Below, one piece after another: positions 1-64,000 of a stretch of DNA of 64,000 nt. A program made the translations under genes and the position numbers. The notes below the pieces were generated by a model. That model had not been told where the DNA came from, searched no databases, and saw nothing but the letters and a program-made list of their open reading frames with translations. This DNA is from Escherichia phage Bf23: sequence record OR083247.1. One strand, given 5' to 3'. The number at the start of each line of letters is the position of its first letter. The first letter of the stretch is position 1.

Positions 1-55
1 CGAACCCCCAACTTCTGGTTGGCAACCAAAAATTATACCCTTTAACTACGAACGC
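1..55 (-). tRNA. tRNA-Gly(GCC), 3' part cut by window edge
   Basis: Minus-strand fold: acceptor GCGTTCG, D-arm GTTA/AAGGGTA/TAAT, anticodon stem TTTGG/CCAGA (one G-U), loop TTGCCAA; T-loop runs off the window start. Confidence 0.5.
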
Positions 56-64
56 AAAATAAGT

Positions 65-186
65 CATTCTAGGCAGGATTCGAACCTGCTATCACTTGTG
101 CGGACTTACGAGAACCATTCTTTCACTCGAATCGAACGAGCTTCTGCCCTAGCCAAGCTGGTTTCCCCATCAACCACGCTAGAATG
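65..186 (-). ncRNA. tRNA-like element, non-canonical (about 121 nt, no encoded CCA)
   Basis: T-arm GCAGG/TTCGAAT/CCTGC at 73-89; perfect 7-bp acceptor-like pairing between 66-72 and 179-185; D-arm-like TGGT..ACCA; no canonical anticodon arm found. Confidence 0.3.
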
Positions 187-307
187 TTTGATTGTTTTCA
201 GTGCAAGAGTCCGAGTCTTGGACACGACCGCTTCGCAAGTACATAGGCAGCTTATCATGAGTCAGCACTTCCGAATTGCTAGCTCCGTGTTCTGCACTGA
301 AATTTTA

Positions 308-655
308 TTAGTTTAACCGTAAAGTATTATCTACTTCACCATTAATTGTTCGGCATTCCTCTGGGATTGTCGGAGTGGCCTTGTATTCCCACCACTCAGC
401 ACCGTCATACTCCCCACGTTCTAGCCAAGTTCCATCGGCAAACCATACATTACCATAAAGTAATTGTCCACCGTATCCAGAATCATATTCAAAGTCTAGG
501 TTATTAAGAAAATCCTCAATATCTTCTTCTGTATAGCCTAAAGGTAGTACCCAAACTTTTTTATCCCCATAATACCCGAATTCTATTTTAATACACTTAA
601 CTTCAGAATTAGTATTTTTTAAGGCAAGTAACAACTCTTCTTTGGCATTACGCAT
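308..655 (-). CDS. hypothetical protein (115 aa)
   Basis: ORF on the same strand as neighbouring early genes; no recognised motif. Confidence 0.45.
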   Translation of the reverse strand: MRNAKEELLLALKNTNSEVKCIKIEFGYYGDKKVWVLPLGYTEEDIEDFLNNLDFEYDSGYGGQLLYGNVWFADGTWLERGEYDGAEWWEYKATPTIPEECRTINGEVDNTLRLN

Positions 656-680
656 AGTATATTCTCATACTGAATTATTT

Positions 681-757
681 TGGCGCGACCGATGGGATTT
701 GAACCCACATTCTCTCCCGTGACAGGGGAGTACCATTACCAAGCCAGCCCCGGTCGC
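681..757 (-). tRNA. tRNA-Asp(GTC)
   Basis: Acceptor GCGACCG/CGGTCGC, anticodon stem CTCCC/GGGAG, loop CTGTCAC, T-arm GTGGG/TTCAAAT/CCCAT, discriminator G, CCA encoded (TGG at 681-683 on plus). Confidence 0.8.
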
Positions 758-766
758 ATAATTTAT

Positions 767-952
767 TTACTCAGCTTTGAGTTTTTCAATAGCTGCATTA
801 AGTTCTTTAAGAAACTCTTTTCGTACATTAAGACGATTGAGACTTACTAGTATATCATGTTTAAGTTCTTCGATGTATTTCTTCTCAACTTCAATATTGT
901 TGATAGTGCTATCACGATGAACCTCTAGCTGTGCAATTACGTTCTTAGACAT
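767..952 (-). CDS. hypothetical small coiled-coil protein (61 aa)
   Basis: ORF track; charged heptad-like sequence. Confidence 0.35.
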   Translation of the reverse strand: MSKNVIAQLEVHRDSTINNIEVEKKYIEELKHDILVSLNRLNVRKEFLKELNAAIEKLKAE

Positions 953-1054
953 ACTTATTTCCTCAGTTATTAATGAAAATGGTATCTGTGGCTGAATTCG
1001 ATGTCAGCAATGATAGCTGGTTGGCTACCGGTTTACTTAACTCTACACAGAATT

Positions 1055-1132
1055 TGGCGGTTCCTGCTGGATTCGAACCAGCAACCCTCAACTTAACAAG
1101 ATGCCGCTCTAACCAATTAGAGCTAAGGAACC
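1055..1132 (-). tRNA. tRNA-Asn(GTT)
   Basis: Acceptor GGTTCCT/AGGAACC, D-arm GCTC..GAGC, loop TTGTTAA, T-arm GCTGG/TTCGAAT/CCAGC, discriminator G, CCA encoded; anticodon stem has mismatches (3 of 5 pairs). Confidence 0.6.
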
Positions 1133-1627
1133 ATATAAGTCAGAACTAGAGTTAATACGTTCTAGATATTTACTAAGATCTCTAGAATTTATACTAAACC
1201 ACTCATGTTCTTTTAAATCTTTGAAATACTGGTGAATTAGTTTTTCACCTTTTCGTTTGTCAAACCAAAAAGACCAATGCTCTAACTTATAATCCCTATA
1301 AGGGGAATAAGTCTGATATTGAGCTAATCTCTCTTTTGGATTTTGACTCATGCCTATTTTATACTGATTTTTCCATGCAGGATTACTAATACAGTATACA
1401 AAACCTTCAGAAATAGGAAGTTTATTTTCCTGCTTAAACTTTATAAAGGAAAGTGCAGCAAGTTTTCTCGAATACATAGTATTTGTATTCTTTTTGGTAT
1501 TACCATTGGTTCCTGAAAGATTTATATATTCTTCCATAAATCTTTGGATTAGTTCTGCAGTTATATAGAAGGGCTCATTAGTAACAACGCCTTTCTTTAC
1601 CAAACTATCAAAAACTTTTGTATGCAC
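1109..1627 (-). CDS. GIY-YIG / T5orf172-like domain protein (172 aa)
   Basis: Motif GFVYCISNP..YKIGMSQNP..RLAQYQT matches the GIY-YIG-like T5orf172 pattern; 3' end overlaps tRNA-Asn by about 24 nt. Confidence 0.55.
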   Translation of the reverse strand: MHTKVFDSLVKKGVVTNEPFYITAELIQRFMEEYINLSGTNGNTKKNTNTMYSRKLAALSFIKFKQENKLPISEGFVYCISNPAWKNQYKIGMSQNPKERLAQYQTYSPYRDYKLEHWSFWFDKRKGEKLIHQYFKDLKEHEWFSINSRDLSKYLERINSSSDLYGSLALIG

Positions 1628-1648
1628 TACGCCTTTCCTTTAGTAATT

Positions 1649-1724
1649 TGGACGACCGCATGAGATTTGAACTCACATAAAAAGGATTTGCAATCCTTCG
1701 CCTAAGCCATTCAGCCAACGGTCG
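1649..1724 (-). tRNA. tRNA-Cys(GCA)
   Basis: Anticodon stem AAGGA/TCCTT, loop TTGCAAA, T-arm GTGAG/TTCAAAT/CTCAT, acceptor 7 bp with one G-U, discriminator U73 (Cys identity element), CCA encoded. Confidence 0.8.
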
Positions 1725-1902
1725 ATTTATCTTGTTTTTCGAGATCTTCAAATTCTAAATCATTGAAGTTCCCTAGAGTACGGGAGTAGAACCCGTCTCC
1801 TGCGTCATAGCCTGATTTGCCACAATCACACATTTTAAATTCACGAAGATGTGTAAAAACATGTTCAGAACCACAACACTTAAATCTAACTAATCGTTTC
1901 AT
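1711..1902 (-). CDS. small Cys-rich protein, possible zinc ribbon (63 aa)
   Basis: CC..H..C.C spacing in the translated ORF; stop overlaps the tRNA-Cys 5' end. Confidence 0.4.
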   Translation of the reverse strand: MKRLVRFKCCGSEHVFTHLREFKMCDCGKSGYDAGDGFYSRTLGNFNDLEFEDLEKQDKSTVG

Positions 1903-1931
1903 TAGCTTCTCCAGTTCAATTTATGTAATTA

Positions 1932-2240
1932 TTATATAGAACTTTTGGAAACTAAGCAACTACATTTTTTTAAGAATTTGATGCCTTTCTTTTTCTTCTT
2001 ATATTTCCACGTTAATGGATTTTGTCGATTATGAACGCTTGAGATCTTTGTCTCGTCAAAGTTCTTCAATATCATGTAATCACAGGATAATTGTTTTAGT
2101 GGAATGTGATCCCCGTCAAAAGCGTATACATAAGGCTGTTGACTAGCACGATAATGATAGACTTTGTTAATTCTACGTTTCAGCGACTTATCCGCACAGT
2201 AAATAAAGAAGTTTTCAGGATGCACTAGCATCTCCTTCAA
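1932..2240 (-). CDS. hypothetical protein (102 aa)
   Basis: ORF track; lysine-rich C-terminus. Confidence 0.4.
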   Translation of the reverse strand: MKEMLVHPENFFIYCADKSLKRRINKVYHYRASQQPYVYAFDGDHIPLKQLSCDYMILKNFDETKISSVHNRQNPLTWKYKKKKKGIKFLKKCSCLVSKSSI

Positions 2241-2242
2241 TT

Positions 2243-2317
2243 TGGTGCACCCTGTTCGAATTGAACGAACCTCTCAAGCTCTTCAGGCAAGCGCTAATCC
2301 ATCTCAGCTAAAGGTGC
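2243..2317 (-). tRNA. tRNA-Phe(GAA)
   Basis: Acceptor GCACCTT/AGGGTGC (one G-U), D-stem GCTG/TAGC, loop CTGAAGA, T-arm GTTCG/TTCAATT/CGAAC, discriminator A73, CCA encoded; anticodon stem carries two U-U mismatches. Confidence 0.55.
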
Positions 2318-2323
2318 AAATTT

Positions 2324-2394
2324 TGGCAGGGGTAAAGGTATTCGAAACCTTTTCATGGGTTTTGTAGGCCCATTTGCAACCTATGCGTACCCCA
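2324..2394 (-). tRNA. tRNA-like gene, anticodon unassigned (short, possibly degenerate)
   Basis: CCA encoded, T-arm AAGGT/TTCGAAT/ACCTT, 6-bp acceptor GGGGTA/TACCCC; middle region only 35 nt and no canonical 7-nt anticodon loop resolved. Confidence 0.35.
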
Positions 2395-2403
2395 ATTGTT
2401 AAT

Positions 2404-2480
2404 TGGCGTCCTGTGCGGGGATCGAACCCGCAAACCCTACCTTGAAAGGGTAGTGACTTTACCCGTTTGTCTAACAGGAC
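2404..2480 (-). tRNA. tRNA-Glu(TTC)
   Basis: Perfect acceptor GTCCTGT/ACAGGAC, anticodon stem CTACC/GGTAG, loop CTTTCAA, T-arm GCGGG/TTCGATC/CCCGC, discriminator G, CCA encoded. Confidence 0.8.
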
Positions 2481-2486
2481 TTAAAT

Positions 2487-2574
2487 TGGTAGGGGAGGAT
2501 GGAGTCGAACCACCCGAGTCGCAATGACAACTAATTTACAGTCAGCTCTGCTACCACTTACAGAATACTCCCCC
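2487..2574 (-). tRNA. tRNA-Tyr(GTA), type II with long variable arm
   Basis: Anticodon loop CTGTAAA with stem GCTGA/TTAGT (two G-U), variable arm about 15 nt, T-arm GGTGG/TTCGACT/CCATC, discriminator A73, CCA encoded; 88 nt. Confidence 0.65.
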
Positions 2575-2699
2575 ATATTTGAATGAAAAGTAAGTCGGTT
2601 AAACTCAAGGTGGAATATTTCAGGATTTCCTGACTTTACCCCTCAAAGCAGCTCGCTTAGTTACTTCTCATTCAGATATGTTTTCCAAATTAGATAACT

Positions 2700-2728
2700 A
2701 TTATACCAAGTTTTAGGGCACTGAGCAA
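2700..2728 (-). promoter_or_regulatory. sigma70-type promoter reading into the tRNA cluster (-35 TTGCTC, 17-nt spacer, -10 TATAAT)
   Basis: Hexamers read on the minus strand immediately upstream of tRNA-Tyr. Confidence 0.5.
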
Positions 2729-2756
2729 GTCAGATTTTGAAGAACTTGCTCAGTGC
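2718..2756. terminator. 12-bp perfect hairpin GCACTGAGCAAG/CTTGCTCAGTGC downstream of ORF 2765-3040
   Basis: Inverted repeat with 15-nt loop; overlaps the -35 of the tRNA promoter; no strong U-tract, so could be a processing or attenuation structure. Confidence 0.4.
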
Positions 2757-2764
2757 TGTATTAG

Positions 2765-3040
2765 TTAGTCGAACTTAGGAGTGACAGCTAAGGAAAACGG
2801 AAGTTCAAAAATTTCTTCGCCCTCATTACTAACGGTAACTACACGACCTTTAAGTTCAGACATTGAAATATCAATATCAGCTTTTGCATCTGGAGCCATG
2901 CCAGCTTCAATACACTTAGCTTTAACTTCCGGTAAAAGCTCTACATTATAGAGATAGAGCCACTCAATCTCACCTTCCCAGTCTTCCCAGGATTTACAGA
3001 TTGCACTTTCAATACCAGTTGCTACAACACGATTTTGCAT
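2765..3040 (-). CDS. hypothetical protein (91 aa)
   Basis: ORF track; same-strand context. Confidence 0.5.
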   Translation of the reverse strand: MQNRVVATGIESAICKSWEDWEGEIEWLYLYNVELLPEVKAKCIEAGMAPDAKADIDISMSELKGRVVTVSNEGEEIFELPFSLAVTPKFD

Positions 3041-3130
3041 TAGTTAACTCCTTCATCAATTTATATAACTATTATATCAGAAATTTAAAGCAAAAGGCAA
3101 GTACATTTTTAAAAATTCTATTCGGAGGAG

Positions 3131-3337
3131 CTAAACTCCAGATTCTTCGGCCAAGTCTAGGCTAATAAGAGTTATAGCCATAATTGCTGCACCGTGTTCT
3201 TTTTCTCCGGTGTTTTTAGCAGAGTCTATAATATCCTTAATCTGCTCGTAATAACTTTTTACTTCTTGTTCAATGCCCGCCTCGGCTATCATGCCTTTAG
3301 TCATGAGTCGTTGCATGGTAATTTCAGGATTAGCCAT
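3131..3337 (-). CDS. hypothetical protein (68 aa)
   Basis: ORF track. Confidence 0.4.
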   Translation of the reverse strand: MANPEITMQRLMTKGMIAEAGIEQEVKSYYEQIKDIIDSAKNTGEKEHGAAIMAITLISLDLAEESGV

Positions 3338-3526
3338 GTTGTTTCTCCAGTTTCATTTTTAATAGTTTACAAATGAAGTCAATATCTTCATCTGTGCCTA
3401 AGTCTCTATCCTCAAGGGTCGCCTTGAAGTTTTTCGTCAATTCCATGAGGATGACCTCTCTAGAACGACGTGTTGGTGGCGGAGGAGATCTATACATCTT
3501 AATTCCTTAATTTGGTAGGGGTTATA

Positions 3527-4210
3527 TCATCTATTTTTCTTAATACTTTTAGGATCTTTCCCTGTTAGGGACTTATACCTTTTCCTTAATCCAGTATCAG
3601 ACAATCCTAGTTCTTTGGAGGCACGAATCCAGGAATATTTAGATACCCAGTACTCTATTTGCTCCACAGTAATATCTGGATTTATAGTTATCTCTTTAGG
3701 AGTACATGATTTACAGTGTGTTGCTCTTGAGCTAATTTCGCAGTGACAAATAGCACACGTATTTACAGTCCTTTCTGTATACCTGCCAATATTTTTGCCT
3801 GCATGAGTAGGTGTTAGTGCATGGCAATTTGGGCATAGGAGGGCTAAGTTATCCCATTCATTATTATAGTGATTTCCATCCTTATGTTCAAGTTCTAAAG
3901 GAATTGGTTTATCTAACCAACTTTCTAAGCCACAACTCTCACATTTATGTGGTTTTAGCCCCTCGTTAAGAATTTTATTCTTTAGTTTATAGGAAGAAAT
4001 AGGGCTGCCGTTATATAAATACTCTGTTGCAGACTTATATTTATTATCATACTGCCTATTCGCAGGAATAACTACTATTCCTAGTTTTCCTAAATATGCT
4101 TCCAAAGTGTTCGAGGAGCAGGATAGCATTCTTGCTATCTCTGCTTTAGATTTTCCCTGAGCTATCCACTGAGCTATTTCTTCCTTTCTATCTAGTATAT
4201 CAGTTCTCAT
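3527..4210 (-). CDS. HNH homing endonuclease (227 aa) with N-terminal HTH
   Basis: HNH core ELEHKDGNHYNNEWDNLALLCPNCHA plus additional Cys clusters; free-standing gene beside the tRNA cluster. Confidence 0.75.
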   Translation of the reverse strand: MRTDILDRKEEIAQWIAQGKSKAEIARMLSCSSNTLEAYLGKLGIVVIPANRQYDNKYKSATEYLYNGSPISSYKLKNKILNEGLKPHKCESCGLESWLDKPIPLELEHKDGNHYNNEWDNLALLCPNCHALTPTHAGKNIGRYTERTVNTCAICHCEISSRATHCKSCTPKEITINPDITVEQIEYWVSKYSWIRASKELGLSDTGLRKRYKSLTGKDPKSIKKNR

Positions 4211-4233
4211 AGTTTATGACTTTATAATTAAGT

Positions 4234-4272
4234 TGGTGGCTCCCCGAGGATTCGAACCTACATCTTCCACCA
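4234..4272 (-). ncRNA. tRNA-like minihelix (T-arm-like hairpin with encoded CCA)
   Basis: TGG, then stem TGGTGG/CCACCA enclosing a GGATTCGAACC T-loop motif; no partner acceptor strand or anticodon arm found; lies in the ORF-free 4211-4568 region. Confidence 0.3.
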
Positions 4273-4531
4273 GTTACGGCTTGATAATACCAATTATACT
4301 AGGACGGCAGTGTTACTACATAAGTGATTTCCACACCCCACTATTTATAAATTAGAGAAGAGTTTAGGGGAGAGGTTTCAGACGCCCCATTTTATACGTT
4401 CTAGCCACTAACCGGGATTGCCGCCCCCTGTGTACTAGTTTTACAACTAACCCACCGACTCTATTCAGTGCACTCCGGTTGGGATTCTGCACTCAGCGTA
4501 ATCGGCTCGCTGTTCCCTAATTTATGAATAT

Positions 4532-4560
4532 ATTATACAGAATTTATAAGCATTTAGCAA
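4532..4560 (-). promoter_or_regulatory. early promoter (-35 TTGCTA, 17-nt spacer, -10 TATAAT)
   Basis: Consensus hexamers on the minus strand inside an AT-rich block. Confidence 0.6.
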
Positions 4561-4568
4561 ATGAATTT

Positions 4569-5003
4569 TTAGAAAAATTCACTAGCGATCAAAGCAGTTG
4601 TTTTACCGTCATAACGTCCAGGAAATTCTGCCTTAATAGTTTTCATTAATAGAGCTTTGGTAATACCTGGGTTTAATTTAACCAGTTCTGCAAAATACTC
4701 ACGAATTTCAGTTTCAGTCAGTTGACTTGGCTGATACTCTTGCAGCATGGAATAAAGCAGTTGCTCATAGTCCACATCAGTAGGAACTTTCGTACCAACT
4801 TTAATGGCGCGCTGTTTTGCATTTTCTAGAGCCTTAATCTGAGCTTTCAGATAGGCTACAAACTCGATTCGAGTAACAATGTCTTTATCAATACGTTGCA
4901 GGTCGCCAATCATGGTCTGAAGATTAAGTGCCCGCTCTTTATCACCGTGAGTACGTGCTAGACTAAGCAGTCCACGAAGGGTCATTAGGATATTTTCACC
5001 CAT
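4569..5003 (-). CDS. hypothetical protein (144 aa)
   Basis: ORF track. Confidence 0.5.
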   Translation of the reverse strand: MGENILMTLRGLLSLARTHGDKERALNLQTMIGDLQRIDKDIVTRIEFVAYLKAQIKALENAKQRAIKVGTKVPTDVDYEQLLYSMLQEYQPSQLTETEIREYFAELVKLNPGITKALLMKTIKAEFPGRYDGKTTALIASEFF

Positions 5004-5169
5004 TATTTCATCCCCAATGCTTGGTTAAAAGATTGTTCTGTCATAACTGCTGAGACTTTGGCGAAATCAAACTTTTTAGGGTTCGTAGTGATCTCAGCAA
5101 CGTTGGAAGTTTTAACAGTTTTCGTAGTACGAATACCGCGAGTGTTAACACCAATGACGATCAAGTTCT

Positions 5170-5859
5170 TCATAAACTACCCCCTTTCTGTACTATTGTG
5201 GCCCCCTCTTTCAAGAGGAATTCTTCTGCCTCTTCGGGGGAAATATTAAAGTATTCAGTAGATCCAGCAAATCCACTATAACCACAATTATGACTTTTAA
5301 AATACATATGTGCCTTCTTCTCTAAAGCAAGGGTTTCTGATTTAGAAGAGCTACCATATGTATAGTGGCCATAATACTTAGCTGTGGGATCCCCGGATGC
5401 AGTAATCAAATCCCTTAACCTACGAGCAGGAGAATTAGTAATTCCTATTTTTGTACCTAATGAACTAGTTATTATATAAAGTATCCCACCATCGCTCCAT
5501 ATATTGGAGCACTCAGGGCATCTATTACCCATATTTTTTATGGCACTAAAAGTGGTAATCCATACATGCCCCTTACTACAAGTAAGTTGTAGCTTAGAGT
5601 TATTATTTATATATTTGGTAATGGTGTAATATCCTAAACTACGCAAATATTCAGATACTTGTTCTTGAGTGTACCTAACATTTCCATAGCAGTAGGGACA
5701 ACCTCTTCCGTTCCTAATATTATTTAGGGTAGCATTAAAAACATGTCCATAGGTGCAACAGAACTGCATTTTAGTCCTAGTATTAGTATACTTATCATTA
5801 GTGAATAAGCCTCTACTAACTAGGTAACTCTCTACTTCTTCTTGTGTTAATTTTTTCAT
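5170..5859 (-). CDS. T5orf172 / GIY-YIG-like domain protein with N-terminal tandem zinc-ribbon repeats (229 aa)
   Basis: Two repeats of C..GH..(N20)..CP(Y/E)C followed by GGILYIIT..KIGITNSPARRLRDL. Confidence 0.55.
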   Translation of the reverse strand: MKKLTQEEVESYLVSRGLFTNDKYTNTRTKMQFCCTYGHVFNATLNNIRNGRGCPYCYGNVRYTQEQVSEYLRSLGYYTITKYINNNSKLQLTCSKGHVWITTFSAIKNMGNRCPECSNIWSDGGILYIITSSLGTKIGITNSPARRLRDLITASGDPTAKYYGHYTYGSSSKSETLALEKKAHMYFKSHNCGYSGFAGSTEYFNISPEEAEEFLLKEGATIVQKGGSL

Positions 5860-5870
5860 TTAATAAATTT

Positions 5871-6338
5871 TTAAGTTTTAGTGACAACAGGTTTATAAAA
5901 CGTATGTCCCTTAATCTTAGTTGTTTTCTTAAACTTCTTTGTCCAGTAAGGTTTATCTTTACCACTATGGAAGTATAAAGCTCCATGTGTAGGATCTTGT
6001 GGTAAATCAACGTAGTATATCACTCTAGCTAAATTCTTGGCGGTTTGCCAAGCCTCATCGGTTTTATCAACTTTTGGCCTCTTAGATACCCAAGAGAACT
6101 GGTTAGACTGATATACTACTTTACAGTAGGAATCTGGAAATTTGCCGGAGTTTACACGGTTTTTAGTAACATGTGCAATCGCCGTCATTCCCTTTATGCC
6201 CTCACCACGACTTTCGAAATAGATATTTTTAGCAATGCAATCTATTTCTTTTGCATCGTGCGATGCCTGACTACTAAAGCTGAAGGTAAGGGCAGCTACT
6301 AAAAGCAAAGCTGCCTTCATTCGTTTTACTCCTGCCAA
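5871..6338 (-). CDS. secreted SleB/CwlJ-like cell-wall hydrolase (155 aa)
   Basis: N-terminal signal peptide (hydrophobic LLLVAALTFSFSSQA), then IYFESRGEG..G..AIAHVTKNR resembling the Hydrolase_2 core. Confidence 0.5.
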   Translation of the reverse strand: MAGVKRMKAALLLVAALTFSFSSQASHDAKEIDCIAKNIYFESRGEGIKGMTAIAHVTKNRVNSGKFPDSYCKVVYQSNQFSWVSKRPKVDKTDEAWQTAKNLARVIYYVDLPQDPTHGALYFHSGKDKPYWTKKFKKTTKIKGHTFYKPVVTKT

Positions 6339-6643
6339 TCGTATTCAATACGATTAGGGTTTTCTTTGTACCCCAAGTCAAGCAAATCATTACGCATAGT
6401 TTGCTTAGCTACGGGATTCGAGGTTACTAGTACCACTTTCTTTGGTCTCTGCCCAAATTCTAAGAGTAAACGAAGAATTTGATAACCTTCCATACCATCT
6501 ACAGCCAAATCGTTATCGAAATAAACAAAATGGCCAGTGGTATCAGTCTTATTCAGAAACTCAACAGCGGCTTCTGGGGTTCGAATGATAATGTCCATTC
6601 CGTGAAGATTACGCACATCATCAATCAAAATGTGAAAAGTCAT
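6326..6643 (-). CDS. CheY-like receiver (REC) domain-like protein (105 aa)
   Basis: HILIDDV .. FDNDL..DGMEGYQILRLL .. VVLVTSN pattern resembles receiver-domain acidic pocket, phosphoacceptor and T/S positions. Confidence 0.4.
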   Translation of the reverse strand: MTFHILIDDVRNLHGMDIIIRTPEAAVEFLNKTDTTGHFVYFDNDLAVDGMEGYQILRLLLEFGQRPKKVVLVTSNPVAKQTMRNDLLDLGYKENPNRIEYDWQE

Positions 6644-6673
6644 AATAGCCTCGTTTCATCAATTTAAAAATAT

Positions 6674-6702
6674 ATTATACAGAGAACTTAATAAATTAGC
6701 AA
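6674..6702 (-). promoter_or_regulatory. early promoter (-35 TTGCTA, 17-nt spacer, -10 TATAAT)
   Basis: Consensus hexamers upstream of the 6326-6643 gene. Confidence 0.6.
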
Positions 6703-7085
6703 ATACATTTTTAAATTGTGAAACTAGTAAACCGATAAACAGCCTAGAGGCGCCACAGGCCATATCTTACGAGCCATGTACCTTTGATCTAGGGTTTGAA
6801 TCATCAACGAATACTTTGCATCTTTTAGCTTTAGAAGTTTAGAAGTTTGAGTTCTTTAAACTTTTCAGCTTTCATACTTAAATGTTGATCTTTGAAGTTG
6901 TGTCGGTAATATCAACGACTCTTTGTTTTTACGTGTCAGATTAAATGTCTGATGTAATAAACATAATCTCCAATAGATTATACTTTATAGTATGGTTAGC
7001 GGTCTTATTTAACCTCGTATTTCAACCGCTGCTGCGAGGTAAGATGCTTGGGCTTTCGTCTACCGATTTACTAGCTTTTAAATTA

Positions 7086-7724
7086 TTACTCTACTTCAAT
7101 GAAAGTAGAGGCGTTAGACTCGGACAGAACAAAATCAACATTTGTTGCAAAGTCCTGGTATTCCTCGTCATGCTGTTTAATCAGCTTCTCCAGTTCCAGC
7201 GGATCAATCAAGAATGGAGTATTCTTGAGTTCCAACAGGTTGAGCTGCATTTTAACTTCATCTTCGGAAGTTTTCTTATCGCGGGTAGCCATGCTATCCT
7301 GCAAACGCTCATATTTAGCATCAAACTGTGCTTTCTGCGTATTAAACTTAACCGTAGCGGCATGGAACTGCTTACGCATATTAGCCAGCAACTGAGCTTT
7401 AAGCTCCATAGAACGTTTAGCTTCAATTGCTTCTGCAACAGTCATTTTACGAGAACCAATCTCAACGATTGTTTCCGCATTGCTCTTAATCAAAGCAGCT
7501 TTGATTCGGTCACGCTGGGACATCATATCCAGCAGAGACTGGAAATCTGTCTTAATACGATTAGACAGATCTTCTACTTCGATTGCAGCGCCAACTACAA
7601 CCTGGTTTTTATCCTTACCCTCACCAACAGCGATCAGAAGCTGTTGTTCAGTAGCTTTACGGATTTTAGCTTCCAGAGATTTGATGGTTGCCAGAGCACG
7701 AGTTTTAGAAATACGAGTGGTCAT
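7086..7724 (-). CDS. hypothetical coiled-coil protein (212 aa)
   Basis: Charged heptad-rich sequence; co-directional with neighbours; preferred over the overlapping plus-strand ORF 6945-7742. Confidence 0.55.
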   Translation of the reverse strand: MTTRISKTRALATIKSLEAKIRKATEQQLLIAVGEGKDKNQVVVGAAIEVEDLSNRIKTDFQSLLDMMSQRDRIKAALIKSNAETIVEIGSRKMTVAEAIEAKRSMELKAQLLANMRKQFHAATVKFNTQKAQFDAKYERLQDSMATRDKKTSEDEVKMQLNLLELKNTPFLIDPLELEKLIKQHDEEYQDFATNVDFVLSESNASTFIEVE

Positions 7725-7776
7725 TGTTTCTTCCTTATATGAAGTTTAAGATTTGAATTTATTTAAAGTTGGCCTA

Positions 7777-7959
7777 TTACAGACCCATTGCCAGTAAGGT
7801 ACGCAGAACAGTATCTTTACTGTTATCAATTTTAGGGTTAGCACGATTTAGCAGATCAAAGATTTTCTGGACACCTGATTGACGTTCAACCATACGACGG
7901 ATACCCAGATTACGAGTAGCTTTCTTACCATTTTTACGAACATTTTTAGATACTGGCAT
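7777..7959 (-). CDS. small basic protein (60 aa)
   Basis: ORF track; K/R-rich. Confidence 0.4.
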   Translation of the reverse strand: MPVSKNVRKNGKKATRNLGIRRMVERQSGVQKIFDLLNRANPKIDNSKDTVLRTLLAMGL

Positions 7960-7999
7960 ATTTGTTTTCCTTTTATTGTTTTCTCAAATTTATGAATAT

Positions 8000-8028
8000 A
8001 TTATACAGAATTTTGGAGCCGGAAGCAA
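8000..8028 (-). promoter_or_regulatory. early promoter (-35 TTGCTT, 17-nt spacer, -10 TATAAT)
   Basis: Consensus hexamers on the minus strand. Confidence 0.6.
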
Positions 8029-8029
8029 A

Positions 8030-8731
8030 TCAAATTTTCATTTTTTCGATCATAGCTGCAACACAATAGCTCTCAACTAAGGCATCAAATGCTGGGTCGT
8101 GCTTAACCGGATAGATTCCATAACGAATGGTGTCCATCTTCTCCATCTTAGCTTTTGCCCAGCTAATCCCCTCTGCTTCTAGGTCTTTGTAACTATAACC
8201 AGCCTGCATCCAGAGATTGCGGAGAGATCGAACATTACCCAAATTCCAGAATTTCCACGGAATTATTTCCTCATGGGTTCCAGCATGAAACGTATTTGCA
8301 GAATAGATAGTCATATCAAATTCTGGGCCATTACCGTAGTATAGAGCATTTTCACCTAGAGCCAACTCCATAATGTTTTTAGCCATAGAATAAGCTGCAT
8401 AGTTAGAGCCGAGCTTATTAGTACAGTGATGTTTACCGTCTTGAAAAGCAATCAGCTTTGGATTGCATTCCTTCATAGCTTCCATAATATGTAGAGCTGA
8501 TGGGCTATTTTTAGCTTGATCCATCCAGAATGCTAGGGTAGATGCCGTAACTTTAGCTCCAGAATTAAGCTGATCTTGTACATCCAAAGTAACAAACACT
8601 AGATCAGGATCTTTATCAATTCCATGCATAGCCACAAAAGCGAAAGAAGGCATTACGATATGAGTAGTACCGCAATCTCCCGGAGTTCCTAGAGATTCAA
8701 TATCTAACATACCAAATGGTTTTACTTTCAT
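8030..8731 (-). CDS. DEDDh-type 3'-5' exonuclease-like protein (233 aa)
   Basis: Exo I-like MLDIESLG, Exo II-like N..PEFD, Exo III-like HDPAFDA. Confidence 0.5.
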   Translation of the reverse strand: MKVKPFGMLDIESLGTPGDCGTTHIVMPSFAFVAMHGIDKDPDLVFVTLDVQDQLNSGAKVTASTLAFWMDQAKNSPSALHIMEAMKECNPKLIAFQDGKHHCTNKLGSNYAAYSMAKNIMELALGENALYYGNGPEFDMTIYSANTFHAGTHEEIIPWKFWNLGNVRSLRNLWMQAGYSYKDLEAEGISWAKAKMEKMDTIRYGIYPVKHDPAFDALVESYCVAAMIEKMKI

Positions 8732-8759
8732 AACTTATCCTTTATTGTGTAGAAAACTA

Positions 8760-8996
8760 TTAAAGAGCTGTCTCTTTAATAGACTCCCACTTCTTGGGGT
8801 CTTTAAAACCAGGAAGCATATCTTCACTAACATCCCAGTTTTCTTCCATAGAAAAGTCTGGCCATTCATTCCAGCTACCTTCTAGCTCTTCATAACAGGT
8901 ATCCATTACCTCATGACTAGAAAGTCGTGTATAATCTCTAGCGGACTTATGAGTGCTAGCACGGTTAAAATCATTCTTTGCTACAAAATTACGCAT
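8760..8996 (-). CDS. hypothetical acidic protein (78 aa)
   Basis: ORF track. Confidence 0.4.
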   Translation of the reverse strand: MRNFVAKNDFNRASTHKSARDYTRLSSHEVMDTCYEELEGSWNEWPDFSMEENWDVSEDMLPGFKDPKKWESIKETAL

Positions 8997-9037
8997 AGTT
9001 TCTCCGAACTAAGAGGGGCTTTCGCCCCTCTTATCTA

Positions 9038-9553
9038 TTACTTCGCTTTACGTTTACGAGCTGGTTTAGCAGATTTACGAGCAGAATCACCCGTGAACTT
9101 AATGCCTACACCGTAACACAGAGCACGAACATTATCTTTACTATACTCTACGCCAAAGATATTTGGCTTAACAGAACCAAACTGTCCACGAGTATCACGC
9201 AATACATCTGCCGTTGGTTTGCGTTTCTGGTTAACTGCTTTCTCGTAATCTTTCATGGCCATGCCATTACGAGGGAACAATTCTGCTCCAGCATTGAAAC
9301 TCAGTGTTACTGGAACAGATTTGTGACCATAACCCTGTACATAGGTCACAAGGCGGGCTACAGAACGAGTAGCATTCTTAGCCTTCGGCTTTTGACGAAT
9401 CGGAGCCGGATGATTCAGTGCCTGTGCAGCTTGAGCATCAGTAGGGTGCTTGCGCAGGTGGCGTTCCAGACGAGCTTTGCGGTTAGCCTCAGTCTGCGGG
9501 AAAGTTTTAACTGTAGTAGCTGCTTGAGTTTTTGCGTTTTTCTGCTTAGCCAT
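9038..9553 (-). CDS. hypothetical basic protein (171 aa)
   Basis: ORF track; Lys/Arg-rich termini. Confidence 0.5.
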   Translation of the reverse strand: MAKQKNAKTQAATTVKTFPQTEANRKARLERHLRKHPTDAQAAQALNHPAPIRQKPKAKNATRSVARLVTYVQGYGHKSVPVTLSFNAGAELFPRNGMAMKDYEKAVNQKRKPTADVLRDTRGQFGSVKPNIFGVEYSKDNVRALCYGVGIKFTGDSARKSAKPARKRKAK

Positions 9554-9591
9554 TATTTGTTTTCCTTTTTGTTTATCAATTTATGAAGTAT

Positions 9592-9620
9592 ATTATACGA
9601 GAATTTGAAGCGTTTAGCAA
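9592..9620 (-). promoter_or_regulatory. early promoter (-35 TTGCTA, 17-nt spacer, -10 TATAAT)
   Basis: Consensus hexamers upstream of the 9038-9553 gene. Confidence 0.6.
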
Positions 9621-9636
9621 ATGAATTTTTTAAAAA

Positions 9637-9915
9637 TTATCTGCCGACCAGCTTAGCTTGTTCTTCATCAGAAACGTATTGATATGCACCCTTGTTATAC
9701 GCCGGAGCAGTACACATTTTCTTACGCTCAATCTCTTCTTGAGCTTTTCTTTCGCGTTCAGCTAATTCTTCATCCAGATAAACTAAACGTTGTTCTGGAG
9801 GAGGTGGAAGACGTGTTTCTGGCTCACCAATATTAGCCTTTCTTATTTGACGAGGTGATTGTGCACGTTTTCTCAACGGTTTAAATCCTAATGAATTTGA
9901 GTTATAAATTCGCAT
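9637..9915 (-). CDS. hypothetical protein (92 aa)
   Basis: ORF track. Confidence 0.4.
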   Translation of the reverse strand: MRIYNSNSLGFKPLRKRAQSPRQIRKANIGEPETRLPPPPEQRLVYLDEELAERERKAQEEIERKKMCTAPAYNKGAYQYVSDEEQAKLVGR

Positions 9916-9991
9916 AAAGCCCTCCTCACTTTCAATATGAATATTATACTAAATTAGAGGGCTTTAAGCAAGAAGATTTTTAATTTATTTA

Positions 9992-10468
9992 TCACATCTC
10001 AGCAAGTTCTTGCTCAGTAATAACTGTATTACATAGTGCATCTACAGCTTCATTACCACTAATTCCTGAGTGCCCTTTTACCTTAATAAAAGTAGGATTA
10101 GTATTGTGGAAGTTAATGTATTGCTGAGTTAATTTAAATGCTTCTTGCCAAAGCTCTAGATTAAGAGGGATTTCACCATCTGCTTTCTTCCAGCCTTTCC
10201 TCTGCCAAGAAAACATCCAACTTTCCATACCATTTTTGCAATAAGCAGAATCAGTATAGATAACAATTGGTCTATTATCTTTTTTAACTGACCAACGTAG
10301 AGCCTCTACAATAGCCGTGAGTTCCATCTCATTATTTGTAGTTTTAGGACTATATCCAGATTTAGAACCTAGACGATCGTCGTTATCATCATAGACAATA
10401 AAACCCCAAGCACCTAAACCCGGATTGCCTTTACATGCACCATCTGTATATATATGAAATGTACTCAT
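9992..10468 (-). CDS. rnh: ribonuclease H
   Basis: IYTDGACKGNPG..TNNEMEL..YTDS..G..W..W..KGH clearly aligns with RNase HI. Confidence 0.85.
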   Translation of the reverse strand: MSTFHIYTDGACKGNPGLGAWGFIVYDDNDDRLGSKSGYSPKTTNNEMELTAIVEALRWSVKKDNRPIVIYTDSAYCKNGMESWMFSWQRKGWKKADGEIPLNLELWQEAFKLTQQYINFHNTNPTFIKVKGHSGISGNEAVDALCNTVITEQELAEM

Positions 10469-11010
10469 CTATTAAGTTCCTCTAATGTAGGATAATAGTT
10501 ATTATAAAATGTTTCTTCTACAGCATCTTTACCATGTAACTCATGTCGCAAGGTATTTGCTTTTAATACGGCGTTCTCTAAATCTAGATATTCGAATATT
10601 CCACCATAAATATTCTTACCCTCACAATTTATTATCTGTACTTGCCACTTTTGTAGCTGTTTATTCCAATGTACTCCTAAGTACCCTGATTTGCTAGAGG
10701 CAGTGCAGTTTCTATTATTAATTTGACTAGTAGATTCTCTTAAATTTTTCCATCTATTATCTGACCGTATACGATTTATATGATCTACTAAGTCAGGAAT
10801 ACTTCCTGTCATATACAGAAATGCCAGTCTATGGGCTAGATAATCTACCTTATCTATTTTTATAGTTATATAACCATCTTTTCTTAAATAGCCAGCAACT
10901 GCTCCGGCTTTACCTCCCCTACCTCTACTTATTTTATTAGTAAATATTCCAGTATCGGGATCATAATTTAGAAGTTCTTTTAATCTCTCTAGTGTCGGTT
11001 GTTTACTCAT
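10465..11010 (-). CDS. HNH endonuclease with AP2-like DNA-binding domain (181 aa)
   Basis: HNH-like DHINRIRSDNRWKNL and AP2-like GYLGVHWNKQLQKWQVQI; sits between rnh and the thyA side. Confidence 0.65.
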   Translation of the reverse strand: MSKQPTLERLKELLNYDPDTGIFTNKISRGRGGKAGAVAGYLRKDGYITIKIDKVDYLAHRLAFLYMTGSIPDLVDHINRIRSDNRWKNLRESTSQINNRNCTASSKSGYLGVHWNKQLQKWQVQIINCEGKNIYGGIFEYLDLENAVLKANTLRHELHGKDAVEETFYNNYYPTLEELNR

Positions 11011-11386
11011 CCAACCATCCTATGTCTATACTAAGTAATGCTTTTATTCCTGTAATACCTGTACCATAAGTATTATATCGAATAGCACTTCTGCTCTTTA
11101 CTTCAAGTATATTTTCATGCTCTGTATTTTCTAGAATTTCTGTAGATATACCTAAATATCCTGATTGATCTTCCTCGTCCCAACCCATATCTTCTAGAAG
11201 ATTTAGACGTAATTCTACCTTCTCATCTCCATTGCCTACAGAGTAGTAGTCTTCTAAAGTCCTGAATTTAGAAGTGATAGAGTCTAGTATTAATAATATC
11301 TGTTCCTTAGTAATAGTTTCTTTATCGCCATGCAAGTAATTGGAGTAATTCAGAAGGGCTTGTTCTAATTCAATTTCTTTACTCAT
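11003..11386 (-). CDS. hypothetical acidic protein (127 aa)
   Basis: ORF track; strongly D/E-rich. Confidence 0.5.
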   Translation of the reverse strand: MSKEIELEQALLNYSNYLHGDKETITKEQILLILDSITSKFRTLEDYYSVGNGDEKVELRLNLLEDMGWDEEDQSGYLGISTEILENTEHENILEVKSRSAIRYNTYGTGITGIKALLSIDIGWLDE

Positions 11387-11485
11387 TTTATTATCCTTTT
11401 GTACTTATTGAGTATATTATACTTAAAATTTCACTAAATAAGCAAATGAAATTTTAAATATAATAGCCCCGAAGGGCTATTTAAT

Positions 11486-12325
11486 TTAAGAGGACATTTT
11501 AGCTTTAAGAGCTGGATGAGGATCATACCCCTCTAAATGGAATGACCAAGCTGCTGTATTATTTTCTAATAAATCGTAAAGATCTACAAACTCTGGCATT
11601 ACTAGAGTTGGCAGAGGGCGTGGCTTGCGTTTTACCTGTTCTTCTACCTGTTCCATGTGGTCATTATAGATATGAGTATCACCGCCACTAAAGATAAGAT
11701 AACGAGGTTTTAATCCTGTCAGTTTTGCTAATATATGCGTTAATAAAGCATAACTAGCAATATTGAAAGGTAAACCGAGGAAACAATCCACAGAACGTTG
11801 TGTCCATTTAAGATCTAGGTATCCATCGTTACTTACATAGCACTGGAAGCCGTAGTGACAGGGTGGTAATGCCATTTTATCAAGTTCAGCTACGTTCCAT
11901 GCAGAAACTAGATGTCTGCGGCCATGAGGATTATTCTTGAGTCCTTCAATAAGTTCTAGAATCTGATCTCGCCCACCAAAGTTGCGCCACTGTTTACCAT
12001 ATACTGGTCCTAGATTACCCTTATCATACCCCATACTTATAGCTTGGTCTTCATAATTTGGAGTCCAGATGGTCCACTGTCCTTCGTCACGACCAAATGT
12101 GAATACACGTAGATCATGGAGATTTGTGGAACCAGACAAGAACCATAAGAGTTCTCCTACTACTGATTTCCAGGCCAGGCGTTTAGTAGTTACAGCCGGG
12201 AATCCCTCACGTAGGTCGAACTTAGCATAGGAATCAAAAATCGAAACTGTGCCCGTTCCTGTACGATCGTTACGTGGTTCACCTAGTAAAATTACATCTG
12301 TCAAAATTTTTAAGTATTGTTGCAT
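11486..12325 (-). CDS. thyA: thymidylate synthase
   Basis: Conserved PPCH..FQ and LPFNIASYALLTH..GGDTHIYNDH motifs. Confidence 0.9.
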   Translation of the reverse strand: MQQYLKILTDVILLGEPRNDRTGTGTVSIFDSYAKFDLREGFPAVTTKRLAWKSVVGELLWFLSGSTNLHDLRVFTFGRDEGQWTIWTPNYEDQAISMGYDKGNLGPVYGKQWRNFGGRDQILELIEGLKNNPHGRRHLVSAWNVAELDKMALPPCHYGFQCYVSNDGYLDLKWTQRSVDCFLGLPFNIASYALLTHILAKLTGLKPRYLIFSGGDTHIYNDHMEQVEEQVKRKPRPLPTLVMPEFVDLYDLLENNTAAWSFHLEGYDPHPALKAKMSS

Positions 12326-12858
12326 TAATAAGTAACCAATTCCTGTACAAATCGCAGGCTGTTATCACTGTTTGCGCCAGTTGCGTAAACTAAACGAGTA
12401 GATTCATAGTTGTAATCTAGAATCGTATTATCCAGATGTACATCTGCCTCTAGTTTTTGATCACTAAAGATTGTGGATACAAAAGCACTTTCAATATGTC
12501 CATGAATATACATTTCTAGAAGAAGGTTAGCCCCACCTAGAACTACTGTCTGCTGATCTTTCAGAAATGTAGGTAAAGCATCCCCAATCTTAGAAATTGG
12601 AGTGTAAATATCATGTGTAATATCGTCTGGCAGTGGACGATCAGCACGAATAAATAGGTCAGAAGCTCCAATCATACGTTCTCTAACGGCGTATGGAAGA
12701 GCTAAATAAGTACCCGCACCAATGATGATGTTATCTGGATTCAACACGTCCAGTTGAGAATAGAAAGCATCTAGTTCTTCTTTGAAGGAACCCCATGGAA
12801 GTTTACCGCGGAGGCCGAACTCCCCATTCGGCCCAACTGCATACATTGCTGTAATCAT
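12325..12858 (-). CDS. frd: dihydrofolate reductase
   Basis: DHFR-like N-terminus MITAMYAVGPNGEFGLRGKLPW, about 177 aa; coupled to thyA and nrdB by overlaps. Confidence 0.8.
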   Translation of the reverse strand: MITAMYAVGPNGEFGLRGKLPWGSFKEELDAFYSQLDVLNPDNIIIGAGTYLALPYAVRERMIGASDLFIRADRPLPDDITHDIYTPISKIGDALPTFLKDQQTVVLGGANLLLEMYIHGHIESAFVSTIFSDQKLEADVHLDNTILDYNYESTRLVYATGANSDNSLRFVQELVTY

Positions 12859-14000
12859 AAGAAATCTCCAAATTCATTACCTAGATCTTTCAGAGTATCA
12901 GCAGAGGTCTCAGTTACCTGACCTACACGGTAAGCTGCACCAATCTGGATTTCTTGCGGAGCAGGCTGTAGAGAAGTAGTATCCAACCAGTTCATGATCC
13001 ATGGAATAGGGTTTTTGGTGATTACTGGTAAGTGACTAGGCCATTCTACACCGATGTGCATAAATGCATTACGCCCCACAAAGTACAGATATTCTTCTAG
13101 AAGTTCTGCATTCAAGCCAATCAGACTACGACCTTTGAAAATGAAATGACCCCATTCAATTTCAGTTTTCAGAGTTTTCAGGAGCTGTGCTGGTGCTTTA
13201 GCCACTGCTTCATCTACCAGATCTTTGTCAAACTGCTGGAACATAATCTGGATGATTGCTTTAGACATCTGAGTGTGCAGAGCTTCATCTTTAGCGATTA
13301 ATTGCAGATTTTTAGCAATACCTTGCAGAATATCGTTCTCTGCTAATGCAAAGGTACATGCAAAGGATGCGTAAAACTGCATTGCTTCCAGACCATAGAT
13401 CGCAAAGTAAGCGTCTAATAGCTTAGCCTGAGTTTCACGTTTAACCTCAGGGAACTCAGTTTCTGGATATGTATTGTCGCCACGATGATCGCGTACTGCG
13501 ATGAAATACTGACCTAACTGGTACAGTTCATCGAATAGTTCAACAGAATCAGCGATGCGTGCGAATGCTTCTTGGTTTTTGGTTACAGAATCAATAAATT
13601 CTGCTGGATCAGTCAGAACATTACGAATAATATTGCTATAAGCACGACTATGCAGGTCTTCAAAATAGCTCCACTGTTTGAGCATACCTTCCAGTTCTGG
13701 ACGACTTACAAGCGGCATAATAGCTGCTTCAGGGGCACGACTGATAAAGGAATCAGTTTGAGTCTGCCATGCTAAGTTCAGGAGTGTGATTTCCTGGATT
13801 TCACGTGGGAGATTGGGCCATTGTTTCTTATCTGCTTCCAGACTGATTTCAGTTTCAGTCCAAAATTGAGAGCGTTGCAGAAGTGCCAGACGTTCTAGTT
13901 CTGGATGTGCTACACGTACATAATCTGCGATACCTAGAGAATCGCCCAGGAAAAGATCAGCGTTAGTATGATCCCAATTCAGGTTTAGTAAAGTAGTCAT
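12855..14000 (-). CDS. nrdB: ribonucleotide reductase small subunit (class Ia)
   Basis: 381 aa, ferritin-like, adjacent to nrdA. Confidence 0.85.
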   Translation of the reverse strand: MTTLLNLNWDHTNADLFLGDSLGIADYVRVAHPELERLALLQRSQFWTETEISLEADKKQWPNLPREIQEITLLNLAWQTQTDSFISRAPEAAIMPLVSRPELEGMLKQWSYFEDLHSRAYSNIIRNVLTDPAEFIDSVTKNQEAFARIADSVELFDELYQLGQYFIAVRDHRGDNTYPETEFPEVKRETQAKLLDAYFAIYGLEAMQFYASFACTFALAENDILQGIAKNLQLIAKDEALHTQMSKAIIQIMFQQFDKDLVDEAVAKAPAQLLKTLKTEIEWGHFIFKGRSLIGLNAELLEEYLYFVGRNAFMHIGVEWPSHLPVITKNPIPWIMNWLDTTSLQPAPQEIQIGAAYRVGQVTETSADTLKDLGNEFGDFL

Positions 14001-14031
14001 TGATTTTCCTCTTTCTCACTATTTCAGGAAT

Positions 14032-14060
14032 ATTATAGCAAATCAGGTAGCGATTAGCAA
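14032..14060 (-). promoter_or_regulatory. early promoter (-35 TTGCTA, 17-nt spacer, -10 TATAAT) upstream of nrdB
   Basis: Consensus hexamers on the minus strand. Confidence 0.6.
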
Positions 14061-14061
14061 G

Positions 14062-14100
14062 TAAAATTTCAAAGAAAAAGGAGACCCGAAGATCTCCTTG
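14062..14100 (-). terminator. rho-independent terminator after nrdA
   Basis: Hairpin AGGAGA..TCTCCT flanked by T-runs on both strands. Confidence 0.55.
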
Positions 14101-14107
14101 TTTTTTA

Positions 14108-16438
14108 TTATAACTGGCAACCACCCGAAGCACAACCCGCTGCTTCTTCACCAGCCCCACCACCATTTGCAGTGTTGAAGTTTGCGTAGTACCAAGTCTT
14201 CCAACCATATTTAACAGCAGTCATGAAATCACGAACTACTACCGGGCCAGGAATGATTTCATTCTCAAACTTGGTGTAGTCATAGTACATATTAGTACTG
14301 ATAGACTGGCTGAAGAATTTCTGCATAGTTGCTACCCATTTGATCCATTCAATACGATCTACATCATAAGCCAGTTTATAGCTCATTAACGTTTCCCAGT
14401 CGGTTGCACCTGGAGCAATTGCAATTACTTTATTCACTGCACTACCCTTGATAGATACAATCTTACGAGGTGGTTCAATAGAGTTAGTAACCCCTAACAG
14501 AACGGAAGAACTTTCTCCCGGCATCTGCGCAGTCAGAACAGAATTACGCATACCGTACTTCAGAATGTCTGCACGCAGAGATTCCCAATCCATTTCTAGA
14601 CCTACGGATACCAACTCATCAACAGTTTTCTTATACGTGTCGATTACCAGGATTCCTTTGGATGGTTTAGTACGATTAAACCATTCACATGCACCTTGCT
14701 CTTTGGCTAGACGTACAGAGGCTTTATGCAGGAAGTAGGACAATTTTTCAGCTTCACGATGAATCCAGTTACGAGCCTCAATACCTTCATAAGCCAGACC
14801 TTCTGCTGCCATTGCACCTGCTGCGTTCATAAGGCCAATACCAACGTTACGACGTTTCTTAGCTGTATATTCCATGGTCGGGAACGGATAGTCCTGAATT
14901 TCAATAATTGTATCAACGAATTTCAGGAGGATGTAGCAGGTTTTTTCCCACTCAGCCAGAGATTCCATGCGTCCAAGTACAACACCACCTAAGTTACACA
15001 GAGATACTTCACCAATATCCTCCGGCTTCATTTGATCAAGTTGTTCTTTTGTTTTATACAGTTCCGTGATATGATGGAACGGGCGTGTAGGTTGAGTAAT
15101 TTCAACACAAAGGTTTGTCATACGGATCGGATCAAGGAAGTTACCGTGACGATTAGATTCCCCGATGTGGTGAGCATACATACGTCCTGTTTCCATTCGG
15201 ATACGTAGCCAAGTATCTAGGATTTCTTTTGCAGAGACTTTAGGAGCTGCTGGAACTGTTTTTCCTTCGTGGTCGATCTTTGTAAGAGATGCCACACGTT
15301 TCTCCGCTGCCACATAGATTTCTTCAAATTTAGCCTCGTCATCACTATAAAACGCTTCATGAACTTCTGGAGCATAGAAGTATGACATTAGCGTAATATC
15401 TTCATTTTTCAGATAACGTTTTAACAAAAGATTGTTGAAGCTCAGAGAATAATCCATCTTATCGATTTTATTCTCATCTGTAGCACGTTGTTGCTTAACC
15501 TGCATCAATTGAATGATTTCAGGGTCAAAGTATGGATAAGACACTGTAGCAGAACCACCACGAGTTTGCTGAGTATTGGCCTTTACTGAGCGGTCAATGT
15601 GTCGATAATATGGCAGTTTTCCGGAATGCGGGAATGCCCCATTTCGCACCGGATCAGCAATTGATCGGCTTTCAAGATGATACCCGATTCCCGCTCTGGC
15701 TGCGACCATTTTGAAGACGATGTGCTCGGCGGTGTCGATTGAATCCAACGTGTCAGTGGAATCCACGAGGCAGCAACTAGCAAATCCACGGTCACTAGAG
15801 CGCAGACCAACCAGTGGCGGCGTAGGAACGTTGATTTTGTGGAGCGACATTGCGTTGTAGAGGTCGATTGCATCTAGAATTGTCCAGTTAGGTTGAGATA
15901 ACATCGCCATTGCCATACCCATGTAGGCAAACTGCGGAGTTTCATAAATTTCACCAGTGGCTATGTTGCGGCGGGAATACTTATCAAAGAACTGCTTCAG
16001 TCCACCACTAGTAAAAAGACGGTCACGATCATGGTCGATAACCTGATTCAGAGCTTCAAATTGCTCATCGGTAATCCATGCACTCATGTCTTCCCATGCA
16101 CCTACGCTAACCATGTGGTCATGGAAGAAGCGCAGAGAAGGTGGTTCGAAAGAATCATAAAGGCGTTTACGCATTTGCGCAAGACGTAATTCCTTTGCTG
16201 GCACATCGTATGCTGGGTTATCTTTGATAAGACTTTCAGCAGCCTTAATTAATGCGTCCATCAGAGTGTCGGAATCTACAACCCCTTTAGGCAGAGTTTT
16301 TTGAGCAGCCATAGTAATGGCTGACCAACTTACATCAACTGTTTTGCAACCATACTCTGCCCAACCATTGAGTTTTTCAGGAGCAAAGTCTTCTACAGTA
16401 CCGTCACGTTTAATTACTTTTTCAATGCGATGGCTCAT
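14108..16438 (-). CDS. nrdA: ribonucleotide reductase large subunit (class Ia)
   Basis: About 776 aa; start moved to MSHRIEKV (ATG at 16436-16438) because of an AAAGGAAAG RBS; the ORF-track start lies 35 codons upstream. Confidence 0.9.
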   Translation of the reverse strand: MSHRIEKVIKRDGTVEDFAPEKLNGWAEYGCKTVDVSWSAITMAAQKTLPKGVVDSDTLMDALIKAAESLIKDNPAYDVPAKELRLAQMRKRLYDSFEPPSLRFFHDHMVSVGAWEDMSAWITDEQFEALNQVIDHDRDRLFTSGGLKQFFDKYSRRNIATGEIYETPQFAYMGMAMAMLSQPNWTILDAIDLYNAMSLHKINVPTPPLVGLRSSDRGFASCCLVDSTDTLDSIDTAEHIVFKMVAARAGIGYHLESRSIADPVRNGAFPHSGKLPYYRHIDRSVKANTQQTRGGSATVSYPYFDPEIIQLMQVKQQRATDENKIDKMDYSLSFNNLLLKRYLKNEDITLMSYFYAPEVHEAFYSDDEAKFEEIYVAAEKRVASLTKIDHEGKTVPAAPKVSAKEILDTWLRIRMETGRMYAHHIGESNRHGNFLDPIRMTNLCVEITQPTRPFHHITELYKTKEQLDQMKPEDIGEVSLCNLGGVVLGRMESLAEWEKTCYILLKFVDTIIEIQDYPFPTMEYTAKKRRNVGIGLMNAAGAMAAEGLAYEGIEARNWIHREAEKLSYFLHKASVRLAKEQGACEWFNRTKPSKGILVIDTYKKTVDELVSVGLEMDWESLRADILKYGMRNSVLTAQMPGESSSVLLGVTNSIEPPRKIVSIKGSAVNKVIAIAPGATDWETLMSYKLAYDVDRIEWIKWVATMQKFFSQSISTNMYYDYTKFENEIIPGPVVVRDFMTAVKYGWKTWYYANFNTANGGGAGEEAAGCASGGCQL

Positions 16439-16559
16439 TTGGCTTTCCTTTTTATAGTTATCAGGATTTAAGGAATATTCTACTTTATTATCGGTCATTA
16501 GGCAAATAAAATTTTCTGATAGAAAAGGCCCGAGTATTTTCATACCCAGGCCCTGTATA

Positions 16560-16802
16560 TTACCAGTCTAGCTTTTTAGCTTGTTCAATTACTTTAGCTC
16601 TAGCTACTTCTTTTAATAGAATATCTATAGAGGTGCTCAGCTCGTTATAATTGAATGGTTTATTTGGATTTGAGGTTACAATTTTCCACGCTAGGGTTGT
16701 CTTAGGACTTTCTTCCCCTTCCTTACGTGTAATCATATTAGCAGCACTCAGTGAAGTACGATGTATTTTAGTTTTACGGCTCAGATGAACGACGTTTCCC
16801 AT
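16560..16802 (-). CDS. hypothetical protein (about 81 aa)
   Basis: Start taken at internal MGNVVHL, which overlaps the phoH stop. Confidence 0.4.
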   Translation of the reverse strand: MGNVVHLSRKTKIHRTSLSAANMITRKEGEESPKTTLAWKIVTSNPNKPFNYNELSTSIDILLKEVARAKVIEQAKKLDW

Positions 16803-16803
16803 A

Positions 16804-17556
16804 TTACACCTTCCCCATGTCTTTAAAAATATCATAGAATGCTTTAGACTCAACAGAACGAACGTTATCAATCAATTCGATCATTGAGAAGGGGGCATTT
16901 TCGTATTTCTCATAGACTTCCATAAGTAGTGCTAGACCTGAGTCACCTTTAATGTCTTTCTGAGCTATATCTCCGCAGATAATTAAACGGCAGTCTTGCC
17001 CTACACGAGTTAGGAGACAAATCATTGCCTCAACGGAAATATTCTGAGCTTCATCGACAATTACATAGGAGTTGTTGAAAGTTCTGCCACGAGCATGTTC
17101 GACAGCCAAAAATTTAATTTTCTGACGTTCGACATATCCTTTATATGCATGATCGCCGATGGCCCATTTCATACCATCAGCTATTGGCTCTAACCAAGGC
17201 TCTAGCTTTTCCGCTAGATCACCAGGAAGCATACCAAGAGACTTACCTAGAGGTTCATTAGGACGTACGAGGATCACTTGCTCAATATCTGAGTGAATGT
17301 CTACGAGTTCCTGAGCTGCAAGAACAGACGGGATAAAGGTTTTACCAGTACCTGGCTCACCAATACCCACAGTCACTGTGTTGTTCTTGATCATATTGAT
17401 ATATGATTTTTGCTCGCGGTTTTTACCTACTAGGGATTTAGCAACTGGGTTAGCGTAATCATTAGAAAAATCAGCCTGAATTACGTTATTCTCATATTTG
17501 TTGCCACGCTTTCTTGAACCATTGCGGTTCTCTCTTTTTTGACGTGCTTTTCCCAT
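16804..17556 (-). CDS. phoH: PhoH-like ATPase
   Basis: Walker A GEPGTGKT and PhoH-like core; start at MGKARQ with an AGGAG RBS 8 nt upstream. Confidence 0.85.
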   Translation of the reverse strand: MGKARQKRENRNGSRKRGNKYENNVIQADFSNDYANPVAKSLVGKNREQKSYINMIKNNTVTVGIGEPGTGKTFIPSVLAAQELVDIHSDIEQVILVRPNEPLGKSLGMLPGDLAEKLEPWLEPIADGMKWAIGDHAYKGYVERQKIKFLAVEHARGRTFNNSYVIVDEAQNISVEAMICLLTRVGQDCRLIICGDIAQKDIKGDSGLALLMEVYEKYENAPFSMIELIDNVRSVESKAFYDIFKDMGKV

Positions 17557-17629
17557 AAATAACACTCCTATAGTGTACTTCGCTAACAGAGGATCAACAA
17601 AAAGATCTTGTTTATCAACTTACAAATAT

Positions 17630-17658
17630 ATTATACCAATATATACAGTAAAAAGCAA
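17630..17658 (-). promoter_or_regulatory. early promoter (-35 TTGCTT, 17-nt spacer, -10 TATAAT) upstream of phoH
   Basis: Consensus hexamers in the divergent phoH/nrdD intergenic region. Confidence 0.6.
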
Positions 17659-17809
17659 CTACAATTTTAAATAAGCCTATGATATTGCATTTAAATAAAA
17701 AATTTGCTTGCTTTTAACGTGAGATGTGTGATACTAGATAATCATTTTATATCGCGTGCACGAGTGCGTGATTATACAATTTTTAATAGAGATTGGCAAA
17801 TAAAATTTT

Positions 17810-17823
17810 TTGACTCAGATCAT
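17810..17823 (+). promoter_or_regulatory. FNR-box-like palindrome TTGAC-N4-ATCAT upstream of nrdD
   Basis: Matches TTGAT-N4-ATCAA at 8 of 10 positions. Confidence 0.3.
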
Positions 17824-17850
17824 GTTACAGAACTTTATAGTAAAATATTG

Positions 17851-17879
17851 TTGACATCCGCCCTCGAATGAGTTATAAT
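17851..17879 (+). promoter_or_regulatory. nrdD promoter (-35 TTGACA, 17-nt spacer, -10 TATAAT)
   Basis: Perfect consensus hexamers followed by RBS GAAGGAGAG and the ATG at 17909. Confidence 0.65.
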
Positions 17880-17908
17880 AGTAGTCTTAGTTAGAGAAGG
17901 AGAGTATA

Positions 17909-19783
17909 ATGAATCGTAATGAAGAACTAAAGTATAAAGAAATGCAGGCGTTAATTAGAAACTGCAAAGAGATTATCGAAGGATCAGCAGATGAAGAGCT
18001 GCTGTTTAATAATGCCAATAAACCCTCAGAACGTTTCCCTACACAAAGGGATATGCTTGCAGGGGAATTGAGTAAATATCTGATTCTAGAAGAAATGCCA
18101 ATTCAGATTCGAAATGCTCATATGATTGGAGATATTCATTTCCATGATGCTGATTACGCTGCTTTAGGTATGACTAACTGTTGTCTAGTAGCTCTGGAAG
18201 ATATGCTAAAAAATGGTATGAAAGTTGGTAATGCTGAAATTAGTACACCAAATTCTATTACTACTGCGGCTGCTATTACAGCTCAGATTATCACACAGGT
18301 TAGCTCCCATCAGTATGGCGGTACTTCTGTAGACCGATTAGATGAAGTATTGGCTCCTTATGTTCGTAAGTCTTATGATAAGAATCATGCGTTTGCAAAA
18401 CGTTGGACTAAGGATGAAGCCAAAGCATCAGTAATGGCTACTGAGATGACTGAAAAAGAAGTCTATGATGCTTGTCAGGGTCTAGAGTATGAAATCAATA
18501 CGATGTTCAATTCTAATGGTCAGAGTCCATTTATTACCTTTGGTTTTGGTCTAGGAACTTCTTGGGAAGCACGTCTAGTACAGAAAGCAATACTGAAAGT
18601 ACGTATGGATGGCCTAGGCATCAATAAACGTACAGCTATCTTTCCGAAACTGGTGTTTGTTCTGCGTGATGGCGTAAATATGAAGCCAGGAGATGTTAAT
18701 TATGACATCAAGAAGTTAGCTATGAAATGTACTGCTGAACGTATGTATCCCGACTATATCAGCTACGATAAGGTTGTGGAAGTTACTGGTGACTATAAAG
18801 TTTCTATGGGCTGCCGTTCATTCCTGGCTGCTACAGAGGATGGTGAAACTGCCGGTCGTAATAACTTAGGTGTTGTTTCTGTAAACTTGCCTAGAATTGC
18901 TATCGAAGCTGAAGGGAATATTGATCTATTCTTTGATTTGCTTGAGCTACGTGTGGATACAGCGTTAAAAGCATTGGAGTGGAGAGTTGATCGCTTAAAA
19001 TACATTCAAGCTAAAGCTGCGCCTATCCTCTATATGTCAGGAGCCTTTGGATTACGCTTAGGGCCTGATGAATATGTATTCGATCATTTCTATAACCGTG
19101 CTTCTGTATCTCTGGGGTATATTGGTTGCCATGAAATGCTACAGTTCATGTTTGGCAAAGATGTAGATACAATGTCTGAGACCTGCATCAAGTTTGTTCA
19201 GCGTGTGCTGCAGTACATGCGGGATAGGGTCGATCAGAAGAAGGAAGAGACTAAGTTAGGTTATAGCCTGTATGCTACACCATCAGAGTCCCTATGTGAT
19301 CGCTTTTGTCGTCTAGACCGTGAATATTTCCCGGAGCATGAAGATATTCTGTCCAAAGGATACTACACTAACTCTCACCACCTTGATGTGGAACGTAAAG
19401 TTGCTCCTAACGTGAAATTTGATTATGAATCTAACTTTACTCCGATTGCTTCTGGTGGATGTATCTCTTATGTAGAACTACCAGATATGAAACGATTCCC
19501 GGATGCACTGGAATGGGTTATTAATTATGCTGCTAGTAAGGTTCATTACTTCGGTATTAATACTCCAGTGGATTCCTGTGGTAAATGTGGATTCTTAGGT
19601 GAAACAGTAGCATCCGAAGATGGATTCAAGTGCCCTATCTGTGGTAATCATGACCCTGAAACTCTTGAAGTAACTCGTCGAGTTTGTGGGTATCTTGGAA
19701 ATCCAGGTGCTCGTCCGTTTAACCCAGGAAAACAACATGAGGTTATGGGCAGGGTGAAACATCAGGATATTCGAGCTAAATAA
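17909..19783 (+). CDS. nrdD: anaerobic ribonucleoside-triphosphate reductase (class III)
   Basis: C-terminal glycyl-radical motif RVCGYLG and zinc ribbon CGKCGF..CPICG. Confidence 0.9.
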   Translation: MNRNEELKYKEMQALIRNCKEIIEGSADEELLFNNANKPSERFPTQRDMLAGELSKYLILEEMPIQIRNAHMIGDIHFHDADYAALGMTNCCLVALEDMLKNGMKVGNAEISTPNSITTAAAITAQIITQVSSHQYGGTSVDRLDEVLAPYVRKSYDKNHAFAKRWTKDEAKASVMATEMTEKEVYDACQGLEYEINTMFNSNGQSPFITFGFGLGTSWEARLVQKAILKVRMDGLGINKRTAIFPKLVFVLRDGVNMKPGDVNYDIKKLAMKCTAERMYPDYISYDKVVEVTGDYKVSMGCRSFLAATEDGETAGRNNLGVVSVNLPRIAIEAEGNIDLFFDLLELRVDTALKALEWRVDRLKYIQAKAAPILYMSGAFGLRLGPDEYVFDHFYNRASVSLGYIGCHEMLQFMFGKDVDTMSETCIKFVQRVLQYMRDRVDQKKEETKLGYSLYATPSESLCDRFCRLDREYFPEHEDILSKGYYTNSHHLDVERKVAPNVKFDYESNFTPIASGGCISYVELPDMKRFPDALEWVINYAASKVHYFGINTPVDSCGKCGFLGETVASEDGFKCPICGNHDPETLEVTRRVCGYLGNPGARPFNPGKQHEVMGRVKHQDIRAK

Positions 19784-19792
19784 GCTAAACAG

Positions 19793-19825
19793 CCAGGTTG
19801 CTAGTCGACCTGGCTTTTATTTTAT
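19793..19825 (+). terminator. rho-independent terminator after nrdD
   Basis: Hairpin CCAGGT..ACCTGG followed by a T-rich tract. Confidence 0.7.
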
Positions 19826-19854
19826 TTGCTTTCAGCTAAAAATATATGTATAAT
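19826..19854 (+). promoter_or_regulatory. T5-type early promoter (-35 TTGCTT, 17-nt spacer, -10 TATAAT, downstream ATAAATTTGAGAGG box)
   Basis: Near-identical architecture to the PN25-like promoter at 26525. Confidence 0.7.
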
Positions 19855-19882
19855 AGATTTATAAATTTGAGAGGAGAAAGAT

Positions 19883-20164
19883 ATGAGCGAATTGCTTCCG
19901 AAAGTAGATATTTCTCATCTTGGAGAGCCTAGTGAAGAACGTAAGGCTCTTGATTGGCTAGGTTACTTTGATTATCGTCGTGTTGTTGCAACATGGAATG
20001 ATAAGAAAGTTAAGAAGTTTCGGGTACATTATGTAGGTAAAGACAAGTGGCTCTGGATTGATTATGAAGAATCGAAGGGGTCTACTAAGGCTGTGAAAAT
20101 TTATTGTATGTATGGGTATTATTATGCTCACTGTGATAAGAATGAATTTACAGTACAGAACTAA
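19883..20164 (+). CDS. hypothetical protein (93 aa)
   Basis: ORF with RBS GAGGAGAAAG directly after the promoter. Confidence 0.5.
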   Translation: MSELLPKVDISHLGEPSEERKALDWLGYFDYRRVVATWNDKKVKKFRVHYVGKDKWLWIDYEESKGSTKAVKIYCMYGYYYAHCDKNEFTVQN

Positions 20165-20173
20165 GGAACAAGA

Positions 20174-20377
20174 ATGAAAAACGTAAAACATCTTAAATAT
20201 CGCTTAATCTATAATGGACGTATGGAAACTGAAGAGCTAGCTCAATTAGCTATTAACTCTAATGAGGTTATGGTGCGTGCGCTAGCAATTGAAAAGTTGC
20301 GGGCTTCTTATGAAAGTCGTATTATGGAACTAGAGGAGAAACTTTATGGCATTCTCGAAGCCGATGCTACCCGATAA
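20174..20377 (+). CDS. hypothetical protein (67 aa)
   Basis: ORF track. Confidence 0.4.
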   Translation: MKNVKHLKYRLIYNGRMETEELAQLAINSNEVMVRALAIEKLRASYESRIMELEEKLYGILEADATR

Positions 20378-20567
20378 TGGCTTAAATGCTGCGCTGGAAA
20401 ATGCATTGATGCAGCAGTGGGAGGCTGGATATAAGGATGGGGTTGAATCTTGTGCGAAAATAATGGATATAATGGCTAATTCTGTAGTTGGGAAAGCCCA
20501 TCCAGAAGTATCTGATATACTCCATAACCTTAGTAAAAACTTCAGAGAGCAGGTGAAAAATGCGTAG
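20346..20567 (+). CDS. hypothetical protein (73 aa)
   Basis: ORF track; overlaps the previous ORF in another frame. Confidence 0.4.
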   Translation: MAFSKPMLPDNGLNAALENALMQQWEAGYKDGVESCAKIMDIMANSVVGKAHPEVSDILHNLSKNFREQVKNA

Positions 20568-21396
20568 ATTAATTATTATTAGTGGTGCAGGTTTGAGTGT
20601 TGAAAGTGGTGTACGAGCCTTCCGTACTGATACTGCTAGTGGTAAAGCATTGTGGGATGATTATGACTTAGAAGAGGTATGTAATATTCATGCCTTTCGT
20701 GGTAATTTTTATCATAAAACCCACACGTTTTACAACAAACGTCGTGAAGAGTTAGAAACTGTTGAACCCAATCTTGCACACCTGCGTATTGGTGAATGGT
20801 ATAAGAAATATCCGGGTCAAGTAGTAAACTTAACTACCAACGTTGATGACCTTATTGAGCGTGCTGGCGTTCCACATAGTGACATTCTGCACATTCATGG
20901 GTATTTAAAAGAGATTGTTGTAGCTGATAGCTACAATAGTAGCAATAAACGAGTTATTGATGTTGGGTATAACTCTATTGACCCAGATGATTATAAATGG
21001 GTTAAACCTAATGTAGTCTTCTTCGGAGAACATGCTCCAGCATATGCAGAAATGTACAATGTTTTTGATGGTATTACCAGTCAAGATATGATCATTGTGG
21101 TTGGTTGCTCTAACCAAGTAATTAACTTCTACTGGGAATTATTCCCTGTTCTTAATCTGACTGCTGCAAAACTTATGGTAGTTAACTACTACGATAGTGC
21201 CTTAGCGGCGGAACCAGGCTATCAAGGTATGACTCGTAGTGATATGTACCAACTGGAAGATCGTGGTATTCCTTACTGGAGTAAAGGTGCGGTAGATGCT
21301 TTCAGTGACCCTGGTTTTATTGCTCGTGTGGAAGCTCATCTAGAGGGTAGGCCTTATGTGCCGGAGAGAAGGGGAAACAGATATGTCCATAGTTAA
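20560..21396 (+). CDS. Sir2-like (sirtuin-family) NAD-binding protein (278 aa)
   Basis: N-terminal GAGLSVESGVRAFR matches the sirtuin NAD-binding signature GAGIS.ESGI..FR. Confidence 0.65.
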   Translation: MRRLIIISGAGLSVESGVRAFRTDTASGKALWDDYDLEEVCNIHAFRGNFYHKTHTFYNKRREELETVEPNLAHLRIGEWYKKYPGQVVNLTTNVDDLIERAGVPHSDILHIHGYLKEIVVADSYNSSNKRVIDVGYNSIDPDDYKWVKPNVVFFGEHAPAYAEMYNVFDGITSQDMIIVVGCSNQVINFYWELFPVLNLTAAKLMVVNYYDSALAAEPGYQGMTRSDMYQLEDRGIPYWSKGAVDAFSDPGFIARVEAHLEGRPYVPERRGNRYVHS

Positions 21397-21565
21397 ATCT
21401 GTATATACACATCCCGATGATATATTTGTATGGGCGGATGGTAGTTGGTGCTATCGATGTGAGCTATGGGAAATGGACTATAAATCCGATGACTATGGTG
21501 TCATATATGTTGATACAGTTGAGTATGATACGTTCTTAGAAAGGGACAAAAATGAAAATAAGTAA
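21356..21565 (+). CDS. hypothetical protein (69 aa)
   Basis: ORF track. Confidence 0.35.
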   Translation: MCRREGETDMSIVKSVYTHPDDIFVWADGSWCYRCELWEMDYKSDDYGVIYVDTVEYDTFLERDKNENK

Positions 21566-22058
21566 TACTCCAATTATTTTTCTAGATATTGATGGGGTGC
21601 TCAACTCGAGCATCTCCCATCACCATGCACCTGATGATGAAAAGATTTTCTTTGGAAGTGACTGGGTCTTTAAACCGCTTCTCAAGGCTTTTCAGGACTT
21701 TATTCGTCCTTCTCCAATAATGATTGTTGGGGTATCTTCATGGTTCTCTGTTAGGAATGAGGTGGAGAACGTTCAGATTATGACCGGATTAGATCTTATC
21801 GATCGTTTTCTTGGTACAACGGATTTTACTGGTGGTGGATTATCTAGAGGTAATTCTGTTCTTCGCTTCGTTGAAAAGCATAAGCTCAAACATTGGTGTG
21901 TGCTGGATGACGCTGGTGCTATGATGTACCAGTATCCAACGGTTATAGTCAACGGTAGAACTGGAATAAATCTTCAAGATTTAAGAGCTGTTAGCTATAT
22001 GCTAGAATTTAGCCCAGATCTTGAAATGTGTAAATCCTTACAACAATTTAAGGTGTAA
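21552..22058 (+). CDS. HAD-superfamily hydrolase-like protein (168 aa)
   Basis: HAD motif I IIFLDIDGVLNS and a later VLDDAG aspartate pair. Confidence 0.5.
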   Translation: MKISNTPIIFLDIDGVLNSSISHHHAPDDEKIFFGSDWVFKPLLKAFQDFIRPSPIMIVGVSSWFSVRNEVENVQIMTGLDLIDRFLGTTDFTGGGLSRGNSVLRFVEKHKLKHWCVLDDAGAMMYQYPTVIVNGRTGINLQDLRAVSYMLEFSPDLEMCKSLQQFKV

Positions 22059-22060
22059 AT

Positions 22061-22489
22061 ATGTTCAATAATGTATTCTCTAAAGAAGCTAACCCAATTT
22101 TGGTTAATTTTTGGCGTACTCTTCCAGCCAACCTGTACAATGAGGCTATTAATGCTCTGAAAATATGGTGTGAGAATAATGAAATCTCCTTTGCTTTTAA
22201 GGGTGAGATTGAAGAAGCTCCCTGTATTGGTTTAATTGTGCAGGTAGAGGATGGTTTGGAAGAGATTGTCGGCTGGAAAGAGTTGGATGAAATGGGGTTG
22301 GTTTTTGCATTAAACTATAAGCTATTTATGCCCAATAAACACCGTATTGTTGTTAACTATAAAACCAGTGAATCTCCGGGCTTTCAAGTTAATGAACATT
22401 ACGGTTGGTCTTACTCACCGGAAGAAGTAAATGATGGTATCCAAAAACTTCGTCGTTTTGGTTATCAAATTCCGGGTTTAACCGCCTAA
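22061..22489 (+). CDS. hypothetical protein, paralogue A of a tandem pair (142 aa)
   Basis: Shares PCIGL, ELDEMGLVFALNYKLFMP and C-terminal YQIPGL with the next ORF. Confidence 0.5.
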   Translation: MFNNVFSKEANPILVNFWRTLPANLYNEAINALKIWCENNEISFAFKGEIEEAPCIGLIVQVEDGLEEIVGWKELDEMGLVFALNYKLFMPNKHRIVVNYKTSESPGFQVNEHYGWSYSPEEVNDGIQKLRRFGYQIPGLTA

Positions 22490-22498
22490 GGGGGCACA

Positions 22499-22891
22499 AT
22501 GGAACAAGTATATTGGCGTCAGATTGATCCTAGTTTGGTGAAGCGTGCGGAGAAGCTGCTACAACGTTGGTTGGGGGTAAGACAAGCCTCCTTCACTTTT
22601 CCGGAGCAGCAAATAGACGATCCCTGTATTGGTGTTTTCCTATCAGGCTACGCTAGGGAATGGGAATTGGATTGGAATGAGTTGTCTGCTATGGGTTTAA
22701 TTGTTGCACTAAATTTCTCTTTGTTCCATCCACGTGGTTTGGCCCTATGTCGTGTGCCTGATGACGGTTGTTCGCCCCATCTTTTACAGGTGGAAGATGA
22801 TATTTGGGAGTACACTCCAGATATTCTCAAAGAAGCTAAAGAACAGTTAAACCATGTTGGGATCTATGTTCCAGGCTTGAATGATGAATGA
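22499..22891 (+). CDS. hypothetical protein, paralogue B of a tandem pair (130 aa)
   Basis: PCIGV, ELSAMGLIVALNFSLFHP and C-terminal IYVPGL mirror the previous ORF. Confidence 0.5.
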   Translation: MEQVYWRQIDPSLVKRAEKLLQRWLGVRQASFTFPEQQIDDPCIGVFLSGYAREWELDWNELSAMGLIVALNFSLFHPRGLALCRVPDDGCSPHLLQVEDDIWEYTPDILKEAKEQLNHVGIYVPGLNDE

Positions 22892-22982
22892 TTTTTATTA
22901 GCTGAACTCTGATTACCGAGTCATTTTGGCTCGGTTTTCTCTGTGCTTAAAGACACTGATAGCACCTTTGGGAAAAATTTAC

Positions 22983-23011
22983 TTGCATGATGCCCAAAAT
23001 CTTGATATAAT
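22983..23011 (+). promoter_or_regulatory. T5-type promoter (-35 TTGCAT, 17-nt spacer, -10 TATAAT) with no ORF directly downstream
   Basis: Hexamers plus downstream ATTTATATTGAATTGAGAG box; next CDS begins at 23509. Confidence 0.6.
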
Positions 23012-23508
23012 ATTTATATTGAATTGAGAGACATTAGTAAAAATTGATTTTGCTAATTTTTCTTGTTTACAATCCGCGATACGGAACAGTTAGGCTGCCC
23101 CATTAAGGGTTGTTTTAACTATTACTAGTGTTTATATTGCATTAGTTAATCTTCAATTAAGTGATCTGTGTACCCTGAATTCGGAAAGGTAAATCCAAAC
23201 CGTGCATATTTAGCTCGTTATATAGGCAGAGTTTTATATGGGGGTGCGAACGAAAAGAGCAGCGAATGGCGGCACGTACAGTAGTCACCTACCAATAGGA
23301 TAGTGAGGACAAATAGAATCGGCTTAGCGGCCAATGACCTAGGTTCTATTCTGTATATGAGCGAAGAGAGCACAGCACTGAGATATGATAACTTATTCAT
23401 ATTGTTTGATGATAATTGATGTTTACGTAAATAGTAGTAATAGTTGTTCTATTCTTTCTGAATAGTCCTAAAGAAAAGATTTCGATTAACCAACATAGGA
23501 GTATTGTT

Positions 23509-26298
23509 GTGTTTTCTATCCTCCAAGGTCACGCCGGGTTTTCTCGTGATTTAGCAACAGGTATTTGGCGAGAAATCAAAGCGGAAGATTATACCTTTGC
23601 CAAGCGATTCTCGAAAGAGCATCCAGAAGGTAAACCAGCTTCTATGCCCTTCAAATTTGATGTAATAGAAGAGCACGACCCACAAAGCCTTGCCGAAATG
23701 TTACCCCTTATGAGACGTTTAACGTCTGATCCTCATATCGTTGCGGTACGAGGTCGATGTCTTGCACCTAAAAATAATGTGCGGCGTAAGAAAGGTAACT
23801 TTAATGTATCTAATCCTAGTAATATTATTGCTATGGACGTGGATGGTATCCTAGATACCGGTGGGTACGACAAATTTAATCTTGTTGGTATGGCTCGCCA
23901 CATTATTAAGATGTTGAATAGTATTAGTGAGGATATGTTCCCTCTTGATGCAGGCTTTATAGCTCATGCATCGTCTTCGGCTGGGCTAAAACCAGGTATC
24001 CGAATGCACTTAATGCTAGAATCTAATGTCAAGGTAACTCAGGGTCAGCTAAAGTTCTTATTTACATCTATCAACGATAGTAGTAAGCAAAAATTTGGTT
24101 TTGATATTGCCGACCTAGCTTATTATTCATCTGTCCAGCTCCACTATTTTGCCGACCCCTTATTTAGCGATGGTATTGTTGATCCGTTTAAAGCGGAGAG
24201 TAAGCCACGTCTGGTGTATGTTAAAGGTTCGAAAGTAAATTTGCCCAATAATCTGGTTGACTATGAAACAACTAGAGGGGAGTTTAAGGAAGAGTTTTAT
24301 TCCTTACTTGATCAAATTAAAGGCAAAAAGATTGCTTCTGATAAAGTAGAAGAAACCATCAGCGAGTTAGAAGAGGCTGATGATGGGGTGTATTTGCGTA
24401 TTATCCCCAAACTATACCATAGAGCATTAGAGGATGGGGTTGATTTTGCATGGCTAGAACGTGAGATTAAACCAGCTTTATCTGAATATATTGCAACTAA
24501 AGATAACAGTCGTAATATTCAAGATTACTTTAATAACGGTCGTAAGCAGGCTCTCAAAGCGTTTGTTAATAATTCTAAACGTGAGATTCCATTAAATCTG
24601 AAAGGTGTTCCACTTAAGAAATTAGAAGTGGATTCTCCACCAGAAGTTCCATACCTGAAGATTAACATTGTGCCCCCCAAAGGCCATATAACATTTGTTA
24701 AGGCAAGTCTTGGTACTGGTAAAACTACGGCAGTAACTAAATGGCTGGACGCAGGTGTTCTTCCGGGCAACTTTTTAGCAGTTACAAATACTAGAGCACT
24801 GGTATCTTCAAATGCCAAGAAATTTAGTGCAGGACAATACGATAAGTCTGTAGATATGCTCAACTTTAAACGTGGAGCTATTGATCGTATGTCCACAACT
24901 ATTCACTCTTTGCATAAGTTCAAAAGTTTTATTGGGCAAATAGACACCATTTTTATTGATGAATGTGACGCTGTAATGAATGACCTATTATTCGCCCCTG
25001 TTGTTAAACAACGTCGCGAGTGTATTCAAGTTCTACGTGACATCCTCATGACAGCTAAGACTGTAATCTTATCCGATGGTGATATTAGCGCTGAGACGAT
25101 TGAAGCATATGGTTCTCTAATTGATTTTGATAAACCAGTAGCATTTTATAATCATCACCGTAAAATGCTGTCAAAAGCACACGCTTATGAGTTCCCTGAT
25201 GAATCCAGTATTTGGGTTGCACTTCAGACTTCTCTAGAGATGGGTGAGAAATCTATTCTAGTATCTGATTGTGGTCCTGATGAGCTGAATGAGAAGGGTA
25301 TGGCACTACGTCGTAATACTGGTGCGTTAGTTAAGGAAATCCATTCAAACTCTACGTCAGATGTGGATATTCGACGTATTCTGGATTATACAACTAATGA
25401 GCTAATTGATCAACAAATTGATTGCTTATTATGTAGCCCATCCGTAACGAGTGGTGTTGACTTTAACTACTTTGATAACGTATTTGTTATTACTAGAACC
25501 AGTAATCAAGCGCCAAACATGCGTTTCCAAGCAATCAGGCGCGACCGTGGTGCTCAGAATATCTATTATTTTATTGATAAATCCACTAGTGGGTTCTCCG
25601 CAGGTTCTGAACAATATAATATTGATGAAGGTTGGCTGGAGTTAGCACAGCAATTATACGCACGTCGCAGGGAACTGGAATCCAGGAACTATACTAGTAC
25701 TTTACGTTATTACTTGCTTGATCAAGGTGCAACTATTGATATTTTCAGCGAAAGCTGGGGAACTATTGAAGGTGCTGGTAAAGAGTACACAGAAGAGCGA
25801 ATCAAAGCTATTCTGCATTCAACTCCAGATTATTGTGCTCCACGTCATGCGGATGCGTATGAAGCTAAACTACTTCTTGTTCGCTATTATCATCTTGAGT
25901 CTATTAAAGATGTAACAGTTGAGCATGTTGAACAATATATCAAAGATAAACCGAATGATCGAGCTGCATTCTTCCATAAGATGCACGAGATGTTTTGGGA
26001 AGATATTAAGAAGTGTTCAAACGTCACTATCAAACCATTCATAGAAGCTCTGAAAGGTAAGAAGAAAGATTTCTTCCTTAAAACAGGTCAGAGTGCTAAT
26101 GCAAAATATGCTAGAATGTATCTTGGTATGATGGGCATTGGTAAAGATATGAACACGGAGAATATTGTAGACTGGTATAGAACCTATTGTAAAATCGAGT
26201 GTATGCCAATTCCTTATAAGTTCATGACTGACGAGGAAAAACATATGCATGATGAAGCAATGTCAGAGCTAGGTGCTAGAAATGACAGTGAAGAATAA
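23509..26298 (+). CDS. Walker-type ATPase/helicase, putative replication-origin-binding protein (929 aa), GTG start
   Basis: Walker A SLGTGKTT, Walker B FIDECDAV; AGGAG RBS 8 nt upstream of GTG. Confidence 0.65.
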   Translation: MFSILQGHAGFSRDLATGIWREIKAEDYTFAKRFSKEHPEGKPASMPFKFDVIEEHDPQSLAEMLPLMRRLTSDPHIVAVRGRCLAPKNNVRRKKGNFNVSNPSNIIAMDVDGILDTGGYDKFNLVGMARHIIKMLNSISEDMFPLDAGFIAHASSSAGLKPGIRMHLMLESNVKVTQGQLKFLFTSINDSSKQKFGFDIADLAYYSSVQLHYFADPLFSDGIVDPFKAESKPRLVYVKGSKVNLPNNLVDYETTRGEFKEEFYSLLDQIKGKKIASDKVEETISELEEADDGVYLRIIPKLYHRALEDGVDFAWLEREIKPALSEYIATKDNSRNIQDYFNNGRKQALKAFVNNSKREIPLNLKGVPLKKLEVDSPPEVPYLKINIVPPKGHITFVKASLGTGKTTAVTKWLDAGVLPGNFLAVTNTRALVSSNAKKFSAGQYDKSVDMLNFKRGAIDRMSTTIHSLHKFKSFIGQIDTIFIDECDAVMNDLLFAPVVKQRRECIQVLRDILMTAKTVILSDGDISAETIEAYGSLIDFDKPVAFYNHHRKMLSKAHAYEFPDESSIWVALQTSLEMGEKSILVSDCGPDELNEKGMALRRNTGALVKEIHSNSTSDVDIRRILDYTTNELIDQQIDCLLCSPSVTSGVDFNYFDNVFVITRTSNQAPNMRFQAIRRDRGAQNIYYFIDKSTSGFSAGSEQYNIDEGWLELAQQLYARRRELESRNYTSTLRYYLLDQGATIDIFSESWGTIEGAGKEYTEERIKAILHSTPDYCAPRHADAYEAKLLLVRYYHLESIKDVTVEHVEQYIKDKPNDRAAFFHKMHEMFWEDIKKCSNVTIKPFIEALKGKKKDFFLKTGQSANAKYARMYLGMMGIGKDMNTENIVDWYRTYCKIECMPIPYKFMTDEEKHMHDEAMSELGARNDSEE

Positions 26299-26515
26299 AA
26301 AATGGGAAACAAGGAAGTTTCCAGTAAAGGAACGTAAAGTTCCTGTTTATGATACTTCGGAAAAGCTATGTAGGGTGGTACCACATAGATTAGCTGGTAT
26401 CCCTAACATATCCGAGTGGTTACTTAAACAACGGAGGACTAACGTATCTCTTCGCATAGGGTTTGAGTTAGATAAAGTATATGCTGAACTTTCTTCTTTG
26501 CTCAAAGAATCATAA
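26273..26515 (+). CDS. hypothetical protein (80 aa)
   Basis: ORF track. Confidence 0.35.
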   Translation: MLEMTVKNKKWETRKFPVKERKVPVYDTSEKLCRVVPHRLAGIPNISEWLLKQRRTNVSLRIGFELDKVYAELSSLLKES

Positions 26516-26524
26516 AAAATTTAT

Positions 26525-26553
26525 TTGCTTTCAGGAAAATTTTTCTGTATAAT
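26525..26553 (+). promoter_or_regulatory. T5 PN25-type early promoter (-35 TTGCTT, 17-nt spacer, -10 TATAAT)
   Basis: The stretch TTTGCTTTCAGGAAAATTTTTCTGTATAATAGATTTATAAATTTGAGAGAGGAG is almost identical to the classical PN25 promoter as I recall it. Confidence 0.9.
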
Positions 26554-26584
26554 AGATTTATAAATTTGAGAGAGGAGTTTAAAT

Positions 26585-27289
26585 ATGGCTGGTTCTCGCA
26601 GAAAGAAACATATCCATGAAATCCCGGATGAAGTCTTTAAAAAAGTTATAGAGCATCTGGAGAACGGTGGTACTAAGAAAGCAGCATGTGAAATGCTCGG
26701 GGTATCATCCAACCCAACTATGGAAAGGATGATAGAAGAATGGCAAGATCGCCAAATTCAAGTTGCCGAGATGAAGAAAAAGAAACGTGGTACACTCATT
26801 GAAGGTATTGAGTTGGCCAACGTTATTGAACAGTATCTATCTGGCGATTCTTTTGAAGAGATTGCCGATCGTAATTACCGCTCTGTAGCAATGGTTAAAT
26901 CTGTTCTGGAACGATATGGTGCTCTACTTCGTTTGAACGATATTGTAGACCCATTGAATCCTCCAATTATCCCTGACGATGCTGTAGCAGAAGAATTTGA
27001 AGTTGGAGAACTAGTTTGGGTTCCTGGATACCAGTGTATCGGTGAAATCAAAAAAGCAATGGATAATCCTGTTGGTTGTTATCGAGTCTGGTTACTATCG
27101 GAAGGCAAACAACAGAACGTTCATTATATGAATTATGAGCTGGCTTCTGTTAAACATCTGGAAAAGTTAGGGGTTGACGTAAAATCTCTGGGGTACAAGT
27201 GGACTCGTGAAGAAGTTATTACGTTGATTAACGAAGCTGTTAAGGCTGCCCTGAAACTTGATAAAGAAAAAGGAAAACGCCGTGAGTAG
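26585..27289 (+). CDS. hypothetical protein with N-terminal HTH-like region (234 aa)
   Basis: First gene after the PN25-like promoter; KKAACEMLGVSSNPTMERMIEEW resembles a helix-turn-helix. Confidence 0.55.
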   Translation: MAGSRRKKHIHEIPDEVFKKVIEHLENGGTKKAACEMLGVSSNPTMERMIEEWQDRQIQVAEMKKKKRGTLIEGIELANVIEQYLSGDSFEEIADRNYRSVAMVKSVLERYGALLRLNDIVDPLNPPIIPDDAVAEEFEVGELVWVPGYQCIGEIKKAMDNPVGCYRVWLLSEGKQQNVHYMNYELASVKHLEKLGVDVKSLGYKWTREEVITLINEAVKAALKLDKEKGKRRE

Positions 27290-27533
27290 ACTAACCGATT
27301 TACTTAAAGATGGGGAAGTAAAAACACTATATCGTAGAAGCTGGGATAACGATAATAACGGCTTAGTGTTATTAACTTTAGATGCTGACTCAGATGTAGC
27401 TACTCAGCATACCTGGGTAGCGGGTAACTATCCCTATAGCGAGATTGTTCCATTAACAGTATGCGAAGCTATTGCGGACGATTGGGAGGTTGCCAGCATT
27501 GATGATATGCTCGCTGTTGGCCTGGTGGAGTAA
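27258..27533 (+). CDS. hypothetical protein (about 91 aa; start uncertain, possibly GTG near 27285)
   Basis: ORF overlaps the 3' end of the previous gene. Confidence 0.4.
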   Translation: MIKKKENAVSRLTDLLKDGEVKTLYRRSWDNDNNGLVLLTLDADSDVATQHTWVAGNYPYSEIVPLTVCEAIADDWEVASIDDMLAVGLVE

Positions 27534-27636
27534 CTACTTAAAAATTTCAGTTGCTTAATCCTACAATTCTTGATATAATATTCTCATAGTTTGAAAGAAC
27601 TATTCTGTTTAATTCTTAATTAAGGAAATATAAAAT

Positions 27637-28047
27637 ATGACTACTCCAACTCAGTGGACTGATGAACTGTTCGAAAAAATGTCTTCCGAATACGTTGCTC
27701 GTATGGAGCAATTCCCAGAGGATGAACGTCCGGGTGTTAGCATGGAAATTGTTAGCGAAATTGCCCAGGAAAATGGTGTAACTCCGAACGGTTTTCGTAT
27801 GAAGCTGACTAAAGCAGGTTTGTATATCAAGAAAGCTGCTGGCTCTGCTTCTAAATCTAGCGCATCTACTGGAGAAAAAGCTTCCGGTGGTTCTCGTACC
27901 TCCAAAGCTCAAGCCCATGCCGACCTTCGTTCAGCTTTCTCTGATGCTGGCTTAGCACCAGATTTTCTGGATGATGCAATTATCGACAAACTGACCGGTA
28001 AAGCGGCTGCTCATCTGGCAGAAGCAATCCGAGCTATCACTAAGTAA
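27637..28047 (+). CDS. hypothetical protein (136 aa)
   Basis: ORF with RBS AAGGAAAT; codon usage typical of the well-expressed genes here. Confidence 0.55.
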   Translation: MTTPTQWTDELFEKMSSEYVARMEQFPEDERPGVSMEIVSEIAQENGVTPNGFRMKLTKAGLYIKKAAGSASKSSASTGEKASGGSRTSKAQAHADLRSAFSDAGLAPDFLDDAIIDKLTGKAAAHLAEAIRAITK

Positions 28048-28084
28048 TATTTAGATAAATCCACCAACAAAAGGAACTATAGCT

Positions 28085-28381
28085 ATGACTAAAGCTGAAA
28101 TTATTGCACAGTGCGAAAAATTTGGTGAGTTTTATCTTCATTACGAGAAACTTCGTCAGAAAGGAACCACGTACCTTCAGGGTACAATGGAATTTGATCC
28201 GGCCCAAGATAAATATCTGGCTGAGCGTATTAAACGTGAACGTATTCGTAAAGCGAAAGATGATGAAATCCTTGTCTTCTCTCGTACTAATGATAGCTTC
28301 CGTTTTATTCCTGTCGAGAAAGTTCGTCGTGTGACTAGCCTCCAATCAGAGTTAGATCGTGCTTCTCCAGTAGGCCGATAA
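28085..28381 (+). CDS. hypothetical protein (98 aa)
   Basis: ORF track. Confidence 0.5.
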   Translation: MTKAEIIAQCEKFGEFYLHYEKLRQKGTTYLQGTMEFDPAQDKYLAERIKRERIRKAKDDEILVFSRTNDSFRFIPVEKVRRVTSLQSELDRASPVGR

Positions 28382-28391
28382 GAAAACAATT

Positions 28392-28413
28392 AGCCCCTAT
28401 ATGGGGCTTTTTG
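28392..28413 (+). terminator. rho-independent terminator
   Basis: Hairpin AGCCCC-TATAT-GGGGCT followed by TTTTT. Confidence 0.6.
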
Positions 28414-28431
28414 TGTATTTGGGATATGTAA

Positions 28432-28740
28432 ATGAGCGAACAGGTAAATCAAAACTATGAAGGACACGTTGATGACCAGTCCATCATACTTTGGGAGAAG
28501 GAGGGGGAACAAGTAAGATTAACAGTATCTGAATTTCGTGGGAATCTATACATGGGTATTCGTTACTGGCTTCTTGATATTAATGATGAATGGTTTCCAA
28601 CGAAATCTGGCTTCTCTTTTCCTTACACCCTAGAAACAACATCACAGCTTTTCTATGCGTTTACACAGATTCTTAGCGAATCTGAGGTTTTACATGAAGT
28701 ACAGAAACGAGCTGAAGAACTCAAAGCCAAGAATGCCTAG
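28432..28740 (+). CDS. hypothetical protein (102 aa)
   Basis: ORF track. Confidence 0.5.
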   Translation: MSEQVNQNYEGHVDDQSIILWEKEGEQVRLTVSEFRGNLYMGIRYWLLDINDEWFPTKSGFSFPYTLETTSQLFYAFTQILSESEVLHEVQKRAEELKAKNA

Positions 28741-28767
28741 TTCTTGGCTTTTTCTTTATAAATGTAT

Positions 28768-28796
28768 TTGCTTTCAACTCAGTTTTGTTATATAAT
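28768..28796 (+). promoter_or_regulatory. T5-type early promoter (-35 TTGCTT, 17-nt spacer, -10 TATAAT) upstream of ligase subunit A
   Basis: Consensus hexamers plus downstream ATAAATTAATGAGAG box. Confidence 0.7.
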
Positions 28797-28827
28797 ATTT
28801 ATATAAATTAATGAGAGATATAAATAA

Positions 28828-29799
28828 ATGACCAATGTAAAAGAATTTATTAAACGCTGTCAAGAAGCATATTATCAAGGTATGTCTTTAATCTCTGATG
28901 AGGAGTATGATTGCCTAGTAAAACGCTTCCCGTTAGAGGAAGAGATCGGGCCTAAGGGTGATATTCCACATCTGTATCGTATGTATTCTTTACAGAAAGT
29001 TTACTATAACCGTGGAGATAAACCACCATTCAATCCTTTAGGTCAGGTGGAAACCGATAAGTTAGATGGTTGTGCAATTTCTCTGCTATATATTAATGGC
29101 GAATTTGTTCAAGCACTAACTCGTGGTAATGGTATTCTGGGGAATGATGTCACAAGCAACATAAGATTGCTGAACATCCCTAAAAAGATTTCCCAAAAAG
29201 TACCTACTCAAATCACTGGTGAAGTTCTAATTACAAAAGAAGTAGAAAATAAACGTAACTTTGCCTCTGGTGCTATTAACCTCAAAGATAGCGATGATTT
29301 CGTACAACGTATCGGGGAAGGTGGTTTAATCTTTGTTGCTTATGGTATCCAATGTTCTGCTGAATCTGTGGGTATTACAGAAGCATATTTAAAAGATATG
29401 CTTTGGCTAGAGAATGAGAACTTCTTAACAGTTGTTAATGTGCGTTCCTTCTTTAAATGGATTCCGACGGACGGTAAAGTTGTTCGTATTAATGACAACA
29501 ACAAATTCTTCCGTGAAGGCTGGACTAATAAATTCCCTCGTGGAGCATTCGCCATTAAAGAGGATGAAGAAGGCGAGATTACAACTCTTACTAAGGTTGA
29601 ATGGCAGGTAGGGGCTTCTGGTAAAGTAACTCCAGTTGGTTATTTCGAACCGGTAATTATTGATGATGCTACAATTGTTAAAGCGACTCTTAATAACGTT
29701 GATTATATTAACTCTCTCGATCTAGAGATCGGTTGCCAGATTCGAGTGATTCGTGCTGGTGGTGTAATCCCGTGCATAGTAGAGCGAGTATACGATTAA
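28828..29799 (+). CDS. NAD-dependent DNA ligase, N-terminal adenylation part (subunit A, 323 aa)
   Basis: KxDG adenylation motif in ETDKLDGCAISL; OB-fold-like C-terminal region. Confidence 0.8.
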   Translation: MTNVKEFIKRCQEAYYQGMSLISDEEYDCLVKRFPLEEEIGPKGDIPHLYRMYSLQKVYYNRGDKPPFNPLGQVETDKLDGCAISLLYINGEFVQALTRGNGILGNDVTSNIRLLNIPKKISQKVPTQITGEVLITKEVENKRNFASGAINLKDSDDFVQRIGEGGLIFVAYGIQCSAESVGITEAYLKDMLWLENENFLTVVNVRSFFKWIPTDGKVVRINDNNKFFREGWTNKFPRGAFAIKEDEEGEITTLTKVEWQVGASGKVTPVGYFEPVIIDDATIVKATLNNVDYINSLDLEIGCQIRVIRAGGVIPCIVERVYD

Positions 29800-29942
29800 T
29801 ACATAATCCTTTGCTACCCATCTACCATATCGGAATTATAAAGTGGTTATTGACATTTTCGCCGCTTAGGTATATACTATTATCATTCAGTTGAGGGATA
29901 GAAAGTTATGGCGAGGGTAAGCAAAGTTAGTTAAAATTGTAG

Positions 29943-29971
29943 TTGCTAAATGCTTAAATACTTGCTATAAT
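29943..29971 (+). promoter_or_regulatory. T5-type early promoter (-35 TTGCTA, 17-nt spacer, -10 TATAAT) between the two ligase parts
   Basis: Consensus hexamers plus downstream ATAAATTGATAAGGAAG. Confidence 0.7.
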
Positions 29972-29998
29972 ATTTATATAAATTGATAAGGAAGAAAT

Positions 29999-30781
29999 TT
30001 GATGAAAATCGAAATTCCAACACAATGTCCCTCTTGTGGTTCTAAGCTAGATCTTGTCAACGGACAATTATTTTGTCGTAATAAGTCCAACTGTCCAGCG
30101 CAATCAAGTAAGTTAATTGAGAACTTCTGTACAAAAATGAAGTTAAAGGGTTTTGGCCCGAAAACTATTGAGAAGCTGGAGCTGACGAAGATTTCAGAAC
30201 TATTTTACCTAACCGAAGAAGATTTGGTTAGAGCCGTGGGTAGCAAGGTTGCCGCTAAGTTAATTAGCGAATTAAATACTAAAGTTCGCGGAGACATTGA
30301 CTTTGGTTCAGTTCTCGGTTCTTTAGGAATCTCTCTAATTGGAGAGGTTGCAGCAAAGAAATTATCCCAAAATTGCACTAGCTTCCACGATGTGAAGGCT
30401 GACGGCAAGGCTGGAGAAAACTATAAAGCCTGGCTAAATTCCCCACAAGGCAAGGATGTTATCGAATTACCGTGGAAATTCACAACTGGTATTAAAGGTG
30501 CTAAAGCTGACATCATCATTACTGATGGTCTAGTAGCCCAACCAAACGGAATAACGGTATGTATTACCGGATCTTTGCAAGATTTTGCAAATAGAACGGA
30601 TGCAACAAACTATTTAGAAGGTCTAGGATATACGGTTAAGAAATCCGTTACCAAAGACGTCAAATACCTAATCTGTGAGGATGAATCGAAGCGTTCTTCC
30701 TCATCTTATAAGAAAGCCGAAACGAATGGGATAGAAATCCTGTCGATTAAAGAACTATTGGAGAAAAATAATAATGTCTAA
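29999..30781 (+). CDS. NAD-dependent DNA ligase, C-terminal part (subunit B: zinc finger, HhH, BRCT-like; 260 aa)
   Basis: Zn finger CPSCGS..C..C, helix-hairpin-helix-like GFGPKTIEKL. Confidence 0.75.
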   Translation: MMKIEIPTQCPSCGSKLDLVNGQLFCRNKSNCPAQSSKLIENFCTKMKLKGFGPKTIEKLELTKISELFYLTEEDLVRAVGSKVAAKLISELNTKVRGDIDFGSVLGSLGISLIGEVAAKKLSQNCTSFHDVKADGKAGENYKAWLNSPQGKDVIELPWKFTTGIKGAKADIIITDGLVAQPNGITVCITGSLQDFANRTDATNYLEGLGYTVKKSVTKDVKYLICEDESKRSSSSYKKAETNGIEILSIKELLEKNNNV

Positions 30782-31541
30782 ACTGAACTGGAACGTAGAA
30801 GGTGTAACCGAGTCTCTGAAAGCAAAAGCCACTGCTCTGGGTGTTGATGTAATCTCTCAAGAACAAGTAGCTGCTATCGCCGCTGAACTGGCTGCTGAAA
30901 CTGGCAAAGACGTTACCGCTCGCTCTGTTGGCTCTAAGCTGCGTAAAGAAGGTTTCGAAGTACAGAAAGCTAACGAAGTACAGAAATCCCCGTGGACTCC
31001 TGAGCAGGAAGCTGAACTGGTTGATTTCCTGAACGCTCACGCTGGTCAGTATACCTATGCTGAAATCGCTGCTGCTGTAGCTGGTGGTCAGTTCGGTGCT
31101 AAACAGGTACAGGGTAAGATCCTGAGTCTGGAAATGACCGCTTCTGTTAAACCAACTGAAAAAGCTGCTGCTGTTCGTTCCTTCACTCCGGATGAAGAAA
31201 CTGATTTTGTTAATCAGGTTGTTGCTGGTGCTACTATTGAAGCTATCGCTGCTCACTTCGGTCGTAATATCAAGCAGATCCGTGGTAAAGCTCTGAGCCT
31301 GCTTCGTGAAGGTCGTATCGCTGCTATGCCGGTACAGGAAACCTCAAGTGCTAAAACTCGTGAAGATCTGTTAGAAGGTCTGGATCTGGTTAACATGACT
31401 GTTGCTGAGATCGCTGAGAAAACTGGTAAATCTGAGCGCGGTGTTAAATCTATGCTGTCTCGTCGTGGTCTGGTTGCTAAGGACTATGATGGTGCCGCTA
31501 AGCGTGCTAAACTGGATGCAAAAGCTGCGGCTGCTGAATAA
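30774..31541 (+). CDS. abundant DNA-binding protein (T5 D5-like) with four internal HTH-like repeats (255 aa)
   Basis: Four repeats of an (I/V)AxIAxxxG(K/R)..(K/R)xxGKxLSL pattern; codon usage typical of highly expressed genes. Confidence 0.55.
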   Translation: MSKLNWNVEGVTESLKAKATALGVDVISQEQVAAIAAELAAETGKDVTARSVGSKLRKEGFEVQKANEVQKSPWTPEQEAELVDFLNAHAGQYTYAEIAAAVAGGQFGAKQVQGKILSLEMTASVKPTEKAAAVRSFTPDEETDFVNQVVAGATIEAIAAHFGRNIKQIRGKALSLLREGRIAAMPVQETSSAKTREDLLEGLDLVNMTVAEIAEKTGKSERGVKSMLSRRGLVAKDYDGAAKRAKLDAKAAAAE

Positions 31542-31558
31542 TCTGGTAAATTAAACCT

Positions 31559-31591
31559 AAGGGGAGGGGGCTATGCTCCTTCCCCTTTTTG
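31559..31591 (+). terminator. rho-independent terminator
   Basis: Hairpin AAGGGGA..TCCCCTT followed by TTTTT. Confidence 0.6.
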
Positions 31592-31623
31592 CATTTAGAA
31601 GGCACGAAAGCGTGCAAAGGAGA

Positions 31624-33096
31624 ATGACCTTGTTTAACGTGCAAGCTGTAGTGTTGAAGATGCTTCTAGCTTCCGAACAGAAGCAAATAGCATTGGAAAC
31701 ATTCTCAAAACTGCATAAAGATCATTTTAATGACGCTTTCTCCTCAATTTACCAAGCCGTCCAGAATTATTATAAAAAATATAACACAATGCCGTCCATT
31801 GACGCACTTATGCTTGAAGCTAATAGGAACGCCCGCCTTTCTCAAGCTCTAGTCGTCTTAGCTAACACTCAAATTCCAGAAGTGAGCATGGAACAGGCAC
31901 TTGAAGTCCTAGAGGCTGAATATACACAGGATTTATTCCTGAAGCTTCTAGAAACAGACGTGCTTCAAGATTTAACAATGCTGGATCAGGGAGAAATTCT
32001 CAACCGAGTTGCCTCCCTTCACTTAAAATTAGAAGAGAAAGTAACGAATACTGGAAAAGTATTCAACGCAGATAACATGCGTATTTTCCAGAGAGAAGAA
32101 GATACCAAACTGAACTTAATCGCTCTTGGTATTTGTAATGAGTTCGACGCTCAAATTGGTTTAGCTCGCACAGAAACGTTACTGCTTGGTGGTTGGCGTG
32201 GTACTGGTAAATCCATTATCTGTTCAAACATACAGGTTCAGCAATATTTGAATGGGGATATTGCTCCATACTTCTCAATTGAGATGAAAGAACATGAAGT
32301 ATTTAGACGTAATCTAGCCATGTTAGCTGGTGTATCAGCACTAGCAATGCGTAATAATACTCTAGAAGGTGCGGCTCTGTTGAGATTAGCCAGAACTAGA
32401 GCTAGGATGTTTAACGGTGGTGAAGAGCTTTTCGATAACTTCGTTAAACAGTACACAATGGCTAAGATGAGTGATTTCTACGATATGGAAAGTAAGCTAA
32501 TAGAAGGGTATGAGCTACATACTCCTATGATTATTGTTTATGATCCTGAGCTGTCTATTACAACAGTTGACGTAGAATTAAATAAATTAGTTGCTAGATA
32601 TGGGGATAAAGTTACAGTAGCTTTACTTGACTATATTAACCAAACCCGACTTCCAGATTCTAAAACCATTGATATGTATGACTGGAAAGAACAGATGGTT
32701 GTTAGCTCGTCTTTCAAATCTATCTGTCAGAAACATAACGTGGCTGGTGTAGCTCCTTACCAGATCGATCAAGATGGTAGAACACGTATGTCAAAAGGGA
32801 TTCTTGATTCCGCAGACATGGCTGCTAATCTTAACGCTGCAAAAGCTGATAATGGTCAAGGTGCTATTATGTTTGACTTCGTTAAGACTCGTTCTTCTGA
32901 TAGCGTGAAGTTTATGCCTAAAATGAACTGGGAAACCCTGCGGATGGATAACACTACCAACCTAGCAATGGAAGATATATCTCAAATGGAAGCTGAGTTC
33001 GTTATCCCTATTGAGAAGGATAAGCCGGCTCAATCTAAACGTGCTAAGAAAGACAAAGCTGAAAATTCAACAGGTGAACAGGCCAGCGATATATGA
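31624..33096 (+). CDS. RecA-fold ATPase / DnaB-like replicative helicase (about 490 aa)
   Basis: Walker A-like GGWRGTGKS; start moved to the ATG at 31624 after an AAGGAG RBS. Confidence 0.6.
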   Translation: MTLFNVQAVVLKMLLASEQKQIALETFSKLHKDHFNDAFSSIYQAVQNYYKKYNTMPSIDALMLEANRNARLSQALVVLANTQIPEVSMEQALEVLEAEYTQDLFLKLLETDVLQDLTMLDQGEILNRVASLHLKLEEKVTNTGKVFNADNMRIFQREEDTKLNLIALGICNEFDAQIGLARTETLLLGGWRGTGKSIICSNIQVQQYLNGDIAPYFSIEMKEHEVFRRNLAMLAGVSALAMRNNTLEGAALLRLARTRARMFNGGEELFDNFVKQYTMAKMSDFYDMESKLIEGYELHTPMIIVYDPELSITTVDVELNKLVARYGDKVTVALLDYINQTRLPDSKTIDMYDWKEQMVVSSSFKSICQKHNVAGVAPYQIDQDGRTRMSKGILDSADMAANLNAAKADNGQGAIMFDFVKTRSSDSVKFMPKMNWETLRMDNTTNLAMEDISQMEAEFVIPIEKDKPAQSKRAKKDKAENSTGEQASDI

Positions 33097-33983
33097 GTAG
33101 AATAACAGAACTACTTGATCTGAAAGGCATTGAATATAAAGACACAGGTGGGGACATCCTCATCTGTTGTCTCAATCCAGATCATGACGATAAACACCCA
33201 AGTTTGCGTATTGACCCTGAAACAGGTATTATGCACTGCTTGAGTTGTGGCTTCGGTAAGGGTATACCGAGCATTTACCATTATTTTAATGAGACTCAGT
33301 ACCGACAGTCCCCAAGGCTATCGCAAGTACGTAAAAAGATTTCAGAGATTAGGAATGGATCAACGAATCTTGCAATCCCTGAATCTGCTTACCTTTTCGA
33401 AGGTGATTTCCGAGGTATAAGTTCTAAGACCTTGAAGAAATATTTTGCTTTCCAACACCAAGCAGACTGGGAAGGCAGAATTGTATTCCCAATCACAGAT
33501 GCTGTTGGACGCAATATCCTATTTTTGGGTCGTTCTATAAACAGTTCTGCCCCTCCTAAATACTTAGTAAAACCAAAACAAGTTTCACCACCAATTTTTC
33601 CTGTACGATATAATACTCCAGTCCTTATTCTAGTTGAAGGCATCTTTGATATGCTAAACCTAGAGGATAATGGTATAGACTATGCTTCTTGTTGCTTTGG
33701 TACACATCAGTTTACTTCGGATAACATTGCAGATAAGTTCAGTCCTTATATTATTGCCGGCGTAAAAGTTGTTGTTATCTTACTAGATAATGATGCTTCT
33801 GGTAATAAAGCTGCACAAGCATTGGCCAAGCTAATTCGTACAAAAACGCGTTTAACACCTATAGTTGCTAACTTTCTTCTGCCTGAAGGTAAAGACCCTG
33901 GTGACTTAAATAAAGAAGAGATTGATATGTTAGCAAAACGTATTGAAATTTTAGTTGCTGAATCGCTTAAAGATTTGGTATAA
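33093..33983 (+). CDS. DnaG-like DNA primase (296 aa)
   Basis: Zinc-binding CC..H..H..C..C N-terminus and Toprim-like LVEGIFD, LLDND motifs. Confidence 0.75.
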   Translation: MSRITELLDLKGIEYKDTGGDILICCLNPDHDDKHPSLRIDPETGIMHCLSCGFGKGIPSIYHYFNETQYRQSPRLSQVRKKISEIRNGSTNLAIPESAYLFEGDFRGISSKTLKKYFAFQHQADWEGRIVFPITDAVGRNILFLGRSINSSAPPKYLVKPKQVSPPIFPVRYNTPVLILVEGIFDMLNLEDNGIDYASCCFGTHQFTSDNIADKFSPYIIAGVKVVVILLDNDASGNKAAQALAKLIRTKTRLTPIVANFLLPEGKDPGDLNKEEIDMLAKRIEILVAESLKDLV

Positions 33984-34009
33984 TAGTCCTAAATAACTGA
34001 GGAGCTACT

Positions 34010-34339
34010 ATGGAATATGTATATATTTATGAGGATGTTCCAGTATACGATAGTATAACACACGAAGAGGTTAAACTAGAGCTGTTTACAGTACTAGAGT
34101 CCCTTAATAAACGGAAGGATTTTCATTTATTTGGTGATCCTAAATTACCTGCATCTTATATTTTCTTTAAAGTAAAAGATACAGGTCAAGAGGTGTATCT
34201 AACTTATGATTGGGCTGTTGTAGAAAATACTGAGCAATCTATGAAAGTGTTAGGCGCTTTTCTGCGTATAGATGAAGAATTTCAGGCACTAGAAAAGCAG
34301 CGCAATGAAATGCGTAAATTACTACATACCTATAAATAG
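34010..34339 (+). CDS. hypothetical protein (109 aa)
   Basis: ORF with RBS GAGGAG. Confidence 0.5.
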   Translation: MEYVYIYEDVPVYDSITHEEVKLELFTVLESLNKRKDFHLFGDPKLPASYIFFKVKDTGQEVYLTYDWAVVENTEQSMKVLGAFLRIDEEFQALEKQRNEMRKLLHTYK

Positions 34340-34342
34340 TAT

Positions 34343-34371
34343 TTGCTATTATCCCAATATTTTGATATAAT
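34343..34371 (+). promoter_or_regulatory. T5-type early promoter (-35 TTGCTA, 17-nt spacer, -10 TATAAT) upstream of the DNA polymerase
   Basis: Consensus hexamers. Confidence 0.7.
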
Positions 34372-34432
34372 ATATTGGTAAGTTAGAGAAGAAACACTGA
34401 AGTTATACTTACTTACCAAGAGGAGATTAAAT

Positions 34433-37000
34433 TTGAAAATCGCAGTAGTTGATAAAGCTCTAAACAACACTCGTTATGATAAACATTTCCAGCTATACGG
34501 CGAGGAAGTTGATGTATTCCATATGTGTAACGAGAAGTTATCCGGTCGTTTGCTCAAAAAGCATATTACCATCGGGACTCCGGAAAACCCATTTGACCCA
34601 AATGATTATGATTTTGTTATACTGGTAGGTGCCGAACCTTTCCTGTACTTTGCAGGTAAGAAAGGTATTGGTGATTATACCGGTAAACGTGTAGAGTATA
34701 ATGGATATGCTAACTGGATTGCGAGTATCAGCCCAGCCCAGTTACACTTTAAACCTGAAATGAAACCAGTTTTTGATGCAACAGTAGAGAATATCCACGA
34801 TATTATCAACGGTCGTGAGAAGATTGCAAAAGCTGGTGATTACCGTCCTATTACTGACCCTGATGAGGCAGAAGAATATATCAAGATGGTGTATAATATG
34901 GTTATCGGACCTGTCGCATTCGACTCCGAAACCTCAGCACTATACTGTCGAGATGGTTATCTGCTTGGTGTTTCTATGTCTCACCAAGAGTATCAGGGTG
35001 TATATATCGATTCTGATTGTCTCACAGAGGTTGCAGTATATTATCTCCAGAAAATTCTGGATAGTGAAAACCACACTATTGTTTTTCACAACTTGAAGTT
35101 TGATATGCACTTTTATAAGTACCATCTGGGGCTTACTTTTGATAAAGCACATAAAGAACGCAGGCTCCATGATACCATGTTGCAGCACTATGTTCTAGAT
35201 GAACGTCGTGGTACTCATGGCTTGAAGTCTCTAGCAATGAAGTATACCGATATGGGTGACTATGACTTTGAACTGGATAAGTTCAAAGATGATTACTGCA
35301 AAGCACATAAAATCAAGAAAGAAGATTTCACCTATGATTTAATTCCGTTTGATATTATGTGGCCTTACGCTGCGAAAGATACAGATGCCACCATACGTTT
35401 GCACAACTTCTTCTTACCAAAGATTGAGAAGAATGAAAAACTTTGCAGTCTGTATTACGATGTTTTGATGCCTGGTTGCGTATTCTTGCAACGTGTTGAA
35501 GATCGTGGTGTACCTATTTCTATCGATCGTTTAAAAGAAGCTCAGTATCAGTTAACCCATAATCTGAATAAAGCCCGTGAGAAACTGTACACTTATCCAG
35601 AAGTTAAACAGCTAGAACAAGATCAGAATGAAGCGTTTAACCCGAACTCTGTTAAGCAACTTCGTGTTCTTCTGTTCGATTATGTTGGTTTGACTCCAAC
35701 TGGTAAGTTAACAGATACTGGGGCAGATTCTACGGATGCAGAAGCTCTGAATGAACTGGCTACGCAGCATCCGATTGCTAAAACTCTTCTAGAGATTCGT
35801 AAGCTGACTAAGCTAATCTCTACTTATGTTGAGAAGATTCTTCTGAGTATTGATGCAGATGGTTGCATTCGTACTGGTTTTCATGAACATATGACTACTT
35901 CTGGTCGTCTGAGTTCTTCTGGCAAACTGAACCTGCAACAGTTACCCCGTGATGAATCTATTATCAAAGGTTGTGTAGTAGCTCCTCCTGGGTATCGTGT
36001 AATCGCGTGGGACTTAACAACTGCGGAAGTTTATTATGCTGCTGTTCTATCTGGGGATAGAAATATGCAACAGGTATTTATCAACATGAGAAATGAACCT
36101 GATAAATACCCAGACTTCCACTCTAACATCGCACACATGGTGTTTAAGCTGCAATGCGAACCCCGTGATGTTAAGAAGTTGTTCCCAGCACTACGTCAGG
36201 CAGCTAAGGCAATTACCTTTGGTATTTTGTATGGTTCTGGCCCAGCTAAAGTAGCTCATTCTGTTAATGAGGCTCTTCTGGAACAGTCTGCTAAAACAGG
36301 CGAACCGTTTGTTGAATGTACTGTTGCGGATGCGAAGGACTATATCGAAACTTACTTCGGTCAGTTCCCACAGCTTAAGCGTTGGATTGATAAGTGCCAC
36401 GATCAGATCAAGAATCATGGATTTATCTATAGTCACTTTGGTCGTAAACGTCGTCTGCATAATATCCATTCCGAAGACCGTGGCGTTCAGGGTGAAGAAA
36501 TTCGTTCTGGATTTAACGCAATCATTCAGTCTGCTTCTTCTGATAGTCTCCTTTTAGGTGCTGTAGATGCAGATAATGAGATCATTTCTCTTGGCTTAGA
36601 ACAAGAGATGAAGATTGTTATGCTGGTTCATGACTCCGTAGTTGCTATTGTTCGCGAGGATTTGATCGACCAGTACAATGAAATCCTGATTCGTAATATT
36701 CAGAAAGACCGTGGTATCAGTATTCCTGGCTGTCCTATTGGTATTGATTCAGATTCTGAAGCTGGAGGTTCTCGTGACTATTCTTGTGGTAAGATGAAGA
36801 AACAGCACCCATCAATCGCTTGTATTGATGATGATGAATATACTCGTTATGTCAAGGGTGTATTACTTGATGCAGAGTTCGAGTATAAGAAACTAGCTGC
36901 AATGGATAAAGAGCATCCAGACCACAGCAAGTACAAGGATGATAAGTTTATTGCTGTATGTAAAGATCTGGATAACGTGAAAAGGATTCTCGGTGCTTAA
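34433..37000 (+). CDS. DNA polymerase, family A (T5 DNA polymerase-like, 855 aa), TTG start
   Basis: 3'-5' exonuclease motifs; motif A-like DL..AE, motif B KAITFGILYG, motif C LVHDS; length matches the T5 polymerase as I recall it. Confidence 0.9.
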   Translation: MKIAVVDKALNNTRYDKHFQLYGEEVDVFHMCNEKLSGRLLKKHITIGTPENPFDPNDYDFVILVGAEPFLYFAGKKGIGDYTGKRVEYNGYANWIASISPAQLHFKPEMKPVFDATVENIHDIINGREKIAKAGDYRPITDPDEAEEYIKMVYNMVIGPVAFDSETSALYCRDGYLLGVSMSHQEYQGVYIDSDCLTEVAVYYLQKILDSENHTIVFHNLKFDMHFYKYHLGLTFDKAHKERRLHDTMLQHYVLDERRGTHGLKSLAMKYTDMGDYDFELDKFKDDYCKAHKIKKEDFTYDLIPFDIMWPYAAKDTDATIRLHNFFLPKIEKNEKLCSLYYDVLMPGCVFLQRVEDRGVPISIDRLKEAQYQLTHNLNKAREKLYTYPEVKQLEQDQNEAFNPNSVKQLRVLLFDYVGLTPTGKLTDTGADSTDAEALNELATQHPIAKTLLEIRKLTKLISTYVEKILLSIDADGCIRTGFHEHMTTSGRLSSSGKLNLQQLPRDESIIKGCVVAPPGYRVIAWDLTTAEVYYAAVLSGDRNMQQVFINMRNEPDKYPDFHSNIAHMVFKLQCEPRDVKKLFPALRQAAKAITFGILYGSGPAKVAHSVNEALLEQSAKTGEPFVECTVADAKDYIETYFGQFPQLKRWIDKCHDQIKNHGFIYSHFGRKRRLHNIHSEDRGVQGEEIRSGFNAIIQSASSDSLLLGAVDADNEIISLGLEQEMKIVMLVHDSVVAIVREDLIDQYNEILIRNIQKDRGISIPGCPIGIDSDSEAGGSRDYSCGKMKKQHPSIACIDDDEYTRYVKGVLLDAEFEYKKLAAMDKEHPDHSKYKDDKFIAVCKDLDNVKRILGA

Positions 37001-37490
37001 TTTCAATCTGCCCGTCTATGCGTTACGGGCGTTTGTATCAATTGAGCAAGAAGGTGATTATTCCGTAATTACAACAAGATATAATAAATATGTGCTAGAT
37101 AACAGGAAGTTGCCTGGCACGTTTTCTCAACGTAGGCTTATTCTATTTGAGAAACGGAAAGAATTACCATACAAGCTCTATCCTATTAGGGGCAGAATAT
37201 CAATGTTGTCTCAATTAGTTGGGTCAAAGCGTAACCAATTTATAGATTCTGATGGAAATCTTATTAATTGGAAGAAAACTACGTTCTATGATGTTGTCAC
37301 CTCTAAAGTTTTACATTCAGCTAGAATTTATAATGGAAAATACCAATGCTATGTGGCTAAAGTCCCTTATCCATTTGTATTATCCTATGTTCCAGCTTAT
37401 ATAAGCTATATTCTGGTAAATAATAGCCCTGTTATTTATCAAGTCCATCAAGAGGAGCCTGAAATTCCTAGACTTAGAATAAAATTATGA
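36993..37490 (+). CDS. hypothetical protein (165 aa) with atypical codon usage
   Basis: Overlaps the polymerase stop and the helicase start; enriched in AGG/AGA/ATA/CTA codons compared with neighbours. Confidence 0.45.
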   Translation: MLNFNLPVYALRAFVSIEQEGDYSVITTRYNKYVLDNRKLPGTFSQRRLILFEKRKELPYKLYPIRGRISMLSQLVGSKRNQFIDSDGNLINWKKTTFYDVVTSKVLHSARIYNGKYQCYVAKVPYPFVLSYVPAYISYILVNNSPVIYQVHQEEPEIPRLRIKL

Positions 37491-38839
37491 AGGTTGTTAT
37501 ATCTAATAAAGCCTATTTCAAGCCCGATGATGAACTTTGGGATTATTGTAGTAAGCAAACCACTTATCACATAGAGACAATGACTAGTAAATACCCTATC
37601 ATGTATAAGAATAGTGGTGTTGTTGCCAAAGAGATTAAGTGGATTCCTATTACGCGTCTGGACTTACTAGATGCTAAAGGAGTAAAATACGAATTAGTCG
37701 ATAAACGCACATTAGCTCCGGTAGATATACCAAAACCTAAGTTCAAGCTGCGTGAAGAAGATCAGCTTCCAATATACGAAGAATGCGATGATACCTGTAT
37801 TATTAATGGTAAGCCTGGATTTGGTAAAACTATCCTAGCCCTTGCACTTGCGTATAAATTTGGCCAGAAAACTTTGGTAATCTGTACGAATACATCCATT
37901 CGTGAAATGTGGGCGGCAGAAGTTCGTAAATGGTTTGGGTTTGAACCAGGCATCATAGGTTCTGGGAAATACAATATTGATCCACCAATTGTAGTCAGTA
38001 ATATTCAAACAGTGAATAAACATGCGAATAATCTTTCTAAAGTATTCGGTACTGTTATAGTTGATGAAGTTCACCATTGTGTGGCTACAACTTTCACTAA
38101 CTTCCTAGAAATATCATGTGCTCGCTATAAAATTGGACTATCTGGTACACTAAAACGAAAAGATGGTTTACAAGTTATGTTCAAAGATTTCTTTGGATAT
38201 AAGATATTTAGCCCACCGGTTAATAATACTGTTGCACCTACAATCCATAGGTACTCCGTGCCTGTTGAGCTATCAGGAAACCAAAACGTACCGTGGGCAT
38301 TACGTGCTAACGATGTGTATAACCATCCTGAATATCGAGAGACTATTATAAACCTAGCACATTTATATGTGAATATGGGACATAAAGTACTCATTGTAAG
38401 TGATAGAACAGAGTTAATCCAAACAGTACTAGAAGCACTATCTCAGCGAGGAGTCACAACCTATGAGATTATTGGCGCAACCCACTTAGATGACCGATTA
38501 AAAATTCAGGAAGATATAGCAAAAGGTGGGCCTTGTGTGCTTGCAGCAGCTCAAAGTATCTTCTCGGAAGGTATTTCCCTTAATGAGCTATCTTGTTTAA
38601 TAATGGGAAGCCTCATTAATAATGAATCTCTCATTGAACAGCTTGCAGGCCGTGTTCAACGTATTGTTGATGGTAAACTCGACCCTATTGTTGTAGATCT
38701 AATTATGAAAGGTGGCACTGGGCTAAGACAGGCTTCTGGACGTATGGCAGTATATCGTAACAATGGGTGGAAAACTATTACTATGACTCCGGAGAAAGCA
38801 GTTCAATTAGCTAAAATTGCATTTGGCAACAGCTCATAA
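37487..38839 (+). CDS. SF2 DNA helicase (T5 D10-like, 450 aa)
   Basis: Walker A GKPGFGKT, DEAH-like VDEVHH, helicase C-terminal motifs. Confidence 0.8.
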   Translation: MKVVISNKAYFKPDDELWDYCSKQTTYHIETMTSKYPIMYKNSGVVAKEIKWIPITRLDLLDAKGVKYELVDKRTLAPVDIPKPKFKLREEDQLPIYEECDDTCIINGKPGFGKTILALALAYKFGQKTLVICTNTSIREMWAAEVRKWFGFEPGIIGSGKYNIDPPIVVSNIQTVNKHANNLSKVFGTVIVDEVHHCVATTFTNFLEISCARYKIGLSGTLKRKDGLQVMFKDFFGYKIFSPPVNNTVAPTIHRYSVPVELSGNQNVPWALRANDVYNHPEYRETIINLAHLYVNMGHKVLIVSDRTELIQTVLEALSQRGVTTYEIIGATHLDDRLKIQEDIAKGGPCVLAAAQSIFSEGISLNELSCLIMGSLINNESLIEQLAGRVQRIVDGKLDPIVVDLIMKGGTGLRQASGRMAVYRNNGWKTITMTPEKAVQLAKIAFGNSS

Positions 38840-38851
38840 ATGATGTATAAT
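38823..38851 (+). promoter_or_regulatory. promoter (-35 TTGGCA, 17-nt spacer, -10 TATAAT) followed by a hairpin terminator
   Basis: Hexamers overlap the helicase 3' end; downstream box ATAAATTTGAGAGAG then hairpin TTCGGA..TCCGAA and an A/T-run. Confidence 0.6.
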
Positions 38852-38923
38852 ATATACATAAATTTGAGAGAGAAAGTTTCGGATTGATAAGAAAGTCCGA
38901 AGCAGAAAAATAAAAATTTTAGT

Positions 38924-38952
38924 TGCTAAATTCTCTCGAAATCTAGTATAAT
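38924..38952 (+). promoter_or_regulatory. promoter (-35 TTGCTA, 18-nt spacer, -10 TATAAT)
   Basis: Consensus hexamers plus downstream ATAAATTCGAGGAG. Confidence 0.55.
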
Positions 38953-39059
38953 ATATACATAAATTCGAGGAGAAAACAAAAATTAAATTCTTCGATTATG
39001 AAAAGCTATACTTACTAGCTAGAGGAAATTCCGACCTAATTATTAAGCTCTTTAAAAGA

Positions 39060-39344
39060 ATGCTTACAGAGCCTGATGCTCACCAATTATTGGTCGGTTC
39101 CTCATTCATTTTGAATGAATCAACAATAGTTGATAATACAAATAAATTGTCTAATAGACAACTGGCAGAATATCTAGGAATTTTAAGTCTACGAAATTAT
39201 GCCGAATACAAGTTTACAAACGATCCTAGCTTGGACATACAATATGTTCCAGTATGGATACCACGTTTAGTAATCGACACTAACCCACTAATCGCAATTA
39301 ACAAATCGAAATTAATCTTTAAAGAGGAAATAAAATATGGCTAA
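39060..39344 (+). CDS. hypothetical protein (94 aa), weakly supported
   Basis: ORF track; no clear RBS, AT-rich codons. Confidence 0.3.
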   Translation: MLTEPDAHQLLVGSSFILNESTIVDNTNKLSNRQLAEYLGILSLRNYAEYKFTNDPSLDIQYVPVWIPRLVIDTNPLIAINKSKLIFKEEIKYG

Positions 39345-40110
39345 GTCTTGGGGCGAAACTACTGGCGGTTCTAACGATAAAATCGAATTCCTGAAGTTCA
39401 ACAACGGTATCACTCGTGTTCGTATCGTTTCTGGTGTTCTTCCACGTTATGTCTATTGGCTGACTAATAAAGAAGGTAGCGTAGCTCCTTTCGAATGTCT
39501 CCGTTTTAACCGCGACAAAGAGAGCTTTGTTCGTGGTAAAGCTGATCCGGTTCATGAGATGGGCTTCTTTGAGAAAGAGCTAGATAAAGATGGTAATCGC
39601 GTTCCGCTGAAACCAAAGAAAAACTATATCGCTTTTGTTATCGACCGTTCTGATAACAAACTGAAAGTAATGGAAGTCAAAGCTACTATTCTGAAAGGCA
39701 TCCAGTCTATCATGAAGCAGTTGAATCTGGCAACTCCGTTTGATATTGATATTTCTATCGAGAAAAAAGGCAAAGGTTTCGATACTGAGTATGATGTACA
39801 ACAGATTGCTGCTATGCAGTTCCAGATTAAGCTGCAAGATCCTAATAGTGCAGAATCTAAGCAATATGCTGCTGATGTAGATCTGATCGGTGAAGCTATG
39901 TGTGACGAAGATGGCGACATCATTAAGTTCGAAAAAGTTCCTTCTCTGGAACAAACCTATCCGGTTCCTACCTATGAAGAGCAGAAAGAAGCAATTCAAG
40001 CCTTCATGGAAGGTCGCGAGAATAAAGATGATGATGCCAAATCTGGTAACAGCAATGCTGGTTCCCAGAAAGGTATTGATCACGAAGCTGCAAGCGATCT
40101 GGATGACTAA
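39337..40110 (+). CDS. putative ssDNA-binding protein (acidic C-terminal tail; 257 aa)
   Basis: High-expression codon usage; acidic tail EAASDLDD typical of SSB-type proteins; replication-module context. Confidence 0.45.
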   Translation: MAKSWGETTGGSNDKIEFLKFNNGITRVRIVSGVLPRYVYWLTNKEGSVAPFECLRFNRDKESFVRGKADPVHEMGFFEKELDKDGNRVPLKPKKNYIAFVIDRSDNKLKVMEVKATILKGIQSIMKQLNLATPFDIDISIEKKGKGFDTEYDVQQIAAMQFQIKLQDPNSAESKQYAADVDLIGEAMCDEDGDIIKFEKVPSLEQTYPVPTYEEQKEAIQAFMEGRENKDDDAKSGNSNAGSQKGIDHEAASDLDD

Positions 40111-40117
40111 TAGATAG

Positions 40118-40141
40118 AGGGGCTTCGGCCCCTTTCTTTTT
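40118..40141 (+). terminator. rho-independent terminator
   Basis: Hairpin AGGGGC-TTCG-GCCCCT followed by a T-run. Confidence 0.65.
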
Positions 40142-40146
40142 AACTT

Positions 40147-41124
40147 ATGAGAATATTATTTAGTGCTGATCATCATATCAAACTAGGACAAGATAAAGTT
40201 CCAAAGGAATGGCAGAAGCGTCGCTTCCTGATGCTAGGAGAACGGTTAAATGATATATTCCATAATCATAACTGTGATCTTCATATTGCTGGTGGTGATA
40301 TACTTGATGTTGCCGACCCGTCGTCAGAAGAAATAGAACTGCTTGAACAGTTCATGTCAAGACTTGACCATCCAGGCAAAATCTTTACTGGAAATCATGA
40401 AATGTTAACTAAAACCATTTCGTGTCTGTATCATTACGCGGGGGTTATTAATAAAGTAACTAGTGGGAAGTGGGAAGTAATTACCAAACCATATCGTTCC
40501 CCTGAATTTGATATTGTTCCATATGATGAGATCCATAAATCTAAGTGGAAACCTCCTGTATCAAAACTATGTTTCACGCATGTTCGTGGTGAAATCCCTC
40601 CACATGTAAAACCAGAAATTGATCTAACTAAGTACAACTGTTATGATACTGTAATTGCTGGCGATTTACATTCTTATACTAATAGCCAGACTATCGGATC
40701 TACTAGACTTCTCTACCCAGGATCTCCATTAACTACATCGTTCCATAGAGAACGCACAAAAGGTACAAATGGTTGTTTTATCGTTGATACCGACACATTA
40801 AAAGTAGAATGGATTGAACTAGGTGATTTACCACAACTGATTCGTAAAACAATCGGAGCAGGTGAAGAGATGGAACCTAGTGATTATGATCGTGTAGTCT
40901 ACGAAGTTACTGGTGACGTTGTTCAATTAAAGTCTATTAAAGACTCTGATTTATTAGATAAGAAGATTAACCATCGAGTTACTAAAGATGCTAAGTTAAA
41001 TCTTGTTGATCTTGATATGTTGGGCGAACTTGAACTTTACTTCCGTGAAGTCGAGAAGCTATCTCAAGGCGACATTGATAGAATCTTGGCTAGAGCTGCG
41101 AAATATGTCAAAGATTACAATTAA
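40147..41124 (+). CDS. SbcD/Mre11-like nuclease (T5 D12-like, 325 aa)
   Basis: Metallophosphoesterase motifs DHH, GD..D, GNHE. Confidence 0.8.
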   Translation: MRILFSADHHIKLGQDKVPKEWQKRRFLMLGERLNDIFHNHNCDLHIAGGDILDVADPSSEEIELLEQFMSRLDHPGKIFTGNHEMLTKTISCLYHYAGVINKVTSGKWEVITKPYRSPEFDIVPYDEIHKSKWKPPVSKLCFTHVRGEIPPHVKPEIDLTKYNCYDTVIAGDLHSYTNSQTIGSTRLLYPGSPLTTSFHRERTKGTNGCFIVDTDTLKVEWIELGDLPQLIRKTIGAGEEMEPSDYDRVVYEVTGDVVQLKSIKDSDLLDKKINHRVTKDAKLNLVDLDMLGELELYFREVEKLSQGDIDRILARAAKYVKDYN

Positions 41125-42943
41125 GACACTAAAATTTAGTAACGTTATGTCTTACGGTAAGGACATCGTAATTCATTTCGATAAGAATCCAGTTACTCAA
41201 TTAATTGGTGGCAATGGGCTAGGGAAGTCCACCATCGCCACGGTTATCGAGGAATTGTTTTATAACAAGAACTCTCGAGGTATCAAGAAGGATGCTCTAT
41301 TCTCCTGGGCTTCTCCGAAGAAAGAGTATGATATGCACGCTTACTTCTCAAAAGATGAAGATGAGTATGAATTGCATAAAGTAGTTAAATCAACTGCTAA
41401 GATTACACTCATTAAGAATGGGGAAGATATTAGCGGACATACGGCAACCCAAACATATAAGATGATTGAAGAAATTATGGGTGGTGACTTTCAAACATTC
41501 ACCAAACTGATTTATCAATCAGTGGGTTCCAACCTAGATTTTCTAAAAGCAACAGATGCAACACGTAAGGCTTTTCTTGTTAATTTGTTCAATCAAGAAC
41601 AGTACAAAGAAATGTCGGAAACTATTAAGGCTGACCGTAAAGAAATAGCAAATACCTTAAATAATTTGCAGGGCCAAATGGCTGTAATTACAAAAATCCT
41701 TAATGGAAAAAATAATCTAGGAACTTTGCAGGAACCTGTAGAAGTACCGGAGTTTGATGAAGAGCCATTAGCACAAGAACTTACTGAATCGAAAATTAAG
41801 GCGGCATTAGCCAAGTCTCAAGAGGCTAATATTACTAAGTTGCGTAATTTGGACAAAGCTGTACAAGTTGCCGAACAATCTTTCGAACCTTTCAAAAATT
41901 TGCCCGCGCCCACCGACCTAAATGAAGAGATCTCGAGTGTTACGCGTGACCTAACGATTGTGACCTCACGTGCGAGCGAAGTTAAGAAACGTTATCAGAA
42001 GTTCAAGCAAGAGGCTTCAAATACTGAATGTCCTACTTGTGGTACTCATCTGGATACAACTGCTGCTCAAAAAGCAATGGATATGGCTAGAGTAGAATAT
42101 GATCCTCTGTTCAAAGAGAAGCAATCTCTTGAAGCTAAGCTAGAACAGTTGAAGAAAGAACAACTTGAGTACGTTGCGTATACTAGAGCAAAGGATGCTT
42201 TGGATAAAGCAGTGGTAGCTAGAGACGAGTTCAAAAATTCAATGAGTGATGCTTCTTTTGAAGAACTCAATGTGCAAATCCTACAGGTGCAAATCCGACA
42301 ACTAGAACAGGAAATCGCTGATGGCCGCTCTAAGGTTGCAATTGCCAAAGAGCATAATGCAAATGTCGAATTAGCCAATGCAAAATATAAAGCAAAGTTA
42401 GAGCAGATTGAGAAAGCAGAAGCAGAAATGACTGAGATTACTTCCAAACTTGATGGAGTAGCCGAAGCTGTAGCTGATCTCGATATTCTAATTGCTGCAT
42501 TGAAAAATCTGGTGGGGTATAAACTAGAGCATAGTGTGAAAGTATTTGAAGAGCTAATTAATAAATACCTTTCTATTATGACTGGCGGTAAATTCGCACT
42601 TGGATTTGAACTAGATGAAACTAAATTACAAGTAGTAATCTTCAATGATGGAAATCGTACCAGTATGGAGAACTGCTCTACTGGTCAGCAAAGTCGAATC
42701 AACCTAGCAACTCTGTTAGCGATTCGTATGCTGTTAACATCTATTAGTAAAGTTAATATTAATCTTCTATTCCTTGATGAAGTAATTAGCTTTATTGATA
42801 CGAAAGGGCTTGATACTCTCGTTGAACTATTAAATGAGGAAGAAAGTCTAAATTCTATCATTGTTTCTCATGGGCATACGCATCCATTAGCTCATAAGAT
42901 TACTGTCAAAAAAGATGCAGAAGGATTTTCCTACTTAGAATAA
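41105..42943 (+). CDS. SbcC/Rad50-like ATPase (T5 D13-like, about 612 aa)
   Basis: Walker A GGNGLGKST, long coiled-coil, Walker B LLFLDEV; start placed at MSKITIK. Confidence 0.8.
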   Translation: MSKITIKTLKFSNVMSYGKDIVIHFDKNPVTQLIGGNGLGKSTIATVIEELFYNKNSRGIKKDALFSWASPKKEYDMHAYFSKDEDEYELHKVVKSTAKITLIKNGEDISGHTATQTYKMIEEIMGGDFQTFTKLIYQSVGSNLDFLKATDATRKAFLVNLFNQEQYKEMSETIKADRKEIANTLNNLQGQMAVITKILNGKNNLGTLQEPVEVPEFDEEPLAQELTESKIKAALAKSQEANITKLRNLDKAVQVAEQSFEPFKNLPAPTDLNEEISSVTRDLTIVTSRASEVKKRYQKFKQEASNTECPTCGTHLDTTAAQKAMDMARVEYDPLFKEKQSLEAKLEQLKKEQLEYVAYTRAKDALDKAVVARDEFKNSMSDASFEELNVQILQVQIRQLEQEIADGRSKVAIAKEHNANVELANAKYKAKLEQIEKAEAEMTEITSKLDGVAEAVADLDILIAALKNLVGYKLEHSVKVFEELINKYLSIMTGGKFALGFELDETKLQVVIFNDGNRTSMENCSTGQQSRINLATLLAIRMLLTSISKVNINLLFLDEVISFIDTKGLDTLVELLNEEESLNSIIVSHGHTHPLAHKITVKKDAEGFSYLE

Positions 42944-42946
42944 AAC

Positions 42947-43429
42947 ATGGCTGTAGATAGTAGAGATAAAGGTAAACGTGGTGAATATCAGGTAAGAGAT
43001 ATTCTACGTGAGCGTACAGGTCTTGAGTGGGAACGTGTTCCTGGCTCTGGTGCTTTTGGCCAGAGCCACGGACTGAAAGGTGACATCTACCTTCCACCAC
43101 AAAGTGGACACATTAGTAAATACTGCTTCGAAGTTAAGTGGTATAAAGATGATAATATATCAAGTAATTTATTTAATGTTGGTGAATCCACTCTAGAGAA
43201 GTGGTGGCAGCAGTGCTCACGTGAAGGTGAGCAGATGAACTCCAAACCTGCATTAATATTCAAAAAAGACAGAGGACAGTGGTTAATAGCTTTGGATAGC
43301 TCAGACCCGATGGTTGACAACTTAATGAGTCGTACCCATATGGTGTTAAATAAGAAAGGCATGGAAATCGTAATCGGTTTATTTGAGCCGTGGCTACATA
43401 ATGCATCTGTTGAGGACTTAATTAAATAA
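42947..43429 (+). CDS. hypothetical protein (D14-position, 160 aa), possibly nuclease-like
   Basis: ORF between the SbcC-like gene and the flap endonuclease. Confidence 0.5.
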   Translation: MAVDSRDKGKRGEYQVRDILRERTGLEWERVPGSGAFGQSHGLKGDIYLPPQSGHISKYCFEVKWYKDDNISSNLFNVGESTLEKWWQQCSREGEQMNSKPALIFKKDRGQWLIALDSSDPMVDNLMSRTHMVLNKKGMEIVIGLFEPWLHNASVEDLIK

Positions 43430-44304
43430 TGAGTAAATCCTGGGGAAAATTTATTGAAGAAGAGGAAGCTGAAATGGCTTCCCGTCGTAACCTAATGATT
43501 GTCGATGGAACTAACTTAGGCTTTCGCTTCAAACATAACAACAGTAAAAAACCATTTGCCTCAAGTTATGTTTCCACTATCCAGTCTCTAGCAAAATCTT
43601 ATTCTGCTAGAACTACAATAGTTTTAGGGGATAAAGGGAAGTCTGCATTCCGCTTAGAGCATCTTCCTGAGTATAAGGGGAATCGAGATGAGAAATACTC
43701 GCAGCGTACGGAAGAGGAGAAAGCACTAGATGAGCAGTTCTTCGAGTATTTGAGAGATGCTTTCGAATTATGTGAAACTACATTCCCAACTTTCACTATT
43801 CGTGGTGTAGAAGCAGATGATATGGCGGCTTATATTGTTAAACTCATTGGGCATCTATATGATCATGTTTGGTTAATCTCTACAGACGGTGACTGGGATA
43901 CTTTACTAACAGATAAAGTTTCTCGTTTTTCTTTCACAACACGTCGTGAATATCATCTTCGTGATATGTATGAGCATCATAATGTTGACAATGTAGAGCA
44001 GTTTATCTCTCTAAAAGCAATTATGGGGGATCTAGGAGATAATATTCGTGGTGTTGAAGGTATTGGGGCAAAACGCGGATATAATATTATTCGTGAGTTT
44101 GGCAACGTACTGGATATTATTGATCAGCTCCCACTACCTGGAAAACAGAAATATATACAGAATTTAAATGCTTCGGAAGAATTGCTTTACCGAAACCTAA
44201 TTCTGGTTGATTTACCTACCTACTGTGTGGATGCTATTGCTGCTGTAGGTCAAGACGTATTAGATAAGTTTACAAAAGATATTTTGGAGATTGCAGGACA
44301 ATGA
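43429..44304 (+). CDS. D15: flap endonuclease / 5'-3' exonuclease (291 aa)
   Basis: Sequence MSKSWGKFIEEEEAEMASRRNLMIVDGTNLGFRFKH... matches the T5 D15 5'-exonuclease as I recall it. Confidence 0.9.
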   Translation: MSKSWGKFIEEEEAEMASRRNLMIVDGTNLGFRFKHNNSKKPFASSYVSTIQSLAKSYSARTTIVLGDKGKSAFRLEHLPEYKGNRDEKYSQRTEEEKALDEQFFEYLRDAFELCETTFPTFTIRGVEADDMAAYIVKLIGHLYDHVWLISTDGDWDTLLTDKVSRFSFTTRREYHLRDMYEHHNVDNVEQFISLKAIMGDLGDNIRGVEGIGAKRGYNIIREFGNVLDIIDQLPLPGKQKYIQNLNASEELLYRNLILVDLPTYCVDAIAAVGQDVLDKFTKDILEIAGQ

Positions 44305-44747
44305 TTAAAATTAAATTAACTCATCCAGATTGTATGCCTAAGATTGGTTCCGAAGATGCCGCAGGTATGGATCTGCGGGCATTCTTTGGTACTAACCCTG
44401 CAGCGGATTTACGTGCTATTGCACCAGGCAAATCCCTAATGATTGACACCGGTGTTGCGGTAGAAATTCCGCGAGGTTGGTTCGGTTTAGTGGTTCCGCG
44501 TAGTTCTTTAGGAAAGCGCCATTTGATGATCGCAAACACCGCAGGAGTGATCGACTCAGACTATCGTGGAACTATTAAGATGAACCTGTTCAACTACGGT
44601 TCTGAAATTCAAACTCTGGAGAATTTCGAGAGACTTTGTCAACTAGTGGTACTACCACATTACTCAACCCATAATTTTAAAATCGTTGACGAACTAGAGG
44701 AGACTATTCGTGGAGAAGGTGGATTTGGAAGCTCAGGAAGCAAGTAA
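44301..44747 (+). CDS. dut: dUTPase
   Basis: Motifs AGMDLRA, G..D.DYRG, RGEGGFGSSG. Confidence 0.85.
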   Translation: MIKIKLTHPDCMPKIGSEDAAGMDLRAFFGTNPAADLRAIAPGKSLMIDTGVAVEIPRGWFGLVVPRSSLGKRHLMIANTAGVIDSDYRGTIKMNLFNYGSEIQTLENFERLCQLVVLPHYSTHNFKIVDELEETIRGEGGFGSSGSK

Positions 44748-44973
44748 TTTTGTTGATCCTAGTATGATAGGTATTGATACTAATATGTCAACTTATCGAA
44801 CTAAAACTACAGAACCAGAAACATTTGTACTAAAAACAGACAAAGAAGGTAATGTTACTTTCTGGGATCCTGAAGGTTTTGTAGAGCTTTGTAATAATAC
44901 AGATAATGAGCAGTTAAAATTACTACTAACTATTTATAATCTTGGTATTATAGAAGGTTGTAGAAGCAAATAA
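44710..44973 (+). CDS. hypothetical protein (at most 87 aa; true start possibly the internal ATG near 44764)
   Basis: ORF overlapping the dut 3' end. Confidence 0.3.
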   Translation: MEKVDLEAQEASNFVDPSMIGIDTNMSTYRTKTTEPETFVLKTDKEGNVTFWDPEGFVELCNNTDNEQLKLLLTIYNLGIIEGCRSK

Positions 44974-44978
44974 TAGAA

Positions 44979-45016
44979 AAACCCCAGTGGACAAAATCCA
45001 CTGGGGTTTCTTTTTA
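44979..45016. terminator. bidirectional rho-independent terminator between convergent early and late units
   Basis: Hairpin AAACCCCAGTGGA..TCCACTGGGGTTT flanked by A- and T-runs. Confidence 0.7.
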
Positions 45017-45019
45017 TAT

Positions 45020-48000
45020 TTAACTATTTTTCATAGTAGTCAACAAGTGCTCTACTACAGTTTTCAAATCTTCCACATCTTTCTCAAGTTTATTAATACG
45101 TTCGGTTTTCTCCTCATCCCGTTGTGCTAATACTTTTATAGCACATAGCGCGTCTAGTAAAAGAACGTTATTATCTAGAACGATCCTTTCCTTCGTATCA
45201 GTATACCCTTGAACAACCCCATCATCATCAACAATGGGTTCCCCACATGGTTCATATGTGTGCTTGACGTATGTAGGATCTATCTCCTCAATCTGTTGAG
45301 CAATGACCCCTCTGCGAGTACGTTTTTTCTCATCATCCTTAAATACAAAAGTAACAAGATCCATAGCCTTAATATTTTCTATGGAACGAATACCATCATA
45401 TTCTTCTATGTTAGTCTTGTAGTTAATGTCAGATGTTCCACTTAATGCAAGTGTACCCGCCGCTGTAGGAAAGTTAATGATCCATTGTCCAGTATTGTTA
45501 GCATTATTACGACGTGCTACATATAATGCACCATCGGGAGATACTTCAAATAAGTTACGTGTACCAACTGTCGCATCACCTTTAGCAGTAGTAGTAATAG
45601 CAATGCCACTATATCTTGTAGTAGTTACATCTACAGAACCTTTAGACGTCCATCCCTGCTCAAACCTAGTATTTAGAGTAAAGTAAGAACTTACCCCCAA
45701 TTTAAGCTCGTTCTGAGTACGACTATAGTTGAATAGTTCAGCTCCAGCAGTGCTATCTCTATTAAGTCTAAACCCACCACCATCTGCTACAAACATGTAA
45801 GTAGAGTTATCTGCGTCAGACTCCACAAATGATAGCGTTGGATTACCAGACTTAAGAGTAAGCGGATTGGCAGCACTACATAGAATATCTCCAAGAAAAG
45901 TATTACTTCCTGTGAATCTATTATCCAGCTCTAGCATCGCAGCACTTTTCCAAGGAACATCCGTTTTTGAGGTTGTAGGCTGATTAGTTGTTAGAAATCT
46001 GCTGTAGAGTCTTCCAGCACCATCAATCCAGCTCTGCATAATGCGGTTTTCAGCATAACTAGACTGAAAACCACCACCGTTGCTAGGTGCCCAGGAAGGG
46101 TCCCCCGCGTTATCACTGATGAAACCATCTCGTGCATCCGTAGGAATTTTAGGGGCTAATGTAGCAGTAATAAGTTTTAACCATTCACCTACAGTACCCC
46201 CTTCAATACTTCTAGCAAAGAATTTTGAGTTACGTCCGGCAAATTGGGTTGCGTATGTGCCGCTAAATCCAACATGAAAACCACCATAAGTTATGCTGCT
46301 TTCAGGTGTGTTAAGATTCCCGGCAATAGCTTTAAATTTGTTTACGCCGTCTGACTGCTGAGCGTTCCAGTCCTGGTCTGAATACGTTCCCAATCCGTTT
46401 GGTGGCTGTATAATTCCGTTTGCTTGTACAACCTGGTAAGAGTCACCATACTTATTGCGGTATGTATCGCTGCAATAAAATCCTGTTGCACCCGATGTAA
46501 AATCAAGTAAATTTCCGTATATACCTAGACCACCGTCAATGCCGTCACTTGCATCTGAGATACCCCATTTATAAACAGGAGCATCACTTGCAGTTGCTGG
46601 CGACCAATCTGCTGTAGGAATGGTGATAGTAGATCCTACTGTTGCAGCAAGTCTAATTGGGAAAGCGTCACCGCGAACATAGATCGCGTTATGTGGATAG
46701 TATGCCTTGTCAGTACCACGCACGCAAAGTATAGCTACCTCACCAGAATCATAGCAATGGTAGTGCCCAAAAGCTCCCTGACCCATATCAGACCAACCAG
46801 CATCACGAATCCACATATGTATCATGTTACAGTTTGGCTCCTGTGATCCACTAAGAGATCGTGTACGCATTGATACTTCTACAAATGCATCGCCATTCCA
46901 TCCTGCCGGATGACTAATAATTACTGGGTAATACTTTTTAGCTTCAGCTCCTGCGGGGGCATTATAGTCATACCAACGAGATAATCCAGTATTAGGAATT
47001 AATAGACTATCTTTTGTTTGTTGCAATTTTGCTTTGGGAACGGATAGAAGAGCAGCCTGTACATTTGGTAAATCAATCTGGTCATTTTTATAGCTATAAC
47101 CTATTACGTATTCACCATTATACCCGTCTCCATCTTTTTGTATACGCCAGTTACCACCATCAAAAATGAAGTTGTAGTAAGGGGCATTAGCTGGGCGATC
47201 AGTTTCATTGAATTGGATCGTAGGATGCTGGCTTGTCAGAGTTAGTGGGTTACTTACATTAGATCTTAATTCAGCACTAGAACCAATAAATTTTCCATTA
47301 GTGGCTACGTTGCCATCTTCGTCCATTCCAAGATACTGATTTTTATCGCCAGTTTGTAGATGCAAGGTAGCCCATCCGCGGTTATCTCCTCGAAATTCTG
47401 GGTATAAGCGAAGCCTCGTTCTTTGTGTACCGGCACCATTATTTAGAATGCACTGTAATATACCACCAGCCACCTGATTTGCATCGGAAGATCTTACAAG
47501 ATTAAGAGCGTAGAATTGTGGAGTACTTGTCCAATCATATGACTGAAAAATCTTCCACTCGGTCCACTCCCAGCCAGTTGTCGAGGATTGCTTGATATAT
47601 TGGCGCATATAGAACGAACCATTAATGGAGTTGTAAGGAAAGTATAGCTGAGTACCTCCTTGCGGGCCATTAGCGTTATTCTGCATTACAAGAAGTGCAC
47701 CAGCACTAGTTACAGGGAAGTGGTTCGCCGACGTAGCACCAGCATTGGCACCTTGATGATAAAAACCTGCCCTAGTACCATCAAGCGTGTTAAGATCAGT
47801 ACCATTAAGATCTGCTTTTTGGTCTCTCATTGCATTAAGATTGGTTAACGCAGAATTATAGTCACGTGCACCAGTACCACCCTGCTCTATTGCTAATGGC
47901 TTCCAATTTTGATCAGCTGGACTGTAATATCCCCATCTTCCACTAGCATCAAGCTGTAAATAACACCCTGTACTTTTATCGTCAGATGAAAATATAACTG

Positions 48001-48817
48001 TTCTTTCGCTGGAGCTATGACTGAATCTCGAAACCTCATCTTTACGTGCATGACGTGTCCACTGTGGGCCTAGATTGCTTGCCCAACGATAGGTGTATAA
48101 TGAGCGACTACTCCATCCCTGAAAAATACCAGTATAAGAAGGAGAGCCATCATTAATAGATATAAAACCTGTTAAGTAGGCTTCTCCCGATGCAATAGAA
48201 GGCCACCCAGGCACACCCTCACGAATACGCATAAAACCAATATACGCAGAAGGATTACCGGAAATATCCGGGCAATCACGAACTGAATTACCAAGGCCTA
48301 TAGAAGCTTTCATACCAGAAGCTACATTTTCAGCTTTAGTAGCAGATGCCGCCGCATTAGTTTCTGAGGTCTTAGCATTGGTTTCTGATGCTTTAGCAGC
48401 ATTAGCACTGTTAGCAGCAGCAGTTTTACTATTATTAGCATTAGTTTCTGAAGTTTTAGCAGCCGTCTCACTAGCTTTTGCGTTAGTCTCAGAAGTCTTA
48501 GCAGCTTTAGCACTATTAGCAGAAGCAGTAGCAGAAGAAGCAGACTGAGTTGCAGACTGCTGGGAAGATGCCGCAGAAATTTCTGCTTCATTCTCAGAAT
48601 CTTTGGCATTTAGCTCTGACTGTTTTGCATTAATTTCAGATTGTTTAGCTGCTGCTGCAGAAGTCTTAGAGGATTCTATTGCAGTAGTTAGCTCACCAGC
48701 AGTGATAGAACTAATAGAATTAGAAAGCACAACTGTATACTTAGGATATTTACTTGCAGTTATACTATTCTGGTCCATAGTGACCATTTGCTGTAGAATT
48801 ATTTTAGTTATAGCCAT
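45020..48817 (-). CDS. ltf: L-shaped tail fibre protein (pb1-like, 1265 aa) with C-terminal intramolecular chaperone domain
   Basis: N-terminal Ala/Ser/Thr-rich repeats, long beta-rich shaft, C-terminal chaperone-like segment (DINYKTNIEEYDG..GVIAQQIEEIDPTYV). Confidence 0.8.
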   Translation of the reverse strand: MAITKIILQQMVTMDQNSITASKYPKYTVVLSNSISSITAGELTTAIESSKTSAAAAKQSEINAKQSELNAKDSENEAEISAASSQQSATQSASSATASANSAKAAKTSETNAKASETAAKTSETNANNSKTAAANSANAAKASETNAKTSETNAAASATKAENVASGMKASIGLGNSVRDCPDISGNPSAYIGFMRIREGVPGWPSIASGEAYLTGFISINDGSPSYTGIFQGWSSRSLYTYRWASNLGPQWTRHARKDEVSRFSHSSSERTVIFSSDDKSTGCYLQLDASGRWGYYSPADQNWKPLAIEQGGTGARDYNSALTNLNAMRDQKADLNGTDLNTLDGTRAGFYHQGANAGATSANHFPVTSAGALLVMQNNANGPQGGTQLYFPYNSINGSFYMRQYIKQSSTTGWEWTEWKIFQSYDWTSTPQFYALNLVRSSDANQVAGGILQCILNNGAGTQRTRLRLYPEFRGDNRGWATLHLQTGDKNQYLGMDEDGNVATNGKFIGSSAELRSNVSNPLTLTSQHPTIQFNETDRPANAPYYNFIFDGGNWRIQKDGDGYNGEYVIGYSYKNDQIDLPNVQAALLSVPKAKLQQTKDSLLIPNTGLSRWYDYNAPAGAEAKKYYPVIISHPAGWNGDAFVEVSMRTRSLSGSQEPNCNMIHMWIRDAGWSDMGQGAFGHYHCYDSGEVAILCVRGTDKAYYPHNAIYVRGDAFPIRLAATVGSTITIPTADWSPATASDAPVYKWGISDASDGIDGGLGIYGNLLDFTSGATGFYCSDTYRNKYGDSYQVVQANGIIQPPNGLGTYSDQDWNAQQSDGVNKFKAIAGNLNTPESSITYGGFHVGFSGTYATQFAGRNSKFFARSIEGGTVGEWLKLITATLAPKIPTDARDGFISDNAGDPSWAPSNGGGFQSSYAENRIMQSWIDGAGRLYSRFLTTNQPTTSKTDVPWKSAAMLELDNRFTGSNTFLGDILCSAANPLTLKSGNPTLSFVESDADNSTYMFVADGGGFRLNRDSTAGAELFNYSRTQNELKLGVSSYFTLNTRFEQGWTSKGSVDVTTTRYSGIAITTTAKGDATVGTRNLFEVSPDGALYVARRNNANNTGQWIINFPTAAGTLALSGTSDINYKTNIEEYDGIRSIENIKAMDLVTFVFKDDEKKRTRRGVIAQQIEEIDPTYVKHTYEPCGEPIVDDDGVVQGYTDTKERIVLDNNVLLLDALCAIKVLAQRDEEKTERINKLEKDVEDLKTVVEHLLTTMKNS
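48300..48720 (-). repeat. in-frame coding repeats within the ltf N-terminal region
   Basis: Repeated AK(T/A)SETNA peptide units from repeated GCAGCAGAAGCAGTAGC-type DNA. Confidence 0.6.
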
Positions 48818-49239
48818 TATTGAGTTACTCCATCACTAATATAAACCTTGCCTTCCATAATACGGAAAGAACTAGCAGCACTACCAACAGCTGTTCTAGT
48901 AATAATTACATCATAGTATCCAGCCAATCTCTGTCTAGGGTTATATCTATCTCTTTCTTTGGATGCTTTGGAAGCAATAGTAGTTACAGCACTAACAGGT
49001 AGACTTATAGAGGCTACTCCTTGTGCAGCATCAACAATAGATGTAGTAAAAGATGCTAAAGTTTCAGCCCCGTCTTCTAAGCTACTTTTAATACTTCCTC
49101 TAAGAGAAAAGCCAGTAAGATCTACCGGCTTAGATGTAGCAGGATAAACACTATCATCTACATCCATAAATTGCATAAGTAAACCATAAGGTACGTTCTC
49201 ATCTACTACTAAATCAATAACTCTATTTTCTGTACTCAT
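48817..49239 (-). CDS. tail collar protein (p132-like, 140 aa)
   Basis: Size and position between ltf and pb4. Confidence 0.5.
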
Positions 49240-49243
49240 TATT

Positions 49244-51364
49244 TTACCTTATATGGATATACCCGTTTTGCAGGTCTATCTTCATTTTGTAAGATCCCTC
49301 TGGATTAGAGGATAGTGCTGCTGCACGATCATATATAATATTTACACCAATTTGTGATAAGAAAGCATTGTTAGCAACAATTTTACTGGCAGTTACCGTA
49401 CCATTAACTATCATATCTCCATGTAAAACCATTGCAGGGCTAGTCCATGCTGAACCATTCCACTGCCTAGTAAACGCTGTTCCTGGTGCCCCACTTTTAT
49501 ACTCAGTTAATACATCATATTTAACAGGACCAGTACCAAAGTTAGATGTAAAAAACGCATTAGCCTGAGAATCGTTCCATGCCGTTAAATTAGCAATAGC
49601 AAGAGAGTACATTCCAGGACCACGTTGTCCATTATCACCTGGTCGTCCATCTGCTCCTGGTTTACCATCAGCTCCTGGTTTACCATCCGCTCCGGGTCTA
49701 CCATCAACACCTTCTGTACCACTCCATTGAACTACGTCTGACCAGCTAGTTCCAGATACTAATTGATTAGTAACAGGATCTAAAGTACCTGTAGAACAGT
49801 AAATATTTTGAGTATTAGATGTTCTATTGGGTGGAGTTTTTGACCAGCCTGAAGGCGGATATGCAGGGCTTGTAGGCTTAGCAGGTAGTGAGGTTCCTAG
49901 AGTATAGATAAATACTGTTTGCTTACCTTGTATACCTGTTGCTATATCGATGTCACCGTTAGGTGTACCAATTACAACCCCACTAGAGATTCTTAATGTA
50001 TCACCGTCATAACGAATGTACTGGGTAGCATTGCCAATATCCAGTTTTGGTTTAGCAGTAGCATTATCCATACCCATCCAGATACCAGATCTTGTATCAC
50101 CCCAAGTTTTGCCTTGAGTATAAATTGCTGGGTTATCTTGACCGGTTAAATTAGTCATGACAAAGTTAGCAGCGTTAATAGTTTTAGTTATTACACTTCC
50201 ATCAACGTTAACTATCTTTTTAATAGGGTCAAAGGATATTGGAGCTTTTCCTTCCGCATCTAGAAGACCTATATTAATAGCACCAGTAGCAGCATCTATC
50301 AGGAAAGTTTGTTTCCAAGTAGAACCATCTTTGATCTTACCTTTAATATACGCGTAGTTTACCTCAATACCAGTTTCATTTACAAAACTATTATCTAGTG
50401 GAGTATCCTCCTTTAGTATAAAAGTTTGTACAGCAGAGTCGGTAATATCCTGCTTACTTGGCCCCCAGGCAATAGACGACACTTTAAATTTATGCTCTAC
50501 TTTCCACGGGAATGATATAATTGTTGCTGATTGGGCAGCACCCACGTTAATTTTTTGTGCTTTAGTCCATCCAGTTCTTGCAAACTCTGCTGAATCTATA
50601 TAGGATAGAACAAACTCACGAACATTAGCCCCTGCACCTCTATTCCAATCCCACTGAACACGCAAATCATAGCGTTCTTTACCGTCGGCTATACGTGCTG
50701 CTTTAAACTCAATATTAGTAGGTGCGGTAGGAGGAACAAAATTATAGTTAACTTCAAAGACAGTAGGATACTCATAGTATCCAGATGAATCAATAGTAAC
50801 ACCGTCTGGTAGGCTTATTTGACCAGAAATTCTTACTTTATAGAATCCGATTGGCACGCCCCCAAACATAATAGTTGGCATTAGTGCACCAACGTAATAT
50901 TTAACCCACGGATTATTAGCATTAGAATTGTTTTTTAACTCTATAGTACAATAATCAGCTTCTCCAGTAGTATCGATAAAAACTATGGGTGCTCCAACAC
51001 CAACATCTACTGGTTCTGACTCACATCGAGCGCCAGTGATTCTGGGTGCTGATTTCATTTTAAGAGTTTGTTTGTCAGATAAATTAATACCTATCTGAGC
51101 ATTAAGTAGTTCAGAGTCTATTATAGAATCATAAAATGCACCCTGAACTTCATAAGTTGTTGTAGGTTTTAGGTTATTAATAGTTACAGAGAAGGTATCA
51201 ACTCCAGTAAAATCTCTACGAGTAACGTTGCTACCTTCTTTAAGCCAAAAAGATCTGCCTATAACGTCATAATCAGAATAGATAGAATGCTGGATATACG
51301 CCAACGTATATCCAGTTAAGACGCTATTTAGGACCATTTTAGCTGGTGCATTATTTGAAATCAT
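49244..51364 (-). CDS. baseplate/central fibre protein (pb4-like, 706 aa) with collagen-like G-X-Y stretch
   Basis: [30 protein letters not shown] segment; position in the tail module. Confidence 0.6.
49618..49712 (-). repeat. collagen-like Gly-X-Y repeat coding region inside the pb4-like gene
   Basis: Ten consecutive G-X-Y triplets in translation. Confidence 0.6.
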
Positions 51365-54214
51365 TTAAATAGTAGCCCAACCAACAGATTGCTCACCATT
51401 TTCCCCTTCTGCTCTAATCCTAAATCGTAGTTTACGATTAATTCCTAAAGCACCAGAGTTTAATAGTGCAAAATCCGCCTTATTATATGTTAATAGATAG
51501 TCATAAGTACAGGCATCCTCTATCCTAATACTACGAAGCATTCTATCCTGAGAATCATGTATTTCTAGAGTATAATAAATTTCTGGAATTATTTCTTCCT
51601 CAGGTATCTTATCCCAAGCAAGTTTCACGTCTGGTCCAACAAATTCAGTCACGTCTCCAGAAGCTGTATTAGTTACTCTAAAGTTACTAACTACACTTAA
51701 GTTTCTAGCAGAATTAAGATCCACGGAAAGAGTAACAGGAGAACTACGTCTACCATTAATATCAACGGCACGTAATTCAAAAATAGCTAAACCAGCAGGC
51801 TCACCTATAATCTCCTGAATCATCCTTTCATTAGGATTATTCTCTAATTGCTGAATTATGTAAGGATCTACATGACCTGAATGAGCTATAGAGTAATATA
51901 CTACGTTATTAGTAAAACTAGGTAGCCAAGATAGTTCCCCATTTTTACCTATAGCACCTATCGTACCACCAGGAGTTGGTGTATACTTAAAGTCTCTAGG
52001 AGGAAGAACATTATTACTAATATCTGGAATATCATTACCACTATTATCTACTTGATCAGAGTTGATAAATACATCTTCACCATACTCTTGTAGTGTTAAG
52101 TTAATCCTACCATCACGAGTATTTTCTACTTCATCTACTAGGAAGAACTTGTCTTTCCACCCATAACGCTCATAAGTAAACGCAATCGGATCATTTGGCT
52201 CTATACCAATGAATTTATAAGGTACTGAGAAGCTAAGCGTACGTGAGTATCTAGATTTTTTAAGCTCCCTATCTGCATAACTACGAGCAGTGTAGTAGTT
52301 AGTAATATTTGCAAAAGATAGCTGAAGTTTTTTATCCAAGCCCTTGTCTTGTTCTTTAAACTTAGAGTTATAGAATGTAATAGAGTTTGTTTTCCAACTT
52401 AGCGCAGGGTCTACTAGGGATGCTTGTACTGAGTTAAACTTATTTCTACCAGTAGTATCAGATAAGTCTAAGTCCCCATAAGTATCTAGAAAACTTATAT
52501 TCAAAGGAGTTGTAGAGTGCTTCTCTACAGTTATTCTATACTCACCAGATAAGTTATTTATAGCTCCTCCAAAAGAATCCAGTACTCCTTGAACATTTTT
52601 AAATACTGATTCGGAGGTATCTAATATAGTGTTTAACTGAACTACTTGGCGATGTTCAGAAATAGAATCACTCCAACCAACATATCTCCAATATGGTTGC
52701 CAGCTAATCTGATAAGATTCATCAATTATATCTAGAATTTTTGCTTCTGATATAATCTTTTGTAGGGGGAACTGATCTAGAGTTATATTAGCTCCATAAC
52801 GTTCAGAGGTTAGATAGTCCATAAGCTGCCAGATACCGTTAAGGCTAGTTTTATCAGCTTTAACAGACCCATCAGAACTATATACTTTGACTTTCTTACC
52901 TTGTACTTCAGCACTAATTTCTGGAATTTCAGTTCTATTCTCATTAATAGTAAATCTAACTACAGCGTAGGCTGTGTCTAAGAGCTTATAACGAGAATCC
53001 CAGTATTCAGGTCCATTGCCGTTTTGATTCTGTAAATAGAAACCTTTTCTTTTAGCAATATCCACTAATACTTGAGCTGCTGTCTGGTCTGGTTTGCCAT
53101 GAAAGGTCCATATTCTTATGTCACCATTACCATCATTATACTTATACTCCTGACCATGAACAGAAGGTTGAGAAGTACTTGTACCCGCAGCTAGTCTATG
53201 CATTGTATCACCCACTAGTTTCTTACGACCGAAGCAGGTTCTAGTATTGGAATCCGTTTCATCGAAACAGATCATTGGGCTGTCCCCAATATAGAAATCC
53301 AGGAATCCGTCTATTTCTCCTTCCGAAAAAGCATAGACTACATACACTATATTAGGGTTATTTAGCTCAGTATCTGCAAAAATAGGGATACCAGGAATTT
53401 TCTGAACCCCATATACAACAGGTATAAATTTAGCTGCTAAGTTAAAGTCCAGGTCCACTTCTTTAGTTACAGTCTCATAATACTTTTTAAGACTGTAACT
53501 TCTTGATAGACCAAAGAGCTTCTTCTTGGACTGAAGTTTATAGCGTTCTTCTTTTACTTGATACTTAGCTAAGATAGTGGTACTTTTATTAGAGTGGAAG
53601 AATCCATAGTCTTCTTGATATTCAGGACGTTTAGCACCATTAGAAGGTTGTAATTGTCCATTAACAACTTCAAGTCCTCGGTGGGAAGCATCATCGGTAT
53701 AACGACCATTCACCCTATCAAAGTCATAGAACTGGTTGGAACAGTTCCATGTGATAACAGAAGTTCCTATTCCTGAAGTAGTAACATTATCTTTTATTCC
53801 GCCTCCGGTAATTCTACCACGGAAGAATAATAAAGGGCCGTCTGTACTAGGATCTACTGGAAGAATATTTCCTTCTTCATCAATTATCGCTTGATGTATA
53901 GTAATAGTTCTATCTAAGAAAGATACCCCATTTTGAACTAGTTTTAATACTTCATCTTCTGCTGTACCAGTTATAGTGAAAGATAAACTACCAATAGATA
54001 ATTGACGGTTCTGCTTATGGGAGCTTATACTTTTTACTTTACCTGATCTATATAAGATTCCGCTATAAGTAACATCTCTAAAATAGTCTGTCAGGTAGAT
54101 ATAAGTAGCTGCGGAACCAGATGAACTAGGAAGCTCTAAAGCTATAAGACAAGCTGTTTTTAGCTTGTCATGAGTATTAAGATATGTTTTAGCACTATCG
54201 AGTATCTGCTTCAT
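51365..54214 (-). CDS. baseplate hub protein (pb3-like, 949 aa)
   Basis: Size and position immediately upstream of pb4. Confidence 0.65.
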   Translation of the reverse strand: MKQILDSAKTYLNTHDKLKTACLIALELPSSSGSAATYIYLTDYFRDVTYSGILYRSGKVKSISSHKQNRQLSIGSLSFTITGTAEDEVLKLVQNGVSFLDRTITIHQAIIDEEGNILPVDPSTDGPLLFFRGRITGGGIKDNVTTSGIGTSVITWNCSNQFYDFDRVNGRYTDDASHRGLEVVNGQLQPSNGAKRPEYQEDYGFFHSNKSTTILAKYQVKEERYKLQSKKKLFGLSRSYSLKKYYETVTKEVDLDFNLAAKFIPVVYGVQKIPGIPIFADTELNNPNIVYVVYAFSEGEIDGFLDFYIGDSPMICFDETDSNTRTCFGRKKLVGDTMHRLAAGTSTSQPSVHGQEYKYNDGNGDIRIWTFHGKPDQTAAQVLVDIAKRKGFYLQNQNGNGPEYWDSRYKLLDTAYAVVRFTINENRTEIPEISAEVQGKKVKVYSSDGSVKADKTSLNGIWQLMDYLTSERYGANITLDQFPLQKIISEAKILDIIDESYQISWQPYWRYVGWSDSISEHRQVVQLNTILDTSESVFKNVQGVLDSFGGAINNLSGEYRITVEKHSTTPLNISFLDTYGDLDLSDTTGRNKFNSVQASLVDPALSWKTNSITFYNSKFKEQDKGLDKKLQLSFANITNYYTARSYADRELKKSRYSRTLSFSVPYKFIGIEPNDPIAFTYERYGWKDKFFLVDEVENTRDGRINLTLQEYGEDVFINSDQVDNSGNDIPDISNNVLPPRDFKYTPTPGGTIGAIGKNGELSWLPSFTNNVVYYSIAHSGHVDPYIIQQLENNPNERMIQEIIGEPAGLAIFELRAVDINGRRSSPVTLSVDLNSARNLSVVSNFRVTNTASGDVTEFVGPDVKLAWDKIPEEEIIPEIYYTLEIHDSQDRMLRSIRIEDACTYDYLLTYNKADFALLNSGALGINRKLRFRIRAEGENGEQSVGWATI

Positions 54215-54825
54215 AGACTTTCCCTCAAGGAAAGTGAAATACCAGAATAAGTACCATTGTTATTTAGGGTAGAACCGAAGGAATCTCCGTTCATTAGCTT
54301 AGTTCTAAATAAGATACCATTAAAAACTGGTTTTTCACTACCCGTAGTAGTAATAAATAGATCAGGATATAGGGAAATATTCCATACGTTTCCTGAGCTA
54401 CTAAAATTTGTTATTTTATAAACTTTAGGATGATTAGATAACTTAAATAAATCCCCAGCTTTTGGCTGCCCAGTCAAGGTTCCATTAGTATTTAGTATAA
54501 TTTGAGAACCTTTTTGACCGGCAGGTATGGTAACACTCTTAGTATCACCACGTACTCTAAATGCTTCATACTGAGGCAGGAGTACATCTAAATAATCTCC
54601 AGTTCTTTTATATTCTAAAAGCCTAGAGTCTAGAAATGCATATTCATCCGGGAAAAGTTCCGGGTATGAGATATTAATTCCCCAGTATTGAGCAGATATT
54701 TTAACCTCTTTGACTTTACCATTAGGTAATTCATCACGAATCATAGGGTCGTTATCTACTAAATTGACGCTTTCAAAACCTAACCCTGGGTACTCTGGGT
54801 TCGTGTATGGATCTGGTAGTCTCAT
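54211..54825 (-). CDS. distal tail protein (pb9-like, 204 aa)
   Basis: Size and position; strong RBS GAGGAGAAA. Confidence 0.6.
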   Translation of the reverse strand: MRLPDPYTNPEYPGLGFESVNLVDNDPMIRDELPNGKVKEVKISAQYWGINISYPELFPDEYAFLDSRLLEYKRTGDYLDVLLPQYEAFRVRGDTKSVTIPAGQKGSQIILNTNGTLTGQPKAGDLFKLSNHPKVYKITNFSSSGNVWNISLYPDLFITTTGSEKPVFNGILFRTKLMNGDSFGSTLNNNGTYSGISLSLRESL

Positions 54826-54852
54826 AGTTAATTTCTCCTCTTTAATAACAAT

Positions 54853-54881
54853 ATTATAATAGTATTGGAAAATTTTATCAA
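54853..54881 (-). promoter_or_regulatory. sigma70-like promoter (-35 TTGATA, 17-nt spacer, -10 TATAAT) upstream of the pb9-like gene
   Basis: Hexamers read on the minus strand. Confidence 0.5.
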
Positions 54882-54889
54882 GAAATTTT

Positions 54890-54930
54890 TATTTTTCCAT
54901 AAAGAAAAGGAGGACATAAAGTCCTCCTCC
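54890..54930 (-). terminator. rho-independent terminator after the tape measure gene
   Basis: Hairpin GGAGGAC-TTTAT-GTCCTCC followed by a T-rich tract on the minus strand. Confidence 0.6.
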
Positions 54931-54934
54931 AATA

Positions 54935-57900
54935 TTAAGAATTACCAAGAGATTTCAGGGTGGTTCCATTCTCATTAAGAGCCAGTTCCACGGCATCCCT
55001 GAAAGCAGTACTATTATTCGATGCAAAATCTCTGAAGCTTGCTGCATCCATAGTGCTGATATTCAGGATAATAGGTCTACCAGAAGAGGACCTTGATCCT
55101 TCGGAAAGCTGATCATTAGGCGTAGCTTTCATAGGAACCATAGGAGTAATTACCTCGGTACCATGCTCACCCATTTGATAGCTTACTCCAGGATACATCA
55201 TACCGCCTTCCGCACGTGGAACAAAGGAGTTAGCATTACCGATACCTTTATCACCACGTAGATAGGATAATTCTCCTGAGCTAGCTTGCATAGATACATC
55301 AACGTTCTTCTGTCGTTCACCTAGAGTTAAGTACTGAGTAGTATCTGCCCCAGAATCCGCAATAGAAGACATGCCAGATGCAGAAGATGCTTGAGCAAGA
55401 GCTAACGCACCTGCTAAACCTGCCGCCACCATCAAAGGAATAGAGAACGGATATGGTACAGCTGTTGCTGCTTGCATTACTGCTACTGCTGTCTGGATGA
55501 TGATCTGTTTCTTAGCTGCATCTTGCTGAATCTTCAGCTTTTCAGCTTCTAATTTTTTCAGCTTAGCTTTAGATGCCTCAGATTTGCCATCACGCTTCTG
55601 CTCTGCTGCAATAGCCTGATCAATTGCACTAACCTGCTGACTAGTACTGTATTGAATCATAGAAGCCACAGTCTGCATACCAGAAGCAATCATAGATGTA
55701 GTATCTAAAGACCCCTGGGAGAACTGAATCATAGAGTTGGTTAAATTACCCATACTCTGAGCCACCGCGGTTGCTTCAGAATTTAATTCAGATAGCTTAG
55801 AGATCGCCTGGTCATAGGAGGCCATTCTATTCTGCATATCAGCAAAATCTTTATCCTCTCCAGATAGCCCAGTTGTAGGAGTATACGTAGCTCCCACAGA
55901 AGATCCTACTTGTTGCTGCATCTGACTTTCTCTCTGCTTTCTAAGTTGCTCTAAAGCGGCAGCAGTTTTATAAATCTCATTACGATACTTAAGCTCTTCT
56001 TCTGTATTACCCTTAGATAGCTCCAGCTGTTGCTGCAGAATGGATAATCTTTCCGTAAGAATTTGGGATTGGCCAGTAACATTTCTTTGTGTTTGGCTGA
56101 CTTCTAGTGCATCCATGAGAGCTGATACATGTGAGGCAGTTGCCTGCTTTTCTGCTTCCCATAGCTCTCTACTTATCTGTGCCTGAGCACGTCTTGACTG
56201 TTCTACCTTAGCTTGACCATCCGCTTGTTTAGAGTATAACTTCGCTTTTTCCTGCTCTAACTGCAGCTCTAGTCTTAACTGCGCCAAACGATACTGAGTA
56301 CTCGTCATAGTGCGGTCATTCAGAAGAGCTATTTCTCTGTCAACACCAAGAATCTTATCAGTATAGTCTTTAACTTTCTTCTGAGCTTCCATACCCTGAT
56401 TGGTAAGTTTAAGTTTCTCTAGCTGAATTTTTTCAATTTCTTTCTCAACAGCTTTATTCCCCTGGTTTGTTTGAAGAACACGGCGTAAAGCAGCTTCTTG
56501 CTCTTCTAACTGTTGCAACTCTAAACGTCTACCAGCTTCCTGAGCTTTTTCCTTATCCTTAGTTTGATTATATACATCAGCTATCTTCTGTTGAACTGCT
56601 AACTGATTTTTAGTCTCATTACCTGTTAATTTAACATATTCAGATAGAGCTTGAGAAGCAGTTTTCATTTCAGATAGGGTATTAAACCCTAAGTTAAGAT
56701 TTTTAACATACTCATCCGCACTCTTACCAGTTCCTGCGGAGAGAGATTCTACATTTCTAATTACCTCTTCAAAAGTTGCACTAGTTTTAGCAGCGGTATC
56801 TGTACTACTAGCTATATTTTGAAAGTCATTAGCTAAATCACTAGACGTTTTCTTAGTTTGGTTATATGCTTTTTGTTGCTCTGTCAGACCTTTTAGAGCA
56901 GCAGAATTAAAGTCATATACAGCATCTGGGTCATATATATCTTTCTGTAGGTTAATCTGTTTCTGGAACTCTGGGTTAGCTTTTGTAGCAGCAGCCCCCG
57001 CGGTTTGAAATGCAGATTTCCAGGCATTGAGGTTCTCGGTAGAATCAGTAACTTCTTTATCCAAGCGTGCTACTTGTAGACCCATAGCTGCAGTTTCTGC
57101 TACAAATTGCTTATTGGCCTCCGAAGCACCTGCTGCTGCAAGACCAACAGGAATACCTTCACCAACTTGACGTATAGCTAATTTTGTATAGAAATCTGCT
57201 TGTTCCATTCGTTTATCGAACTCAGATTTTAGCTTATTACGCTTATCAAGGGATTCCCTATACATATCTAGAGCTTTATTATATCCTTCCTCAGAAGCAG
57301 CCAAACTTAAAGCAACAGCACCAACGTTGGTAGGATCTATCTGTTTATTAGTTTTTTCTTGAGCTCTAGCTGCCTCAGCAGATACAGAAGCCTGAGATAT
57401 ATAGAATACCGTATTGATGGCATCGACTACTGGCCCTAAATACTTAGCAGCAGCTTGTTGTATTGTTCTTAGTGCAGCATCTGCGTTAGCAGCAAACTGC
57501 TCCCACGGAGTAGCACGCAGAACTTCATCTAGATATCCGAATTGTTTAGTAGATTCTGCTATAGCAGCCTTAGCGTATGCCTGCTGTTTCTGGAAAGTAG
57601 TAAGACTATTAATGTTATAAGTTATACCCGTGTTAGCAGCATTTAGCTGTTTAACATAGTCAGCATAAGCATCGTTAAGACGAATAGTAATACCAAGTTC
57701 ATCCATAAGTTCGATTTCTTGTTTAGATATACCCTTAATTACACGGTTAAGTGCATCAGTCATATCAACACCAAGAACAGCAGCTGCACGACGTGCTATC
57801 AAACCAAACTGCTCCAGTTGTTCCCTGTCAAATCCATAAGCGGAGGCAGTAGATGCTTGCCTCATAGCTTCTTCAAAAGAGATTGCATAGCCAGCTGCCT

Positions 57901-58615
57901 CTTGTAGTGATCTAGCAAGGGACTGAACAGGAGTACCTGTTATGGTGCCAACAATAGTACCAAACTGTTCTAACCTGTTTAGCTGATCACCTACTTTTAG
58001 GCTCTCAAAAGCAGTCTGTAGGACGAATACGTTAGAAGCAATAGCAGCGTATAATATTGGTAAACCACCACCAACTTTAGCCATTGCAGCAAAGTCACGA
58101 GTAGCTCCGCGTGCGGAACCGGAAGTATTACCTAAAGCTCTAGAAGCCCTACCAGCAGCACCAGCAGTGTCATTAAAACCTCTAGTTGTACCGCCTAAAA
58201 CTCTATTGGTGTCATACAATCTATCTTGAACTTTCTCTGTTGCAGCTGCAACATCATTACCCATTGCTTTAACAGATCTAGAAACTCCATCAAATCCAAT
58301 TTCTAGTTTATCTGTTACTTCAATAAGTTGGATAGCCAGGTAATCTAGCTTATCACCAATACCATCAATGGATTTAGTGATGCCAGCCATACCCCTACTA
58401 GCTTGCATTTTAGTAAGACTTTTTGCTGCCCTGTCTGCTGCCCTCTCAATGGAGTATAGAGTTTTGGGCATTTTACCTAACTGTTCATTTGTCAGTTCGG
58501 AAGCAGCAGCAGCATTTTCTAATGCATCAGATACGTTTTCAATAGACTTTGCAGTACGGGTTGCCCCCTTCTGTTTAACGTCTATCAGTAATTCTCGTAT
58601 TAGCTTATCAGTCAT
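54935..58615 (-). CDS. tail tape measure protein (pb2-like, 1226 aa)
   Basis: Very long coiled-coil-rich protein with hydrophobic Ala/Gly-rich segment. Confidence 0.85.
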   Translation of the reverse strand: MTDKLIRELLIDVKQKGATRTAKSIENVSDALENAAAASELTNEQLGKMPKTLYSIERAADRAAKSLTKMQASRGMAGITKSIDGIGDKLDYLAIQLIEVTDKLEIGFDGVSRSVKAMGNDVAAATEKVQDRLYDTNRVLGGTTRGFNDTAGAAGRASRALGNTSGSARGATRDFAAMAKVGGGLPILYAAIASNVFVLQTAFESLKVGDQLNRLEQFGTIVGTITGTPVQSLARSLQEAAGYAISFEEAMRQASTASAYGFDREQLEQFGLIARRAAAVLGVDMTDALNRVIKGISKQEIELMDELGITIRLNDAYADYVKQLNAANTGITYNINSLTTFQKQQAYAKAAIAESTKQFGYLDEVLRATPWEQFAANADAALRTIQQAAAKYLGPVVDAINTVFYISQASVSAEAARAQEKTNKQIDPTNVGAVALSLAASEEGYNKALDMYRESLDKRNKLKSEFDKRMEQADFYTKLAIRQVGEGIPVGLAAAGASEANKQFVAETAAMGLQVARLDKEVTDSTENLNAWKSAFQTAGAAATKANPEFQKQINLQKDIYDPDAVYDFNSAALKGLTEQQKAYNQTKKTSSDLANDFQNIASSTDTAAKTSATFEEVIRNVESLSAGTGKSADEYVKNLNLGFNTLSEMKTASQALSEYVKLTGNETKNQLAVQQKIADVYNQTKDKEKAQEAGRRLELQQLEEQEAALRRVLQTNQGNKAVEKEIEKIQLEKLKLTNQGMEAQKKVKDYTDKILGVDREIALLNDRTMTSTQYRLAQLRLELQLEQEKAKLYSKQADGQAKVEQSRRAQAQISRELWEAEKQATASHVSALMDALEVSQTQRNVTGQSQILTERLSILQQQLELSKGNTEEELKYRNEIYKTAAALEQLRKQRESQMQQQVGSSVGATYTPTTGLSGEDKDFADMQNRMASYDQAISKLSELNSEATAVAQSMGNLTNSMIQFSQGSLDTTSMIASGMQTVASMIQYSTSQQVSAIDQAIAAEQKRDGKSEASKAKLKKLEAEKLKIQQDAAKKQIIIQTAVAVMQAATAVPYPFSIPLMVAAGLAGALALAQASSASGMSSIADSGADTTQYLTLGERQKNVDVSMQASSGELSYLRGDKGIGNANSFVPRAEGGMMYPGVSYQMGEHGTEVITPMVPMKATPNDQLSEGSRSSSGRPIILNISTMDAASFRDFASNNSTAFRDAVELALNENGTTLKSLGNS

Positions 58616-58618
58616 AAT

Positions 58619-58663
58619 TTATTTTTCCCAATAAAAAAGGCTCTGGGCAAATCACCCAGAGCC
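58619..58663 (-). repeat. conserved 22-nt element TTATTTTTCCCAATAAAAAAGG plus GC hairpin immediately upstream of the tape measure start (copy 1)
   Basis: Identical 22-mer recurs at 63624-63645. Confidence 0.6.
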
Positions 58664-58698
58664 AAGCCTCATCGTGGAACGCCCATTGGAGGAAACTT

Positions 58699-59067
58699 TT
58701 ACCGTGCGCGAGATCTAGCATGTGGCTTAACGTTAGGAATCCTTCCGTTTTGCGGTTTATGCTTCTCAGCACGTTTACGTGCAGCATCTACAGCTTTAGC
58801 ATCAAATATATTGATAATGTGTAGAACAAATTCTTTTTCTATGGGATCAGTAATCCCATAAATATCAAATAAAACACCTAAAGCAGCCTTGTCTTTACCT
58901 ATAAAAATAGGGAAGTCACCAGGTATGAAACAGTCAACTAGACTATTATAAATATTCATACTAATAGCTACAATAGGTGGAAAGTCTTCAAGTTCAACAG
59001 GCATAGCTTTAGGATCAGGCTCTATACCCATTGATTCACAAAGTATTAAATATTGTTGTTTAGTCAT
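58699..59067 (-). CDS. tail assembly chaperone, downstream part (122 aa from first ATG; frame open further upstream)
   Basis: Frame is open from 59154 and overlaps the upstream chaperone ORF by about 25 nt in the +1 frame; no SD upstream of its ATG. Confidence 0.45.
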   Translation of the reverse strand: MTKQQYLILCESMGIEPDPKAMPVELEDFPPIVAISMNIYNSLVDCFIPGDFPIFIGKDKAALGVLFDIYGITDPIEKEFVLHIINIFDAKAVDAARKRAEKHKPQNGRIPNVKPHARSRAR

Positions 59068-59128
59068 TTTAGATGCTGAGCTTTTAATACACTTATCTGC
59101 AAAATCAGCAACAGCATCTAGTAATTCT

Positions 59129-59533
59129 TTACGCTTTTGAGCTACGAAAAGTATCTAAGTGGAACACTGTCTGGTTGATCCAAGAATCAAACGCAGCAGA
59201 GTTCTGCATAAGCATTACAGCATTATCACGACTAAATGGAACTTCAGTAGCAGGATCAGCATCTGTTTCAATCAGCATGAGTTTTTCAACGTCACCTACA
59301 GTCAAACCAGTCCAACCTTTAATCGCAGCATCAACGAAAGCTTCAATGAACTTATCATCATCCTGTACCTGAATCAAAGTACCATTAACCCACTCATCAC
59401 GCTTAGCAGAGGTGATAACTCGTTTAGAAGTAGCACGAGACATATAATTAAGCTCTAGCTTAAAGTTTGGCATACCTGGGTATGCAAGAGTGACAGTACG
59501 AGTTTCTAAAGTAATATCTTTTAAGTTAATCAT
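59129..59533 (-). CDS. tail assembly chaperone (134 aa)
   Basis: Position between tail tube/p140 and the tape measure gene. Confidence 0.5.
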   Translation of the reverse strand: MINLKDITLETRTVTLAYPGMPNFKLELNYMSRATSKRVITSAKRDEWVNGTLIQVQDDDKFIEAFVDAAIKGWTGLTVGDVEKLMLIETDADPATEVPFSRDNAVMLMQNSAAFDSWINQTVFHLDTFRSSKA

Positions 59534-60429
59534 TATTTTCTTTCTCCAAAGAAGTTTATTTCTACAGGATCTGAATCAGCAGTAGGAATTACATCATACT
59601 CTACCTGATACAAATCTGAGAATTTTAGGCGTTTTGAAATACGTGCTAAAGGAAATGTTACAGAAACATATTTATTTTTAATAATTAGTGGAGTTCTTGT
59701 TTCAGGATCTAGATTCAAGAACTTATCTCCTACCAATCTCTTAACGTAATAGAAAGCTAACGTTGCAGAAGCATTCATTTCATTGACATAAGCTCGTTTA
59801 TTAGTATAAACTTTATTTATATCAAATATACTTCTATCTTCTCTCCAAGAACATTGTTGCTGGAAGGACATAGATGCTGAAACTAATGCAGGCAATGGTG
59901 CGCTATTAGTATACACAGCTGGAGGACTATATGGGAGTACTTCACCTTGTGTAATCGTATATCCATCACGGAAAGTAGATACTTCAGAGAATTTTCCAGA
60001 CTCAATACCAACATTTAGGATCGGTATACTCTTATCTAGAGAAAAGTCAACTGTTGATACATAACAGTTTTCAAAGTAAATACAGCTATTATTACGGTTA
60101 ATAATATACATATTGAACATAATAGGTTCAATATTGGGAGTATTTCTTGGCAAAAATAAAGAATTTCCCTCACGCGTGAATCCCATCCAATCAAAGAAGT
60201 TAGATTCAATAAGCGTAGTACTGAAATTTATTGCCAATGAAATAGATGAAGGATCTTGAGCATTAATAATAGAGTCTGCATAGTTTGTACGATTATGAAT
60301 AGTACGTCTAAGAGTTTTAAACTCTTGAAAAGACGTACTAGCGTCATAGTTAGAGAGGGCATCGAAATGATACCCTCTACCGTCGTACTCAATAACTATT
60401 TTAGACTCTCGCATGAGAGAATAAAACAT
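59533..60429 (-). CDS. minor tail protein (p140-like, 298 aa)
   Basis: Size and position directly downstream of the tail tube gene. Confidence 0.5.
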   Translation of the reverse strand: MFYSLMRESKIVIEYDGRGYHFDALSNYDASTSFQEFKTLRRTIHNRTNYADSIINAQDPSSISLAINFSTTLIESNFFDWMGFTREGNSLFLPRNTPNIEPIMFNMYIINRNNSCIYFENCYVSTVDFSLDKSIPILNVGIESGKFSEVSTFRDGYTITQGEVLPYSPPAVYTNSAPLPALVSASMSFQQQCSWREDRSIFDINKVYTNKRAYVNEMNASATLAFYYVKRLVGDKFLNLDPETRTPLIIKNKYVSVTFPLARISKRLKFSDLYQVEYDVIPTADSDPVEINFFGERK

Positions 60430-60433
60430 TTAA

Positions 60434-61828
60434 TTAACCACCTGCTGTTACAGTAATAACTTTAGTGCCTTTAACACCAGAGCCATCTTTAGCCGTAGCT
60501 TCAACAGTTACCGCACCTGTTTTACTAGCATCTGCTGTTAACAGTCCTGTTGCATTGATAGTAGCTGCATCACCGGCAGTGATAGCCCAAGTAACTTCCT
60601 TATTCTTTGCGGAAGAAGGAGTAACTTCAACACTCATCTGAAGAGTAGCTGATCTATTTAATGTAGCAACATTTCCAGCAGACTTAACAGTAATTGCGGT
60701 TACAGCTTCAGAAGCACCGTCACCATTAACAATTAGATTATTAATAGTTGTTCTAGTATACTTACTAGAGAAGCCTAAGTAACCTTCGTCACCAGCATCC
60801 AGATCTGACGGAATAGCCTTAAATTCTACTGAAGTACCAAGCACATCATCAGTCTCAATAGTAGGAATATTAACGTGCGCCTGTTTAGCTACCAGAATGG
60901 CAGCAGGACGTTCCTCGTCATATTCGCCACCAAGTACTAGAGCAATTTCGAAGCGGTTAACTACCTTCAGAGTTTTGATAAGATCTTTATATAGTTCCAT
61001 AGAACCAAGAGATTTATCATTCAGGTAAGCAGTTAATGAACCAGTTAACTCAAAAGCACCAGTAAATGAGCCGATCGGAATAGTAACACGAGACATTACG
61101 TTAGGTGTTAGGTAAGTAATGTTGTTGTTAATAGTAAAAGTACCACCGGTAATCGGTATATCATAAGACTTATCGGTATCCATGTCCTTGATCTTCAAGA
61201 TCGTTAGTTTGTTCTTAATGTAAGAACCCTGGATAGTCATATAAGTTTCGTCATCAATACCTATTTGATCTGGATCAAATGGTTGCTCATCCAGTGGGAT
61301 TAGCTGGTTACCATTACCAGACCAAGTTACACGACCAATATCTTCAATATCAACGTTAACTTCTGCCTGATTAATCTGACAGGAATCGATATAACTCCAT
61401 GTTTTATCAGTCAGAATGTAAATATGTAACATTGCTAACTCATGATAGGAGTTATCTTTAAAGTTAACCATGAAGTTAGTAGCATTATTATGTGCTCCAG
61501 TAGTTCCTTCAAGATTAATAGCTCTACCACTAGAAAGTGCATGCCATAACATATAGTCAGGAACAATTTGTTTGCTAGTAGTTTTATCTTTATACGGCAG
61601 GATGTAAGTAGAGAAACTCCACTCAGCTGCGTTTAAAGAGTCGTTAAAACGTTTAGAACCACGAGTTGGACGCGGACCAGCTTCATTAACAGTAATATCT
61701 GTTGAGTTACTGTCCTGACCCCAAGAAATATCATCCTGAACTAGAATCTCTTGCGTGTTGGTCTTATTGTGACCAGTCTTAACCGTAGACACGAAGATTC
61801 GAGTATTACGTAATAGTTGTAAAGACAT
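60434..61828 (-). CDS. major tail tube protein (pb6-like, 464 aa) with C-terminal Ig-like domain
   Basis: Length matches pb6 as I recall it; C-terminal region resembles bacterial Ig-like decoration domains. Confidence 0.75.
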   Translation of the reverse strand: MSLQLLRNTRIFVSTVKTGHNKTNTQEILVQDDISWGQDSNSTDITVNEAGPRPTRGSKRFNDSLNAAEWSFSTYILPYKDKTTSKQIVPDYMLWHALSSGRAINLEGTTGAHNNATNFMVNFKDNSYHELAMLHIYILTDKTWSYIDSCQINQAEVNVDIEDIGRVTWSGNGNQLIPLDEQPFDPDQIGIDDETYMTIQGSYIKNKLTILKIKDMDTDKSYDIPITGGTFTINNNITYLTPNVMSRVTIPIGSFTGAFELTGSLTAYLNDKSLGSMELYKDLIKTLKVVNRFEIALVLGGEYDEERPAAILVAKQAHVNIPTIETDDVLGTSVEFKAIPSDLDAGDEGYLGFSSKYTRTTINNLIVNGDGASEAVTAITVKSAGNVATLNRSATLQMSVEVTPSSAKNKEVTWAITAGDAATINATGLLTADASKTGAVTVEATAKDGSGVKGTKVITVTAGG

Positions 61829-61854
61829 TTAATTATTTTCTCCTAATCTGTAAC

Positions 61855-62340
61855 TTATCTGCGAAGTGACCTACGTGGAGGCTGATACCTCACTGTTACA
61901 TTTATTTCTGCTAAACCATATGGGGCCAGTAGACCCTCATCTGTACTAACTGATGTAATGATCATATCAGTTGCCTCACATGGGAAGGTCGATCCATTAG
62001 GTTTACTAACAGTATATTCTAAATTTCCACCTGTGTCAATAACGGTTTTTATATCCGCTACGAGTTTTTCAAGTTGCTCTTGAATGTCTGTTTTCTCTTT
62101 ATCGTACACCAGGATTGGAAGTTCTAAAAACATCCACTGTTGGCCTGAAGGAAGATACTGCCCAGTTTCAGTTCCGATATGAACTGCTACATAAGGAAAC
62201 TCTCGTATTTCCTCAAATTTATAAGTTTGACGAGAAACGTTTCCATATAGGTTATTAAAATATTCGTCAGGTTGAGAACCATCCATTTGTTTAGAGATTC
62301 GGTCAACCATAGCTTGTGCAATACTTGTTCTATGGTCCAT
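61855..62340 (-). CDS. tail terminator/completion protein (161 aa)
   Basis: Position immediately upstream of the tail tube gene. Confidence 0.45.
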   Translation of the reverse strand: MDHRTSIAQAMVDRISKQMDGSQPDEYFNNLYGNVSRQTYKFEEIREFPYVAVHIGTETGQYLPSGQQWMFLELPILVYDKEKTDIQEQLEKLVADIKTVIDTGGNLEYTVSKPNGSTFPCEATDMIITSVSTDEGLLAPYGLAEINVTVRYQPPRRSLRR

Positions 62341-62343
62341 TTA

Positions 62344-63111
62344 TTAGGTTCCTTGATTAACCTTAATTTTATATCTGGAGTGAATCAGGTCTCTTGCAGC
62401 TTTTGCTATAGCCTCACCAATAAGTTTTTGTGGGTTTCTAGCGCCAGGATAAGGTCGTAGAGATAATCTTCTATATGTAGATACTGCTGGGTTGAATACA
62501 GAATATGGACGAGTCATATAATTATATGTTACGTTTAATTCAGGAGAGCCTTTACTAATTTCAGAATCACGAAGCATAACATCTTTAATTTTTAAAGAGT
62601 TTGCAAAGCGACCAGTTCTAAATTTTAACGGTGCTCCAGCTTTTTTCATATCCTTTATTAAGTATTCTTTAGCAACTATCTCTAATATAATTTTCATATT
62701 GCTGTTAGACACGAAACGTCCAGAAGCACCTGTTACTGCACCAGAATATCCATCTTCAACATCACTAGGATCACCAAAGTTTACCTGCACTCTACCAGTA
62801 GAACGTTTTTTACCTACTGAGGATTTTTTACCAGCGGTTGCTTGTATTAGGCTCTCCAGAGCACCTAAATCTCCAGAAAGATCTAAACTAGAGGATATAG
62901 CCTTTAATATAGAAGCTGTTCTAATGTTAAGGAGATCTTGTGATACAGGTTTTGAAAACTTAAAAGATACTTGAGCAACAGTACCATCTCTAGTAGGATC
63001 TTTTAATCCTGTTTCAACAGAGTATACAACAGTATTCTTATTGTTCTCAGATCGGCTTGCAGTATCTAGCTGCTCTTTAATAATTTGTCTAGCTAGATCA
63101 GAAAGAGACAT
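62344..63111 (-). CDS. head-tail joining / tail completion protein (255 aa)
   Basis: Position in the neck module. Confidence 0.4.
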   Translation of the reverse strand: MSLSDLARQIIKEQLDTASRSENNKNTVVYSVETGLKDPTRDGTVAQVSFKFSKPVSQDLLNIRTASILKAISSSLDLSGDLGALESLIQATAGKKSSVGKKRSTGRVQVNFGDPSDVEDGYSGAVTGASGRFVSNSNMKIILEIVAKEYLIKDMKKAGAPLKFRTGRFANSLKIKDVMLRDSEISKGSPELNVTYNYMTRPYSVFNPAVSTYRRLSLRPYPGARNPQKLIGEAIAKAARDLIHSRYKIKVNQGT

Positions 63112-63623
63112 TATACTCTCCTATATACTTCAATAATAGTACGAATATGCTCTGGAATACCAGATTTAGTATTATTGAATGTTACTGTTTCACCACCAAT
63201 TGTTTTAGCTTGGCGATAATCTTGTTTGTGCCAATGATCTACTAGCATACATGCTGCAAGTTTGAGATCTTCAGGCATTGGATTAAATCCACCTTGTGTA
63301 TATTCTACGTCCATATAACCTTCCGGAGGGTTAAATTTAAGAAGTATAACCCCATCAGAATACAGCTTATACTGTTCGGGATCTATCTCCTTATCATTAA
63401 TAGTCATTTTGGTTACTGAAGTAGCTGAGGGAGAACTTAAAAAGTATTTTTTTCGAGCAGGTTTTGTATTGATTAACTGGTCTACCGCATCAGCATCATC
63501 CATACCTAAAAGGCTAGTAATCAGCGCATTGGCAGCAGTAATCATCACCTCTACTCCAGATTCTAGTTCCGGTCGTTTTAACCCGCCGTATAATCTATAG
63601 TCTTCAGCTGTGATTATTTGCAT
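63111..63623 (-). CDS. head completion / adaptor protein (170 aa)
   Basis: Position in the neck module; preceded by the conserved 22-nt element. Confidence 0.45.
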   Translation of the reverse strand: MQIITAEDYRLYGGLKRPELESGVEVMITAANALITSLLGMDDADAVDQLINTKPARKKYFLSSPSATSVTKMTINDKEIDPEQYKLYSDGVILLKFNPPEGYMDVEYTQGGFNPMPEDLKLAACMLVDHWHKQDYRQAKTIGGETVTFNNTKSGIPEHIRTIIEVYRRV

Positions 63624-63668
63624 TTATTTTTCCCAATAAAAAAGGAGAGCCGAAGCTCTCCTTATCGG
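63624..63668 (-). repeat. conserved 22-nt element TTATTTTTCCCAATAAAAAAGG plus GC hairpin (copy 2); terminator of the upstream structural gene
   Basis: Identical 22-mer to 58619-58640; hairpin AAGGAGAGC-CGAA-GCTCTCCTT. Confidence 0.6.
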
Positions 63669-63682
63669 CTGAAAAGCCTGTA

Positions 63683-64000
63683 TTAAGATGCAGCGTAAGT
63701 ACCAGATACAACGCCATTATTAAAGTAACGTTGCAGGTTAACACGCTGAGTAACGTAGTATGCATCACGCTGTTTACCAGCTTGGCGCTCACGTTCAACA
63801 GTAACAGCACGCTGACGCGGCATTACGAAGTTATCTTTATAAACAATAACTGCGAACTCTGCTGAGTTAGCTTTAGCTGGGAAGAATTCAGAAACTACAA
63901 CCGGCAGACCATAAATACGACCAACCTGACCTTGCAGTTTAACAGCATCGTTACCAACCTGTGCAACATCCTGCCATTCTTCATCTTCCAGCAGATCGTA
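63683..64000 (-). CDS. virion structural protein, C-terminal fragment (possibly capsid-associated), truncated by window edge
   Basis: Minus-strand frame open from 64000 to a TAA at 63683-63685; high-expression codon usage; not in the ORF track because no start lies in the window. Confidence 0.45.
   Translation of the reverse strand, partial: YDLLEDEEWQDVAQVGNDAVKLQGQVGRIYGLPVVVSEFFPAKANSAEFAVIVYKDNFVMPRQRAVTVERERQAGKQRDAYYVTQRVNLQRYFNNGVVSGTYAAS

Follow-up and report, generated by a model that had tools for sequence, protein, structure and literature searches.

The tRNA genes at positions 1-2760 of the window (the whole 64,000-nt stretch of phage DNA analysed here) can be assigned, from nucleotide identity and gene order, to coliphage BF23 (genus Tequintavirus, T5 family), where they form the promoter-proximal half of the tRNA-rich region. 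We consider it highly probable that this array keeps phage translation going in two ways, by supplying tRNAs for AT-rich codons and by replacing tRNAs that abortive-infection nucleases destroy. The initial annotation had proposed a counter-defence module; for a tRNA array of the BF23 type this reading is correct and already published. The counter-defence role proposed for tRNA-Tyr and tRNA-Asn is not new, since copies from T5 or SP15 have been published as outlasting tRNA-destroying defences, and the BF23 genome paper already draws the link between tRNAs and counter-defence for this phage (PMC10644984).

The tRNA-rich region and its promoters

The window matches coliphage BF23, with 99.9% identity to AJ604530 (the BF23 tRNA-region record) over 4,261 nt, while its tRNA region is 97.3% identical to that of T5. 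Identity and synteny with both regions place it among Tequintavirus tRNA-rich regions, and the BF23 and T5 annotations agree with the window feature by feature. The T5 region (NC_005859, about 32.9-37.1 kb; tRNAD, N, C, F, W, E, Y; P14a/P14b; hegA) has the same gene order, promoters, small ORFs and HNH gene. BF23 differs from it by an additional tRNA-Gly(GCC), with T5 homology beginning at window position 63, by a Trp-like anticodon ACA instead of CCA, by 2 nt in tRNA-Glu and by a deletion downstream of hegA. The tRNA genes, tRNA-like RNAs and promoters are the following:

1..55, minus strand: tRNA-Gly(GCC), 5' 55 nt, 3' end past the window edge; Rfam RF00005, 32.9 bits; tRNAG2 of the BF23 record, whose full copy ends in ACCA
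62..186, minus strand: RNA2, 125-nt tRNA-like RNA, no encoded CCA; annotated in the BF23 and T5 records
681..757, minus strand: tRNA-Asp(GUC), G73, CCA encoded; ARAGORN, Rfam 49 bits; identical to T5
980..1053, minus strand: RNA3, putative 74-nt tRNA-like RNA, 3' end ACCA; annotated in the BF23 and T5 records, folded
1055..1132, minus strand: tRNA-Asn(GUU), G73, CCA encoded, anticodon arm GCAUC-UUGUUAA-GUUGA; ARAGORN, Rfam 55.4 bits; identical to T5
1649..1724, minus strand: tRNA-Cys(GCA), U73, CCA encoded; ARAGORN, Rfam 48.5 bits; identical to T5
1906..1980, minus strand: P14b, annotated internal promoter (BF23 record 7545-7619; also in the T5 annotation)
2243..2317, minus strand: tRNA-Phe(GAA), A73, CCA encoded; ARAGORN, Rfam 45.8 bits; identical to T5
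2324..2394, minus strand: atypical tRNA-Trp-like gene, 71 nt, G73-CCA, U1.U72, anticodon ACA, not CCA; annotated as tRNA-Trp in the BF23 record
2404..2480, minus strand: tRNA-Glu(UUC), G73, CCA encoded; ARAGORN, Rfam 61.9 bits; 2 nt from T5
2487..2574, minus strand: tRNA-Tyr(GUA), 88 nt, A73, CCA encoded, variable loop GUCAUUGCGAC; ARAGORN; identical to T5 tRNA-Tyr
2700..2728, minus strand: P14a core, -35 TTGCTC, 17-nt spacer, TGg-TATAAT; from the sequence and annotated promoter 14a

ARAGORN and Rfam agree with the original call of at least seven minus-strand tRNA genes (Gly, Asp, Asn, Cys, Phe, Glu, Tyr), all seven lying within 1-2574 when the edge-cut Gly-GCC is counted. All six complete genes were called by ARAGORN; five of them exceeded the RF00005 gathering score (45.8-61.9 bits, E 5e-11 to 1.5e-6), as did the 3'-truncated tRNA at 1-55. 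The exception was tRNA-Tyr with its long variable arm, called by ARAGORN only and reaching just 28.6 bits in Rfam, on the tRNA-Sec model. The discriminator bases and encoded CCA, also part of the original description, can be read directly in every complete gene (A73 in Tyr and Phe, U73 in Cys, G73 in Asp, Asn and Glu, each followed by CCA). Anticodon, discriminator and CCA fit the assigned amino acids in the complete tRNAs; the Trp-like gene fails (ACA, U1.U72). A CCA encoded in the gene is usual for E. coli tRNA genes and is therefore no indication of counter-defence. The tRNAs are spaced by 6-9 nt or by small ORFs, each is single-copy in the 64 kb (ARAGORN), and the T5 and BF23 records note amber-suppressor tests for several of them. 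Five tRNAs (Asp, Asn, Cys, Phe and Tyr) match those of T5 at every base, against about 97% identity for the region overall, a pattern compatible with purifying selection on the tRNAs.

The original call had overlooked the two annotated tRNA-like RNAs and an eighth gene, the atypical one resembling tRNA-Trp. RNA2 is predicted to fold into an 8-bp acceptor-like stem with D and T arms and an insert of about 60 nt bearing a second T-arm-like hairpin. Neither RNA3 nor the Trp-like gene was called by ARAGORN or Rfam; the cloverleaf of the latter was obtained by folding. Its A34 occurs in BF23 only, whereas T5 and three other phages have C34.

The sigma70-type promoter proposed at 2700-2728 is the annotated P14a, which in the BF23 record spans window 2676-2750 and includes this core. 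The -35 element lies at 2728-2723 and the -10 element at 2705-2700, the preceding TGg forming an extended -10. A simple consensus scan did not list P14a because its -35 matches at 3 of 6 positions only. The core is conserved in T5 and SP15 and near-identical to the experimentally tested SP15 promoter, which in a reporter assay was stronger than those of tyrU and tyrV (PMC11555353). Judging from this conservation, P14a is probably a strong promoter of the kind that serves the anti-retron-Eco7 tRNA-Tyr. It had also been taken to drive the whole array; with P14b inside the array, transcription of the seven genes need not depend on P14a alone.

Probable counter-defence by tRNA-Tyr and tRNA-Asn

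The initial annotation stated that phage tRNAs replace host tRNAs cleaved by anticodon nucleases or retron/PARIS-type systems and that a tRNA-Tyr is implicated in one such case. Both statements are accurate and the tRNA-Tyr case is published; here tRNA-Tyr and tRNA-Asn are identical to those of T5, and the tRNA-Tyr promoter resembles that of SP15. The anti-retron-Eco7 role rests on deletion mapping and complementation, T5 tRNA-Tyr included: T5n and SP15m, which lost the tRNA-Tyr gene, are sensitive to retron-Eco7, and T5 tRNA-Tyr under the phage tRNA-Tyr promoter rescues tRNA-deleted T5-like phages on retron-Eco7 hosts (PMC11555353). Being identical to the T5 gene, the tRNA-Tyr(GUA) of BF23 would represent this rescue-proven form.

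Retron-Eco7 cuts host tRNA-Tyr in the variable loop, between U47 and C48, and swapping the host variable loop into SP15 tRNA-Tyr abolished rescue, in an experiment that covered only the 14-nt SP15 loop (PMC12673091). The loop lengths are 9 nt (host), 11 nt (BF23 and T5) and 14 nt (SP15). The BF23/T5 loop retains GU/CA at the cut site (the slash marks the cut, here and below) although it is 2 nt longer than that of the host, and we infer that the added length may lower its cleavage. Dosage from the strong promoter adds to rescue, which is also obtained with E. coli tRNA-Tyr expressed from the phage promoter (PMC11555353); in another study, co-expressed Ec-tRNA-Tyr failed to abolish the defence (PMC12673091). 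In vitro, tRNA-Tyr was left uncut by purified PtuAB, so that its cleavage may not be direct (PMC12819146).

The SP15 array, whose fragment F6 (tRNA-Tyr plus promoter) is a tested anti-retron-Eco7 element (PMC11555353, PMC12673091), shares the order Tyr-Glu-Trp-Phe ... Cys-Asn-Asp with BF23, and its Asp, Cys, Phe and Glu anticodon arms are the same. Its tRNA-Tyr, on the other hand, has another sequence (91 nt, against 88 nt in BF23), its tRNA-Asn keeps the host-like arm UAAUC/C, its tRNA-Trp is canonical and it has no T5orf172 ORF.

In T5, tRNA-Asn(GUU), tRNA-Lys and tRNA-Thr are all needed to neutralise the PARIS nuclease AriB, which cuts between positions 40 and 41 in the anticodon stem (U36AAUC/C41 in host tRNA-Asn; PMC12409363). 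T5 tRNA-Lys and tRNA-Asn are substituted exactly at this site, and T5 tRNA-Lys is uncleavable (PMC12409363, PMC11464382). The Asn member of this set (PMC11464382, PMC12409363) is in the window, identical to that of T5: it reads UAAGU/U where the host reads UAAUC/C, so that it lacks the host AriB site and would qualify as the tRNA-Asn(GUU) substituted at and around 40/41. The Lys and Thr genes of the set lie outside the window, where ARAGORN called neither. In the BF23 record, tRNA-Lys differs from that of T5: it keeps U39 and has C41, and of the two protective changes it thus carries just the weaker one.

The initial annotation had held that anticodon loops identical to those of the host would leave the phage tRNAs equally cleavable. 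The loops of Tyr (CUGUAAA), Asp, Cys and Gly are indeed the same as in the host, whereas the 7-nt loops of Asn (U32), Phe (C32 and G37; CUGAAGA vs host UUGAAAA) and Glu (A38) are not. The conclusion drawn from such identity was nonetheless misdirected, because retron-Eco7 cuts tRNA-Tyr in the variable loop and dosage contributes. The relevant differences from the host lie outside the 7-nt loop, in the variable loop for Tyr and in the anticodon stem for Asn. The 2023 work on anticodon-loop-mutated tRNAs (cited in PMC10644984 and PMC11555353) has a counterpart in the altered loops of BF23 Asn, Phe and Glu, but none in the host-like ones of the other four tRNAs; moreover, the determinants of the two BF23 tRNAs with known targets sit outside the loop. 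We also considered assigning the array as a whole to this nuclease-evading class and rejected it, given that four of the seven loops are unchanged.

Proposed roles in codon supply and replacement of destroyed tRNAs

In the mechanism we propose, host RNA polymerase would initiate at the strong early P14a and again at P14b, giving long precursors with tRNAs 6-9 nt apart or split by small ORFs. From these precursors, tRNAs already bearing CCA would be freed by RNase P and 3' exonucleases of the host, and host synthetases could charge them because their identity elements are kept. The phage tRNAs would then cover the higher phage demand for AT-rich codons and stand in for host tRNAs destroyed by abortive-infection nucleases. 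The supply role is supported by codon use in the window's ORFs, in which Asn and Tyr codons are about 1.6-fold and Asp codons 1.26-fold commoner than in a small K-12 gene sample. Abundant tRNA-Tyr from this promoter would neutralise retron-Eco7 (PtuAB), which depletes host tRNA-Tyr, and tRNA-Asn, together with tRNA-Lys and tRNA-Thr, would neutralise PARIS (AriB). Experimental support is limited to two of the seven tRNAs, Tyr and Asn, by way of T5 sequences; we infer that the counter-defence shown for these identical sequences also holds in BF23 itself. The Asp, Cys, Phe, Glu and Gly tRNAs presumably serve supply or still-unknown defences. We count against our reading that no defence target is known for five of the seven tRNAs, and that phage demand for Gly, Cys, Phe and Glu codons is about the same as in the host. 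The entire tRNA region is, moreover, dispensable in the laboratory, as seen with T5Mos, T5n and SP15m (PMC11555353, PMC11464382).

Supply might also be the only function. The tRNAs would then match codon and amino-acid demand and sustain translation after host DNA degradation and the end of host tRNA synthesis, with rescue an unselected by-product of their abundance. This view is cited in PMC10644984 and draws on the 39% G+C of the window, on the 1.6-1.7-fold enrichment of Asn, Tyr and Lys codons in its ORFs over the same K-12 sample, on the four anticodon loops (Tyr, Asp, Cys, Gly) unchanged from the host, and on the observation that host tRNA-Tyr, when expressed from the phage promoter, gives as good a rescue as the phage tRNA (PMC11555353). 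It does not account for the Gly, Cys, Phe and Glu tRNAs, retained without excess demand (ratios 0.92-1.02 to the same small sample), nor for T5 tRNA-Lys and tRNA-Asn being changed precisely at the AriB site, with T5 tRNA-Lys uncleavable (PMC12409363, PMC11464382), nor for the loss of rescue when SP15 tRNA-Tyr carries the host variable loop (PMC12673091). Altogether, we regard supply alone as unlikely.

Nuclease genes and the deletion downstream of hegA

Small ORFs and endonuclease genes had been described as interleaved with the tRNAs. The small ORFs are there, but 1-2760 holds just one nuclease-like ORF (1109-1627), and hegA lies beyond it:

308..655, minus strand: ORF trn 2.10, 115 aa; phrog_3972, no match in the Pfam search
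767..952, minus strand: ORF trn 2.9, 61 aa, DUF7337; Pfam PF24026, E 4.8e-30
1109..1627, minus strand: ORF trn 2.8, 172 aa, T5orf172/MUG113 domain; Pfam PF13455 E 5.5e-16, PF10544 E 2.5e-12
1711..1902, minus strand: ORF trn 2.7*, 63 aa, Cys-rich; phrog_7042, weak DUF7695 match (Pfam, 23.3 bits, below cut-off)
1953..2225, minus strand: ORF trn 2.6, 90 aa; phrog_5876
3527..4210, minus strand: hegA, H-N-H endonuclease F-TflIV, N-terminal HTH; BF23 and T5 annotation; phrog_14736 E 2.6e-80
4234..4311, minus strand: dead chimeric tRNA remnant, from alignments

ORF trn 2.8 is putatively a mobile gene of nuclease-like type that also covers the first 24 nt of tRNA-Asn, and the segment containing it (1080-1641) is missing in SP15. 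The Pfam matches of hegA are GerE and a weak HNH_3. A tRNA check had also been suggested for 4200-4560, where neither ARAGORN nor Rfam called a tRNA; the interval holds the dead chimera instead. In alignments its 5' part derives from a pseudo-tRNA inside RNAX and its 3' part from tRNA-Ile2, joined within a 15-bp T-arm identity at 4247-4261, and its acceptor strands have lost complementarity. On this evidence it marks a 4,277-bp deletion downstream of hegA, which took out the Rad anti-retron gene, tRNA-Arg, tRNA-Ser3 and tRNA-Ile2.

The T6 tRNA-segB locus, in which SegB-driven amplification of tRNA-Tyr allows evasion of Septu (PMC13096335), shares with BF23 the theme of tRNA-Tyr dosage against a PtuAB nuclease, as well as nuclease genes within a tRNA array and recombination via short tRNA homologies. 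The published SegB cut motif, RAWTSGAAC (PMC13096335), is the complement of T-loop DNA, and the BF23 deletion crossed over in such a T-arm sequence. Unlike in T6, the BF23 event was a loss and not a gain, and T5-type phages use a strong promoter rather than copy number. We did not find a tandem tRNA duplication in the 64 kb (ARAGORN), and the nuclease-like ORFs match T5orf172/MUG113 and HNH models in Pfam and PHROG, not SegB (GIY-YIG).

It is very improbable that the array is mostly neutral cargo shaped by homing-type nucleases at T-arm sequences, with tRNAs persisting as landing sites: the nuclease-like genes in and around it, the T5orf172 ORF missing in SP15, the many pseudo-tRNAs and chimeras (RNA2, RNA3, the Trp-like gene and the 4234-4311 remnant), the 4.28-kb deletion by T-arm crossover and the dispensability in culture would fit, but BF23 and T5 have five tRNAs with 100% identity between diverging flanks, identity elements and CCA are intact, and direct phenotypes are published for tRNA-Tyr, -Lys, -Thr and -Asn (PMC11555353, PMC12409363).

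The tRNA array and the elements between its genes

The initial annotation described window positions 1-2760 as an array of at least seven minus-strand tRNA genes (Gly, Asp, Asn, Cys, Phe, Glu and Tyr) and as a possible counter-defence module. We confirmed the array, far beyond chance: run on the whole 64-kb window, ARAGORN called six minus-strand tRNA genes between 681 and 2574, and the Rfam tRNA model recovered tRNA-Gly2 at 1-55. The curated Rfam threshold was passed by five of the six ARAGORN genes (45.8-61.9 bits) as well as by the 1-55 segment. tRNA-Tyr, called by ARAGORN alone, fell below it, its best match being the tRNA-Sec model at 28.6 bits against the 47 needed, a miss that goes with its long variable arm. 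Reading the sequences, we also found the discriminators claimed (A73 in Tyr and Phe, U73 in Cys, G73 in Asp, Asn and Glu), with CCA encoded after each of them. As tRNA genes of E. coli ordinarily encode CCA, these ends are no sign of counter-defence. Every feature of the region is annotated in the 2004 record of the BF23 tRNA gene region (AJ604530) and in that of phage T5 (NC_005859).

Features of window positions 1-4210, with their basis in brackets
1-55, minus strand: tRNA-Gly2, anticodon GCC, 3'-truncated (Rfam tRNA model, 32.9 bits; BF23 record)
62-186, minus strand: RNA2, tRNA-like RNA (BF23 and T5 records)
308-655, minus strand: ORF trn 2.10 (BF23 and T5 records)
681-757, minus strand: tRNA-Asp-GUC (ARAGORN; identical to T5)
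767-952, minus strand: ORF trn 2.9 (BF23 and T5 records)
980-1053, minus strand: RNA3, tRNA-like RNA (BF23 and T5 records)
1055-1132, minus strand: tRNA-Asn-GUU (ARAGORN; identical to T5)
1109-1627, minus strand: ORF trn 2.8, nuclease-like (T5orf172 and MUG113 domains)
1649-1724, minus strand: tRNA-Cys-GCA (ARAGORN; identical to T5)
1711-1902, minus strand: ORF trn 2.7* (BF23 and T5 records)
1906-1980, minus strand: promoter P14b (BF23 and T5 records)
1953-2225, minus strand: ORF trn 2.6 (BF23 and T5 records)
2243-2317, minus strand: tRNA-Phe-GAA (ARAGORN; identical to T5)
2324-2394, minus strand: atypical tRNA-Trp, between tRNA-Phe and tRNA-Glu (BF23 and T5 records)
2404-2480, minus strand: tRNA-Glu-UUC (ARAGORN; two positions differ from T5)
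2487-2574, minus strand: tRNA-Tyr-GUA (ARAGORN; identical to T5)
2676-2750, minus strand: promoter 14a, P14a (BF23 and T5 records)
Between P14a and hegA: three small ORFs (BF23 and T5 records)
3527-4210, minus strand: hegA, H-N-H endonuclease F-TflIV (BF23 and T5 records)

Positions 1-4261 are 99.9% identical to AJ604530 and 97.3% identical to T5, and parts of the region are common to 1,088 phage records, mostly from T5-like phages of Escherichia and Salmonella. Five tRNAs (Asp, Asn, Cys, Phe and Tyr) match T5 at every position in a region that is about 97% identical overall, which suggests purifying selection on the tRNAs. Both the observation and the interpretation of the array are accurate; the phage is a classical one, and this locus has been annotated and studied by experiment. 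For T5-family phages, the literature already covers the locus with its tRNAs and promoter, as well as the counter-defence roles of tRNA-Tyr and tRNA-Asn, a view that the BF23 genome paper shares (PMC10644984). As a discovery it matters little; its use is practical.

Small ORFs and endonuclease genes had been reported as interleaved with the tRNA genes. The ORFs are there, while the sole nuclease-like ORF in 1-2760 is trn 2.8, which shares 24 nt with the 5' end of tRNA-Asn. The T5-like phage SP15 lacks the segment 1080-1641, as expected of a mobile nuclease-type insertion. In Pfam and PHROGs, the other interleaved small ORFs matched only DUFs or families of "unknown function", and no known anti-defence family.

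An eighth, atypical tRNA-Trp-like gene and two annotated tRNA-like RNAs were missing from the original list. The Trp-like gene (71 nt) folds into a cloverleaf that has U1.U72 and a D stem of 3 bp, and neither ARAGORN nor Rfam calls it. Its anticodon is ACA in BF23, where T5 and three other T5-like phages have CCA. In BF23 the gene probably does not yield a functional tRNA-Trp; it may be a pseudogene or else encode an odd missense tRNA, a doubt that agrees with the tRNA set without Trp in the BF23 genome paper (PMC10644984). RNA2 folds with an 8-bp acceptor-like stem, D and T arms and an insert of about 60 nt containing a second T-arm-like hairpin (CUCG-UUCGAUU-CGAG); it looks like a recombination fossil, the fused remnant of two tRNA genes. 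On the coding strand, RNA3 follows directly after tRNA-Asn and ends in ACCA; it folds with an acceptor-like stem of 6 bp and a T-like arm whose loop measures 8 nt, and shows no convincing anticodon arm.

tRNA-Tyr, its promoter and retron-Eco7

The counter-defence case put forward for a tRNA-Tyr proved correct and was worked out on the T5 phage family. Azam et al. reported that T5 and SP15 variants lacking a tRNA-rich region of about 8 kb turn sensitive to retron-Eco7, whose PtuAB effectors deplete host tRNA-Tyr, and mapped the rescue to tRNA-Tyr, with that of T5 rescuing too (PMC11555353). The retron cuts host tRNA-Tyr in the variable loop; SP15 tRNA-Tyr escapes cutting, and putting the shorter host loop in its place abolishes rescue (PMC12673091). 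This loop measures 9 nt in the host (GUCAUCGAC), 11 nt in BF23 and T5 (GUCAUUGCGAC) and 14 nt in SP15 (GACUCGGAAGGGUC), the BF23/T5 version being 2 nt longer than that of the host and keeping the local GU|CA sequence; this added length may hinder cutting. Rescue also requires the very strong promoter of the phage tRNA-Tyr (PMC11555353), and dosage clearly adds to it.

It had further been proposed that phage anticodon loops identical to those of the host would be equally cleavable. Compared with the E. coli K-12 tRNA genes, Tyr, Asp, Cys and Gly have an unchanged 7-nt loop, while Asn departs from the host at position 32, Phe at positions 32 and 37, and Glu at position 38; over their whole length, the phage tRNAs are 55-72% identical to those of the host. 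The Tyr loop is thus host-identical, yet the identical T5 tRNA rescues (PMC11555353), and the rule is wrong for Tyr because the cut falls in the variable loop. We consequently rejected anticodon-loop divergence as a mark of counter-defence. For Asn, it is the stem that differs.

The promoter said to drive the array from 2700-2728 is present, with TTGCTC as its -35 hexamer (2728-2723), a spacer of 17 nt, and TGg-TATAAT reaching to 2700. It need not be the sole promoter of the array, since the annotated P14b lies inside and the array may be more than a single transcription unit. A generic consensus scan returned 18 promoter-like sites against 18.4 in shuffles and did not list P14a, because the -35 matches only 3 of 6 positions. 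We base the P14a call instead on its annotation, its conservation and reporter data from the literature, and the core promoter is nearly identical in sequence to the measured SP15 promoter.

A perfect inverted repeat of 12 bp (GCACTGAGCAAG ... CTTGCTCAGTGC, 15-nt loop) spans 2718-2756, right behind the ORF trn 2.5 stop codon. Its 3' arm holds the P14a -35 hexamer, and T5 and SP15 share the repeat; it could serve as an operator, or as a hairpin for terminating or processing transcripts from upstream. From P14a to tRNA-Tyr runs a non-coding leader of about 125 nt (2575-2699), kept in T5 and largely replaced in SP15.

PARIS, codon demand and the remaining tRNAs

AriB, the PARIS nuclease, cuts host tRNA-Lys, tRNA-Thr(UGU) and, more weakly, tRNA-Asn(GUU) at 40|41 beside a UAAU motif, and neutralising it takes all three T5 variants jointly (PMC11464382, PMC12409363). 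The role of phage tRNAs in neutralising tRNA-cutting defence is cited explicitly by the BF23 genome paper (PMC10644984). In the window, the tRNA-Asn stem reads UAAGU|U versus UAAUC|C in the host; SP15 tRNA-Asn, unlike this copy, retains a host-like anticodon arm. The tRNA-Lys(UUU) of the BF23 record (4410-4487 of AJ604530, outside the window) differs in sequence from that of T5: its anticodon arm, GCGGA-CCUUUAA-UCCGU, has C33, keeps U39 and has C41, and so is without the U39A substitution to which T5 tRNA-Lys owes its full resistance to AriB (PMC12409363). Therefore, PARIS protection cannot simply be assumed for BF23, and this tRNA-Lys, differing from that of T5 at the AriB site, offers a ready-made test of PARIS specificity.

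Phage tRNAs may also meet phage codon demand, an explanation that is not exclusive of counter-defence. The window has a G+C content of 39%, and in its 54 long ORFs (17,753 codons), compared with 14 K-12 genes, Asn and Tyr codons are 1.6-fold commoner, Asp codons 1.26-fold commoner, and the ratios for Gly(GGY), Cys, Phe and Glu lie at 0.92-1.02. Given the excess of Asn and Tyr codons, both supply and counter-defence single out these two tRNAs. Substitutions at specific sites, and the outcome of the loop swap, argue for defence evasion that is selected and not just incidental. The Asp, Cys, Phe, Glu and Gly tRNAs have no known nuclease against them and no excess demand.

P2-OLD cuts tRNAs with a paired C-N-G in the anticodon stem, and a phage tRNA-Thr escapes by changing the motif (PMC12445682). 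Paired C-N-G/C-N-G occurs in five of seven host tRNAs (Asp, Asn, Cys, Tyr and Glu) and in none of the seven phage counterparts (Fisher p = 0.02, post hoc, on seven pairs). The contrast is partly confounded by base composition; the lower G+C explains only part of it, because the Asp stem has the same G+C in host and phage. We consider it rather unlikely that the whole sub-array, beyond Tyr and Asn, would be hardened against Toprim-type tRNases (P2-OLD, PARIS AriB), which require this paired motif, and keep the contrast as a lead, not a finding. If it were true, the embedded nucleases and many T-arm repeats would make for a quick turnover of array members by gain and loss, of which the 4.28-kb T-arm deletion described below is a case.

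A deletion between two T arms

The tRNA genes anticipated at 4200-4560 were found by neither ARAGORN nor Rfam (E up to 1), and a T-arm-like sequence there was rejected as a tRNA gene, the alignment making it a recombinant remnant. The window matches the BF23 and T5 records up to 4261, inside tRNA-Ile2, where identity breaks off, to resume with record positions 14159-14502. The parents share exactly 15 bp (GTAGGTTCGAATCCT, coding strand, window 4247-4261), which form the T arm both of tRNA-Ile2 and of a pseudo-tRNA inside RNAX that ARAGORN calls in the intact record. Relative to AJ604530, the crossover removed 4,277 bp and left a chimera at 4234-4311, whose acceptor strands are unpaired and which neither program calls; from its sequence, we take it to be a dead chimeric tRNA marking the deletion.

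The lost segment held the 5' part of tRNA-Ile2(CAU), tRNA-Ser3(GCU), tRNA-Arg(UCU), most of RNAX, the Toprim protein ORF trn 2.1, three plus-strand ORFs, a terminator and ORF trn 1.1. Searching the whole 64-kb window, we found no relocated Rad homologue, ORF 326aa, 138aa, trn1.1, tRNA-Arg or tRNA-Ser3. The homologue of ORF trn 2.1 in SP15 is ORF75, and that in T5 is reported to be Rad, a retron-immunity inhibitor (PMC11555353, PMC10644984). The BF23 genome paper describes a deletion of about 4 kb versus T5, with Rad among the losses, and finds Arg and Trp missing from the tRNAs (PMC10644984), both of which fit the window. To this we add that two BF23 lineages or stocks differ by the loss, since the segment is present in the 2004 record, that the junction is a T-arm microhomology, and that it occurs in no other record (0 of 50,697 phage records span it).

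In T6, SegB cuts T-arm DNA and drives tRNA-Tyr amplification (PMC13096335). Beyond the deletion, a second T5orf172/MUG113 ORF at 5170-5859 also carries treble-clef zinc-finger and CapR-homology domains, along with a weak match to GIY-YIG, and together with hegA it brackets the junction. By analogy, this placement hints at nuclease-assisted remodelling like that by SegB; the window differs in that tRNA amplification is absent and its nuclease-like ORFs match T5orf172/MUG113 and H-N-H models, not SegB. Keeping tRNA-Tyr without Rad, this BF23 genome provides a natural single-factor background for gauging how far tRNA-Tyr alone may protect against retron-Eco7 and Septu.

What the first reader, a model, noticed from the sequence alone, without database searches (positions are those of the whole stretch)
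65..186. 121-nt tRNA-like RNA with a perfect 7-bp acceptor helix but no canonical anticodon arm
This element has a canonical T-arm (GCAGG/TTCGAAT/CCTGC), a D-arm-like hairpin and a perfect 7-bp pairing between 66-72 and 179-185, yet it is about 45 nt too long for a tRNA and I found no 7-nt anticodon loop with U33/R37. Unlike its neighbours it lacks an encoded CCA. It could be a stable small RNA derived from a tRNA, a tRNA gene with an insertion, or two overlapping tRNA remnants.
Basis: seen in the sequence. Interest (0 to 1): 0.55.

Follow-up and report, generated by a model that had tools for sequence, protein, structure and literature searches.

The report
Phage T5/BF23 tRNA-like RNA2
This is the already annotated "RNA2" gene of phage T5/BF23: a tRNA-shaped RNA whose anticodon loop is replaced by a conserved 55-nt module, one member of a widespread phage-only family with no known function.

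Summary
On the minus strand, window 66-185 folds as a tRNA body: a 7-bp acceptor stem, D arm, 5-bp anticodon stem and T arm. It has no anticodon loop and no encoded CCA.

It is 100% identical to the GenBank feature "rna2 / RNA2, tRNA-like RNA with unknown functions" of phage BF23, and T5 carries the same feature. Its existence is therefore already known.

New here: it belongs to a broad family found in T5-like phages, Acinetobacter T4-like phages and many environmental and jumbo-phage contigs. A covariance model built only from non-T5 members hits the window at 104 bits (E about 6e-26), while ordinary tRNAs score 47.6 bits or less. Across 55 distinct sequences, 95% of cells pair and 25 of 31 pairs show compensatory changes.

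The most conserved part is the insert. It has helix P1 (GGGY/RUCC, with an invariant G.U), a UAA bulge, and a three-way junction. The junction carries a second T-loop hairpin and a small A-Y-G-G-U hairpin, which I read as a second tRNA "elbow".

The element sits in tRNA arrays, and Rfam has no matching family. A viable T5 deletion mutant lacks the region. Function is unknown. My best guess, at low confidence, is a non-decoding, non-chargeable tRNA mimic or decoy built on a tRNA scaffold.

The parts
62..186 (-). Whole RNA2 gene as annotated in BF23 (AJ604530 5701-5825). The covariance-model match is 66-185.
   Evidence: 100% identity to the BF23 rna2 feature. Model R1 hit of 104.2 bits.
179..186 (-). 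Acceptor 5' strand AUUCUAG (185-179), plus C186 at position -1, which pairs with G65.
   Evidence: Sequence. All 7 acceptor pairs covary in the family. A -1:73 pair occurs in 21 of 32 lineages.
160..178 (-). Positions 8-9 linker (C178, G177, U176) and the D arm: stem 175-172 with 163-160, loop GAUGGGGA 171-164.
   Evidence: D-stem pairs covary. Tertiary-type covariation at 8:14 and 15:48.
154..158 (-). Anticodon-stem equivalent, 5' strand GCUUG. It pairs with 98-94.
   Evidence: All 5 pairs show compensatory changes; 97-98% of cells pair.
99..153 (-). The 55-nt module that replaces the anticodon loop. In order: J1 153-150; P1 149-146 with 105-102 (G-C, G-C, G.U, C-G); bulge UAA 108-106; P2 144:110 and 143:111; P3 141-137 with 129-125, capped by the T-loop UUCGAUU 136-130; linker GAAA 124-121; P4 120:112 and 119:113 with pentaloop AUGGU 118-114; J4 GCA 101-99.
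   Evidence: Invariant GGG, CGUAA, UCC and UUCRAUU. P3 pairs, the second pair of P2 and the closing pair of P4 covary. This module accounts for most of the extra score over ordinary tRNAs.
94..98 (-). Anticodon-stem equivalent, 3' strand CAAGU.
73..93 (-). Variable loop GAUA (93-90) and T arm GCAGG / UUCGAAU / CCUGC (89-73).
62..72 (-). Acceptor 3' strand CUAGAAU (72-66), G65 at the discriminator position, and tail ACU (64-62). No CCA is encoded.
   Evidence: Only 2 of 32 family lineages encode CCA, against about 90% of neighbouring tRNAs by a loose test.

Best explanation
**What it is.** This is the rna2 gene of a T5/BF23-type phage. It encodes a non-decoding RNA built on a tRNA scaffold.

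**Shown.**
- It has a complete tRNA body: acceptor stem, D arm, anticodon stem and T arm, with signs of the usual 8:14 and 15:48 tertiary contacts.
- It lies on the same strand as the phage tRNA genes and among them, with no promoter or terminator of its own.
- Its anticodon loop is replaced by a 55-nt module that is the most conserved part of the molecule.
- The module contains helix P1 (GGGY/RUCC), a UAA bulge, and a three-way junction bearing a second T-loop hairpin and a small A-Y-G-G-U hairpin.

**Inferred.**
- It is co-transcribed with the tRNAs and cut out by the host tRNA-processing enzymes: RNase P at the 5' end and exonucleases or RNase BN at the 3' end.
- The two inner loops dock as D and T loops do in a tRNA. 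This would form a second "elbow" on a stack of about 12-13 layers at the end of a long anticodon arm.
- It cannot read a codon.
- It is probably not aminoacylated. CCA is almost never encoded although the neighbouring tRNAs encode it, position -1 often pairs with position 73, and the acceptor sequence is free to vary.

**Most likely mode of action (speculative).** It acts in trans as a tRNA mimic. The tRNA body gives stability and access to tRNA-binding proteins, and the conserved module is the working surface. It may titrate or block a host factor that recognises tRNA shape, for example a tRNA-directed defence nuclease or a tRNA-processing or modifying enzyme.

**Confidence.** I put about 0.9 on the identity and architecture, and about 0.25 on the decoy function. 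The single figure given for this explanation (0.55) is a compromise between the two.
For: **Identity**
- 99.9-100% identity to BF23 AJ604530, where the stretch is annotated "rna2, tRNA-like RNA with unknown functions". T5 AY543070 has the same feature with the word "stable".

**Family and structure**
- Pattern scans of viral and metagenome contigs found diverse members.
- Model R1, built from 20 non-T5 members, hits window 66-185 at 104.2 bits. tRNAs score 47.6 bits or less.
- In 55 distinct sequences, 94.9% of cells pair and 25 of 31 pairs have compensatory changes. The covariation score is 0.83, against 0.15 or less for slid controls.
- P2 and P4 pairs covary, as do the tertiary pairs 8:14 and 15:48.

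**Context**
- All tRNAs in the member loci lie on the same strand as the element, often 2-12 nt away.
- No promoter-like site upstream of the gene's 5' end and no terminator-like site at the gene (one weak promoter-like match lies inside the gene).
- No conserved neighbouring protein.

**3' end**
- CCA is encoded in 2 of 32 lineages, against about 169 of 187 neighbouring tRNAs. A -1:73 pair occurs in 21 of 32.

**Phage-specific and dispensable**
- No match in 5,426 complete E. coli genomes.
- Only 1 genuine member among 120 pattern hits in bacterial genomes.
- The viable mutant T5Mos carries deletion 30661-38625, which spans rna2 at 32959-33083 (PMC11464382; coordinates). This fits an accessory or counter-defence role.
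Against: - There is no direct evidence for any target or phenotype.
- No expression or end-mapping data were accessible. "Stable RNA" rests only on a GenBank note.
- Without an anticodon loop it would be a poor mimic for nucleases that read the anticodon.
- Two lineages (Erwinia phage KEY and L037) do encode CCA, so charging is not excluded. E. coli can add CCA after transcription.
- The loop-loop docking of P3 and P4 is inferred from invariant residues, which cannot covary.
- The alignments were fitted to the structure (A2 by hand, A4 by the model), which inflates the pairing percentages somewhat.
Confidence: 0.55

Rival explanations
1. It is an aminoacylated carrier. After 3' trimming and CCA addition by the host enzyme, the RNA is charged and used outside normal decoding. 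It could serve as an amino-acid donor for a transferase, or as a minimal tmRNA-like ribosome-rescue RNA without a tag.
For: - It has a full acceptor/T-arm body.
- Two lineages encode N-CCA (KEY and L037).
- From my own knowledge, E. coli matures T4 tRNAs that lack an encoded CCA.
- The module shares short strings with tmRNA pseudoknot 1 (CGAGGG..CUCGUAA..CCGCA). P1 reads G-C, G-C, G.U like the tRNA-Ala and tmRNA acceptor end. Both are resemblances recalled from memory, noted.
Against: - CCA is absent in 30 of 32 lineages, while neighbouring tRNAs keep it.
- The frequent -1:73 pair buries the discriminator.
- The acceptor stem varies freely, and pair 3:70 is U-A here, so there is no G3.U70.
- There is no tag reading frame.
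- ARAGORN finds no tmRNA, and Rfam shows no tmRNA similarity even at E up to 10.
- The long rigid arm should clash with the ribosomal decoding site (inference).
Confidence: 0.1
2. It is a tRNA gene interrupted by an intron. The intron is removed to give a functional tRNA.
For: - The insertion sits exactly where the anticodon loop should be.
- The Rfam tRNA model accepts one family member (L088) as a tRNA with a large insertion, at 51.9 bits.
- ARAGORN in intron mode calls some members.
Against: - ARAGORN's intron positions and anticodons disagree between members: SeC, Phe, Ser, Arg, Trp and Ile. For 11 of 21 members it calls nothing.
- Removing the P1-closed module leaves N-C-G-A-G-C-A, with no U33 and no purine at 37.
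- The insert is more conserved than the "exons".
- At 55 nt it is far too small for a group I intron.
- The two bulges lie 5' of the strands of the 4-bp helix, the opposite stagger to an archaeal bulge-helix-bulge site (my analysis).
- No insert-less homologue exists in 50,697 phage records.
Confidence: 0.04
3. It is a decaying remnant of fused or tandem tRNA genes, with no function of its own. Or it is merely a cis-acting processing or stability signal in the polycistronic tRNA transcript.
For: - The module looks like the junction of two tandem tRNAs: a 3' half followed by a 5' half. A domain-swapped tandem dimer is a plausible origin (inference).
- tRNA-like structures can act as processing signals.
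- The gene is dispensable in the laboratory.
Against: - Sequence and structure are conserved, with compensatory changes, across T5-like phages, Acinetobacter T4-like phages and diverse environmental and jumbo-phage contigs.
- About 25 invariant positions lie in the module. That is far more than a processing signal needs.
- Ordinary tRNAs already provide processing signals every few nucleotides in the same arrays.
Confidence: 0.1

Closest known systems
rna2 (RNA2) of phages T5 and BF23, as annotated in GenBank AY543070 and AJ604530
   Same: It is the same gene. Identity to BF23 is 100% over 125 nt, with the same position between ORF trn2.10 and tRNA-Gly2.
   Different: Nothing differs. The records give only "tRNA-like (stable) RNA with unknown functions". 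The family, the module architecture and the covariation were worked out here.
Other small stable RNAs of phage tRNA clusters: T4 species 1 and 2 RNAs (rnaC, rnaD), and T5 RNA1, RNA3, RNAI and RNAIII
   Same: They are encoded within tRNA clusters, carry tRNA-like ends and have unknown function. T5 RNA1 also looks like a tRNA body with a large insert in the anticodon loop.
   Different: They are not homologous. Model R1 gives 17.8 bits for rnaC and 18.2 bits for RNA1, against 104 bits for RNA2. Their inserts are unrelated.
tmRNA (tRNA-like domain plus helix 2 and pseudoknot 1)
   Same: It also has a tRNA-like top half with no anticodon loop and a long helix leaving the body. It shares short strings with pseudoknot 1 and has a G-C, G-C, G.U helix. 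These similarities are recalled from memory.
   Different: RNA2 has a full D stem, no G3.U70 in the acceptor, no CCA and no tag reading frame, and is only 120 nt long. ARAGORN and Rfam find no tmRNA.
Bacterial Y-RNA-like YrlA and other tRNA mimics (mascRNA, viral tRNA-like structures)
   Same: They are non-coding RNAs that copy the D/T-loop elbow of tRNA and are handled by tRNA enzymes (from my own knowledge).
   Different: In YrlA the tRNA-like part is closed at the acceptor end, and the 5' and 3' ends form the Ro-binding stem. Here the ends form a true acceptor stem, and the extra elbow sits at the anticodon end. No Rfam match.
Engineered "tRNA scaffolds" (the Ponchon and Dardel approach), in which the anticodon arm of a tRNA is replaced by an RNA of interest
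   Same: The design is the same: the tRNA body gives processing and stability, and the payload replaces the anticodon loop (from my own knowledge).
   Different: Those are man-made. Here the arrangement is natural, and the payload is a conserved module resembling a tRNA elbow.

Membership tests
Canonical tRNA (Rfam RF00005) | 7-bp acceptor stem, D arm, and T arm with a T-psi-C loop | tested here: met
Canonical tRNA (Rfam RF00005) | 7-nt anticodon loop with U33 and a purine at 37; total length about 70-95 nt | tested here: not met
   55 nt lie between the anticodon-stem strands and the total is 120 nt. ARAGORN makes no call. Rfam gives only a partial match of 19.7 bits, below the gathering score of 29.
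Canonical tRNA (Rfam RF00005) | 3' CCA end and aminoacylation | not testable with these tools
   CCA is not encoded. Whether it is added later cannot be told from sequence.
T5/BF23 rna2 (annotated stable RNA) | Sequence identity and synteny with the annotated feature | tested here: met
   100% identity over 125 nt to AJ604530 5701-5825, with the same neighbouring genes.
RNA2-type "two-elbow" tRNA-like family (defined here) | A tRNA body; a module with GGGY..RUCC helix P1, CGUAA, an inner UUCRAUU hairpin and a YGG loop; and a significant hit by a model built from other members | tested here: met
   Model R1, built without T5-like sequences, gives 104.2 bits and E about 6e-26, full length, with no non-standard pair.
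tmRNA | G3.U70 in the acceptor stem, encoded or added CCA, a tag reading frame with a resume codon, and pseudoknots | tested here: not met
   Pair 3:70 is U-A and there is no reading frame. ARAGORN finds no tmRNA. Rfam shows none at E up to 10.
tRNA with a group I intron | An intron of more than about 200 nt with the P1-P9 core | tested here: not met
   The insert is 55 nt, and Rfam gives no intron hit.
tRNA with an archaeal-type bulge-helix-bulge intron | Two 3-nt bulges, each 3' of its strand of a 4-bp helix, and a canonical loop after excision | tested here: not met
   A 4-bp helix and a 3-nt UAA bulge exist, but both bulges lie 5' of the helix strands. The residual loop lacks U33 and R37. 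ARAGORN in intron mode is inconsistent.
T4 species 1 and 2 RNAs (rnaC, rnaD) | Homology in sequence and structure | tested here: not met
   R1 scores rnaC at 17.8 bits (E = 0.045) and does not list rnaD.
Anti-defence tRNA mimic or decoy (functional class) | Binds or neutralises a host factor directed at tRNA; gives a phenotype on hosts carrying that defence | not testable with these tools
   Only indirect support: it is restricted to phages, dispensable in the laboratory, and sits in tRNA arrays that are known to counter tRNA-targeting defences.

The most novel reading that the evidence does not exclude
RNA2 would be the founding, never-characterised member of a widespread phage-specific class of "two-elbow" tRNA-like RNAs. 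In this class a natural tRNA scaffold carries a second D/T-loop elbow with an invariant G.U helix in place of the anticodon. It would act in trans on a host tRNA-recognising machine, for example by blocking a tRNA-directed immune nuclease or hijacking a tRNA-processing enzyme. The family is absent from Rfam 15, and I found no paper that describes it. Other tRNA bodies with unrelated anticodon-loop inserts occur in the same arrays, which hints at a general phage strategy of displaying RNA modules on tRNA scaffolds.
Probability: 0.3. Interest if true: 0.7.

Novelty: already known. Interest (0 to 1): 0.45.

Why it matters
Phage tRNA clusters have recently been shown to counter host defences that cut tRNAs. 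The small tRNA-like RNAs that sit among those tRNAs have been known for decades and are still unexplained.

This work shows three things about T5 RNA2: it belongs to a deeply conserved family restricted to phages; it has a precise covarying architecture; and it almost never keeps the CCA end. Together these turn a vague annotation into a testable object.

The structure model, the alignment of 55 distinct sequences, and the existing viable T5 deletion mutants would allow direct experiments on what such RNAs do.

If nothing comes of that, the finding remains what the databases already say: a known tRNA-like RNA of unknown function.

Tried and rejected
- **Known RNA families.** Rfam at gathering score and at E up to 10, on the whole window, on 1-3000 and on 55-195, gave nothing but a sub-threshold partial tRNA hit.
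- **ARAGORN.** The standard run makes no call. In intron mode, on 21 members, the anticodons and intron sites are inconsistent.
- **Thermodynamic folding.** The fold is a cloverleaf with a long arm, but z is only -1.3, so it is not informative alone.
- **Intron readings.** Both the bulge-helix-bulge and group I readings were rejected (see the membership tests).
- **tmRNA pseudoknot 1 and tRNA-Ala acceptor resemblance.** I noted these from memory. The proposed stem S1 does not covary (J1 is NCGA in only about half of the members), and no tool supports homology.
- **T-box stem I distal motifs, K-turn, sarcin-ricin loop, L11-binding region, Ro-binding site.** I considered these by eye and found no consistent match.
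- **Insert-less ancestral tRNA.** A BLAST search with the tRNA body alone found only RNA2 loci.
- **Conserved neighbouring protein.** All-against-all comparison of ORFs from 35 diverse loci found no family in more than 4 loci.
- **Bacterial genomes.** E. coli genomes gave no match.
- **Literature.** Seven completed searches (one search failed on a short term) found no description of this RNA's structure or function. The original T5 papers from the 1980s to 2000s are not in the library.
- **Alternative BF23-only pairings.** CGAG with the downstream CUCG, and AGAA with UUCU, are not conserved in the family.

Full report
**What is at the site.** The window is a T5-like phage. Bases 1-3000 are 99.9% identical to the tRNA-gene region of phage BF23 (AJ604530) and about 97% identical to T5. 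All tRNA genes here run on the minus strand. Read on that strand, the finding is:

- C186
- acceptor strand AUUCUAG (185-179)
- CGU
- D arm GGUU/GAUGGGGA/AACC (175-160)
- A159
- GCUUG (158-154)
- 55 nt (153-99)
- CAAGU (98-94)
- GAUA
- T arm GCAGG/UUCGAAU/CCUGC (89-73)
- acceptor strand CUAGAAU (72-66)
- G65, then ACU

ARAGORN and Rfam do not call the element. The best Rfam match is a partial tRNA hit of 19.7 bits, below the gathering score of 29. The minimum-free-energy fold is the expected cloverleaf with a long arm, but it is not exceptional against shuffles (z = -1.3).

**It is an annotated gene.** In BF23 the stretch corresponding to window 62-186 is the feature "rna2: RNA2, tRNA-like RNA with unknown functions". 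T5 (AY543070, 32959-33083) carries the same feature, described as "tRNA-like stable RNA". So the existence of this RNA gene is already on record. I could not reach the primary papers, and seven completed literature searches (an eighth call failed on a short term) found nothing about its structure or function.

**It belongs to a wide, phage-restricted family.**
- BLAST finds the element in 435 phage records. These are mostly T5-like, with diverged copies in Yersinia phiR2-01, Pectobacterium DU_PP_V and Erwinia KEY. Partial matches occur in Acinetobacter T4-like phages such as Acj9.
- KEY has a completely different acceptor and D stem that still pair. The anticodon stem and inner hairpin differ by compensatory changes in phiR2-01 and DU_PP_V.
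- Two conserved strings of the insert (GTTCRATTC ... CGTAANTCC) were used to scan IMG/VR and JGI metagenomes. This recovered dozens of further members in contigs of very different sizes, including contigs of 160-570 kb.
None of 5,426 complete E. coli genomes has the element.

**Independent statistical test.** I aligned 20 members that are not T5-like and built covariance model R1 with my structure. The model matches window 66-185 end to end at 104.2 bits, E about 6e-26, with no non-standard pair. Ordinary tRNAs in the same search score 47.6 bits or less. There is a single copy in the window. T5 RNA1 (18.2 bits) and T4 species 1 RNA (17.8 bits) are not members.

**Structure and covariation.**
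- On a hand-anchored alignment of 25 sequences, 96% of cells pair and 24 of 29 pairs show changes on both sides.
- On the model-derived alignment of 67 hits (55 distinct), 94.9% of cells pair and 25 of 31 pairs have compensatory changes. The covariation score is 0.83, against 0.04-0.15 for slid controls.
- Both alignments were fitted to the structure, so the percentages lean high. The gap to the controls is nevertheless very large.
- A mutual-information scan ranks the helices first. It then picks out the classical tRNA tertiary pairs 8:14 (U-A to C-G) and 15:48 (G-C or A-U). This argues that the body folds like a real tRNA.

**The module that replaces the anticodon loop.** It is the most conserved part. 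Invariant or nearly invariant are GGG, a following G, the inner loop UUCRAUU with its closing G-C pair, YGG, CGUAA, UCC and GCA. My model, is as follows.
- An internal loop: J1 (usually NCGA) opposite J4 (GCA).
- P1, the 4-bp helix GGGY/RUCC. It contains G-C, G-C and an invariant G.U. Its last pair covaries as U-A or C-G, or is a U.U mismatch.
- A UAA bulge.
- P2: an invariant G-C pair plus a covarying pair (AU 16, UA 10, GC 9).
- A three-way junction bearing P3, a 4-6 bp hairpin whose pairs covary fully and whose loop is a T-loop.
- A short A-rich linker.
- P4, a mini-hairpin whose closing pair covaries (AU 15, UA 10, GU 3, CG 2, GC 2) around the pentaloop A-Y-G-G-U.

In the window these are P1 149-146/105-102, UAA 108-106, P2 144:110 and 143:111, P3 141-137/129-125, T-loop 136-130, linker 124-121, P4 120:112 and 119:113, and loop 118-114.

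A T-loop hairpin next to a GG loop is exactly what forms the elbow of a tRNA. I therefore infer a second elbow at the tip of a stack of about 12-13 layers. The docking itself is not shown, because the residues involved never vary.

The order of elements (stem strand, T-like arm, linker, D-like arm, stem strand) is what the junction between two tandem tRNA genes would give. A domain-swapped tandem tRNA dimer is thus a plausible origin. This is inference only.

Natural variants show which parts tolerate change. One T5-sized contig lacks P3 (L263). One carries about 45 extra nt before P4 (L247). The Acinetobacter phage copies lack a D stem.

**Ends and context.**
- In 32 lineages with different acceptor stems, only 2 encode CCA after the discriminator. 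About 90% (169 of 187, by a loose test) of the tRNAs in the same loci do encode it. In 21 of 32 lineages, position -1 can pair with position 73.
- Every tRNA found in the member loci is on the same strand as the element, and many lie 2-12 nt away.
- In the window there is no promoter-like site upstream of the gene's 5' end and no terminator-like site at the gene (one weak promoter-like match lies inside the gene, at 95-66). tRNA-Gly2 starts 6 nt downstream of the annotated 3' end.
- No protein family recurs next to the element across diverse loci.
- The viable mutant T5Mos has lost 30661-38625, which includes rna2, and it still grows on ordinary E. coli (PMC11464382). The RNA is therefore dispensable in the laboratory.

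**Interpretation.** Shown: this is a selected, structured RNA with a genuine tRNA body. It cannot decode, and selection does not maintain a CCA end on it. Inferred: it is co-transcribed with the tRNAs, released by the tRNA-processing enzymes, stable because it looks like a tRNA, and not aminoacylated.

The function is unknown. The reading I consider most likely is a trans-acting tRNA mimic or decoy that presents the conserved module to a host factor recognising tRNA shape. This reading rests on four points: the restriction to phages, the dispensability in the laboratory, the location in tRNA arrays that are known to counter tRNA-targeting defences, and the scaffold-plus-payload design. It remains speculative (about 0.25).

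The rivals are an aminoacylated carrier or mini-tmRNA, an intron-containing tRNA, and a functionless remnant or mere processing signal. Each is less consistent with the data. The specific reasons are given under the rival explanations.

**Verdict.** The feature itself is already known as T5/BF23 RNA2. This analysis adds the family, the covariation-supported architecture with a second elbow-like module, the systematic lack of CCA, and the absence of any matching Rfam family. Interest is moderate: an old unexplained RNA becomes experimentally tractable, but no function has been established.

Noticed in passing
window 2324-2394 (-) and window 980-1053 (-): BF23 and T5 annotate a tRNA-Trp and a "tRNA-like RNA3" at these places (locus L001 5324-5394 and 3980-4053). 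Neither ARAGORN nor Rfam reports them in the window. They are either very atypical tRNAs or over-annotation.
   Followed up: no
window 187-307 (-): The 121-nt spacer between ORF trn2.10 and RNA2 folds with a long-range stem of about 10 bp (UUUCAGUGCA...UGCACUGAAA) closing a branched structure (z = -2.05). The 3' strand of that stem is conserved upstream of RNA2 in T5-like phages. It could be a processing site or another small RNA.
   Followed up: partly
L001 598-741 (BF23 RNA1); L063 9734-9878; L247 9907-10039 and 11992-12118: Other RNAs in phage tRNA arrays have a normal tRNA body with large, unrelated inserts in place of the anticodon loop. The 145-nt one in L063 has loop ends CUUUU...AA. 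It could be read as a tRNA-Lys(UUU) loop split by about 66 nt. tRNA scaffolds carrying inserts may be a general phage theme.
   Followed up: partly
L003 2451-2681 (Acinetobacter phage Acj9) and L004 1483-1629 (Yersinia phage phiR2-01): "Hypothetical protein" genes Acj9p148 and g056 are annotated straight across the RNA2-type element. They are probably spurious ORF calls over an RNA gene.
   Followed up: no
L003 about 2565-2660 (Acj9): Directly after the RNA2-type element lies another non-canonical tRNA-like sequence. Its ends pair (GGAAAG...CUUUCC) and it finishes with G-CCA.
   Followed up: no
L085 652-1136: A GOLLD RNA (Rfam RF02032, 176 bits) lies in the same environmental phage tRNA array as an RNA2-type element.
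   Followed up: no
L263 about 1051-1149; L247 7919-8084: These are natural variants of the family. L263 lacks the inner T-loop hairpin: P1, the UAA bulge and a 7-bp hairpin remain, and it scores 41 bits. L247 carries about 45 extra nt between the inner hairpin and the GG loop.
   Followed up: partly
window 1-55 (-): The window starts inside tRNA-Gly2 (anticodon GCC in the BF23 annotation). T5 itself lacks this gene, because its similarity to the window begins at base 63. So the DNA immediately downstream of RNA2 differs between close relatives.
   Followed up: no

What the first reader, a model, noticed from the sequence alone, without database searches (positions are those of the whole stretch)
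1109..5859. Two T5orf172/GIY-YIG-like genes and an HNH endonuclease embedded in the tRNA region
ORFs 1109-1627 and 5170-5859 both carry the GxxY..YKIG..R motif of the GIY-YIG-like T5orf172 family, the second with a duplicated zinc-ribbon N-terminus, and ORF 3527-4210 is an HNH endonuclease. Free-standing homing endonucleases are known in this family, but T5orf172-domain proteins are functionally uncharacterised and the first one overlaps a tRNA gene.
Basis: partly seen in the sequence, partly recalled or inferred. Interest (0 to 1): 0.5.

Follow-up and report, generated by a model that had tools for sequence, protein, structure and literature searches.

The report
Known homing endonuclease genes in BF23
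The window is phage BF23 (a T5 relative), and the three flagged genes are real, already annotated selfish nuclease genes that come and go between related phages, so the finding is correct but ordinary.

Summary
The window is coliphage BF23 (99.9% identical to the deposited BF23 tRNA region). All three ORFs exist as described.

- **ORF 1109-1627** is BF23 'ORF trn 2.8' (T5.069). It passes the Pfam MUG113/T5orf172 cut-offs, and its last 24 nt, stop codon included, lie inside tRNA-Asn.
- **ORF 3527-4210** matches, residue for residue, hegA/F-TflIV, a T5/BF23 HNH endonuclease named as site-specific in the literature.
- **ORF 5170-5859** has two zinc-finger repeats (DUF4379/CapR) followed by a T5orf172 domain. 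GenBank already calls it 'DNA-binding domain-containing endonuclease'.

All three behave as mobile genes. About 435 T5-like records carry the neighbouring hydrolase gene. Close copies occur in about 79 (ORF1), 22 (hegA) and 5 (ORF3) of them. Precise empty sites exist for ORF1 and ORF3. ORF3 is 99.7% identical between phage genera whose flanks are 81-96% identical.

One detail may be new. ORF1-family genes sit directly against the 5' end of a tRNA gene (13 of 14 copies) and often use the tRNA's TAG at positions 8-10 as their stop codon.

Verdict: already known, low interest.

The parts
1109..1627 (-). ORF1 = BF23 'ORF trn 2.8' = T5.069 orthologue (172 aa). It has an N-terminal three-helix domain (aa 1-67) and a T5orf172/GIY-YIG-like nuclease domain (aa 73-160). 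It is a free-standing homing endonuclease gene inserted in the spacer between tRNA-Cys and tRNA-Asn.
1055..1132 (-). tRNA-Asn(GUU), 'type A' allele. Its first 24 nt encode the last 7 codons and the TAG stop of ORF1.
   Evidence: ARAGORN, Rfam 55.4 bits, junction sequence.
1649..1724 (-). tRNA-Cys(GCA), the upstream boundary of the ORF1 insertion. ORF1's ribosome-binding site and start codon begin about 5 nt after the tRNA's CCA end.
3527..4210 (-). hegA = F-TflIV. Architecture: LuxR/GerE-type HTH (aa 8-42), zinc-bound HNH core (aa 88-136), second CxxC...CxxC ribbon (aa 152-169) and a C-terminal HTH-like tail.
   Evidence: 100% identical to CAE53202.1/WLW40685.1. GerE 29 bits. PHROG and PADLOC homing-endonuclease models. 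Cys/His positions.
3513..3522 (-). 10-nt remnant (TGGTAGGGGT on the + strand) of the 3' acceptor end of a tRNA, 4 nt downstream of the hegA stop. In phages without hegA an intact tRNA-Leu(UAA) begins here.
   Evidence: Alignment with SPLA5b and JLBYU40; coordinates.
5170..5859 (-). ORF3 (229 aa). Two zinc-finger DNA-binding repeats (aa 1-60 and 61-120; DUF4379/CapR) followed by a T5orf172 nuclease domain (aa 124-215; G125, Y128, K137, G139, R146/147, E202). It is a free-standing homing endonuclease cassette that replaces a 57-bp intergenic region.
   Evidence: Pfam. Internal repeat. Same site in 5 phage records of 2 genera. 99.7% nt identity to rutana/KFSSM against 81-96% in the flanks. Empty sites in T5, SPLA5b and JLBYU40.
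5003..5173 (-). 56-aa gene (T5.082 orthologue), the downstream flank of ORF3. Its ATG overlaps the ORF3 stop (ATGA), and the last ORF3 codons (AGGGGG) lie where a ribosome-binding site for it would be expected.
5871..6338 (-). SleB-like cell-wall hydrolase gene (T5.083 orthologue), the upstream flank of ORF3. Its stop codon lies 11 nt before the ORF3 start.
   Evidence: Pfam Hydrolase_2 E=2.4e-25.
2404..2574 (-). tRNA-Glu and tRNA-Tyr, 6 bp apart. This is an unoccupied site. In phages oselot and GreteKellenberger an ORF1-family paralogue sits between these two tRNAs.

Best explanation
The three genes are free-standing homing endonuclease genes, that is, selfish nuclease cassettes, in the early region of phage BF23. 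Each encodes a DNA-binding module joined to a small nuclease domain.

- ORF1: three-helix domain plus T5orf172/GIY-YIG-like domain.
- hegA: HTH plus zinc-bound HNH.
- ORF3: two CapR/DUF4379 zinc-finger repeats plus T5orf172.

Proposed mechanism, inferred by analogy with T4 Seg/Mob enzymes and T5 F-Tfl enzymes. When BF23 and a relative lacking the gene infect the same cell, the enzyme nicks or cuts the relative's DNA at or near the empty site. Recombinational repair from the BF23 copy then transfers the nuclease gene, and often some flanking sequence, into the relative.

ORF1 belongs to a lineage that inserts in the few-base spacer directly upstream of a tRNA gene. It carries no spacer and often no stop codon of its own. 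It therefore runs into the tRNA and terminates on a TAG or TAA inside it, often the TAG at tRNA positions 8-10. RNase P cleavage at the tRNA 5' end should then remove the stop codon from the mRNA. That would keep expression of the nuclease low, as proposed earlier for T4 segB.

Shown here: domain content, conserved catalytic residues, precise insertion boundaries, sporadic distribution, and recent transfer between genera. Inferred: cleavage specificity, gene conversion, and regulation through tRNA processing.
For: Identity of the window:
- BF23, 99.9% over positions 1-4261.
- All three proteins are exact matches to deposited BF23 proteins.

Domains:
-.
- ORF1 catalytic-type residues are invariant in 25 homologues.

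Sporadic distribution:
- The flanking hydrolase is at least 80% identical in 435 records.
- ORF1 is at least 90% identical in 79, hegA in 22, and ORF3 at least 80% identical in 5.

Clean empty sites:
- ORF1: smaug has tRNA-Cys, an 8-bp spacer, then the same tRNA-Asn allele.
- ORF3: T5, SPLA5b and JLBYU40 have a 57-bp intergenic region in its place.
- hegA: phages without it show a conserved flank followed by a different tRNA.

Horizontal transfer:
- BF23 (Tequintavirus) against rutana (Epseptimavirus) shows no mismatch across about 5240-5890, against 2-16 mismatches per 50 bp outside.

tRNA-abutting lineage:
- 13 of 14 ORF1-family genes end 0-24 nt inside the next tRNA (Asn, Lys, Glu or Pro).
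- 5 of 8 junctions examined use the TAG at tRNA positions 8-10 as stop codon.

Literature:
- F-TflIV is listed among three novel site-specific endonucleases of T5 (Akulenko 2004, cited).
- A T5orf172 domain cleaves DNA in a Glu-dependent manner (PMC8263062).
- T5orf172 homing endonuclease genes with CapR-type zinc fingers are abundant in T5-like phages (PMC10448857).
- Loss of the stop codon through tRNA processing was proposed for segB and the F-Tfl genes (PMC2330249).
Against: - No cleavage assay or co-infection cross exists for ORF1 or ORF3, so homing itself is inferred from distribution.
- The Pfam GIY-YIG model proper is below cut-off for both T5orf172 proteins (13.6 and 16.9 bits against 22.6).
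- The Pfam HNH models are below cut-off for hegA.
- The target sites are unknown.
- The distribution counts are records, not independent phages. GenBank/RefSeq duplicates and close relatives inflate them.
- ORF1 has no recognisable zinc-finger or classical DNA-binding domain, so a DNA-binding role for its three-helix N-terminus is assumed.
Confidence: 0.85

Rival explanations
1. The nucleases have been recruited for the phage's benefit. They might exclude or degrade co-infecting relatives or satellites, as ICP1 Odn does, or take part in host-DNA breakdown. This overlaps with the homing model rather than excluding it.
For: The ICP1 T5orf172 protein Odn acts as an anti-satellite nuclease, and CapR is a domesticated derivative. 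ORF1 is fairly common (79 of about 435 records) and 95-99% conserved where present. The BF23 paper suggests that nucleases flanking the 4-kb deletion contributed to the rearrangement.
Against: All three genes are absent from most close relatives that grow on the same hosts. Each occupies a precise intergenic insertion site with an intact empty allele. Identity islands indicate spread of the gene itself.
Confidence: 0.15
2. They are catalytically dead DNA-binding regulators derived from homing endonucleases, like CapR of the PLE satellite. They would control expression of neighbouring tRNA or early genes.
For: hegA carries a LuxR/GerE-type HTH above the Pfam cut-off. ORF3 replaces a promoter-bearing intergenic region annotated in T5. 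UniProt names the ORF1 domain 'Orf172 DNA-binding'.
Against: The residues equivalent to the GIY-YIG catalytic Arg and Glu are kept in both T5orf172 proteins, and are invariant across the ORF1 family. The HNH His/Asn/His and zinc ligands are intact. F-TflIV is named as a site-specific endonuclease in the title of Akulenko 2004 (cited).
Confidence: 0.05
3. The ORF1 family acts on tRNA or tRNA genes, for example in processing, repair or turnover of the phage tRNA set. That would explain why it always sits next to a tRNA gene.
For: 13 of 14 family members abut a tRNA gene at five different sites.
Against: The domain is a DNA endonuclease fold in every characterised relative. Many T5-like phages have the same tRNAs without the gene. 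Conserved tRNA genes are typical homing targets, as for T4 SegB.
Confidence: 0.05
4. hegA or the T5orf172 enzymes make the site-specific single-strand nicks that are characteristic of T5/BF23 virion DNA.
For: T5 and BF23 both carry nicked virion DNA, and both carry hegA and ORF1.
Against: Nothing here links these genes to the mapped nick sites. Both genes are missing from most T5-like genomes. Nicking in those phages was not examined here.
Confidence: 0.03

Closest known systems
[quoted passage not shown] 2004)
   Same: ORF 3527-4210 is F-TflIV itself, 100% identical to the BF23 protein and about 97% at the nucleotide level to T5. The three are free-standing nuclease genes in the tRNA cluster. 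hegC and hegD, like ORF1, overlap the next tRNA gene.
   Different: For hegA, nothing. ORF1 and ORF3 use a T5orf172/GIY-YIG-like domain instead of HNH.
T5orf172 homing endonuclease genes of ICP1 and other phages, and their relatives Odn and CapR (Barth 2021 and 2023; Netter 2021)
   Same: ORF3 has the architecture described there: repeated CapR/DUF-type zinc-finger modules ('beads on a string') followed by a C-terminal T5orf172 domain. It sits at a boundary between differently related genome segments.
   Different: ORF1 has no zinc finger. It has a short three-helix N-terminal domain and a strict position against tRNA genes. No biochemical data exist for either BF23 protein.
T4 SegB (GIY-YIG homing endonuclease in the T4 tRNA gene cluster)
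   Same: It is a free-standing GIY-YIG-type gene embedded between tRNA genes. Its ORF ends at the 5' end of a tRNA, so tRNA maturation cuts the mRNA at or before the stop codon. It drives preferential inheritance of the surrounding tRNA region (PMC2330249).
   Different: SegB is a canonical GIY-YIG protein with no detectable sequence relation to ORF1 here. ORF1 reads 24 nt into the tRNA. Homing has been demonstrated for SegB but not for ORF1.
I-TevI catalytic domain / GIY-YIG superfamily (SLX1, UvrC)
   Different: The Pfam GIY-YIG model is below its cut-off for both proteins. T5orf172/MUG113 is a separate family within the superfamily.

Membership tests
T5orf172 / MUG113 (GIY-YIG clan) | Whole-protein score above the Pfam gathering cut-off for PF10544 or PF13455 | tested here: met
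   ORF1: 47.6 and 59.3 bits (cut-offs 20 and 22.3). ORF3: 29.9 and 36.2 bits.
T5orf172 / MUG113 (GIY-YIG clan) | GIY...YIG-type motif plus the conserved Arg and Glu needed for catalysis (I-TevI R27/E75; Odn E180) | tested here: met
   ORF1: G75/Y78, Y89-K-I-G92, R100 and E142, invariant in 25 homologues. ORF3: G125/Y128, K137-I-G139, R146/R147 and E202. Equivalence to the I-TevI residues is by motif position, not by structural superposition.
T5orf172 / MUG113 (GIY-YIG clan) | GIY-YIG alpha/beta fold | tested here: met
T5orf172 / MUG113 (GIY-YIG clan) | DNA endonuclease activity | not testable with these tools
   Known only for the distant relative Odn.
HNH / His-Me finger endonuclease (F-TflIV) | Sequence identity to the characterised enzyme | tested here: met
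   Exact match to CAE53202.1 'H-N-H endonuclease F-TflIV'.
HNH / His-Me finger endonuclease (F-TflIV) | Score above the Pfam HNH gathering cut-off | tested here: not met
   PF01844: 16.2 bits against 21.4. PF13392: 16.8 against 24.8. The PHROG HNH family (E=2.6e-80), the PADLOC homing-endonuclease model (541 bits) and the ZorE HNH models (E about 1e-9) do match. The CxxC...H...N...H...CxxC pattern is present.
Free-standing homing endonuclease gene | Presence/absence polymorphism at one locus among close relatives, with an intact empty site | tested here: met
   ORF1: smaug empty site. ORF3: T5, SPLA5b and JLBYU40 empty sites. hegA: SPLA5b, JLBYU40 and SelmaRatti lack it. Counts.
Free-standing homing endonuclease gene | Evidence of horizontal spread (gene more similar than its flanks between divergent genomes) | tested here: met
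   ORF3: 99.7% against 81-96% in the flanks, with sharp boundaries. ORF1: 97.3% against 90-92% in the flanks for SPLA5b. Not examined for hegA.
Free-standing homing endonuclease gene | Site-specific cleavage of the allele lacking the gene, and gene conversion in mixed infection | not testable with these tools
   Needs cleavage assays and phage crosses. The title of Akulenko 2004, cited by papers read here, reports site-specific endonuclease activity for F-TflIV only.
CapR-type zinc-finger DNA-binding repeat | Pfam CapR / DUF4379 above cut-off with conserved Cys ligands | tested here: met
   CapR 31.5 bits (cut-off 24.2). DUF4379 34.3 bits (cut-off 24.5), two stretches. C35, C54, C57, C94, C114 and C117 are conserved in homologues.

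The most novel reading that the evidence does not exclude
The ORF1 lineage, which probably includes the protein the T5orf172 domain is named after, may be a specialised group of homing endonucleases that ride on tRNA genes. The gene inserts with no spacer upstream of a tRNA gene and borrows the tRNA's TAG at positions 8-10, or a later TAG/TAA, as its stop codon. RNase P processing would therefore throttle its expression. By jumping between different tRNA genes (Asn, Lys, Glu, Pro) and dragging linked tRNA alleles along, it would drive turnover of the phage tRNA repertoire. That repertoire matters for escape from host nucleases that target tRNA anticodons.
Probability: 0.3. Interest if true: 0.5.

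Novelty: already known. Interest (0 to 1): 0.2.

Why it matters
It matters little beyond correct annotation. BF23 and T5 are classical model phages. hegA/F-TflIV is reported in the literature as a site-specific endonuclease. T5orf172 homing endonuclease genes in T5-like phages have been described, and GenBank already labels these genes as nucleases.

The modest added value lies in four points.

1. Precise occupied and empty site pairs for ORF1 and ORF3, which make cleavage and homing assays straightforward.
2. A clear case of recent transfer of ORF3 between phage genera.
3. The consistent arrangement of the ORF1 family hard against a tRNA gene, with the stop codon inside the tRNA. This gives a testable link between tRNA processing and control of a selfish nuclease.
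4. A possible driver of tRNA-allele turnover in phage tRNA clusters.

Tried and rejected
- **PDB sequence searches.** These found nothing significant for the two T5orf172 proteins (best E 0.14 and 0.23). For hegA they found only LuxR-type HTH matches.
- **NCBIfam.** It has no model for either T5orf172 protein.
- **Promoter and terminator scan of 900-6500.** The count was no more than chance (15 found, 15.8 expected), so no expression signals are claimed.
- **More paralogues in the window.** An HMM of the ORF1 family, and phmmer with ORF3 and hegA, against all six-frame ORFs of the 64-kb window found no further paralogues. ORF1 and ORF3 do not detect each other.
- **Origin of the domain name.** I could not read Iyer et al. 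2002 to confirm that 'T5orf172' is this 172-aa ORF. The link rests on the length and on UniRef naming T5.069 'Bacteriophage T5 Orf172 DNA-binding domain-containing protein'.
- **BF23 paper supplement.** The ORF table is not held, so I could not check which gene the authors call 'ORF97'.
- **Linkage of ORF1 to tRNA-Asn allele A.** I first thought ORF1 was strictly linked to allele A, with allele B as the target. Phage smaug has allele A without ORF1, so the linkage is not absolute and I dropped that version.
- **ORF3 structure.** I did not model it, because only 4 of 16 homologues cover its nuclease domain.

Full report
**What the window is.** Megablast of window 1-7000 against phage genomes gives 99.9% identity over positions 1-4261 to the deposited 'Enterobacteria phage BF23 tRNA gene region' (AJ604530) and about 97% to T5. 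The three proteins of the finding are exact matches to deposited BF23 proteins. These are CAE53196.1 'ORF trn 2.8', CAE53202.1/WLW40685.1 'H-N-H endonuclease F-TflIV', and WLW40688.1 'DNA-binding domain-containing endonuclease'. The window is therefore the early/tRNA region of the BF23 genome published in 2023 (PMC10644984).

**Check of the observation.** All three ORFs are present as described.

- ORF 1109-1627 (172 aa) passes the Pfam cut-offs for MUG113 (59.3 bits) and T5orf172 (47.6 bits). The GIY-YIG model proper is below cut-off.
- ORF 5170-5859 (229 aa) passes MUG113, T5orf172, DUF4379 (two stretches) and CapR. Its N-terminal halves are 45% identical to each other (E=1e-15), and each has a Cys/His...CxxC set.
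- ORF 3527-4210 has a LuxR/GerE HTH above cut-off and only sub-threshold Pfam HNH hits. It matches the PHROG HNH family at E=2.6e-80 and a PADLOC homing-endonuclease model over its full length at 541 bits. It carries the zinc-bound HNH pattern.
- The overlap with a tRNA is real. The last 24 nt of ORF1 (GGT TCC TTA GCT CTA ATT GGT TAG) are the first 24 nt of tRNA-Asn.
- ORF3, however, lies outside the tRNA cluster.

**ORF1 in more depth.** A database search found 27 homologues, nearly all 159-186 aa.

- In the alignment G75, Y78, K90, G92, R100, E128, E142 and W143 are invariant. The C-terminal tail that overlaps the tRNA is not conserved.
- An AlphaFold2 model (pLDDT 90, pTM 0.84) shows three N-terminal helices followed by a beta-beta-alpha-beta-alpha core.
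- T5.069 is also 172 aa, and UniRef names it 'Bacteriophage T5 Orf172 DNA-binding domain-containing protein'. This ORF is therefore very probably the orthologue of the protein that gave the domain its name. That is an inference, because I could not read the 2002 paper.

**Signs of mobility.** The flanking SleB-like hydrolase is at least 80% identical in 435 phage records, which serves as the baseline for T5-like genomes. Close copies of ORF1 (at least 90%) occur in 79 records, hegA (at least 90%) in 22, and ORF3 (at least 80%) in 5. These are records, with some GenBank/RefSeq duplicates.

- **ORF3.** All five records (four different phages) carry it at the same place, between the 56-aa gene and the hydrolase. 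They come from two genera: SelmaRatti and HMD-P5 in Tequintavirus, rutana and KFSSM in Epseptimavirus. T5, SPLA5b and JLBYU40 instead have a 57-bp intergenic segment, which in T5 is annotated with promoter P-D/E 33. The boundaries fall exactly at the ATG of the 56-aa gene and a few bases after the hydrolase stop. BF23 and rutana are 99.7% identical across ORF3, with no mismatch over about 650 bp. The flanks are 81-96% identical, with 2-16 mismatches per 50 bp. HMD-P5 shows the opposite pattern: ORF3 at 87% with flanks at 96-98%. The cassette therefore moves independently of its surroundings.
- **ORF1.** Phage smaug has the same tRNA-Asn allele ('type A', 96% identical) only 8 bp from tRNA-Cys, with no ORF. 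Aligned against BF23, this shows a clean insertion of about 510 bp within that spacer. Other phages without the gene (HMD-7, NBSal003, SelmaRatti, Shivani, T5_ev212) carry a different, equally well-scoring tRNA-Asn allele ('type B', 58-59 Rfam bits) at this position.
- **hegA.** In SPLA5b and JLBYU40 the conserved upstream gene (T5.074) is followed at once by tRNA-Leu(UAA). In SelmaRatti it is followed by another tRNA(CAU) allele. In BF23 and T5 only 10 nt of a tRNA 3' end remain (3513-3522), then hegA, then tRNA-Ile2.

**A feature of the ORF1 family.** I searched the fetched loci with an HMM of the family. In 13 of 14 occurrences the gene ends 0-24 nt inside the 5' end of the next tRNA gene on the same strand. 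The 13 cover five arrangements:

| Upstream tRNA | Downstream tRNA |
|---|---|
| Cys | Asn |
| Tyr | Asn |
| Met | Lys |
| Tyr | Glu |
| none found within the fetched stretch | Pro |

- In 5 of 8 junctions inspected, the stop codon is the TAG at positions 8-10 of the tRNA. In BF23 ORF1 the reading frame misses that TAG and stops at the TAG at tRNA positions 22-24.
- BF23 has a second paralogue of this kind, ORF trn 2.12.1 upstream of tRNA-Lys, just left of the window.
- In the window, tRNA-Glu and tRNA-Tyr are 6 bp apart. That site is empty here but occupied by a paralogue in oselot and GreteKellenberger.
- The T5 HNH genes hegC and hegD also overlap the following tRNA.

For T4 segB, and by personal communication for the F-Tfl genes, it has been proposed that tRNA maturation cuts the mRNA at or before the stop codon and so limits nuclease expression (PMC2330249). 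The same reasoning applies to ORF1, but it is untested.

**Comparison with what is known.**
- F-TflIV is named among three novel site-specific endonucleases of T5 (Akulenko 2004, cited). I did not read that paper.
- T5orf172 is no longer uncharacterised. ICP1 Odn cuts DNA in vitro and an E180A change abolishes this (PMC8263062).
- Barth et al. 2023 surveyed 468 T5orf172 homing endonuclease genes. They reported them as abundant in T5-like phages, usually fused to repeated CapR/DUF-type zinc fingers, and lying at boundaries of genetic exchange (PMC10448857). ORF3 fits that description exactly.
- Homologues of its zinc-finger repeats are also found fused to apparent HNH motifs or to other Pfam domains in metagenomic proteins.
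- The BF23 genome paper already names homing nucleases as the main source of differences among T5-like genomes.

**Verdict.** The finding is already known, and the genes are annotated as nucleases in public records. The only possibly new details are the precise occupied and empty site pairs, the transfer of ORF3 between genera, and the arrangement of the ORF1 lineage against tRNA genes with the stop codon inside the tRNA. Cleavage specificity, homing and regulation by tRNA processing remain inferences.

Noticed in passing
window 4234-4320 (junction at 4247-4261): Compared with the older BF23 record (AJ604530), the window lacks 4275 bp. The missing stretch holds tRNA-Ile2, tRNA-Ser3, the Toprim gene that the BF23 genome paper equates with the anti-retron protein Rad (its T5 ORF071), three + strand ORFs, an SPFH-like gene, tRNA-Arg and part of RNAX. 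The breakpoint is a 15-bp identity, AGGATTCGAACCTAC, shared by the T-arm of tRNA-Ile2 and a tRNA-like element in RNAX. It leaves a hybrid tRNA-like remnant that ARAGORN and Rfam do not call. The BF23 paper reports a ~4 kb deletion relative to T5, but the microhomology is not mentioned in the passages I read.
   Followed up: partly
L001 (AJ604530) 4478-4951, about 700 bp left of the window start: BF23 carries a second ORF1-family T5orf172 gene (ORF trn 2.12.1). It overlaps tRNA-Lys by 10 nt and uses the tRNA's TAG at positions 8-10 as its stop codon.
   Followed up: partly
window 4569-5003: The YqeY-like gene (PHROG 'tRNA amidotransferase') is only 62-64% identical to the copies in SelmaRatti, rutana, KFSSM, HMD-P5 and SPLA5b. 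The adjacent 56-aa gene is 91-96% identical. This marks a mosaic boundary next to the nuclease cassette. Several phage records label this gene 'recombination-related exonuclease', which Pfam does not support (YqeY 20.5 bits, below cut-off). It may be the 'ORF97 nuclease' that the BF23 paper says flanks the deletion, but I could not check this.
   Followed up: partly
window 6326-6643; L004 7954-8775: The gene after the hydrolase has a cyclic-phosphate-processing receiver domain (cREC_REC, E=9e-15). Its SelmaRatti orthologue is annotated as containing an intein, another mobile element in the same neighbourhood.
   Followed up: no
window ~2323-2393: The old BF23 record annotates a 71-nt tRNA-Trp between tRNA-Phe and tRNA-Glu. 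Neither ARAGORN nor Rfam (gathering threshold) calls a tRNA there. The BF23 paper states that BF23 lacks tRNA-Trp.
   Followed up: no
L011 579-730 and L012 579-730 (Shivani, T5_ev212): These phages have a 152-bp segment of unknown origin between tRNA-Asn (type B) and tRNA-Cys, where other phages without ORF1 have 7-11 bp. It could be a decayed insert, but it shows no clear similarity to ORF1.
   Followed up: no
proteins P0030-P0043 (alignment A2): Zinc-finger repeats like those of ORF3 occur in 2-5 copies in metagenomic proteins. Their C-terminal parts are not T5orf172 domains. Some show HNH-like motifs (HHIDY...CRSCN), and precomputed Pfam hits on some include PF18741 and PF05265. This suggests swapping of nuclease heads on a common DNA-binding scaffold.
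   Followed up: no
L006 (KFSSM) 3001-3714: The KFSSM copy of ORF3 has a 1-nt deletion near its 3' end that changes the last residues and extends the ORF. This may be an early step of decay, or a sequencing error.
   Followed up: no
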